A stretch of 32,991 nucleotides of DNA from assembly GCA_023150835.1 (NCBI GenBank), contig JAKLKB010000005.1, positions 62,001 through 94,991 on the forward strand, written 5' to 3'. The notes under the pieces were generated by a model. That model made no database searches and had not been told where the DNA came from. It saw only the letters and a program-made list of their open reading frames with translations. The translations under genes were made by a program, and so were the position numbers. The stretch comes from Myxococcota bacterium. GTDB taxonomy: Bacteria; Myxococcota_C; UBA6777. Positions 1 through 32,991 of the stretch are shown here, piece by piece; position 1 is the stretch's first letter; every line of letters starts with the position of its first letter.

Positions 1-104
1 TGCTTTTCCATCGCTACGTGCAACATCCCCGTCAACAACAACACATCCGCCTGAAACGACGACAACTGCTCCCGCGTTAACGCATCCTCCTCAAACCGCT
101 CCAC
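1..104 (-). CDS. 5' part of a hypothetical protein running off the left edge
   Basis: Minus-strand GTG at 104-102, 8 nt after AGGGAGG; frame stays open to the edge (MERFEEDALTREQLSSFQADVLLLTGMLHVAMEK). Confidence 0.45.
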   Translation of the reverse strand, partial: MERFEEDALTREQLSSFQADVLLLTGMLHVAMEK

Positions 105-367
105 CTTCCGTTCCTCCCTATCCTTCGTTGAAAACACGCTCTCACGCCAACGATCCTCTCGCCTAACCACACACCGAAACGATCCGCGCAAATTTCGTGA
201 ACACCTTTGCTCGATCATTCGACAAAGCCACCGAAGACTCTAGCCTCCGACACAAAAATGTGTCAACTTTCCAAGACTCACCGCTGCTCCGAGCCGAATC
301 GCATCTTTGCACAATACAACACGCTCGGGCGCATCTTTTTTCCTTTCGGACCTTGTAGGAAGACAAC

Positions 368-862
368 ATGTCACAAAGTGCTTTTGATGAAGCTCGCCAA
401 ACTGCCGCCGCCAGCGCCAAACAGATCGCGCAAAAACTCGGGCTGCGCTCGGACGAAGTCTCCATCCTCCTTTGCAGTTCGGATGGTTCTTCGCTGCGCT
501 TCCTCTACCCTGAAGCTCTCTTCAAAACGGGCATCCGCCTTCCCAACGACCGCAACTCGCTCGCTGGACAGGCCATCTACTACCAAAAACCACAACTCCA
601 CAACAACATGACCCAAATCAAGCGTATGGCCTTCTTTGAGCGCGTCAAAACAGGCGAAGAATCCCCCACCCCCATCCAAAAAATGCTCACCCTCCCGATC
701 CTCAACGGAAACAACGTCACCGCCATCGTCCAATGCAGCCGAAAAGCCAAAACCCTCGAAGAAGCCGGCCCCGACTTCACCAAAGACGATATCGCCGCAC
801 TCGCAGAAGATCTCTTCGAGATCGCCACCCTCCTCCCTCTCCTTCGCCCCACCGACTTTTAA
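368..862 (+). CDS. Stand-alone GAF-domain protein
   Basis: ATG with AGGA upstream; GAF-like segments SLAGQAIYYQKPQLHNN, KMLTLPILNGNNVTAIVQCSRK and FTKDDIAAL. Confidence 0.75.
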   Translation: MSQSAFDEARQTAAASAKQIAQKLGLRSDEVSILLCSSDGSSLRFLYPEALFKTGIRLPNDRNSLAGQAIYYQKPQLHNNMTQIKRMAFFERVKTGEESPTPIQKMLTLPILNGNNVTAIVQCSRKAKTLEEAGPDFTKDDIAALAEDLFEIATLLPLLRPTDF

Positions 863-875
863 CCACAAATCCCCG

Positions 876-1733
876 TCAATCCGCAGGAATCGAGCCTTCG
901 CTTTGTGGCTGTGAAGCGGCCACCGTCGTGGGTTCGTCGGGCACTTTCAACGCCATCTGTTGCCACCATTCCGCTTCCAACAATCGCTTGCGATCAGGGT
1001 TTGTGATCCGAGCCAAAAAGCAGTAGCCCGTCTCTTCTTCGAGTACACGCACAGACATCGCGTACGACCACAGATCGGCAGCGCGCACCTCTTCGTTGGG
1101 AAGCACAAACGCAATACAACGATCGTGTTTGTACGAATACACCACCTTATAAAACCGACGTGGTACGGGGATGTCCGACACACGCTGATTGCGCTCCCCA
1201 TACAACGGACCCGCCACCACCGCCAGTTTTCCCAGCCCGAGCGTCCACTTGCGCACCAACATCTCCAAACTCCGCCACGCCTGCCGATTGAGCCTTGGAT
1301 GCTGGAGCGCAACACAACTCATCGCAAAGGTCTCATCGTTGCTTTCGCGTGAAAAATCCACCGCAGCACTCGGCACCAGATGCCCTTTGTCGTAACCCGA
1401 ATTGCGAAACGCATCGGGTTTCACACGATACTTCTCGGGGACCTCAGGATCGGCATAAAAGCGATCTCCTCGATCTGTGTCCACTCCGATCGAATGGCGC
1501 GAGATAATGTACGACACCCACAACGCCGTCTTGCGCTTGAAACAATAACCCGCGCTGTATCCAATCCGATCAAGCACCAGATCGCTCGGACAAGGCTCTC
1601 CCACCGCTCGGTGATTGCGAAAACGAAACACCCACGTATACGTCCGATGTCGATGCGGCCAGATGTACCGCACAAACAGATGATACAACCCACCACCCAC
1701 CACCGCTGCCAAAAGATGCGTCACGATCCACAC
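876..1733 (-). CDS. DNA/RNA non-specific endonuclease (NucA/EndoG beta-beta-alpha-Me family) with N-terminal hydrophobic anchor
   Basis: YDKGHLVP (DRGH-type motif), ETFAMSCVALQHPRLNRQAWRSLE and IPVPRRFYKVV; GTG start with GGAGG. Confidence 0.9.
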   Translation of the reverse strand: MWIVTHLLAAVVGGGLYHLFVRYIWPHRHRTYTWVFRFRNHRAVGEPCPSDLVLDRIGYSAGYCFKRKTALWVSYIISRHSIGVDTDRGDRFYADPEVPEKYRVKPDAFRNSGYDKGHLVPSAAVDFSRESNDETFAMSCVALQHPRLNRQAWRSLEMLVRKWTLGLGKLAVVAGPLYGERNQRVSDIPVPRRFYKVVYSYKHDRCIAFVLPNEEVRAADLWSYAMSVRVLEEETGYCFLARITNPDRKRLLEAEWWQQMALKVPDEPTTVAASQPQSEGSIPAD

Positions 1734-1759
1734 AGCAACCCTCCATCACGAAAATTCGC

Positions 1760-3043
1760 TCAAACAGCCCTTGATGATCGCGGTCGGATCGCTTGGATCA
1801 CCAACATCTCATCGCCCTCTTCCCACGGCGTTTTGTGCAGATCACAATAACAACCGCCGATCACAAACCCCACTTCCTCCAACATCGACACCAACTGCGC
1901 TTGGTGCAGATAACGCTGTGGGATCGCATACACTTGTTCGCTCTCCACACCGTCTTCCGTTGTTCGGTACAGATAATAAGCATCCCAACGCTGTTCGCTC
2001 GGCTCCAAACAACGACCCTCCAAGATATCAACGCATCGCTCGCCCTCATACAACGAAGCCAACGGCTCGAACGTCACCAGCTTTCCGTCCGCCAAAAAAA
2101 AACTCCCTCCCCGCGACCGCTCCCGAACCTCTTCATCCTCCGAGACTTCGGCACTTTCATCGACACCAACGTCCGATGCTTCGGCCCTTTCAGCATCGTT
2201 GTGTTCGCCCGATACTTCGGCCTCTTCAGCGGATGTCTGTTCCTTCGATGCTTCGGCTTCTTCAGCGGATGCTTGTTCCTTCGATACTTCGGCTTCTTCA
2301 GCAGATGTCTGTTCCTTCGATGCTTCGGCTTCTTCAGCAGATGTCTGTTCCTTCGATGCTTCGGCTTCTTCAGCGGATGTCTGTTCCTTCGATGCTTCGG
2401 CTTCTTCAGCGGATGTCTGTTCCTTCGATGCTTCGGCTTCTTCAGCGGATGTCTGTTCCTTCGATACTTCGGCTTCTTCGGACGAAGCGTCCAGATCGAC
2501 TTGATACAGATCGAGCCAAAGTTCGCCCCCTGCGACGAGGTGGTCAAAAGCCCGTTGCAAACAGGCGCGTTGTGCGGACTCGCTGAGTAGCACGTACAGG
2601 CCATTGTAGGGGATCAGCACCCGATCAAAACGTTGTGGAAGGGAAAATTCGGACATATCGGCAAGGATCAAAGAGGCGCGATCGCGGATCGCGTCGGGAG
2701 CGGAAGAGAGGCGTTGTTGGAGGGCGGCGATCATGTCGGGATGGAGGTCAAGACCTGTCACGCGATGCCCTGCCTCTAAAAGCGGTCGCATCACGCGACC
2801 CCACCCACAACCCAACTCCAAGACGGTCTCGGCCCCCCGACACACCCGCCGATAAAACGCGATATCTCCTGCGTTTCCTCGGTGCGTGATCTGATACAGC
2901 GAAACATCATACAGATCGGACGAACAGACATCGTGTGGATCGGGCAAAGAGACATCGTGCGGATCGGGCGAAGAGACATCGTGCGGATCGGGCGAAGAGA
3001 CATCGTGCGGATCGGGCGAAGAGACACCGTGTGGATCGGACAA
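1760..3043 (-). CDS. Class I SAM-dependent methyltransferase carrying two tandem-repeat tracts
   Basis: Motif I VLELGCGWGRV, VTGLDLHPDM, ADMSEFSLPQRFDRVLIPYN, HLVAGGELWLD; TTG start 5 nt after GGAGG. Confidence 0.85.
   Translation of the reverse strand: MSDPHGVSSPDPHDVSSPDPHDVSSPDPHDVSLPDPHDVCSSDLYDVSLYQITHRGNAGDIAFYRRVCRGAETVLELGCGWGRVMRPLLEAGHRVTGLDLHPDMIAALQQRLSSAPDAIRDRASLILADMSEFSLPQRFDRVLIPYNGLYVLLSESAQRACLQRAFDHLVAGGELWLDLYQVDLDASSEEAEVSKEQTSAEEAEASKEQTSAEEAEASKEQTSAEEAEASKEQTSAEEAEASKEQTSAEEAEVSKEQASAEEAEASKEQTSAEEAEVSGEHNDAERAEASDVGVDESAEVSEDEEVRERSRGGSFFLADGKLVTFEPLASLYEGERCVDILEGRCLEPSEQRWDAYYLYRTTEDGVESEQVYAIPQRYLHQAQLVSMLEEVGFVIGGCYCDLHKTPWEEGDEMLVIQAIRPRSSRAV
2211..2479. repeat. 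36-bp in-frame tandem repeat, ~7.5 copies (encodes EEAEASKEQTSA)
   Basis: Unit GATGCTTCGGCTTCTTCAGCGGATGTCTGTTCCTTC starting at 2211, 2247, 2283 ... 2463. Confidence 0.95.
2901..3040. repeat. 24-bp in-frame tandem repeat, ~6 copies (encodes SSPDPHDV)
   Basis: Unit GAGACATCGTGCGGATCGGGCGAA at 2901, 2925, 2949, 2973, 2997 and 3021, with outer copies degenerate. Confidence 0.95.
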
Positions 3044-3082
3044 AACAACCTCCGTCTTGGCCTCCTAGATACCGCGTTGGGG

Positions 3083-4693
3083 CTAGGAGCTCTGTTGGCG
3101 AGCGGCGGCGGCGGGTGGAAAAGCGTTGTCGTCTTTTGCGTCGCGTGTCTTGGGTGAAGGCAAGGCCACGAGGTTGTTTTTGGGAGGGAGTGCCTTGGTT
3201 TCGTCCAGTTGATAGTCTCGAACGATGCAAAACTCGGTGGCTTCGGCAGAAAGCATCACACCCGGGACACCTGCGCCGGGATGGGTTCCTGCACCGACCA
3301 TATACAACCCTTCGACATCTTCGCTTTTGTTATGTGGCCGCAGATAGGCCGTTTGCGAAAGTTTGGGCTCAACACCAAAGGCATTGCCGTAGTGCGAGTT
3401 GAGCGTATGCTGAAAGTCGTTGGGTGTAAAGACTTCGCAAACGTCGAGGTGTTCGCGCAATCCTTCAAGCCCCCACTCTTCAAGGAAACGCAGCACCTTG
3501 TCGGTGAATCCGTCCTTGATCGCGTCCCAATCGAGACCCGAAGTATTGTTGGCGACGGGAATCAACACATACATACTTTCGCAACCTTCGGGAGCCATCT
3601 CCGCATCGGTGCGCGTCGGGACGTGCAGGTACATACTAAAATCATCGGGCAAGATCTTGTTCTTAAAGATATCACGGATTAGTTCACGATACCGCTCCGA
3701 CAAGATCAACGTGTGGTGCTTGAGAGACGGATACTGCTTGCGAACACCAAGGTACAGCAAAAAGCAGCTCATGGTGTACGAGGTCTTGGCCACTTTCTTG
3801 TCGGTCCATTTCTTCCGATTCTCCGAAGCGATCAGCTTGGAGTAGGTGTGTCCAAAGTCTGCGTTGCTCACCACCAGATCTGCGGGGAAAAAAGTATCAT
3901 TGGCTTCAACGCCCACCGCACGGCCTTGTTCGACACGGATCTTTTGGACTTCGCACGAGGTATGTACTTCGCCACCAAGCTCCAAAAAGACCTTCTCTAG
4001 GGCCTTGACGAGGCTGTACATCCCGCCCTTCGTGAACCACACCCCAAGCTCTCGTTCCAAATAAGGGATCATCAAGTACACCGACGGAGCGCTGAATGGG
4101 TTGCCACCGATAAACAACGGGTGAAAGCTAAACATAAAGCGGTGACGGAAGTCCTGAAAATAACGCTGGACGTAGTTGTGGACAGGTCGATAGGCTTCCA
4201 GTTTGATCGCACGCGGAACAAACGCAAGCATCGAGCGGATCGTATCAAAGGGCCGTGCGCCGAGTTGATCCGTGATCACCGCTTCGTAGATCGGCTTGAG
4301 CTTTTCCATGAAAGCATCATAGCGCTCCGCGTCTTTGGCATTAAACTTCCGCATCTCCGCTTTCATCTTCTCGCTGTCACCGCTGTAATCAAGAAAAGTC
4401 TTGTCGTGGTAATAGATCCGATAATACGGATCGAGCGGCAGCAGTTCGAGATAATCCGATAGTTTCTTGCCTGCGGCTTCAAAGATCGATTCGATGATCG
4501 GTGGTGCGGTGATCAAGCTCGGTCCCATATCGAAGGTGTATCCGTCTTTTTTGAGCTGGTACGCTCGGCCCCCGACCATCTCCCGCTTCTCAAGCAGCTT
4601 GACTTGGATCCCTCGCGCCTGCAATCGCACCGCCAACGACAAACCACCAAATCCACTTCCGATCACCACTGCACTTTTCGGCTTTTTCTGCAT
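3083..4693 (-). CDS. crtI: Phytoene desaturase (CrtI family)
   Basis: FAD motif VVIGSGFGGLSLA, GGRAY..GYTFDMGPSLIT, KGGM, and C-terminal GLYMVGAGTHPGAGVPGV. Start placed at ATG 4693 (MQKKPK). Confidence 0.95.
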   Translation of the reverse strand: MQKKPKSAVVIGSGFGGLSLAVRLQARGIQVKLLEKREMVGGRAYQLKKDGYTFDMGPSLITAPPIIESIFEAAGKKLSDYLELLPLDPYYRIYYHDKTFLDYSGDSEKMKAEMRKFNAKDAERYDAFMEKLKPIYEAVITDQLGARPFDTIRSMLAFVPRAIKLEAYRPVHNYVQRYFQDFRHRFMFSFHPLFIGGNPFSAPSVYLMIPYLERELGVWFTKGGMYSLVKALEKVFLELGGEVHTSCEVQKIRVEQGRAVGVEANDTFFPADLVVSNADFGHTYSKLIASENRKKWTDKKVAKTSYTMSCFLLYLGVRKQYPSLKHHTLILSERYRELIRDIFKNKILPDDFSMYLHVPTRTDAEMAPEGCESMYVLIPVANNTSGLDWDAIKDGFTDKVLRFLEEWGLEGLREHLDVCEVFTPNDFQHTLNSHYGNAFGVEPKLSQTAYLRPHNKSEDVEGLYMVGAGTHPGAGVPGVMLSAEATEFCIVRDYQLDETKALPPKNNLVALPSPKTRDAKDDNAFPPAAAARQQSS

Positions 4694-5047
4694 GACACGC
4701 TTCACTTTCTTCTCTTGCAACAACGCAGCCCAAACGATCCGCCTCAAACACACAAAAATCATGCTTTTTGGACAGCATCAGGGCATTGCGATATCTCGCG
4801 TCGATCCCCCTACACGTTCGGGGGTGTACGCTTGCGTTTTGTGTTCCCTACAGATTCTGCTCACGCTCAAAGGATTCGCGAAAAAATCCCAAAACATCGA
4901 TCTCATAGGAGTGAGAGGGTGTCTGGATCAGCGATATCTGAACGCGATATCTCCGCGTAATGTATGAATGAGGGGGGGGCAAAGACGCTCTCTCGTGCAA
5001 ACAGCGTGCGGCATGGAACACCAAAACCTCGCAGCCTCCGAAGATCG

Positions 5048-5210
5048 AGGGCAGGCACGGGGGCCTGCCCCTACGAAACACCGTGTGATTTCCAACACGT
5101 AGGGGCAACCCCCTGTGGTTGCCCTGTTGTTGGGGTTAGTTCAAAACAGATGGCGATGAAGAGGTCACCGACGCAACAGATCGAGGGCAGGCACACCTGT
5201 CTGCCCCTAC
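5048..5210. repeat. Cluster of three GTAG-type REP palindromes
   Basis: GTAGGGGCAGGCCCCCGTGCCTGCCCT (minus, 5048-5074), GTAGGGGCAACCCCCTGTGGTTGCCCT (plus, 5099-5125) and GTAGGGGCAGACAGGTGTGCCTGCCCT (minus, 5184-5210). Confidence 0.8.
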
Positions 5211-5310
5211 ATATCGGCGCACACAACGGGCGGATATCGTATGAGAGGGTCCCCCACGACGCTTCGCTGTGGAGCGAGGAAGGGTAAGGGGCATCGCGAG
5301 AAAGCGCATA

Positions 5311-5421
5311 GATGCGATTTTGGATGAGTTGCATACACAAAGGAGGGTTTTTGGATGGGGGGTTTGTTTGGGAGGATGCGATTTTGGACGGGCGTCATGT
5401 ACGGGGATGCGATTTTGGATG
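5311..5421. repeat. Four spaced direct repeats, core GATGCGATTTTGGAYG, period 31-33 bp, with non-identical spacers
   Basis: Cores at 5311, ~5343 (degenerate), 5375 and 5406. Confidence 0.75.
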
Positions 5422-5446
5422 TATGGCGAGAGTCGGGTCTGCCTCT

Positions 5447-8400
5447 TCACCCATTCGACTCGGCGTGGCTGTGCAGCACAAACGGCTGCGTGGAAGGTCG
5501 TTTCCATCGCAAACGCTCCTGACGCAAAGACCGCAAAGCTCGCCACGCCAGCCATATCTTTTGCTTCTTGGTTGTGTAGACGCGCTCGCTGAGGTTGTCG
5601 AATCCGCGTTCAACAAGCCGATCTTGGATCCCCTTGTACACGGTCGCAGCGACCGCCACAGGGCGCTGGAAAAATTCGGGCAAACACGGGATCGCCACAA
5701 AAGCTTCTTGGTAAGCCCGATCGGCGATCTCGGCGATCTCTTGCAAACAGGCCCGATACCCCGAAGTGATCGGCATCTTTCCCTCAACCATCTCCGCGAT
5801 CTGCGCTTCCTCCACCCCATGCTTCGCCATCACCGACGCAGGCAGATACAACCGACCCATCCGCCAATCTTCGCTCACATCGCGCAAGATATTGGTCAAC
5901 TGCATCGCATGACCCAACAAAGACGCTCGCCGCAACACTTCGCGATCATGCACCCCAAACAACTCCGTCAACCAACACCCCACCACCGAGGCCACACGAT
6001 ACGTATACAGCTGCAACGCCTCCATATCCCGATAACGACGCGGCGTGATATCCATCCGCACCCCTTCGATCAACGCATCCACATACGCAAACGGCACTCC
6101 CGCCCCCGCCATCTCACCCATCACAGACCCCAACAACGGATGCTCCGACAACTTCCCCTCATAGGCCGCTCGCGCCAAGCCTTTCCAAGCATCCAACAAC
6201 CGATGCAACGCCGTCTCCGAGAGCCCTTCTCGACCATCCACCAGATCGTCTGTGTAACGGCAAAAAGCATACACGCCCGCCACTTGTTCCATCTCACGTT
6301 TCGGAAAAAACTGCGATGCAAAACGAAACGACTTGCTGTGTTGCGCAAAATAATCGAGATGCGAACCCGATCCAACCAGATCACGCGCTTCCAACAATCG
6401 CTTGATCTCCGCATCTTCGGCTTTTGTCACCGCGTTCTCATACGCCACTTCATCCTCGATCACCTGATGCGCACGCTCTTGCCAACGCGAAACCACCGCG
6501 CACAACACAGGTTGCTCCCCCGCAAGCTCCCGCAAGTCCGACAAAAATGCTGTATAGATCTCGTCAAGATGTGACAGCGCCCGTTCCATCGCAGCCTTTT
6601 GCTCTACCCGACGAAACAACGCACCACACAAGCCAGCCCCGACCTTCTCTCCTTGTGGCACTGCAAAGAACGCTCGCGGCCAAGTCCACTTTCCTTGAAG
6701 AAAGTCTTGAAAGGCAGGTTTCCCCGTCTGAGCGCGTGGACAATAATCCAGCAGATCATCCAACATCTGATACAAACAACCCAAACGCCGACCCAACGCA
6801 TAATACGCCATCGCCTGCGGATCTTCCGACAACATCGGCTGGATCGCCATCGCAAAACCAAACAACTCGCCCGACTTGCCACCGACGATCTCTTCGTACG
6901 CTTCCCGCGTCAGTTCTTTTCCAACAGCACGCGCTTGACGCAACTCACCTGCCACCGTTCGCTCGACCACCCGCGCAAACAGCGTCATCAACGGCAACGA
7001 ACCCGTCTGCGCGATCACCCGATACGCCGCCGTCAAAAAATGATCGCCCATCACCAACGCCGCTCCTACGCCGCGCTCTGCATACAACGTCGGTTGCCCC
7101 CGTCGTTCGGCGGCTTCGTCGATGATATCGTCATGCAACAGCGAAGCCTCGTGAACCATCTGCACAGCCAGCGCTCCCTGCCAAAACCGCGCATCCTCCG
7201 CCCCCAACGAAGCGGCGATCCCGTATCCCACCAACGGGCGGATCATCTGCCCTTCCAACGCGATCTTCGGCAAACCTTCGGCTTCCAGTCTTGCGGATTG
7301 GCCTTGCAAACCCAACAAGACCGCTGACTGCGCAAGCTCCAACGTTCCCTCACGCTCTCGCCTCAACAAACCTTCGCTCTGTTGTGTGTCCACAGAAACC
7401 GACGTAGCATCCGCCGTATTCGAAGCATCAGTGGACAGAACCGCTGCGGCAGACACCGATGGCGTAGACTCTTCGGTGCGCTTCCATACTCCGCTGGATG
7501 CAGCCCCCAAGATGCCCGACGATACCGACCCACCGTTGGACGAGTCCGACGAAGCACCCGCCGAACGCCACATCACGCTCTCCATAGAAAACGCTGGCTT
7601 CCCTCCGCTCGGTGGCTGCGCTTCTTGTGCGCGCCAACGCGCCCACAACATCCCCAAAACACACACCTGATACGCAAACAAGTTCAGCGCCACCGCGCCC
7701 CACAAACCACCGATCGCCACCATCCCCAGCGACAAACCTACATTCAACCCATAAAACCACGCCATCCACCGCACGGGCAACGCACGCACCCACGCATCGA
7801 CACGCAACCACACCAACGCTCCCATCACCGCAAGGCTCGTCACATACCAACCAAAGAAGTTGATCAGCGGCATCCCGTAGTAATAATGGCCTTTTTCCGC
7901 CCAGATCCAATAACGGTTGAGGTAGCTCATCGCTGGATCAAGACTCAAGTCCCACATACTCAACAGCAGCGCACCCAGCATCACCCGCCCATACCAACGC
8001 TGCTCCTGCGGAAAGGTCCACAGCGCCAGCACATACGCAGGCACCGCCATAAAAAACCAACTCACCGGGATCACCAGCGGCACATGGCCCAAAAGCTTCC
8101 AACCCAAAAGCTCCGAGTAATGGTACGATCCGAACGGAAAGCCCAACGTCGTCCCCGCATACTCGCTCAAAAAACTCAGCGCATACACCGCAACAAACGC
8201 CGACCACCAACGCCAACCCACAAAACGCACCAAGACCACCACCAACACCACACCCGCAAGCCACGATTGGCCTTCACCAAACAACCGAAATGAGATCCCG
8301 TAAAACCACGTCAAATGCGCCTGCCAACCGATCGGAAGCATCGACAGCCAGTGCGGATGACGACCAAACGTCGCATAACCCACCAACGCGACAACGCAAA

Positions 8401-8473
8401 ACGCAGCCAAACCCAACAAACTCCAATCCTCTACGCCAAAACGCGAGGCATATCGCTTCCATTGTGCGTTCAC
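5447..8473 (-). CDS. crtB: Triple fusion: CruF/DUF422-type carotenoid hydratase + trans-isoprenyl diphosphate synthase + phytoene synthase
   Basis: CruF motifs EYAGTTLGFPFGSYHY, WDLSLDPAM, YYGMPLINFFGWY; prenyltransferase FARM HDDIIDEAAERRGQPT and SARM YQMLDDLLD; CrtB motifs SKSFRFAS, YAFCRYTDDLVD, AMQLTNILRDVSEDWRMGRLYLP. Start GTG 8473 follows AGGAGG and overlaps the regulator's stop (GTGA). Confidence 0.92.
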   Translation of the reverse strand: MNAQWKRYASRFGVEDWSLLGLAAFCVVALVGYATFGRHPHWLSMLPIGWQAHLTWFYGISFRLFGEGQSWLAGVVLVVVLVRFVGWRWWSAFVAVYALSFLSEYAGTTLGFPFGSYHYSELLGWKLLGHVPLVIPVSWFFMAVPAYVLALWTFPQEQRWYGRVMLGALLLSMWDLSLDPAMSYLNRYWIWAEKGHYYYGMPLINFFGWYVTSLAVMGALVWLRVDAWVRALPVRWMAWFYGLNVGLSLGMVAIGGLWGAVALNLFAYQVCVLGMLWARWRAQEAQPPSGGKPAFSMESVMWRSAGASSDSSNGGSVSSGILGAASSGVWKRTEESTPSVSAAAVLSTDASNTADATSVSVDTQQSEGLLRREREGTLELAQSAVLLGLQGQSARLEAEGLPKIALEGQMIRPLVGYGIAASLGAEDARFWQGALAVQMVHEASLLHDDIIDEAAERRGQPTLYAERGVGAALVMGDHFLTAAYRVIAQTGSLPLMTLFARVVERTVAGELRQARAVGKELTREAYEEIVGGKSGELFGFAMAIQPMLSEDPQAMAYYALGRRLGCLYQMLDDLLDYCPRAQTGKPAFQDFLQGKWTWPRAFFAVPQGEKVGAGLCGALFRRVEQKAAMERALSHLDEIYTAFLSDLRELAGEQPVLCAVVSRWQERAHQVIEDEVAYENAVTKAEDAEIKRLLEARDLVGSGSHLDYFAQHSKSFRFASQFFPKREMEQVAGVYAFCRYTDDLVDGREGLSETALHRLLDAWKGLARAAYEGKLSEHPLLGSVMGEMAGAGVPFAYVDALIEGVRMDITPRRYRDMEALQLYTYRVASVVGCWLTELFGVHDREVLRRASLLGHAMQLTNILRDVSEDWRMGRLYLPASVMAKHGVEEAQIAEMVEGKMPITSGYRACLQEIAEIADRAYQEAFVAIPCLPEFFQRPVAVAATVYKGIQDRLVERGFDNLSERVYTTKKQKIWLAWRALRSLRQERLRWKRPSTQPFVLHSHAESNG

Positions 8474-9435
8474 TGGATCGCCTCCTGCCCGACTTGAAAC
8501 CCTGAAAAAGTCTTCTTGATCCACTCACGAAACGTCTTCGTTGCCGTAAAGACACACAAACTCTCAAACGGAGCCTCTTCGTCCACCGACGCCCCCTCCA
8601 ACGCGCTCCCACCCAACACCAGATGATAAGGCTGCGCAGGATCGTAAAACTCCGACAACACTCGCACACAGCGCAGCGCATCCGCCCTCTTGCGCGGCGG
8701 CACAAACGACACGCACACCATCTGCGCATCATACTTTTTCTGCGCCTTCGCGTACGCCTCCAGCGGCACATTCGCCCCCAAGTAGTATACCCGCCAACCC
8801 AGATGCTCCAACACGATCCGCGTACACAGCGCTCCGATCTGATGCTGCTCTCCCTCCGAACATCCCACCACCGCCCGTCTCGCCGATGTATCCGAGATCT
8901 GCAACGATGCCTCTCGCAGCTTCCTCAAACTGTGCAACGCATCCACAATCAACTGCGTGTACAAATGCTCTTGCCCCACATCGATCTCGCCCGACTCCCA
9001 CAAATTCCCCACATGCACCATCAACGCACGCACGCTCTGATCCATGATATCTTCAACAGGCACTTCCGCCCGCTGCTGCATATACAACCACAATGGCTCC
9101 AAAAGCTGCGGATGCGATCCCGAGATCCACTTCATCGCAAGCTGATTGATCAGCTCAAAATCCCCGCGTTCTCGGCTCGCTTCGATCCCCCACCACACCA
9201 TCGACTCGAACGGCTCGAACATCTGCAACGCCAACGGTATCGACCGCTCCCGCGCAAACCGCAACAAATCTTCCAACAAGATCCGCCGATGACCACCCCG
9301 CGTCTTTGTCGACACCATCTCTTCGTTGTTGCACCAACGCTTGATCGTCGACTCATGCACTTCCAACAGGTCCGCTGCTCGCGTTGTCGTCAACAAGATC
9401 TCGCTCAAATCGTTCTCTCGTGTATCCACATCCAT
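8470..9435 (-). CDS. carH: CarH/LitR-like cobalamin-binding transcriptional regulator (MerR/excisionase-type HTH + B12 domain)
   Basis: HTH LLTTTRAADLLEVHESTIKRW..KTRGGHRRI; W-x9-EH (WESGEIDVGQEH); ExHxxG (EQHQIG); YLGANVP; LGG. Start uncertain: ATG 9435 chosen, ORF extends to 9546. Confidence 0.85.
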   Translation of the reverse strand: MDVDTRENDLSEILLTTTRAADLLEVHESTIKRWCNNEEMVSTKTRGGHRRILLEDLLRFARERSIPLALQMFEPFESMVWWGIEASRERGDFELINQLAMKWISGSHPQLLEPLWLYMQQRAEVPVEDIMDQSVRALMVHVGNLWESGEIDVGQEHLYTQLIVDALHSLRKLREASLQISDTSARRAVVGCSEGEQHQIGALCTRIVLEHLGWRVYYLGANVPLEAYAKAQKKYDAQMVCVSFVPPRKRADALRCVRVLSEFYDPAQPYHLVLGGSALEGASVDEEAPFESLCVFTATKTFREWIKKTFSGFQVGQEAIQ

Positions 9436-9685
9436 CTCTGTTCGTTCTCCCAAAACGCTCATCGAACCTTCTCCGCTCATCCGCTTCTTACGAGACATGG
9501 CCTGTTTCTTTTGCTGCACCTGCCCATCGCTTCGCAGGCCCCTCACAAAAAACGACCAGCTTCGTCGAATAAACGATTTTCAGGCTCATAGGATGCTGAT
9601 CCACAAAAAAACGATGCTGTCTTTGTTTTCCCCAGTACAAATTTTAGGAGAGGACTTATGCGGTTGGACTTCGTTTCGTGGGGTG

Positions 9686-9919
9686 TCACTTCTTGTTTAT
9701 ACCTAAAAACGTCTCCCGTATGGGGAGTCCAGACCGGAGAGGTGCCCCCCCCTCGCCTCTTCGGTCTGTTCTTTCTTCTACAGTCGGCCAGCCCAACGCC
9801 GCTGCCCGCTCAAATAGCGGAGGTGTGGACGGCCTCTCGTAAACAAACACCTCTTCCATCGGTTCCAGCGTCTGTTGTTTCTTGCGGTGCATACGCAACA
9901 ACAGCACGATCCGCTCCAT
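9686..9919 (-). CDS. Small hypothetical protein (77 aa)
   Basis: ATG at 9919 in an ORF co-oriented with and upstream of the CarH-like gene; no recognisable motif. Confidence 0.3.
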   Translation of the reverse strand: MERIVLLLRMHRKKQQTLEPMEEVFVYERPSTPPLFERAAALGWPTVEERTDRRGEGGAPLRSGLPIRETFLGINKK

Positions 9920-10114
9920 TCGATCGATACGTCTCACCGCTTTGACTCCTTCCCGCTCCACAAAAACCACCGAATATCCGGCAAAAACAAACCCCACTTA
10001 CCAACGCTCAACAAGATGCTTTATGCCCGTGTGTTCTGCCAGATCGCGACACGCGGCCGATCGCCCTAAAAAGCCCAACCAAACAAGCCTATTTTGCGGG
10101 ACTTTTTAAACTCT

Positions 10115-10143
10115 TTGCGTTTGTAAGCGGCATGGGCTACGAT
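10115..10143 (+). promoter_or_regulatory. Sigma70-type promoter of the ATPase operon
   Basis: TTGCGT-17 nt-TACGAT. It overlaps ATG 10142, so ATG 10172 (after GGGAGGAGG) is the preferred start. Confidence 0.55.
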
Positions 10144-10171
10144 GGCGGCCTTCCACAGGGAGGAGGCTGCG

Positions 10172-11500
10172 ATGTTGTTTGTGGGTCGCCGAGGACCAGT
10201 TGCAGAATTAAGCGCTTGGCTTCAAGAAGAAACGGTCTCCAAAGAACCCGTACGGCTGGGGAGTATCTCGGGAGCGGGAGGGATCGGAAAGAGCTTTTTG
10301 CTCGAACATTGTTTGCGCAACACGCCGCATTTTTCGTTGGAAGATCAGCTTGTTGTCCGTTTTGAAGGGCAGCAACAACCGCGCAGCCTTGTGCAGCTTT
10401 TTGCGGTGGAATGGTTGGCCCAGTTGGATGCGCGCCATCCGAGCCTACCCAAGGGCAGTTTTGTTCGTCTGCGTGAATTGTCCGACCAATACAAGCGGAT
10501 CATGGAGCAGATGGGATCTGTGGCGTTGCGTTCGGGAGAAGAGGGCTTGCGCGAGGTCTTGCAGGCGCTGCTGCGATTTGGGCTTTGCCCAGAACGTGCG
10601 TTGCCGTTGCGTCCGTTTGAACTGGCCTTTGCTTCGGTCGATGACACAACGCTTGAAGAAGCCATACGCTGGCTACGAGAACAGCGAGGTTTGCGCACCG
10701 AGTGGCAATGGTGGTCTCGCATCGGCGTTTGGAAAGGAAAGGGCCTACGAAACCGATTGCGCCGCGATCTTCATGCGACGTTAAGCGATGTACTGGCTTA
10801 TGACCTTGACACTTTGTTCCGACACAAACACCGCTCTGTCCGACAGTTGCTGTTGATCTTTGACGATTACGAAAGTCTCTCGCCGATCGTTGGGGATTTT
10901 TTGGTGGATGATCTACTCCCACGAATCAAATCCGCGCATTATCCGAGCTTATTGTTGTTTTTAGGCCGCGACTCCTTGCTTGCCACACATCCCGAATGGG
11001 GGCAACATTATCGACCGTTGCTTGGCACACGTCAGATCGAGCTACGGCCCTTTACGCGCCCTGAAGCCGAAGAATTCATCCGCCGCAAGGGAATCTTACA
11101 AACCGAAGCGATCGATCGGGTGTGGGAACGCACACAAGGTTTCCCCTTTTTGTTGGACACAGAGTGCGACGACGAAAAAACGGGCGGAACTTCTGCGTTG
11201 GGACTCAAGCTGTTTTATCAACGCTTGACACGTTGGATGACGCCGATCCAACGTCGTTGGTTGTTGCCGCTATGTTTTCTTGATGAGATCAACCTTGAAA
11301 CCGTGTCCTCGATCTTGCCCGATACATCGGCTGAAACCGTACTGGCTTGGTTCAAAGAAGAAGCCTCCTTGCGCGATCCACACGCAGCACGCTGGCAAGT
11401 GATCCCCTTTGTTCGACAGCGTTTGCTGCAATACATCCAAAATGACTCCCCACAACAATACGCCCGCTGGACAACACTCGCCCGTAGGAGTTTTCCGTGA
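10172..11500 (+). CDS. STAND/AAA_16-like P-loop NTPase without an obvious sensor or effector domain
   Basis: N-terminal FVGR, Walker A GAGGIGKS, Walker B LLLIFDDYE, LLFLGR, LRPFTRPEAEEF and TQGFPFLL (GxP). Confidence 0.85.
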   Translation: MLFVGRRGPVAELSAWLQEETVSKEPVRLGSISGAGGIGKSFLLEHCLRNTPHFSLEDQLVVRFEGQQQPRSLVQLFAVEWLAQLDARHPSLPKGSFVRLRELSDQYKRIMEQMGSVALRSGEEGLREVLQALLRFGLCPERALPLRPFELAFASVDDTTLEEAIRWLREQRGLRTEWQWWSRIGVWKGKGLRNRLRRDLHATLSDVLAYDLDTLFRHKHRSVRQLLLIFDDYESLSPIVGDFLVDDLLPRIKSAHYPSLLLFLGRDSLLATHPEWGQHYRPLLGTRQIELRPFTRPEAEEFIRRKGILQTEAIDRVWERTQGFPFLLDTECDDEKTGGTSALGLKLFYQRLTRWMTPIQRRWLLPLCFLDEINLETVSSILPDTSAETVLAWFKEEASLRDPHAARWQVIPFVRQRLLQYIQNDSPQQYARWTTLARRSFP

Positions 11501-11754
11501 CTGATTCATTGACTTGGACGCTGCTTCCGCCCTTGCCTGCTTCGCCTCCGACGCTCGGCTTGATCGGTCTTGGCTCACGATGGCAAACCACACAAGCCGA
11601 ACTCCAACGATGCGCCTCTTCCGCTGCTCTTGCGCTTGCTACGCCGACCGCTCGGACACCTTGGTCGGTCGCGCTCTGGCAACATCCCATCCCCTCGCTA
11701 CCCAAAACACCCAAGACTTGGCTCTCACTGCCTTCTCAAAGGAAATTCTTATGA
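11497..11754 (+). CDS. Small hypothetical protein (85 aa), translationally coupled on both sides
   Basis: GTG start overlaps the ATPase stop (GTGA 11497-11500); its TGA overlaps the next ATG (ATGA 11751-11754). Confidence 0.45.
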   Translation: MTDSLTWTLLPPLPASPPTLGLIGLGSRWQTTQAELQRCASSAALALATPTARTPWSVALWQHPIPSLPKTPKTWLSLPSQRKFL

Positions 11755-12353
11755 CCACACCACTCCAAGAAACCATGCAGATCGTCATGCAAGCACAAGC
11801 GATCCAACACCAATTCCACAAAAACCTCGCGGACCTTTTTCGCTTGCTCGTCGCAGAACTCGAAGAAAGTGATCTCGCTTACACTCCGCTGCTTGAGCGC
11901 GGTGCGCTGTGGACTTCCTCGATATCTCCGCTCCTTCGCGAAGCCAAGTCTTGGCAGATCAAGCACTTTGCCATGCCTCTCGTCCCCCAAGACTCAGACC
12001 ACCCCTTTCTTTTGCTACATGTCTCGACAGACGAACAATTCTCCTCTGCTCCCGAACTTTGGCTTGGCCTTATCCGCAACCTCGATAATTTTGGTGTAGA
12101 AAAATATCCCTACCTCGATTCTCTAGAGTATATCTTTCGCGATTACTTTGGCCCTGAAGAAACATGGACCGAACCACGAACTTGGTACGAAGACTCGATC
12201 GAGGATGAGCGTATTCAAGCCGATCTTGCATTTTACTGTATCCCTTTGTCGGCTCTTGAGGACGTCTTCGCTGCCCGAAAAGAGATCCGTGATCCCATAC
12301 AGCGATACATCACAGAAGATGATTCATCCCATCATCGGAGTAAGTCCCGTTGA
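11751..12353 (+). CDS. Hypothetical acidic protein (200 aa)
   Basis: ATG 11751 with AAGGA RBS; globular-looking sequence; stop overlaps the next TTG (TTGA). Confidence 0.75.
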   Translation: MTTPLQETMQIVMQAQAIQHQFHKNLADLFRLLVAELEESDLAYTPLLERGALWTSSISPLLREAKSWQIKHFAMPLVPQDSDHPFLLLHVSTDEQFSSAPELWLGLIRNLDNFGVEKYPYLDSLEYIFRDYFGPEETWTEPRTWYEDSIEDERIQADLAFYCIPLSALEDVFAARKEIRDPIQRYITEDDSSHHRSKSR

Positions 12354-13105
12354 ACGAAGAGAAAAAGACCCAGATCGAAAGCCATCCTCTGCTTGACGAA
12401 AAAAAAGCGAGCGAGCCGCACGTCCCCATCCGCCTTTCTTTTCACACGCTCAACAACCACCTCGCCGCGTGCCGAGGCTATGCCGAACTGCTTGCACGTC
12501 TTCCTGCTCTTCCGCCCGAAGCGACCGAATACAGCAAGCAGTTATCGCGTGCGCTTGGTGACGCGCTGGTAAGTGCGATGGCGCTCGAACAACAAGCCAA
12601 AGAACGCGCTTCCGAAGTACCCGTTGCGGACGTTGGCACAAAGACTCCCCCCAAAACAGAGATCGGCGCTCGTGCTTCTTCGGATGAAAACCAGATCGCT
12701 TGCGAGACGCTTTTAATTGTGGAAGACGACGAAGCTTTTCGTGAGATGTTGACCAACTATCTTCAACGCCGTGGCTACACGATCCTCGCCGCCCAAAACG
12801 GCGAAGAAGGGATCACGAGGATCCAACAACATCTCGAAGATATCGATGCGGTGTTGCTGGATCGGCACATGCCGCGCTGTGATGGACTCGAATTCTTAGA
12901 AGAGATGCGCCGATATGCCCCTCGCTTGCGCGTCGTGATGCTCAGCGGCAACGACCTTGAACACGAGCGCACGATCTTAGAACGATACGGTGTCTTTTCT
13001 CATCTCAAAAAACCCTTTTCTCTTCGGGTGTTATCCCACACACTCCGTCAACTCTTCGCCGCCCCTCCCCCTTCCCCTCTGCTTTCCCCCTCAAACGACG
13101 AATGA
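12350..13105 (+). CDS. Response-regulator receiver protein with an N-terminal HisKA-like helix and no HATPase domain
   Basis: H-box-like SFHTLNNHLAACRGYAELL; receiver motifs LLIVEDD, VLLDRHMP, VMLSG and LKKPF. Confidence 0.8.
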   Translation: MNEEKKTQIESHPLLDEKKASEPHVPIRLSFHTLNNHLAACRGYAELLARLPALPPEATEYSKQLSRALGDALVSAMALEQQAKERASEVPVADVGTKTPPKTEIGARASSDENQIACETLLIVEDDEAFREMLTNYLQRRGYTILAAQNGEEGITRIQQHLEDIDAVLLDRHMPRCDGLEFLEEMRRYAPRLRVVMLSGNDLEHERTILERYGVFSHLKKPFSLRVLSHTLRQLFAAPPPSPLLSPSNDE

Positions 13106-13207
13106 TCGTCCCCCCCCAACGAGAAACAACGCTCTCCACCTCAGACCTTTTCCCCTTCAGACCTTTTTTCGCCAGACTTTCTCCCTCTCAGACCACGACA
13201 AACAACG

Positions 13208-14449
13208 CTACGGATTGACGGCAAACAGATAACGTCCTGCCGAAACATACAACGTTTGCTTTCCGCGCTTTTCATCCCCGTAATAGATCGGTGCGTTGTC
13301 CACCCATCCATGCAGATCCAACTGCCACAAGATCTTTCCTTCACTATCAAGCGCCGTTAGATACTCGTTGACCGAGCCAAAAAAGATCTTGCGGTTCTTT
13401 GGATCGCGAGACGAATTCGTCTCCGCTGTGGCTTGGATATAACCTTCGGTGTGTTCTTGCCGCTTGTGTTCGCCGCTTTTGTTGTCTTTTTGATACAGAC
13501 CACTTTGAAAACGCCAGATCTGCTCGCCACTTTGAGAGCGGATCGCATAAAACCAACCATCATCCGCCCCGATGTAGATCGTTCCATCCGCACCGATACG
13601 CGGACTCGATAGCAAGGGGTGAAGCTTTTGCGTCTCCTCGCTTTTTTCTGTTGAAAACTCCCACACCTTCTTCCATCGCCTCGCTCCATCGGGCTTAAAC
13701 GACATCAGCTTACCATTTTGACAAGCCACATACGTTGTCCCATCCGTATCTGTCACGGTAGACGAAGAGATCCGATCGCAGATCTGATCCGACCAAAGCG
13801 GCGAACCATCGGTCATGCGGATCACATGCAAGACACCGTTTTGATCGCCCACAAACATCATGCCCCGTTCTTCAAAAAACGACGGCTTGGCCCCACGAAA
13901 AGGATAACTCCCATCATACGGCTTGCTCCAACGCAGACGATTTGCTTCGCTCACATCGTTTCCGGGGCGCAACGAATATACCCGCATATCTTTGGAGGCG
14001 ACGTAGACATAACCTTCGCTATCGACGGCAGGAGGCGATTCGATCGAGTTTTGTGTCCGATAAGACCACAGCTTGCGGCCTGTGGTGGACACAGCGTACA
14101 AACTGCCGTCTGTCGAGCTTACATAGATCACGCTCGAATCTGCCGAAGTTTCAGGCGAAGCAACCACCAGTCCGTCCGTTTCAAAGCGCCAACGCAACTT
14201 CCCTTCCGAAGAGACGGCTGTGAGCGACTTGTCGAGCGTCGTGACGTAGATGGTGCCGTCGAATCCGACTTTGGGTGTTGAAACGATCCGTTCGCTGGCC
14301 TTGAAATACCAACGCGGCATCCCACTACGCGTCGGATGGGTGGGGATCATCAACGCGGGCAAAGGTTTCGGTGGCTTGGGGGCAGGATGTTGACAAGCAG
14401 GCAACGCCACAAGACAGCCAAGCCAAACGATCTCCCAAAAACGACGCAT
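13208..14449 (-). CDS. PQQ-like beta-propeller (BamB-like) lipoprotein
   Basis: Signal peptide MRRFWEIVWLGCLVALPA-C; repeated SxP..DGTIYVxSxDGxLYAV..GKLxW blades; GAGG RBS. Confidence 0.85.
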   Translation of the reverse strand: MRRFWEIVWLGCLVALPACQHPAPKPPKPLPALMIPTHPTRSGMPRWYFKASERIVSTPKVGFDGTIYVTTLDKSLTAVSSEGKLRWRFETDGLVVASPETSADSSVIYVSSTDGSLYAVSTTGRKLWSYRTQNSIESPPAVDSEGYVYVASKDMRVYSLRPGNDVSEANRLRWSKPYDGSYPFRGAKPSFFEERGMMFVGDQNGVLHVIRMTDGSPLWSDQICDRISSSTVTDTDGTTYVACQNGKLMSFKPDGARRWKKVWEFSTEKSEETQKLHPLLSSPRIGADGTIYIGADDGWFYAIRSQSGEQIWRFQSGLYQKDNKSGEHKRQEHTEGYIQATAETNSSRDPKNRKIFFGSVNEYLTALDSEGKILWQLDLHGWVDNAPIYYGDEKRGKQTLYVSAGRYLFAVNP

Positions 14450-14523
14450 ACGCACCTCGCAATCCAAACTGGCGAATCCCAAAGACCCAAGCCCCTTGAG
14501 CCTTTGACGGCGGCTTCCTTCGC

Positions 14524-15624
14524 TCAAGGGCGATTCGAGCCACCTAGCAACAAACGATCATCTTGCACACATTCTCCGAGGACTTGGCCATTTAACAAAA
14601 GGATCTCCAACTCCGCAAGGAAAAATAAAAAGCGCTGGATATCCTCAAACCCGATACCGCCCGCCCGTTCGCCCGCTCGGATCAATTCCCACAGCGTCGA
14701 ACGCCCCCGCTTGGCTTGGTTGTAAAGCCGCGCTTCTTGGGGCGTCATCTTGAGATCGTCCAAACTCACCACTTCGTTTTCGCCGATCGACACTTGGCAA
14801 TGGTAATACGGCTCCATATACCACTGCAAACGTTTGCTCAAATAGGCATGAAACACACCCGCTTTGATCAAAGACAATGGCTGAAGCTGCAACGGAATCG
14901 GCGTCTCATGTGGTTTTTCATTCGCAAAAAACAAGTAGCGTCCTCGTCGAAAAAAGAACGAATCGATCACAAACCCCGACATCTGGTCTCGGTAGACCTC
15001 AGAAAGCGTGTATGGATCGACGATCCCCGTCGCCACAAGATGATGGCCCAAAAAAGAGGTGCCGGGACGTGTCGCACGCTGCGCAAACTCCCGTAGCTGC
15101 TGCGCTGGAGCGATTCGACGTTCCGCCAACCGCTGCACCAGATCTTCGGGGTCGCTCAACGACGGCAACATCTGCGCAACCCCACGCACAAAAAAGATCT
15201 GCCGTTCGCTTTGATCTTCGGCAGTTAACAACAAACGACCGCTGGCTTGTTGGCTATACAGCCCATACAACAAACGAGGCAACGGGACGTCTTCGAGTTG
15301 TCCCGCATACATCGGCGCTTGGAGCGCGGGCGCTGCGTGGCTTTCGGGAAAGATCACCCGCATCGGTTGGAGATCTTCGAGCAACACCTCTGCGGGCAAC
15401 CCTTCGACCACATCCAACGAAGACGAAGAACGCACCTCGCGCAAAACGTCCTTGAGTTCGGGATAATCGACAAGCGGGCGAAAGGGCTTCCCCACCACCG
15501 CAAGGCTCGAACTATCCGAAACACGGCGCGAACGCACAAGCTCCTGCACTTTTTGCAAAGTCAGAGGCCCCACCAAATCGCCGTTGAGGTCGCGTAACGC
15601 ATAAAGCTGTCTTGCATCACTCAT
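14524..15624 (-). CDS. DUF4388-like domain protein with GYF_2-like N-terminus
   Basis: N-terminal LVGPLTLQKVQELV; GQLEDVPLPRLLYGLYSQQASGRLLL..RQIFFVRG, LGHHLVATG and GRYLF. Confidence 0.7.
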   Translation of the reverse strand: MSDARQLYALRDLNGDLVGPLTLQKVQELVRSRRVSDSSSLAVVGKPFRPLVDYPELKDVLREVRSSSSLDVVEGLPAEVLLEDLQPMRVIFPESHAAPALQAPMYAGQLEDVPLPRLLYGLYSQQASGRLLLTAEDQSERQIFFVRGVAQMLPSLSDPEDLVQRLAERRIAPAQQLREFAQRATRPGTSFLGHHLVATGIVDPYTLSEVYRDQMSGFVIDSFFFRRGRYLFFANEKPHETPIPLQLQPLSLIKAGVFHAYLSKRLQWYMEPYYHCQVSIGENEVVSLDDLKMTPQEARLYNQAKRGRSTLWELIRAGERAGGIGFEDIQRFLFFLAELEILLLNGQVLGECVQDDRLLLGGSNRP

Positions 15625-15664
15625 CGCTCCACCCTACACCATCGTTCGCCGCACAAGCCTCCGA

Positions 15665-17284
15665 TTACTCGGGCTTTGCTCCGTTGGGTTCTTCGTCGGC
15701 TTCGTAGCGCGCCAAGATCGCCGCTCCGACCAGATCGCCCCACACGTTGACTGTCGTTCGACACATATCCAACAACCGATCCACCGCCAAGATCACTCCG
15801 ATCCCTGCGATCGGCAAACCCACAGCCGCCAACACCATCACCATCGTCACGGTCCCTGCGCTTGGGATGCCTGCCGCACCGACCGCCGCCAAACCCGCCG
15901 TCAAAAAGATCAGCGCCTGCGGACCCAGACCCAGATCGATCCCATACAACTGCGCAATAAACATCGCTGCCACCGCCTCATACAACGCTGTACCGTCCAT
16001 ATTCACGGTCGCTCCAAGCGGCAACACAAAACCGGATACCCGCTTCGGAATCCCTGCGTTGTTCTCCACCACTTCCAAACTCACAGGCAACGTCGCCGAC
16101 GAGGACGAAGTGCTAAACGCTACGCTCAACGCATCCCGTACCTGCAAAAAATAACGCCATGGCGACACTCGACCAAATACCCACAAGATCAAAGGCAACA
16201 CGATCACTGCGTGGATCAACAAGCCGATCACCACGCAAAACATGTACTTCGCAAGCAAAAACAAGATATCAAGGCCGCTTCGTGCGATCTGTGTCGCCAT
16301 CAATGAAAACACCCCGATCGGTGTCAGCTTCATCACCAACGCCACAAAACGCATCATCGCTTCGTTCAATGCTTCCGCAAGATCCAGCACTTTTCGACCT
16401 TGCTCGCCCATCCGCACCAAGATCAACCCCAGTATCAGCGCAAAAAGGATCACGGCCAGCACGTTGTTTGTGGTCAAAGCCACAAACGGATTTTGCAAGA
16501 TCTTTCCGATCTGCGCCCGCAAAAAACTCTCGACTGTGAGTGGCGCTCCCTTGCTACGGGCTTCTGCGCGCATCTCTTGCGCGGCCTTCATCCCCCGACG
16601 AACACCCACTTGCGCATAAATCAACTCTGTGCGCAGACGGCCTTCTATCCGACGAAGACGCCTCTCTTTCGAGAGATCAGACAAAAAGATCTTCTCGATC
16701 TCCATACGCGAACGCTGCGCCAACTTCTTTGCGCGTTCTTCTTGCTTGGCACTTGGCGGGCGATAACTCTGCAAGCTCTCGCGCACAAACAAAGACTCGA
16801 ACGCATCCATCCGCGTACGCAGATTTTTCAAAGCCACAGGTTCTGCTCGCTCGCCCGTCCGCACTTTTTTTGTTGCGCTTTGTGTGGTCGGCGGCGCAAC
16901 CCGAAGCTCACGTCCCCCCCCGCTCTGTTCGTGTGTTTGCGTAAGATGTTGCACCAAGGCCGACGGCAACGGCGTTTCCCCCGGTCGGATCACGTTCACC
17001 AAGATCAACCCAATGATGATCGCAAGAAACGTCGTCAGCATATAATAGACGATCGTGCGTCTCCCCATTCTCCCCAAATCATCGGGGTTTCCTAACGATC
17101 CGACCCCTGCGATCATCGTCACCAAGATCAGCGGCATGATCAACATCATCAGCGCCGCCATAAAGATCTCCCCCAACCAACTCAATCGCAACGCTGTCTC
17201 AGGAGACGCCACGCCCAACACCACGCCCGCCAACAACGCAAGAAAGATCTGTACCGTCAAACCCACTTTTTTTTCTGTTCTCAT
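15665..17284 (-). CDS. Dicarboxylate/amino acid:cation symporter (DAACS, GltP/GltT-like) with a large loop insertion
   Basis: AFSTSSSSATLP, LPLGATVNMDGTALYE, GAAGIP and DRLLDMCRTTVNVWGD. Confidence 0.95.
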   Translation of the reverse strand: MRTEKKVGLTVQIFLALLAGVVLGVASPETALRLSWLGEIFMAALMMLIMPLILVTMIAGVGSLGNPDDLGRMGRRTIVYYMLTTFLAIIIGLILVNVIRPGETPLPSALVQHLTQTHEQSGGGRELRVAPPTTQSATKKVRTGERAEPVALKNLRTRMDAFESLFVRESLQSYRPPSAKQEERAKKLAQRSRMEIEKIFLSDLSKERRLRRIEGRLRTELIYAQVGVRRGMKAAQEMRAEARSKGAPLTVESFLRAQIGKILQNPFVALTTNNVLAVILFALILGLILVRMGEQGRKVLDLAEALNEAMMRFVALVMKLTPIGVFSLMATQIARSGLDILFLLAKYMFCVVIGLLIHAVIVLPLILWVFGRVSPWRYFLQVRDALSVAFSTSSSSATLPVSLEVVENNAGIPKRVSGFVLPLGATVNMDGTALYEAVAAMFIAQLYGIDLGLGPQALIFLTAGLAAVGAAGIPSAGTVTMVMVLAAVGLPIAGIGVILAVDRLLDMCRTTVNVWGDLVGAAILARYEADEEPNGAKPE

Positions 17285-17381
17285 CCGCTCCGCCTAGCCG
17301 CGCAGAACACCTCGATCTGCTGCGTTTCAACTCTTCCGCTGCACTTTTTTTCTCACACCACAACAGGCCATCCCGCCCTCG

Positions 17382-18281
17382 TTATCGAAGGGTGGTGCGA
17401 CGCATCCACCATAACAACAACACCACAAAACACCACACCGCACTCTGATCGGCCATCGGTGACGCTTCGCAACTTTGTTTGGGGGGAGGAGCCTCGTAAG
17501 ATGGCCTTGGCTCGGGACAAGCCCGCCGACCGTCCTCCACAGCCACAACTTCAAAGCGAAGCCGATCTTCTGGGGTCTTTCCATAGATCGAGCAGATCCC
17601 GTCGATATCATCGCTCGCGAGATCTCGCTTTTTGATCTCGCCTGACGGAGAATCCGCATACATCGTTGCATCCGCATCGGTCGAATGCTCCAAGCCCAAA
17701 ACGTGGCCAAATTCATGTACCGCTGTATTCATGATGTCGTGAAGCCCCGTTGGCGTCGGACTTTTCGCCGACCATCGAAAACTACGACCATTGAGCTGCA
17801 TATCCGCATCCTGTAGCTCACCCGTCGCAGGAACATAATTGATCGTCGTGAGGGCCAAAACCTCTAGAGAATCCGGCCAAGGCTCGGGATCTTCTACCCA
17901 ATACACCACATTTTGGTTCCTCCCTCCTGCGGTGTAGGTGGCTTGGGGCTTTTCAACAACACCTTGAAACACAAGCCGCGCTTGCGAACAAGGCACCACC
18001 GACCAAACCGCCGCTGCTTGCTTGATCGCTTCGATCGCTGCATCGCCTTCGACATCACGACTCCCCCCTTTGCCCACAAAGAACGGAATCTCCGACCTCC
18101 CCCAATAGACGGGCATCCCAAGCGATGTTCGCGTCTGCTGAAACGCCCAAACATCCGCACTTCCCATCCAACTCAGCAGCAGCGCGCAGCCGATCCATGC
18201 GGATCCATCCCGCACGCTCCGAACACAACAGCCAAACCACCCGCACACCCAACTCATCAACACACCATCCTTCCGCACCAT
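17382..18281 (-). CDS. Matrixin-like (metzincin) zinc metalloprotease with MYXO-CTERM-like C-terminal anchor
   Basis: HEFGHVLGLEH, Met-turn DATMY, DADMQLN; tail SCEASPMADQSAVWCFVVLLLWWMRR. Confidence 0.85.
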   Translation of the reverse strand: MVRKDGVLMSWVCGWFGCCVRSVRDGSAWIGCALLLSWMGSADVWAFQQTRTSLGMPVYWGRSEIPFFVGKGGSRDVEGDAAIEAIKQAAAVWSVVPCSQARLVFQGVVEKPQATYTAGGRNQNVVYWVEDPEPWPDSLEVLALTTINYVPATGELQDADMQLNGRSFRWSAKSPTPTGLHDIMNTAVHEFGHVLGLEHSTDADATMYADSPSGEIKKRDLASDDIDGICSIYGKTPEDRLRFEVVAVEDGRRACPEPRPSYEAPPPKQSCEASPMADQSAVWCFVVLLLWWMRRTTLR

Positions 18282-18287
18282 CCGCCT

Positions 18288-18833
18288 TTACAGCAGCGCA
18301 CGCAACACCACCAACGGACGATTCGAGGAATTGCCTCTGGCGTCTGTGATCTCGACCTCCACTTGCAAGCTTTGCCCACGCTCTAGCGCGATCCCCGTCA
18401 GATCCAACCACAAGATCGCATTGCCTTTGATCGCCGAAGGATCCCGAACGCTCGGAAACGGGCGCGACGACAAGACTTTTCCATCCACCCAAAACTGATA
18501 CGTCCCGCCCTGTAGATCCGACTCCATATCCAAATATTCGATGTAGATCTCCAACAATCGGCGATTTGCGGGGTCTCGACCAAAATAACTAATCTGTTGG
18601 ATCTCAGGCCGACCGGGACCACGCTCAAAACAGCGGTAAGCCTCTTCTCCTCCCGCATCACCCGCCACTTCCTCGCCCCAAACCGGCGACGGGCCACAGC
18701 CCAACGGAACGCCCGACAAACAACTCCACCCGATCCCGACAAAGACCAAGCATCCAAACAATCCATCCCACCGTAAAAAACGCAAACGATGCGCTTTGTT
18801 CAAGGATTCTCTCGCTCGATCTATCGGGTTCAT
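18288..18833 (-). CDS. Hypothetical exported protein or lipoprotein, beta-rich
   Basis: Hydrophobic segment followed by PLG-C; stop lies 6 nt before the matrixin start; Ig-like VEITDARGNSSN. Confidence 0.7.
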   Translation of the reverse strand: MNPIDRARESLNKAHRLRFLRWDGLFGCLVFVGIGWSCLSGVPLGCGPSPVWGEEVAGDAGGEEAYRCFERGPGRPEIQQISYFGRDPANRRLLEIYIEYLDMESDLQGGTYQFWVDGKVLSSRPFPSVRDPSAIKGNAILWLDLTGIALERGQSLQVEVEITDARGNSSNRPLVVLRALL

Positions 18834-18918
18834 CGATCACACCTTCCCAAACAAAACATCCCATCACCCAACACCGCACGCTCTCGACAAAAACACAAAG
18901 CACCCCGTTCACAAACCG

Positions 18919-21900
18919 CTACCGCTGTTGCAACCACAGCGCAGCCAGTTTGCGAATGGACTCGCGCTTGGCAGGCGAAGCTTCTGGATCGTAACCAAAA
19001 TCATCGCCAAACTCGTCTCGCAGATCTTCCTTGACCATCCGACGAATCCCTGCATCTTCGTGATTCAACGCATCCAAGATCCAATGCTTTCGGCTCTTTT
19101 GGCTTTGCAAACTGTACCACTGATTCCATTGACGGCTGTCCAAGCCAAACGATTGCAACGCAAGATGTCGCAACACCCGCTCGCTTTGTTCGCGGACTTC
19201 TTTTTCTTTCGACATCAATACTTTGATCAATTCAGGGATCGCCTCTGTAATACGCAGCTCTTCGATCAGCTGTAGCGCATGTTTGATCCGTCCCATCTCT
19301 CCCGACTGGAGATTGCTCACCAAAAAAGGCAGTAACTTTTCAAAACCGCCTTCTTCTTTGTAAGACAAGATCACCTTCCGAAGCATCCGACGCACAGCCC
19401 CGTCCTGCTCGACCAACAACTGCCTGATCAAGTGCGACATCGCGTTCGGAGACAACCATTTCCCCAACAACAGCAGCGCTCGCATCCGCGCAGGCGGTGC
19501 TTCTTTTTGCAAGACGCGGATCAGACGCAACAACGCCGGCTCATCGATCTTTTCACAGACCATCACCATCCGCTCTAGCTTTTCCTCTAAATCCGTATTC
19601 TTGCCCACCACATCTTGCGCAGGAAGATGCTCCAACATCGGCAAGATCACTTCACCACCAAAACTCGCCAGATCTCCCAGCAGTTGTGGAATCCGATGTA
19701 GCGGCGCAAGAAAAAGCTCCTCCAACAAACGTGCGGGCGTATCCGCCCCTTGTTTTGAACTGATGCTCTCCGCTGAACTCGGTGGTGGCTCTAGCGACGC
19801 CCCCAAGTCCACATCGATCTCGATACCGTCAACCACATCGTCCTCCACAAAGGATTGTCCTTGCAAAACCACTTGTGGGCGATCATCCGTGTCGTATGCT
19901 TTTTCCGCTGGCATCGCTGGCATCGCTGGCACCGTATAAGTTGACTCTTCACCGATCACCTCGGCAGGCCCCAACAACAGCGTCGGTTCGGCTTCCACCA
20001 CCAACGGCGGAGCTTGCTTACGATGCACCTCCGCACGCATCGCTCCCGCCCGACGAGCGACAGCATCGCCCTCATCCCTTCCCAAGACAGAGGCTCTCTC
20101 CACCCAAGCCTCCCTGCCTTGGCTCCCCCTATCTTCCGCTTTTTTCACATCGTTCGGCGCAATCGACGTAGCTTCGGCTTTTCTCACATCGTTCGGCGCA
20201 ATCGACGTAGCTTCCGCCTTTTTCACATCGTTCGGCGCAATCGACGTAGCTTCCGCCTTTTTCACATCGTTCGGCGCAATCGACGTAGCTTCCGCCTTTT
20301 TCACATCGTTCGGCGCAATCGGCGTAGCTTCCGCCTTTTTCACATCGTTCGGCGCAATCGGCGTAGCTTCCGCCTTTTTCACATCGTTCGGCGCAATCGG
20401 CGTAGCTTCGGACTGTTTCACATCGATCGGCGCAATCGGCCTAGCTTCCGCCTTTTTCACATCGTTCGGCGCAATCGGCGTAGCTTCGGACTGTTTCACA
20501 TCGATCGGCGCAATCGGCCTAGCTTCGACCTTTTTCGACACCATCGGTGCAATCGGCGCAGCTTCCGCCTCGCGACTCTTTTCGCCTCTTTCTTCTGCGC
20601 TGTACGTCAAAGACATCTCTGCGCCTGTGCTCGTTTGTGCGGGCAACGTCCGAGCCTTTGAAGCGTTCGGCGATGCCGTCGACGGAGCCGAAGTCGTCGA
20701 TGAAAGCGACGACGTAGATGTTGTCGACGGAGCCGAAGTCGTCGATGAAAGCGACGACGTAGATGTTGTCGACGGAGCCGATGAAAGCGAAAGCGCAGAA
20801 GGAGAGGATGCCGCCGATGAAAGCGACGGCGCGTTTGGGATAGCGGGTGGAGGCGCGTCTTCTTGGGCGGTTTCAGAGGGAGATCTTCGGGTGGGGCGGA
20901 AGGCGTTGCGCAAAGATTCCACAGGCGGCAAGGCCAACTTGATCTCTCCTCCGTTGGTTGGCTTTTTAGAAGATTCCTCTTTGTTTTCTATTTTGTCAGT
21001 TGGAGCGCTGCGCGGATCGACAGCCTTTTTTCCGACAGGTGGCTGCTGTTCGGTTTTTTCGGATTGTGGGGGGAACGCCATGTGCTTTTGGGCTTTTGGA
21101 GAGACCGAATCGATTGCAGCCTCTGTCTGCTTTGGTGACGGTGATTCCTTCGATATATCGGCCTTTTCCGTTTCATTAAATCGCATACTCGCGGGCGCTG
21201 ATTCGAGAGCGGCATCTTTCGCCGGCGATGCCGCTTCGTCTGGGCCTTCTTCGATCAGCATGGCTGCATCAAGCTCAACGGAGCTATCTTCCGGACGCAT
21301 CGGCGGTTCATCGACGATGTACGCTTCGATCTGAGAGGAGATGTCCGTTTTCTCGCTCTGTGTTGCCTCTTTGATACGTGCGGCCTCTTTGATACGTGCG
21401 GCCTCTTCGATACGTGCGGCCTCTTCGATGCGTGCGGCCTCTTCGATACGTGCGGCCTCTTCGATGCGTGCGGCCTCTTCGATGCGTGCGGTCTCTTCGA
21501 TGCGTGCGGCCTCTTCGATGCGTGCGGTCTCTTCGGTGCGTGCGGCCTCTTCGATGCGTGCGGTCTCTTCGATGCGTACGGTCTCTTCGATGCGTGCGGT
21601 CTCTTCGATGCGTGCGTCTTCTTGATGGAGAGACAAAAGGGGCGAAGTTTCGGCGTTTTGTGCGAATTGTTGAGGATCGTTGTTGCGAGAAGCAACCGCA
21701 CGATCGCGACCCAAGGCGTCCGCCAAACGATGCGGGTCGATCGACGAAGAAGTCTCGCGCAGCGCAGCCACACCGCGCACAGAAGCTGCCAACGCCGCAG
21801 AAGGTTCATGAGCATCGGGATCAGCCCATCCTGCGGGAGGTTGAAACAAAGACGTTGGAAACCGCTGGCTCAGATGCAGCCAACGACGTGGCATCTTGTG

Positions 21901-22320
21901 TTGATAAAGGGCTTCCAATCCCTGAACAATCCGAAGAAAAGGCACGCGATGGATCTGGATCGTTTGGCCCAACCAGTACGACAACGGCCACTGATCGCTG
22001 ATCGTTCCCACAGCCGCGAGAAGATGCAAGACGCCATGTTCTTCGCGGATGGGAAGCAGCTCAAGCTGCAACGCCAGCGCAGGGGGAACACGCAACAGCG
22101 CCTCAAGATGTGGGCATTCCATCCATAACAACAACGGTGATGGATCTTGATACGCTTGACACATCACCGCCTGAAGCTCGTCAGGCTCAAACCAGCCAAG
22201 CTCCAGCAAGTGCGTATCCAACCCTCCCCCAAACAATTGTTGACGATGGAAAGCTTGTTCTACCTGTCCGAGCGTGAGCCGCTGTTGTTGCACAAGAAAG
22301 TGTCCGAGTCGAAAAGACAT
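18919..22320 (-). CDS. Large FrgA-like protein: MshEN/GspE N-terminal domain, repeat-rich linker, C-terminal HEAT-like domain
   Basis: N-terminal RLGHFLVQQQRLTLGQVEQAFHRQ..GGLDTHLLELG and ALQLELLPI; C-terminal helical repeats AIPELIKVL..VREQSERVLRHL..FGYDP. FrgA likeness is from recalled architecture only. Confidence 0.75.
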   Translation of the reverse strand: MSFRLGHFLVQQQRLTLGQVEQAFHRQQLFGGGLDTHLLELGWFEPDELQAVMCQAYQDPSPLLLWMECPHLEALLRVPPALALQLELLPIREEHGVLHLLAAVGTISDQWPLSYWLGQTIQIHRVPFLRIVQGLEALYQHKMPRRWLHLSQRFPTSLFQPPAGWADPDAHEPSAALAASVRGVAALRETSSSIDPHRLADALGRDRAVASRNNDPQQFAQNAETSPLLSLHQEDARIEETARIEETVRIEETARIEEAARTEETARIEEAARIEETARIEEAARIEEAARIEEAARIEEAARIEEAARIKEAARIKEATQSEKTDISSQIEAYIVDEPPMRPEDSSVELDAAMLIEEGPDEAASPAKDAALESAPASMRFNETEKADISKESPSPKQTEAAIDSVSPKAQKHMAFPPQSEKTEQQPPVGKKAVDPRSAPTDKIENKEESSKKPTNGGEIKLALPPVESLRNAFRPTRRSPSETAQEDAPPPAIPNAPSLSSAASSPSALSLSSAPSTTSTSSLSSTTSAPSTTSTSSLSSTTSAPSTASPNASKARTLPAQTSTGAEMSLTYSAEERGEKSREAEAAPIAPMVSKKVEARPIAPIDVKQSEATPIAPNDVKKAEARPIAPIDVKQSEATPIAPNDVKKAEATPIAPNDVKKAEATPIAPNDVKKAEATSIAPNDVKKAEATSIAPNDVKKAEATSIAPNDVRKAEATSIAPNDVKKAEDRGSQGREAWVERASVLGRDEGDAVARRAGAMRAEVHRKQAPPLVVEAEPTLLLGPAEVIGEESTYTVPAMPAMPAEKAYDTDDRPQVVLQGQSFVEDDVVDGIEIDVDLGASLEPPPSSAESISSKQGADTPARLLEELFLAPLHRIPQLLGDLASFGGEVILPMLEHLPAQDVVGKNTDLEEKLERMVMVCEKIDEPALLRLIRVLQKEAPPARMRALLLLGKWLSPNAMSHLIRQLLVEQDGAVRRMLRKVILSYKEEGGFEKLLPFLVSNLQSGEMGRIKHALQLIEELRITEAIPELIKVLMSKEKEVREQSERVLRHLALQSFGLDSRQWNQWYSLQSQKSRKHWILDALNHEDAGIRRMVKEDLRDEFGDDFGYDPEASPAKRESIRKLAALWLQQR
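20133..20570. repeat. 39-bp in-frame tandem repeat, ~11 copies (encodes EATPIAPNDVKKA)
   Basis: Unit TTTCACATCGTTCGGCGCAATCGRCGTAGCTTCCGCCTT. Confidence 0.95.
20678..20830. repeat. 45-bp in-frame repeat, 2-3 copies (Ser/Thr-rich)
   Basis: GTCGACGGAGCCGAAGTCGTCGATGAAAGCGACGACGTAGATGTT twice, plus a partial copy. Confidence 0.85.
21365..21622. repeat. 18-bp in-frame tandem repeat, ~14 copies (encodes RIEEAA/RIEETA)
   Basis: Unit CTCTTCGATGCGTGCGGY. Confidence 0.95.
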
Positions 22321-22518
22321 GGCTGTGTTCTCTTCAAAATGTACAGGTGGTTGCGTGGTTGCGTGATCCGTCCGTTACGGTTCGCATGAGCGCAGCACTC
22401 TAACACTCCCATCCTCCGATGACAAGCGCGTTTTGTCTTCCTCTCCTCGCTTCGATCTCGTGCTGGATCTGGAATGCAAATTTTTTACACAAAAGTGTTG
22501 TCAAAGCGTCCAAAGCGT

Positions 22519-22838
22519 GGCATAGAGAATCCACCCAAATCCGGTGTCGGCTCTTGATCCACGAAGCCAGCCGCTTCACCCACACGGAGAACAATCCCTC
22601 CGTCAGCGATCTCGCCCACAAGGACGCGATCCACAAGAGCAGATGCCTTTATGTGAGGAGGAATGCGTGCGTTTGATGCACAACCCCACGAACAAAACAA
22701 GCCCTCTACACGGGCTTTCGTGGGGCGTTTCTGAGATCCAACATGATCTCAAACAAGCTCCCAAAGATCGAAAGGTATGTCAGGTCTCGCAAACAATCGG
22801 TGATCACGGGGTCTTTACTCAAAACCCCGACCGCTTGT
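22519..22838 (-). ncRNA. Candidate structured RNA (sRNA or long leader), family unknown
   Basis: At least six stems, including GCTCTTG/CAAGAGC, ACGGAG/CTCCGT, CCCCACGAA/TTCGTGGGG, TGAGATC/GATCTCA and CGGGGT/ACCCCG. Several extend by G-U pairs only on the minus strand. Confidence 0.35.
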
Positions 22839-22886
22839 GGAAGTGTATGCTCGGAGATTAGTGGCGATTGGCGTTGATTTGCAGCA

Positions 22887-22951
22887 AAAAGCAAAAACGA
22901 AAAGCAAGAACGAAAAGCAAGAACGAAAAACAAAAACGAAAAACAAAAACG
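22887..22951. repeat. 13-bp A-tract tandem repeat, 5 copies
   Basis: AAAARCAARAACG at 22887, 22900, 22913, 22926 and 22939. Confidence 0.9.
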
Positions 22952-23224
22952 CAACACGTGTTGACCGTTCCACCCGTTCTGAATGCCCCCAAATCGCCCC
23001 CTCCTTTTTAGCGCTGCCTTCTTGGATCACGCGCTCTCTCTCCAACGCATAAATTTTCCTTGACAGACTGCCCTTCTTTCTTTAATCAAGCCACCCTATT
23101 TTTGCGCGTCCGGTTTGGAGGATCCGTTTCCCATGAGGGGAGACAGGCGTCTAAAAAAACACGAAGCGCATCACGCTTCAGAACTGGTTGCGAGACGACT
23201 CGACAACCGATGGAGGATTATGGA

Positions 23225-23662
23225 TTGAAAGCGTTAGGCCGTCAAATCATCCTTGAGTGTTACGACTGCGATGCAGAGATCATCAACGATGTCCAGCTTG
23301 TCGAGCAGATCATGGTCGAGGCTGCGATCGAAGCCGAGGCGACCGTCATCAAATCAGCGTTCCACCCCTTCTTTCCCCAAGGAGTGAGCGGCGTTGTGGT
23401 GATCGCCGAAAGCCACTTGACCATCCACACATGGCCCGAACTTGGTTACGCCGCCATCGATGTCTTTACCTGCGGCGATCAAGCCTCCCCCGAACGCGCT
23501 TGCGAGTACCTCTTGCAAAAGTTCGGCTGCGGTCATCACACCACCCTCGAAGTCAAACGCGGACAAATGGTCCCCGCCTCCCAACACTTTGAACCCCAAC
23601 ACTTCGAGGATGAAGTGGTTGTCCCGCTGCAACCCGTACTCCGAAAAAGTAGCTTCCGTTAA
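23225..23662 (+). CDS. speD: S-adenosylmethionine decarboxylase proenzyme (SpeD/SpeH type)
   Basis: GVSGVVVIAE-SHLTIHTWPE..YAAIDVFTCG with the pyruvoyl cleavage site; TTG start (MKALGRQ) 8 nt after GGAGG. Confidence 0.95.
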   Translation: MKALGRQIILECYDCDAEIINDVQLVEQIMVEAAIEAEATVIKSAFHPFFPQGVSGVVVIAESHLTIHTWPELGYAAIDVFTCGDQASPERACEYLLQKFGCGHHTTLEVKRGQMVPASQHFEPQHFEDEVVVPLQPVLRKSSFR

Positions 23663-23842
23663 ATCATCCCGGGATATCTTCTCCCACACCAGCCTCCCAA
23701 GCCAAATACCCAAAGGCAGGCTCACCCTTTTAATCCTCCGCATCACCGCTGTTTTGCGACAAGCGCATCGATCTATTCGCTCCGCCCGATCGCACACGCC
23801 CAAACAGCGCGCCATGCTGCATCGCCCTTGGAGACACCCGCG

Positions 23843-24700
23843 ATGACCTCACACCTCTGGTTTCACGAAGTCGGTCAACACCACTTCGGTATCCAAATCC
23901 GCGTACGCCGTACGCTTTGTCATGTCCAATCCCCCTACCAAGAGATCATGCTCCTTGAGACCGAAGGGATGGGACGCATGATGATCCTTGATGGTTGCGT
24001 CATGCTCACCGAACGCGACGAATTCTTGTACCACGAGATGCTCGCTCATCCCGCTGTTTGTAGCCACCCCGATCCCAAACGCGTCCTCGTGATCGGCGGC
24101 GGAGACGGCGGAACGGTCCGCGAACTCCTTCGCTATCCCGAGATCGAATCGATCGATCTCGTCGAACTTGACGAACAAGTCGTCCGCCTCTCCCAAGAAT
24201 TCCTCCCCGAGATCAGTGCTGGACTGACCGACCCCCGCGTCACCATGCACTTTCGCGATGGCGTCGTCTTCCTCCAAGAACGCACCAACACCTACGATAT
24301 CATCTTTATCGACTCCACCGATCCTGTCGGTCCTGCCGCTGGATTGATCGCCCAAGAATTTTTCGCCAACTGCAAACGCGCACTTCGCGGTCAAGGCATC
24401 GCCGTGATGCAAAGCGAATCTCCCTTCGTCCACGCCAAAGAAATCAAACAGATCCATCACAACCTCAAACCCGTCTTCCCCAACCCCCAACTCTACCTCT
24501 CCCCCATGCTCTCCTATCCTTCGGGCTGGTGGAGCTTTACGATGGTCTCCGAAAAATTCGACGCTCGCCGCGACTTCGTCGAAGAACGCTGCCATCGCGT
24601 CTCCAAACAACTCGAATACTACAACCCCGCCATCCACCAATCCGCCTTTACCCTGCCCAACTTCGTTCAGCGTATGCTCAACGAACCCCAAAACGCTTGA
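23843..24700 (+). CDS. speE: Spermidine synthase (polyamine aminopropyltransferase)
   Basis: SPYQEI, LDGCVMLTERDEFLYHEML, VLVIGGGDGG, DSTDPVGPA and YPSGWW. Confidence 0.95.
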   Translation: MTSHLWFHEVGQHHFGIQIRVRRTLCHVQSPYQEIMLLETEGMGRMMILDGCVMLTERDEFLYHEMLAHPAVCSHPDPKRVLVIGGGDGGTVRELLRYPEIESIDLVELDEQVVRLSQEFLPEISAGLTDPRVTMHFRDGVVFLQERTNTYDIIFIDSTDPVGPAAGLIAQEFFANCKRALRGQGIAVMQSESPFVHAKEIKQIHHNLKPVFPNPQLYLSPMLSYPSGWWSFTMVSEKFDARRDFVEERCHRVSKQLEYYNPAIHQSAFTLPNFVQRMLNEPQNA

Positions 24701-24785
24701 TCCCTCCCTCTTTTTTTGAGTTCCCTCCTGTCTTCGTTCGATAAAAGAGCCTGCGATCCCTCGCTTGCGCTCGGTTCCTCCGTTC

Positions 24786-24814
24786 TTGACTTCGCTTCGA
24801 GGGCAAGATACCTT
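24786..24814 (+). promoter_or_regulatory. Sigma70-type promoter upstream of the PP2C gene
   Basis: TTGACT-17 nt-TACCTT. Confidence 0.55.
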
Positions 24815-24959
24815 GGCCGACAAATGAGGCCAAAACCCCGAAAGTCCTTAATCCTGATGGCTGGCCTGTTTTGAAACGATCCTGCGCGTTTTTTCTCTTC
24901 ACAAAACAAACGCGACTCCGCTCAAAACACGCCCCCACAAGAGTGGTGCGGTTGAAAAG

Positions 24960-26237
24960 ATGGCGAAAAATCACGGAAAATCCACAAACACCAATACCAA
25001 GCTCACACAGATCTCCATCCAAGCGTGGGTCAAAAGCGATGTCGGACGCGTCCGAAAAAACAATGAAGACAACTTCCTCGCAGACACCGTCAACGGACTC
25101 TTCGTTGTAGCCGATGGAATGGGCGGACACGAACACGGCGAACTCGCAAGCCAACGCGCCACCGAATCCGTCCGAAACTACATCCACAACGCCATGAGCG
25201 GCATCAAAGCCTTCGCCCTCGATCCGAGCCCCGAACGACGCGCTTGGCTCGAACAGATCATCGAAGGAGCCATCCAAGCCGCAAACCTCGAAGTCTTCAA
25301 ACTCGCCGAACAAAAAGGCGTCGCTGGCAACATGGGAACCACCCTCTCCATGCTGCTCTTTGTCTCACCCAACGAAGCCCTGCTCGGACACGTCGGTGAT
25401 AGCCGCATCTATCGCATCCGCAACAAAGAAGTCAAACAACTCACCGACGATCAAACCCTCGTCCAAGAACAACTCCGCAAAGGTCTCGTCCGCCTCGAAG
25501 ATGCCGCACACGTCCCCTTTGGCAACACCCTCCTCCAAGCCGTCGGATACCGCGAGCGCGTCGCCCCCGATATCCTTTGGCTTGAACTCGAACCCGGCGA
25601 TCAATTCTTGCTCTGCTCCGATGGCCTCTCCAACTACTTGATCGAAGATGAGATCGTCACCGTCTTCTCCCAAGCTCGCGGTGAACAGATCGTCCCCCGT
25701 TTGATCGCCTGCGCCAATGCTCGCGGTGGACGCGACAACATCACCGCCATCGTCACCGAGATCGAAGATCCTTCCGCTTCCATGGCCGCCACGCAACTCG
25801 ATCTCAGCGCTGACCTGCTCTCCCAATGCCCGCTGCTCGAAGGCCTCGGTATGGCCCAATCCATGCGCCTTCTCCCCATCGGACAACTTCGCCTGTTTAT
25901 CAAAGACGAGATCATCCAAGCCGAAGGGAACCCCGGTGTCGGCTTGATCATGATCCTTGCCGGACGCATCGGACTCTATCGACGCGGAACTTGGATATCC
26001 ACCGCTGGCTCAGGCGATCACTTCGGCGATGTCGAACTCTTCGACCAAAAAAATGCCTCCGAAAGCGCCATCTGCGAAGAAGAAACCCGCGTGATCATCT
26101 TTGAACATGAAAAACTTCGCCAATTCTTCAATGAAAACGCAGATATGGCCCAAAAACTTCTCTGGAATATCGCCAAATACCAAGCCAAACGCATCCGCAA
26201 TTACGAAGGCCGCCTCGCTCAACTCCTCGGCCAATAA
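24960..26237 (+). CDS. PP2C/Stp1-family Ser/Thr phosphatase with C-terminal cyclic-nucleotide-binding-like domain
   Basis: SDVGRVRKNNED, VADGMGG, MGTT, HVGDSRIY, LCSDGL and GGRDNIT; CNB-like IQAEG..GDHFG. Confidence 0.92.
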   Translation: MAKNHGKSTNTNTKLTQISIQAWVKSDVGRVRKNNEDNFLADTVNGLFVVADGMGGHEHGELASQRATESVRNYIHNAMSGIKAFALDPSPERRAWLEQIIEGAIQAANLEVFKLAEQKGVAGNMGTTLSMLLFVSPNEALLGHVGDSRIYRIRNKEVKQLTDDQTLVQEQLRKGLVRLEDAAHVPFGNTLLQAVGYRERVAPDILWLELEPGDQFLLCSDGLSNYLIEDEIVTVFSQARGEQIVPRLIACANARGGRDNITAIVTEIEDPSASMAATQLDLSADLLSQCPLLEGLGMAQSMRLLPIGQLRLFIKDEIIQAEGNPGVGLIMILAGRIGLYRRGTWISTAGSGDHFGDVELFDQKNASESAICEEETRVIIFEHEKLRQFFNENADMAQKLLWNIAKYQAKRIRNYEGRLAQLLGQ

Positions 26238-26311
26238 CTCCACCCCTTCACCCTCCACAACAGCCCATCCTCCCGCCCACACAACAAAACCACAACCCCG
26301 AAAGAAGAACC

Positions 26312-26340
26312 TTGACAGAAAACAGGCGCTTCGCTAGTGT
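26312..26340 (+). promoter_or_regulatory. Sigma70-type promoter of the lipoprotein/OMP cluster
   Basis: TTGACA-17 nt-TAGTGT. Confidence 0.65.
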
Positions 26341-26500
26341 GTGGCGATCTTTGGCGCAAGGGCCCTAGCAGACGTAGACTCTACCGCCGATCCTTTCGGT
26401 CTCATGGTTTGTTTGAACGCCTCGCTTTTCTTTCCGCCCACTCGTCTCATGCACACGATGGATACAAGAGTTTGTTGCTTTATTGTATGGAAGGTTGATC

Positions 26501-27874
26501 ATGAACGCTTTCGCGAAACGATGGAAACGATTCGGATTCTACGGCATATTGGGCGGATGGCTTGCGATCACGAGCTACCTCGCCGCTTGCCAAGCCAATG
26601 TCGACTTGATCAGCGAAAAACGCATCATCGACAAGATCGAAGGTAGCCCCCGCTGCGAACAAGGTCTCCGCGTCGTCGAAGGACAAAGCGGCACCGCCAC
26701 CCTTCGCGTCTACCTCGTCGATGACGGCAGCGAAGAGATCCCCCCCGGTCGCTTGCAAAGTACCACCACGCCCTTCACCGTCAAAGACAACCTCAGCCTC
26801 CGCCCCAACACCATCCGCGTCATCGACGCCGACACGGGCGCACAAGCCAACGGCGTCACCGCCAACCTCACCCTCGTCGATCAAGCCGACAGCGCCAACT
26901 GGATCCAAGAAAACCCCAACTATGCGCTCGTCAAACAAAACGCTGAAAACCTCCGCGCACCCCGCGCTGTCTCCCTTCTGATCGACATGAGCGAAACTGC
27001 CGCTGGACCCGACTTTAGCATGACACGTGGCTCTTCTCCTACAGGTTGGCTTCTTTCGGTCTTCAATCAAAATCAACAACGCGGAAACCTCGATGCCTTG
27101 GCCGTTTTGCTCATGAAAAATAACCTCTTCACCCGCACCGACAACCTCTTCCTCGGTACCGACACCAACCTCCAACTGATCGGGGCCAGCGCACAGCCCC
27201 GTGGATTCGTCGTCACCAGCGCCGACGGAAAAGATATCCTCAGTCGTGGCCTCCTCAACCTCAGCAACGGCACCGTCAACCTCAACGCCCCTCTCTACGG
27301 AACTGTCCGTGAAGCCGCTGTCCTCACCCGCGACGTAAGCTGGGATGAAAGCGCCAATGCCATCAGTAACCCCGCTGTCATCGCTCTCTCCCTCTCCCAA
27401 GACGCACACGTCCTTTCCCCCAAAGACGTCGCCGATGACTTCGCCAACGCACAAGCCGGCTTGCGCGGACAAAACTCCCAATTTGTCCCCTTTATGGGCA
27501 TCACCTACCCCAAACCCGCCGGCGTCAAAAACGAAGCTTGGGAAGACCACCTCAACAAACTGTGCGAACTCGCCCGCGTCGCGGGCACAGGCGGAGCCAA
27601 CTACTTCGGCCAAGTCTTCTTTGTTCGCAAAGATCTTGAGATCGTCACAGGCGAACGCCGCGAACTTCAAAACAGCGTCCGCGATCAACTTGATATGGCC
27701 TTCCACGCCATGGGCGGATGGCTTGAACTCAAAGTCTCCTACCAGCTCTCGGGCGCACAGGCCGGAAAACGCTACCTCGTTGCCTTCGGACTCAATGGCA
27801 AATTTCTTGGCGAAACCACCGAAAAAAGCAGCAAAAACAACGAATCATTCTTGATCTTTGAAGTCAAATCCTGA
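26501..27874 (+). CDS. Lipoprotein with a probable degenerate vWA domain (possibly CglB-like adhesin)
   Basis: Signal peptide ending YLAA-C; RAVSLLIDMSET (MIDAS DxSxS-like), APLYGTV and PAVIALS; GGAAGG RBS before ATG 26501. Confidence 0.6.
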   Translation: MNAFAKRWKRFGFYGILGGWLAITSYLAACQANVDLISEKRIIDKIEGSPRCEQGLRVVEGQSGTATLRVYLVDDGSEEIPPGRLQSTTTPFTVKDNLSLRPNTIRVIDADTGAQANGVTANLTLVDQADSANWIQENPNYALVKQNAENLRAPRAVSLLIDMSETAAGPDFSMTRGSSPTGWLLSVFNQNQQRGNLDALAVLLMKNNLFTRTDNLFLGTDTNLQLIGASAQPRGFVVTSADGKDILSRGLLNLSNGTVNLNAPLYGTVREAAVLTRDVSWDESANAISNPAVIALSLSQDAHVLSPKDVADDFANAQAGLRGQNSQFVPFMGITYPKPAGVKNEAWEDHLNKLCELARVAGTGGANYFGQVFFVRKDLEIVTGERRELQNSVRDQLDMAFHAMGGWLELKVSYQLSGAQAGKRYLVAFGLNGKFLGETTEKSSKNNESFLIFEVKS

Positions 27875-28007
27875 ATACTGCGCCTCCTTGTCCCTACGGT
27901 TGTCGCTCTCAACCCGTCCAACACACGGGTCGCCCTGTTCGGATCTTGAAGAATCAGACCTGCCATCGACCTCGATCGATCGTGCTAGAAGAAGATGGGA
28001 TTTCCAC

Positions 28008-28736
28008 ATGAGATATCGGTTCCGACTCCTGTTGTATGTTTTCGCTTTGTCTGCGCTGCTCCCTACCCCCCAAGCCTCCGCACAATCCGTCGGAGAACAG
28101 ATCGCCATCATCACCGAACGCGCCAACCAAAAAAGCGGTCGCTTCGAGATCGGTGCCTTCTTTGGCTGGGTCGCCAACAACCCCTACCTCACCTACCTCC
28201 CCCTCGAAGGACGCTTGGCCTTCCACTTCGCCGAAGGCTTCTCCTTTGAAGGCACTTTTGGCTACTATCCACCCTTTGGCTCCGGCCAAAACCGCTACTC
28301 CGGACCCCTGCGCAATCGCCTGATCGAAGATCTGCGCAGCGACCCCCATTACGTCCGCGTCGAAGTCTTTGAACAACAAGAACTCTACGGGCATTTTGAC
28401 CTCCAATGGACTCCCCTCTACGGAAAGATCTACACCGAAGGCATCAAAGCCCTCGGTCATTGGGAGATCTACCTCCAACTCGGCGCAGGCTTTATCGGCG
28501 TCCTCGACTTTGAAAACTCCGGCAGCAACACCAACCGCGAACGCAATCCCATGCGTATGCGACCCACCGTCAACTTCGGCGCGGGTACACGCTTTTGGCT
28601 CCTTGATTGGCTCACCCTCCGCCTCGATGTGCGACACTTCCTGTTCCAACGCCAATTCGGAAACGGGGGCGTCACCCAAAACCTCACCGTCGCTTTGGGC
28701 CTCTCTTTTGTCTTGCCGAGCCTTTATCGCCGTTAA
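28008..28736 (+). CDS. Outer-membrane beta-barrel protein, GltA/GltB-like
   Basis: Signal peptide; KSGRFEIGAFFGWVANNPY, WTPLYGK, YLQLGAG and GAGTRFWLLDWLTLRLDVR; amphipathic terminal strand. Confidence 0.75.
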   Translation: MRYRFRLLLYVFALSALLPTPQASAQSVGEQIAIITERANQKSGRFEIGAFFGWVANNPYLTYLPLEGRLAFHFAEGFSFEGTFGYYPPFGSGQNRYSGPLRNRLIEDLRSDPHYVRVEVFEQQELYGHFDLQWTPLYGKIYTEGIKALGHWEIYLQLGAGFIGVLDFENSGSNTNRERNPMRMRPTVNFGAGTRFWLLDWLTLRLDVRHFLFQRQFGNGGVTQNLTVALGLSFVLPSLYRR

Positions 28737-28776
28737 TCCGCGCCTTGCGCGCTTATGATTGTTGGAGCATCCCCTC

Positions 28777-29577
28777 ATGCGTATCCGAAGCCTCTTTGTC
28801 TTGTTCTTTGTTTTGGGACTGACGATCCCCCAAACCGTACGCGCTGCCGAAGACGATCTCGACAAGCCTTTGGGCCATCCCCTCGAAAAAGGCGATCAGG
28901 CCGCAGCACCCGTCGCCAAAGGCATCTTCCTCGCCACCGACGTCGGCTTGCTCACTTTCTTGCCCGGTATCGGTGACGGCGCGCTGATGTATCGCGGTGG
29001 CATGATGCTCACCTTCCGCCTCGGCGGACAGATCACCCCCAACATCAAACTCTACGGCCGCCTCGGTGCTACACTCCTTGACAACACCGTCTGCGCACGA
29101 AACCCCAACCCCACCGACAAAGAATGTGAAGGCTTCCCTTATCCGCCTCCTCGCGCAGCACGCCGCCCTCTCGCACGCCAAGGTCTCTCGATCTTCGCAG
29201 GCATCGGTATGCGTTGGGCCTTCCTCAACCTCGACGACCGCTTCATGCTCAACCTGATCGTCGAAGGACTCTTCCAAGCCCTCCCCCCTGACAGCCTACC
29301 CAACGAAAGCACCATCCTACCCAACGAAAAAACAACCCTCGAAAAGAACCACAAATACCGCCTCAATCCGGCCTTTGGTGGCGGGCTCGGCGTCGGCATC
29401 GGTGGGGAGTACTTCTTTTACCTCAAGCACTTCTCCTTCACCTTTGAACTCACCTACTATTTTCTCGCTACGCCCTTCATGCAAGTCGCACCCGGCCAAA
29501 CCAACTCCGGCCTACTCGCCGGCCTCATGGGCCACGCCATCCTCGCCTCCGTTGGACTCAAATACACCTTCAATTAA
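28777..29577 (+). CDS. Outer-membrane beta-barrel protein, GltH/CglE-like
   Basis: Signal peptide (VRA-AE); KGIFLATDVG and GIGGEYFFYLKHFSFTFE resemble the recalled CglE pattern G.EY..L.HFS..E; C-terminus GLKYTF. Confidence 0.65.
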   Translation: MRIRSLFVLFFVLGLTIPQTVRAAEDDLDKPLGHPLEKGDQAAAPVAKGIFLATDVGLLTFLPGIGDGALMYRGGMMLTFRLGGQITPNIKLYGRLGATLLDNTVCARNPNPTDKECEGFPYPPPRAARRPLARQGLSIFAGIGMRWAFLNLDDRFMLNLIVEGLFQALPPDSLPNESTILPNEKTTLEKNHKYRLNPAFGGGLGVGIGGEYFFYLKHFSFTFELTYYFLATPFMQVAPGQTNSGLLAGLMGHAILASVGLKYTFN

Positions 29578-29578
29578 T

Positions 29579-29735
29579 CCCCCAGCATCCGCCCCTCCGC
29601 AACACCCCTCCGCAACACCCCCAGCATCCGCCCCTCCGCAACACCCCTCCGCAACACCCCCAGCATCCGCCCCTCCGCAACACCCCTCCGCAACACCCCC
29701 AGTATCCGTCCATCCGCAACACCCCCAGCATCCGC
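29579..29735. repeat. Intergenic 39-bp tandem repeat built from 13-bp subunits, ~4 copies
   Basis: CCCCCAGCATCCG-CCCCTCCGCAACA-CCCCTCCGCAACA with period 39 (CCCAG at 29581, 29620, 29659, 29698). Confidence 0.95.
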
Positions 29736-29773
29736 ACTCTACAAACCCTATCCCATCTCAAACGATTTTTTGC

Positions 29774-29802
29774 TTGCGCGCACACAGATCTTGTGCTAGA
29801 CA
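29774..29802 (+). promoter_or_regulatory. Possible sigma70-type promoter with extended -10
   Basis: TTGCGC-17 nt-TAGACA, with TG one base upstream of the -10. Confidence 0.35.
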
Positions 29803-29964
29803 TCACGACCCGCGCTTCCAAAGGGTCTGTTCCCACCAAGCGGAACCTTGTTCCCCCCGTTAGACGCGACAAATCAAACGCGGGCGTTTTGCCCGAAGGT
29901 ATGGGCTGCATCGCAACAACGCGATGCCATGCTGGCACCCTTTTGCCATCGAGGAGTCAAGATC

Positions 29965-30378
29965 ATGTCCAAAGCATCCCCCAAAGAAAAAATCCTCTCC
30001 ATCGTTTCCGTTTCAGGCGAAGGCAAGTGGAAAAAACAAGCCGCCGAAGCCAAAGGCAAGTTGGTTCGCGACCTCGCACAACACCTTGAACCCCGCAAAA
30101 ACGAAACCGTCGAAGAGATGCAAGCTCGCCTCCTTGGCGGAAAAGGCGGAAAAGGCGGACTCTCCAACAAAAAACTGCTCAAGCTTCACGGCGTCGTCCA
30201 ACGTCTCAAAACAGAGTTCGGTGGGAAAAAAGAAAATCTCGTCAACGCTTTGATGGACACCCAACGCGGAAAAGACGGCAAAGTCAACGAAGACTACCGC
30301 ACCCACCTCCAGCGCAAAAGCGTTGCAACCCTCTTGCTCCAATTCGACCACGCCAAAAAAGCCGGACGCATCAGCTAA
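29965..30378 (+). CDS. Small Lys-rich helical hypothetical protein (137 aa)
   Basis: GAGGAG RBS before ATG; SPK..KLV..RLLG..NKKLLKLH..FGGKKENLV..DY resembles, from memory, a conserved myxobacterial hypothetical family. Confidence 0.8.
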   Translation: MSKASPKEKILSIVSVSGEGKWKKQAAEAKGKLVRDLAQHLEPRKNETVEEMQARLLGGKGGKGGLSNKKLLKLHGVVQRLKTEFGGKKENLVNALMDTQRGKDGKVNEDYRTHLQRKSVATLLLQFDHAKKAGRIS

Positions 30379-30380
30379 TC

Positions 30381-30472
30381 CGATATCCGCCCGTCGTGTG
30401 ATCGTAGAAGGTTGTACGAAATCTGCCCATCGTGTGATCGCAAAACGCAGGGGCAGACAGGTGTGGCTGCCC
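30381..30472 (+). repeat. REP-associated dispersed element homologous to 5184-5239
   Basis: CGATATCCGCCCGTCGTGTG plus GCAGGGGCAGACAGGTGTGGCTGCCC, matching the minus strand of 5184-5239. Confidence 0.75.
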
Positions 30473-30621
30473 AACAATCGGGTGTCTACGCACTATCCTA
30501 CGGGAACACTTCACTCGGATATCGTATAATCCACACACATCCACACACCGCCCTCTCTCTACACACCGCCCCTCGCCTCCCCCTCCAACATCCCAAGCAC
30601 CCGCATCCCCTGACCTCTACC

Positions 30622-31419
30622 CTAAGGCCGCGTGTAGAAATACACCAACAAGATCGTTGCCATCGTCCAGAGATAGGGCGTAAACCAATACAGTTTGCCT
30701 TGACGCACCACGCGCAACAACCACGACAACACAAAAAATCCCGTCACTCCCGCCACGATACCCCCCACCAAAAAGGGTAAGAGTCCCTCCAAGCTCTGCA
30801 ACTTCCGCAACTCCAACAGCGCAGCCCCCACGATCGCTGGAATCGCCAACAAAAACGAAAACCGACCTGCTTCGTCTCGACGCATCCCCACGATCAACGC
30901 GAACGTGATCGTCGTTCCCGAACGGCTGATCCCGGGCGTGATCGCCAACCCTTGCGCGATACCAATGATCAACGCAGGCATCCAACCGAGGCTCGCACAC
31001 GTCCGCTCCCCTTCCCTCAAAAATCGCGTCATCAACAACAACCCCCCCGTCACCACAAACATCCATGCCACCGTCACCGACGACACCCCCTCAAAATACT
31101 TCTTCGCCGACAAACCGATCACCGCCGTCGGAAACGTCGCCGCACCGATCCAAAAGATCTCCGACAAACCCTGCCTGCGTTGCGCTTGCTCCAACCCCAT
31201 CCCTCCCAACACAGCTTTGACGTACACCACCAACGAATCCCGAAACGCCCACAACACCGCAAACAACGTCCCCACATGCACCACAATACTAAACAACAGA
31301 TCTTTCTCGTTGGAACCTAAAAAATGCTGCGCGATCTTCAAGTGCCCGCTCGACGATACTGGCAAGAACTCTGTGAACCCCTGTATGATCCCCAAAACGA
31401 TAGCCTCTAAAAAACCCAA
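30622..31419 (-). CDS. uppP: Undecaprenyl-diphosphate phosphatase (BacA/UppP)
   Basis: IQGFTEFLPVSSSGH, HVGTLFAV, QGLAITPGISRSGTT and FSFLLAIP; TTG start after AAGGAG. Confidence 0.95.
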   Translation of the reverse strand: MGFLEAIVLGIIQGFTEFLPVSSSGHLKIAQHFLGSNEKDLLFSIVVHVGTLFAVLWAFRDSLVVYVKAVLGGMGLEQAQRRQGLSEIFWIGAATFPTAVIGLSAKKYFEGVSSVTVAWMFVVTGGLLLMTRFLREGERTCASLGWMPALIIGIAQGLAITPGISRSGTTITFALIVGMRRDEAGRFSFLLAIPAIVGAALLELRKLQSLEGLLPFLVGGIVAGVTGFFVLSWLLRVVRQGKLYWFTPYLWTMATILLVYFYTRP

Positions 31420-31432
31420 TGTTTTTTCTCCT

Positions 31433-31461
31433 TTTCACCCAGATAGGCCCTGTGCTAAAGT
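31433..31461 (+). promoter_or_regulatory. Possible extended -10 promoter for the NlpC/P60-like gene
   Basis: TTTCAC-17 nt-TAAAGT with TG-n before the -10. Confidence 0.35.
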
Positions 31462-31619
31462 GGGGCGCTTGTGGGTACAATCACCCAAGCATTGCGCCAC
31501 ACCAAACCATCTACCCAACAAAGGACGTGATCCGACACACAAGATCAAGAAATATCACCGCGCACTCCCTATCCACCGAACATCCGTGCGCTTGGCACTT
31601 CTCGAAACATAGGCGGTCC

Positions 31620-32630
31620 ATGCACATCACCCAACGCAACCACCCAACTCCGCGCTCCTTGGGGATCTTCCTCTTTGCACTTTTCCTTGGAGGATGCGCT
31701 TCCCAAAAAGCCACCCTCCACGATGACCACCTCTTCGGCGACTCCACCGCACACCAAGCCCTCCTTCATCCCCCTCCCCCTCCCCCTCCCACCGCCACAC
31801 CCTCCCCCCCCAAAGAGATCACCCTCCCAAAACTTCCTCTGTCTGTTCCCGGTGTTGTTTCGCCCCTTCCTTCCGCTCCTTCCGCCCCCATCACTCGCCT
31901 CTGGCCCGCCCCCGCACGTTTTCCGCTCTGGCAATTAGCTTCCCAACCGCGCATCGCTCTTTTGCGACAGCGCCTCGTCCATCTCGCAAGCCAGCCTCTC
32001 CCCTCTAAAAAAATCTTGCGCTATCGCGGGCAATCCTTCCGTTATGATTGCTCTGGCTATGTCTCTTTTGCTTACGCACACCTCGGATTCTCCTTGCTCA
32101 CCAACACCGACGCTCTCGATAGTGCTGAACCCGCCAACGGCGTCAAACGCATCTACCATTACAGCCGACACATCGGCGCATTTCACGATCGCAAGATCCC
32201 AAGCATCGGTGACTTGGTCTTTTGGCATGGCACGTATGATGTCAATCACGATGGCCGTCTCGACGATCCTTGGACGCACATCGCCATCGTCGAATCCGTG
32301 GATCAACGCGGCACCATTACATTTTTACACGCGGAAAAAAACCGCATCCGCCGTGGCCGCATGAATCTCTTGCTACCGCACCATCAACGTGATACCAACT
32401 ACAACACGTCTCTGCGACGCTGTCGGTTTCCATCCGATCGCTGCCATACCAGCGAGCTTTGGGCTGGATTTGCAACCCTTCTCAAAAACCCACTGCCTCC
32501 GCATCTTGATGGCTCTTTCCTTGCCTCCCGACGCTCGCAACGCGAACCCGCAACACCCCGTCTCCCTTTCTATTCACGACCCCCACGCCACACACGATCA
32601 CGGCGATGGTTGGTCCAACGAGACCTCTAA
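31620..32630 (+). CDS. NlpC/P60 (CHAP-like) cysteine peptidase lipoprotein with Pro-rich linker
   Basis: Lipobox FLGG-C; catalytic YDCSGYV; IGDLVFW..TYD..DGRLDD..THIAIV. Confidence 0.85.
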   Translation: MHITQRNHPTPRSLGIFLFALFLGGCASQKATLHDDHLFGDSTAHQALLHPPPPPPPTATPSPPKEITLPKLPLSVPGVVSPLPSAPSAPITRLWPAPARFPLWQLASQPRIALLRQRLVHLASQPLPSKKILRYRGQSFRYDCSGYVSFAYAHLGFSLLTNTDALDSAEPANGVKRIYHYSRHIGAFHDRKIPSIGDLVFWHGTYDVNHDGRLDDPWTHIAIVESVDQRGTITFLHAEKNRIRRGRMNLLLPHHQRDTNYNTSLRRCRFPSDRCHTSELWAGFATLLKNPLPPHLDGSFLASRRSQREPATPRLPFYSRPPRHTRSRRWLVQRDL

Positions 32631-32651
32631 AGCATCGGCAACACAAGCATC

Positions 32652-32991
32652 ATGGCCAAAAAAAACCAATCCCCCAAACCTGAAACTCCTCAATCCTCCG
32701 CAAATCCTCTCCCTTCACTACCTGTCAAAAAAATCTCCGCAACCGCTCGAATTCTGCTCGAACTCGACCGCCCACGTTCTACTCCTCAACCCGCCCCCTC
32801 CACAAAAACCGACCCCTCCGCACCTACAAAACAGACCTCCGCAAAGGCCGAATCCTCCGCATCTACAAAACAGACCTCCGCAAAGGCCGAATCCTCCGCG
32901 CCTACAAAACAGACCTCCGCAAAGGCCGAATCCTCCGCGCCTACAAAACAGACCTCCGCAAAGGCCGAATCCTCCGCATCTACAAAACAGA
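32652..32991 (+). CDS. 5' part of a low-complexity hypothetical protein running off the right edge
   Basis: ATG 32652, 21 nt after the previous stop; open to the edge (MAKKNQSPKPETP...SAPTKQTSAKAES repeats). Confidence 0.6.
   Translation, partial: MAKKNQSPKPETPQSSANPLPSLPVKKISATARILLELDRPRSTPQPAPSTKTDPSAPTKQTSAKAESSASTKQTSAKAESSAPTKQTSAKAESSAPTKQTSAKAESSASTKQ
32817..32991. repeat. 39-bp in-frame tandem repeat, at least 4 copies (encodes SAPTKQTSAKAES)
   Basis: Unit TCCGCRYCTACAAAACAGACCTCCGCAAAGGCCGAATCC. Confidence 0.95.

Follow-up and report, generated by a model that had tools for sequence, protein, structure and literature searches.

A three-domain gene at a carotenoid locus

What lies at the carotenoid locus of this uncultured sludge bacterium? 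In the window (the whole stretch of DNA analyzed, 32,991 nucleotides), a gene confirmed to be a real single frame encodes three enzyme domains—a CruF-type membrane domain, a trans-prenyl diphosphate synthase, and a phytoene synthase (PSY). It is flanked upstream by a gene for a CarH-like B12 photoreceptor, with a GTGA overlap, and downstream by crtI:

8470..9546, minus strand: CarH-like B12-binding regulator (HTH_17 + B12-binding_2 + B12-binding); its stop overlaps the fusion start
5447..8473, minus strand: fusion gene, 1008 codons plus stop
7619..8434, minus strand: CruF/Caroten_synth membrane domain, about 8 predicted helices (Pfam match 7676-8260)
7397..7612, minus strand: disordered Ser/Ala/Gly-rich linker, aa 288-359, pLDDT 26-41
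6389..7387, minus strand: trans-prenyl diphosphate synthase domain (Pfam match 6668-7258), with a leading long helix at aa 363-398
5474..6376, minus strand: phytoene synthase (SQS_PSY) domain (Pfam match 5567-6346)
3083..4762, minus strand: crtI (phytoene desaturase family), 684 nt downstream of the fusion on the same strand
1760..3043, minus strand: SAM-dependent methyltransferase (Methyltransf_25), directly after crtI

The frame is open over 5447..8524 on the minus strand, giving 1025 aa when counted from an upstream GTG at 8524. The likely start is the GTG at 8473, for a protein of 1008 aa; this codon overlaps the TGA of the upstream gene, has an AGGAGG 7 nt upstream, and corresponds to the start residue of a relative (P0002). 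Pfam residue numbers below refer to the 1025-aa form, whereas those of the linker and helices come from the structure model and refer to the 1008-aa form. A preliminary description had seen one uninterrupted ORF of ~1008 aa with three domains, and the Pfam scan bears this out, placing each domain far above its cut-off: Caroten_synth (PF04240; aa 89-283, 142.9 bits against 25, 1.7e-41), polyprenyl_synt (PF00348; aa 423-619, 144.5 bits against 27, 4.2e-42), and SQS_PSY (PF00494; aa 727-986, 212 bits against 26, 1.6e-62). Its domain coordinates agree with ours within about 40 nt, except for the start of the prenyl synthase, which it put at ~7330 (domain 7387, Pfam match 7258). The fusion provides the sole SQS_PSY and the sole Caroten_synth match in this 93%-complete genome.

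Could the single frame be an assembly or frameshift artifact that joins two or three separate genes? The source genome is a metagenome bin of 239 contigs (93% complete), and a contig from study X9 (depth 4.99) has a 1-nt deletion at 7892, in the CruF part, although a difference in one contig of depth <5 may be error, as the contig comparison itself warns. Against an artifact, Logan contigs from three other, independent studies (X4, X8, and X9) bridge both domain junctions without indels:

5392-7361: X4 contig, 1970 nt, 2 mismatches, 0 gaps
7332-7624: X4 contig, 293 nt
6244-7189: X8 contig, 946 nt, 0 differences
7198-7708: X8 contig, 511 nt, 0 differences
6335-6828: X9 contig, 494 nt
7332-7644: X9 contig, 313 nt

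In addition, the counterpart frame in a genome of the same genus (G001) is 91% identical and open over 1005 aa, and eleven other 90%-identity clusters, relatives at 40-95% identity, retain the continuous three-domain architecture. We regard an artifact as extremely improbable.

Contigs from an RNA library (X15) match parts of 5311-7201 only, leaving the CruF part uncovered, and this partial coverage proves neither transcription nor its absence. The 131 nt at 5300-5430 are covered more deeply in other runs, yet are single-copy in this genome. Rfam gave no match at E up to 0.1 between 4600 and 10300. A sigma-70 promoter scan returned 1 site where 2.9 were expected.

The regulator carries both motifs described for CarH-type proteins, Wx9EH and D/ExHx2G...SxT/V...GG (PMC9304148): the first as WESGEIDVGQEH at aa 183 and the second as EQHQIG...SFV...GG at aa 233 (ExHx2G...SxV...GG). 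Its DNA-binding domain matches HTH_17 rather than the MerR type, and it scores 53.8 bits against the 400 of the NCBIfam CarH equivalog. In G001 the regulator is 94% identical and occupies the same position. The crtI product is the genome's only match above the cut-off of TIGR02734 (574 bits against 238). The methyltransferase gene may be part of the operon; in G001 it follows the match to the fusion C-terminus after about 1.9 kb, on one contig and strand, whereas in the rest of the family it is matched over its N-terminal half only, at other loci. A CrtYcd-type lycopene cyclase is encoded on another contig of the genome. Two genomes of the same family show other arrangements: in G005 the cruF and crtB homologues stand side by side as two genes, ordered as in the fusion, within a typical carotenoid cluster (cyclase, GT2, crtI), and G004 has a two-domain prenyl synthase–PSY form beside two crtI-family genes.

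The AF2 model of the fusion (pLDDT 85.5) confines disorder to the linker between the CruF and prenyl synthase domains; the junction between the prenyl synthase and PSY is ordered. Helices of the CruF domain span aa 14-285, mostly at pLDDT 80-97. An alignment (A2) of 56 three-domain and CruF–PSY proteins has invariant CruF columns at W174, D175, L178, D179, P180, M182, S183, Y188, W189, and W191 and further at M201, P202, N205, G208, W209, and T212; because the fusion is one of its rows, it possesses every one of them. The domain scores below the NCBIfam models for CruF (NF045693, gamma-carotene 1'-hydroxylase; 104.4 bits against 400) and archaeal CruF (TIGR03460; 100.5 against 154.7). The Ser/Ala/Gly linker reported earlier is recognizable both in composition (S23, A16, and G13 of 117 residues) and in the disorder predicted at aa 288-359. 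It differs in length among homologues, and run X4 holds a diverged 200-nt variant of this stretch; relative to P0005 the three domains are 73.7, 71.9, and 70.1% identical while the linker diverges. The earlier idea of a membrane tether fits this predicted anatomy of ~8 helices, a 72-residue disordered linker, and two ordered soluble domains. A complex prediction for the CruF (aa 1-290) and PSY (aa 696-1000) parts with the 56-row alignment scored 0.00 in both runs, which weighs neither for nor against an association of the two.

The two soluble domains and their putative products

The catalytic motifs of both soluble domains can be located in the frame:

7235-7252, minus strand: first prenyl motif, GQMIRP
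7118-7132, minus strand: FARM, DDIID
7097-7108, minus strand: RRG
6746-6760, minus strand: SARM, DDLLD
6689-6727, minus strand: GK..GK
6236-6250, minus strand: PSY Asp-rich motif 1, DDLVD
5867-5881, minus strand: PSY Asp-rich motif 2, DVSED

The preliminary description was thus right that the FARM and SARM are intact and that both Asp-rich motifs of CrtB are present. With strict patterns, a census of 121 prenyl synthase–PSY family fusion proteins found the FARM and RRG in 120, SARM..GK in all 121, and each PSY motif in 117.

Does the PSY domain build C40 or C30 chains? If it joined C15 units, forming dehydrosqualene or presqualene diphosphate, it would serve a C30 carotenoid or a squalene/sterol route. 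The best NCBIfam model for the domain is HpnD (203.5 bits, below its cut-off of 278.6), but HpnD also ranks first for Rhodothermus CruF-CrtB and for the G005 crtB, which lies within a canonical C40 cluster, so the ranking does not discriminate; with control CrtBs ranking alike, we rejected it as a sign of a squalene role. The NCBIfam CrtB equivalogs were not reached (165.1 bits against 500, 127.2 against 480, and 113.7 against 550). Among solved structures the domain is nearest to C30 synthases (by sequence, 5iys at 1.8e-27 and 8is6 CrtM at 2e-26; by Foldseek, TMt 0.87-0.89 to CrtM-like structures), but the 12 sequence matches included no solved C40 phytoene synthase for comparison. An oxidosqualene-cyclase-like gene occurs in all three genomes of the genus, a separate SQS_PSY gene in none of them (completeness 93, 86, and 64%), and G005 has an SQS_PSY gene directly beside its cyclase; because the genus genomes are incomplete, however, the absent squalene synthase is weak evidence.

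The substrate pocket points the other way. We assume the directed-evolution rule for F26 of Staphylococcus aureus CrtM, by which C30 synthases carry Phe and C40 synthases a small residue at this position. The fusion has Ser there, as against Phe in 5iys and 8is6 and Ala in 3ae0, and the family consensus is Ala, so that the aligned residue suggests a C40 pocket. Moreover, the neighboring gene encodes a CrtI-family desaturase (574 bits), and only C40 psi-ends would give CruF and a lycopene cyclase something to act on. Joining of C15 units is in our judgment very unlikely, and we read the domain as a putative phytoene synthase.

The product of the middle domain is less clear. That it makes GGPP is an assumption. 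Among solved structures and NCBIfam models alike, its nearest relatives are long-chain (C40-C45), octaprenyl or solanesyl diphosphate synthases: the best PDB sequence match is the Thermotoga maritima octaprenyl diphosphate synthase (OPPS; 5.3e-29), Foldseek gives TMt 0.6-0.69 to long-chain synthases, and every NCBIfam equivalog stays out of reach (CrtE 40 bits against 460, GGPP_syn 68 against 500, octaprenyl 90 against 412). Read from the alignment, residues V73, A76, S77, L128, and F132 of T. maritima OPPS are identical in the domain; with the same tunnel residues, a product longer than C20 is possible. The domain might accordingly be a longer-chain maker, or mainly a dimerizing or substrate-holding scaffold for PSY, in which case GGPP would come from another prenyl synthase in the cell. 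The genome does encode two other polyprenyl synthases, and the related G005 crtB has no fused prenyl synthase domain. At 5 and 4 positions before the FARM, 119 of the 121 family members have small residues (A, S), as long-chain synthesis would have it, but since all three prenyl synthases of the genome have them too, the rule does not discriminate here.

The first prenyl motif adds a further point for such a noncanonical role. Its Lys, which we take to bind IPP, is K41 in T. maritima OPPS (G-K-M-L-R), a residue studied by mutation in PDB entry 1wkz, and is Gln in the fusion (G-Q-M-I-R-P). Among the 121 fusions this residue is Q in 65, K in 46, R in 6, and H in 2 (not found in 2); both the K and the Q form are common in the family, and we rejected a dead domain as the general reading of Gln. 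Against the non-GGPP readings, the near invariance of FARM, RRG, SARM, and GK across the fusions argues for catalysis. Proteins deposited as GGPP synthases come fairly close in score to the best match (86.8 and 82.5 bits against 104.9), and a long-chain product beside a C20-using enzyme has no obvious rationale. We consider it unlikely that the domain is something other than a GGPP synthase.

Distribution and relation to known fusions

How common is this architecture? Across 1.84 billion sequences the three-domain form is rare: clustering at 90% identity leaves 11 clusters of it, and clustering at 50% about 5 representatives. Its two-domain parts are not: prenyl synthase–PSY fusions account for 109 of 120 proteins among the matches listed, and CruF-CrtB fusions are common in Rhodothermales/Bacteroidota (43 clusters). 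A scan of genome contigs with the fusion protein found the two-domain form in one "Deltaproteobacteria bacterium" MAG; the other 79 loci among the matches listed were ordinary prenyl synthases. In a PSY-domain tree (FastTree, midpoint root), all 43 CruF–PSY proteins fall into one clade (support 0.997) that excludes the fusion's PSY, which nests inside the prenyl synthase–PSY radiation. Three-domain proteins appear at five places in that lineage, a pattern that either repeated gain or repeated loss of CruF could have produced.

The closest published counterpart is the CruF-CrtB of Rhodothermus marinus. As described by Kristjansdottir et al. 2020 (PMC7414004), it too joins an N-terminal CruF hydratase and a C-terminal PSY in one frame, so that nonconsecutive pathway steps are fused, and its operon holds a MerR-type regulator and crtI; the fusion here likewise has a regulator upstream and crtI downstream, although the R. 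marinus regulator is described as MerR-like and ours has an HTH_17 DNA-binding domain. In R. marinus, deleting the cruF part abolished carotenoid synthesis. Compared with one Rhodothermaceae CruF-CrtB, our protein is 48% identical in the CruF part and 41% in the PSY part. Rhodothermus-type proteins have no prenyl synthase in between (~580-620 aa, or ~800-850 aa with an unrelated C-terminal extension), whereas about 330 residues of prenyl synthase separate CruF and PSY here, and with their PSY in a separate clade (43/43, 0.997), shared descent with the fusion's PSY is not indicated. The possibility that the 800-850-aa CruF+PSY proteins retain a decayed prenyl synthase domain was rejected: by BLASTP, CruF and PSY adjoin and the ~200 extra residues are C-terminal.

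Two-domain polyprenyl_synt + SQS_PSY proteins (about 600-700 aa, e.g., in Longimicrobium and Gemmatimonadales MAGs) align with about 57-63% of the fusion at 44-51% identity and share its motifs, but have neither a CruF membrane domain nor the long linker. Their source names say only "phytoene synthase" or "squalene/phytoene synthase family protein," and the literature searched yielded no experimental paper on them. Fungal CrtYB offers a likeness by description: a late-step polytopic membrane enzyme fused N-terminally to PSY, where phytoene synthase did not stay active once the membrane cyclase domain carried deletions (as cited in PMC7414004). It differs in being eukaryotic, in belonging to the lycopene cyclase family rather than Caroten_synth, and in having no prenyl synthase domain. 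Finally, stand-alone CruF 1,2-hydratases are known from Deinococcus, Picosynechococcus sp. PCC 7002, and Chloroflexus aurantiacus, the last of which hydrates both gamma-carotene and lycopene in Escherichia coli (PMC13704108). They belong to the same Pfam family, and the Chloroflexus reaction is the one we propose here, but they are separate ~300-aa proteins and the fusion's CruF reaches only 104 bits of the equivalog's 400.

The preliminary description held that these enzymes are normally separate genes, which overlooks both the published R. marinus CruF-CrtB (PMC7414004) and the abundant prenyl synthase–PSY fusions. Its companion remark, on an undescribed three-domain architecture, appears to hold for the combination of all three, CruF-CrtB being already in print. 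We found no description of the three-domain fusion in the literature searched; the list of carotenoid fusions in PMC2889829 may bear on this novelty. The three-domain form seems to be a rare extension of the two-enzyme fusion known from Rhodothermus, with only the triple combination undescribed.

Proposed function and significance

What might this protein do? We propose, with a probability of about 0.7, that one polypeptide combines three carotenoid activities: a membrane-tethered GGPP synthase, a phytoene synthase, and a carotenoid 1,2-hydratase. The polytopic N-terminal CruF domain would lie in the cytoplasmic membrane, and the flexible linker (~72 residues) would tether to it a rigid soluble prenyl synthase–PSY pair, with the C-terminus presumably in the cytoplasm. 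The prenyl synthase domain would build GGPP from a short allylic diphosphate and IPP, and the adjoining PSY domain would condense two GGPP into phytoene at the membrane surface, possibly with channelling between them. The separate, downstream-encoded CrtI would convert phytoene to lycopene, one end of which could be cyclized by the CrtYcd cyclase encoded elsewhere in the genome, and the CruF domain would then add water across the 1,2 double bond at a psi-end, yielding a 1-hydroxy carotenoid. Expression would probably be light-induced through the translationally coupled CarH-like AdoCbl photoreceptor. CruF acts after CrtI in the carotenoid pathway, so the fused steps are nonconsecutive, as first noted. 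The 1-hydroxy acyclic carotenoids then envisaged are a possible outcome but not the sole one; given a CrtYcd-type cyclase on another contig, hydroxylated monocyclic products are at least as likely.

Why would a first-step enzyme be joined to a late-step one? Two distinct lineages of PSY have been joined to CruF, one the CruF-CrtB clade of Rhodothermales and the other the prenyl synthase–PSY fusions. Together with the loss of CrtB function without CruF in R. marinus (PMC7414004), this suggests a functional dependence between first and late steps that current pathway schemes leave unexplained. One tentative explanation, which we hold to be rather less than evenly probable, is that PSY needs a membrane partner and that CruF is this partner: a dock that unloads phytoene into the bilayer first and a hydratase second. 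If so, the fusion would be the most complete natural example of the partnership, probably dimerizing via the prenyl synthase domain, carrying C5 or C15 units to phytoene at the membrane and hydrating the finished carotenoid later.

Metabolic engineers of carotenoid pathways routinely fuse enzymes. If our main reading is true, a natural membrane-tethered single chain of GGPP synthase, PSY, and hydratase would be a ready-made engineering part and a model for studying whether GGPP, which stands at a metabolic branch point, is channelled. More broadly, the seemingly uncharacterized prenyl synthase–PSY fusions, whose long-chain-like prenyl synthase domain may produce GGPP, dominate the top database matches.

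Reality of the fusion frame

Is the fusion one gene? The preliminary description had placed a CruF hydratase, a trans-prenyl diphosphate synthase, and a phytoene synthase (PSY, or CrtB) on a single polypeptide, and that observation is confirmed: a Pfam scan recovered all three domains in one frame, each far over its curated cut-off. The prenyl synthase's paired DDxxD motifs (FARM and SARM) and both Asp-rich motifs of PSY fall at the positions first assigned to them, and residue composition bears out a linker rich in Ser, Ala, and Gly. The interpretation placed on this frame is partly supported.

Open frame and Pfam domains of the fusion (residue numbers of the 1025-aa form)
5447..8524, minus strand: fusion open frame, uninterrupted, 1025 aa counted from a GTG
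aa 89-283: Caroten_synth, 142.9 bits
aa 423-619: polyprenyl_synt, 144.5 bits
aa 727-986: SQS_PSY, 212 bits

A second GTG, at 8473, is the more likely start, from which the protein has 1008 aa. This GTG overlaps the TGA closing the preceding gene (GTGA) and has AGGAGG 7 nt to its 5' side, and P0002, a database relative 95% identical, begins at the same residue.

To look for the frame in independent data, we aligned Logan contigs from four sequencing runs, all of studies other than the probable source, to 5300-8700. In run X4, a 1970-nt contig spans 5392-7361 with two mismatches and no gaps; run X8 contributes a 946-nt contig (6244-7189) and a 511-nt contig (7198-7708), both identical to the window; and run X9 has contigs over 6335-6828 and 7332-7644. 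Therefore, both junctions, for which a read-level check had been proposed, are bridged in three independent data sets. There is one counter-result, an X9 contig of depth 4.99 without one base at 7892; lone low-depth contigs are flagged as possibly erroneous. One variant in X4 has a linker segment of 200 nt that is diverged in sequence but not in length, which is what an unconstrained linker would be expected to show. Beyond these runs, the same three Pfam domains occur in one protein in 11 other 90%-identity clusters (40-95% identical), and in a genome of the same genus (G001) the frame stays open for 1005 aa, 91% identical to the fusion, until a contig end truncates it.

Predicted structure and proposed activity

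What would such a protein do? The interpretation we favour is a GGPP synthase and a phytoene synthase tethered to the membrane, with a later hydratase on the same chain. The AlphaFold2 model, built from a 50-sequence alignment, has a mean pLDDT of 85.5 and a pTM of 0.60.

Segments of the AlphaFold2 model (residue numbers of the 1008-aa form)
aa 14-285: helices
aa 288-359: disordered linker, pLDDT 26-41
aa 363-398: long helix running into the prenyl synthase fold
about aa 690-710: ordered passage from prenyl synthase to PSY, pLDDT about 72

This pattern of helix, disorder, and order thus points to two enzymes in a compact soluble unit, joined by a flexible tether to a membrane domain. By hydropathy and helix count, the CruF part would span the membrane about eight times. 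Arg and Lys lie on its N-terminal tail and on the stretch following its last span, a distribution that would orient both tether and soluble enzymes towards the cytoplasm. In Foldseek searches, TMt was 0.87-0.89 for the C-terminal domain against CrtM-type structures and 0.6-0.69 for the middle domain against long-chain prenyl synthases; none of the matches listed brought a solved structure for the CruF part.

CruF, an established 1,2-hydratase, takes both gamma-carotene and lycopene (PMC13704108). Catalytic motifs are near-invariant across 121 family members, and identity to the relative P0005 is about equal in the three domains (74, 72, and 70%), which suggests that selection acts on each of them. 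The PSY domain has Ser at the position of a Phe (or engineered Ala) in three C30 synthases. A small residue in place of this Phe is the rule for a C40 pocket, and the Ser fits such a pocket.

The middle domain is the weak point of this mechanism. Its closest solved relatives, at 104.9 and 93.6 bits, are the octaprenyl diphosphate synthases of T. maritima and E. coli; proteins deposited as GGPP synthases score 86.8 and 82.5 bits. Ala and Ser stand 5 and 4 positions ahead of FARM, and the domain, as read by eye from the alignment, is unchanged at the positions aligned with T. maritima V73, A76, S77, L128, and F132. The first motif has Gln for Lys, both forms being common in the family. We therefore infer GGPP as the product from the fused partner and not from the sequence.

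Genomic context of the fusion

How is the gene embedded in its operon and genome? A regulator gene precedes the fusion, and crtI (TIGR02734, 574 bits) lies 684 nt downstream, followed by a methyltransferase.

Genes flanking the fusion
8470-9546, minus strand: CarH-like regulator, 358 aa, with Pfam HTH_17 and two B12-binding domains
1760-3043, minus strand: methyltransferase, 427 aa, beginning 40 nt past crtI

The regulator and the fusion are translationally coupled, with the stop of the one overlapping the start of the other (GTGA). The regulator has an intact Wx9EH motif as well as the ExHx2G...SxV...GG motif, which are given as marks of AdoCbl-dependent CarH photoreceptors (PMC9304148). Its DNA-binding domain is HTH_17 (excisionase-type) rather than the MerR type of described CarH proteins. 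Its G001 orthologue (94% identity) contains a single in-frame TAG. Divergent from the regulator (10142-13105, plus strand) are an AAA_16/NACHT-like ATPase (452 aa), an unnamed 279-aa protein, and a response-regulator protein. The top NCBIfam match of the methyltransferase is a daptide-type RiPP methyltransferase (111 bits, under the cut-off of 175), and its C-terminal half had no match in Pfam. Its G001 orthologue shares contig and strand with a piece matching the C-terminal end of the fusion; the enzyme could be a putative modifier of the carotenoid hydroxyl.

The spacer between fusion and crtI has features of its own. Right past the fusion stop, at 5311-5421, the 14-nt word TCCAAAATCGCATC (minus strand) occurs in three exact copies; if up to two mismatches are allowed, the window has four matches (0.48 expected). 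This stretch is single-copy in the genome, and contigs in all four aligned runs end there or miss one base at 5357. At 5042-5217, a 33-nt GC-rich hairpin-forming element occurs twice (85% alike, 136 nt apart), along with a third related arm; these are candidate terminators, operator sites, or REP-like elements.

The assembly (7.56 Mb, 239 contigs, 93% complete) has the fusion as its sole Caroten_synth and sole SQS_PSY match, and the adjacent crtI as its sole CrtI over cut-off. It holds two further prenyl synthases, a 366-aa stand-alone gene and one fused to a GHMP (mevalonate-kinase-like) domain. The latter (L002:274-2481, contig C113) is a 735-aa frame with a GHMP-kinase domain, weakly matching mevalonate and phosphomevalonate kinases, and a complete polyprenyl synthase; it is a second isoprenoid-pathway fusion of this genome.

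Other isoprenoid loci of the genome
L113:8121-13343, contig C234: second carotenoid-like locus, with a CrtYcd-type lycopene cyclase (270 aa), a Rieske oxygenase, a UbiE-type methyltransferase, and a 557-aa amine-oxidase-family protein
L116:8599-10647, contig C232: oxidosqualene-cyclase-like gene (TIGR03463, 719 bits), lone, without isoprenoid neighbours

The carotenoid-like locus may serve ring modification or aromatisation. With a lycopene cyclase on another contig, the pathway therefore need not end at acyclic products, and the 1-hydroxy acyclic carotenoids first proposed are one possible end among others. Could the fusion also feed a C30 route? An oxidosqualene-cyclase-like gene (about 712-719 bits, under the TIGR03463 cut-off of 851) is present in each of the genus's three genomes, and no separate SQS_PSY gene was found in them; at 93, 86, and 64% completeness, this absence may be an assembly gap. 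A genome of the same family, G005, has an SQS_PSY gene 1.3 kb from its own cyclase. We give an additional C30 role a small chance.

Relatives and origin of the three-domain form

How widespread is the architecture? In GTDB, the window's phylum comprises just six species genomes, all of one family, and the genes are arranged in several ways among them.

Carotenoid genes in genomes of the family
G001 (same genus): three-domain gene
G004 (same family; NCBI: Deltaproteobacteria bacterium): two-domain prenyl-PSY gene, 653 aa, adjoining two crtI-family genes
G005 (same family): cruF (331 aa) and crtB (367 aa), separate, adjacent, order unchanged

The G005 cluster also has a lycopene cyclase-oxidoreductase fusion, a GT2 glycosyltransferase, crtI, and a photolyase. 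The lycopene cyclase fusion (L106:10813-13143) is a 776-aa protein with two Lycopene_cyc repeats and an FAD amine-oxidase domain, and shares the cluster with a Svf1_C lipocalin-like gene as well as the photolyase; it is probably of the "lycopene cyclase fused to CrtU" type reported from myxobacteria (PMC9304148).

A search with the whole fusion listed 120 matches, 11 of them three-domain and 109 polyprenyl_synt plus SQS_PSY; the organism names among those 109 are Longimicrobium and Gemmatimonadales MAGs only. The CruF part, searched against proteins of 563-1794 aa, had 54 matches: 9 three-domain, 43 CruF plus SQS_PSY (Rhodothermaceae, Rhodothermales, Rhodothermus bifroesti, Bacteroidota), and 2 CruF plus acyltransferase (Ktedonobacteraceae). 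Many of the Rhodothermales/Bacteroidota CruF-CrtB proteins carry at the C-terminus a further transmembrane helix and, without Pfam match, a helical domain of some 200 aa, as in P0123 and P0129 (about 820 aa). Among 1.84 billion representatives at 50% identity, 5 of the best 150 matches look three-domain (P0005, P0007, P0010, P0011, and P0167), as called from a length of 891-980 aa and a prenyl part starting at about residue 290-306, P0167 by these alone, without Pfam.

Where did the three-domain form come from? In a PSY tree (FastTree, LG+gamma, midpoint root, 166 PSY domains), all 43 CruF-PSY proteins form one clade (support 0.997), and all 12 three-domain proteins fall within the prenyl-PSY radiation, in five places: P0001-5 (support 1.0), P0006-9 (0.995), and P0010, P0011, and P0013 each alone. 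Support at deep nodes is low (0.1-0.6). The G005 crtB, a stand-alone gene, groups with the G004 two-domain protein (0.979). Of the 12 three-domain CruF parts, 11 cluster with one another and with the G005 cruF, though weakly (0.304), in a tree of 58 CruF sequences. Our reading of these trees is that cruF was joined onto a pre-existing prenyl-PSY gene, rather than a prenyl synthase inserted into a Rhodothermus-type fusion; there may have been either one joining with later losses or several.

The CruF-CrtB part of the architecture is already published. Kristjansdottir et al. 2020 (PMC7414004) describe cruF and crtB of Rhodothermus marinus as one open frame, in an operon that also has a MerR-type regulator, cruD, and crtI, and report that removal of the cruF part alone left carotenoids undetectable. 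A full-text literature search, mostly at abstract level, found no description of a natural prenyl synthase-PSY fusion or of a three-domain protein. The novelty first suggested thus appears to hold for the combination of all three: the protein is apparently an undescribed, rare extension of the published CruF-CrtB fusion, and it rests on a prenyl-PSY fusion that is itself common but uncharacterised.
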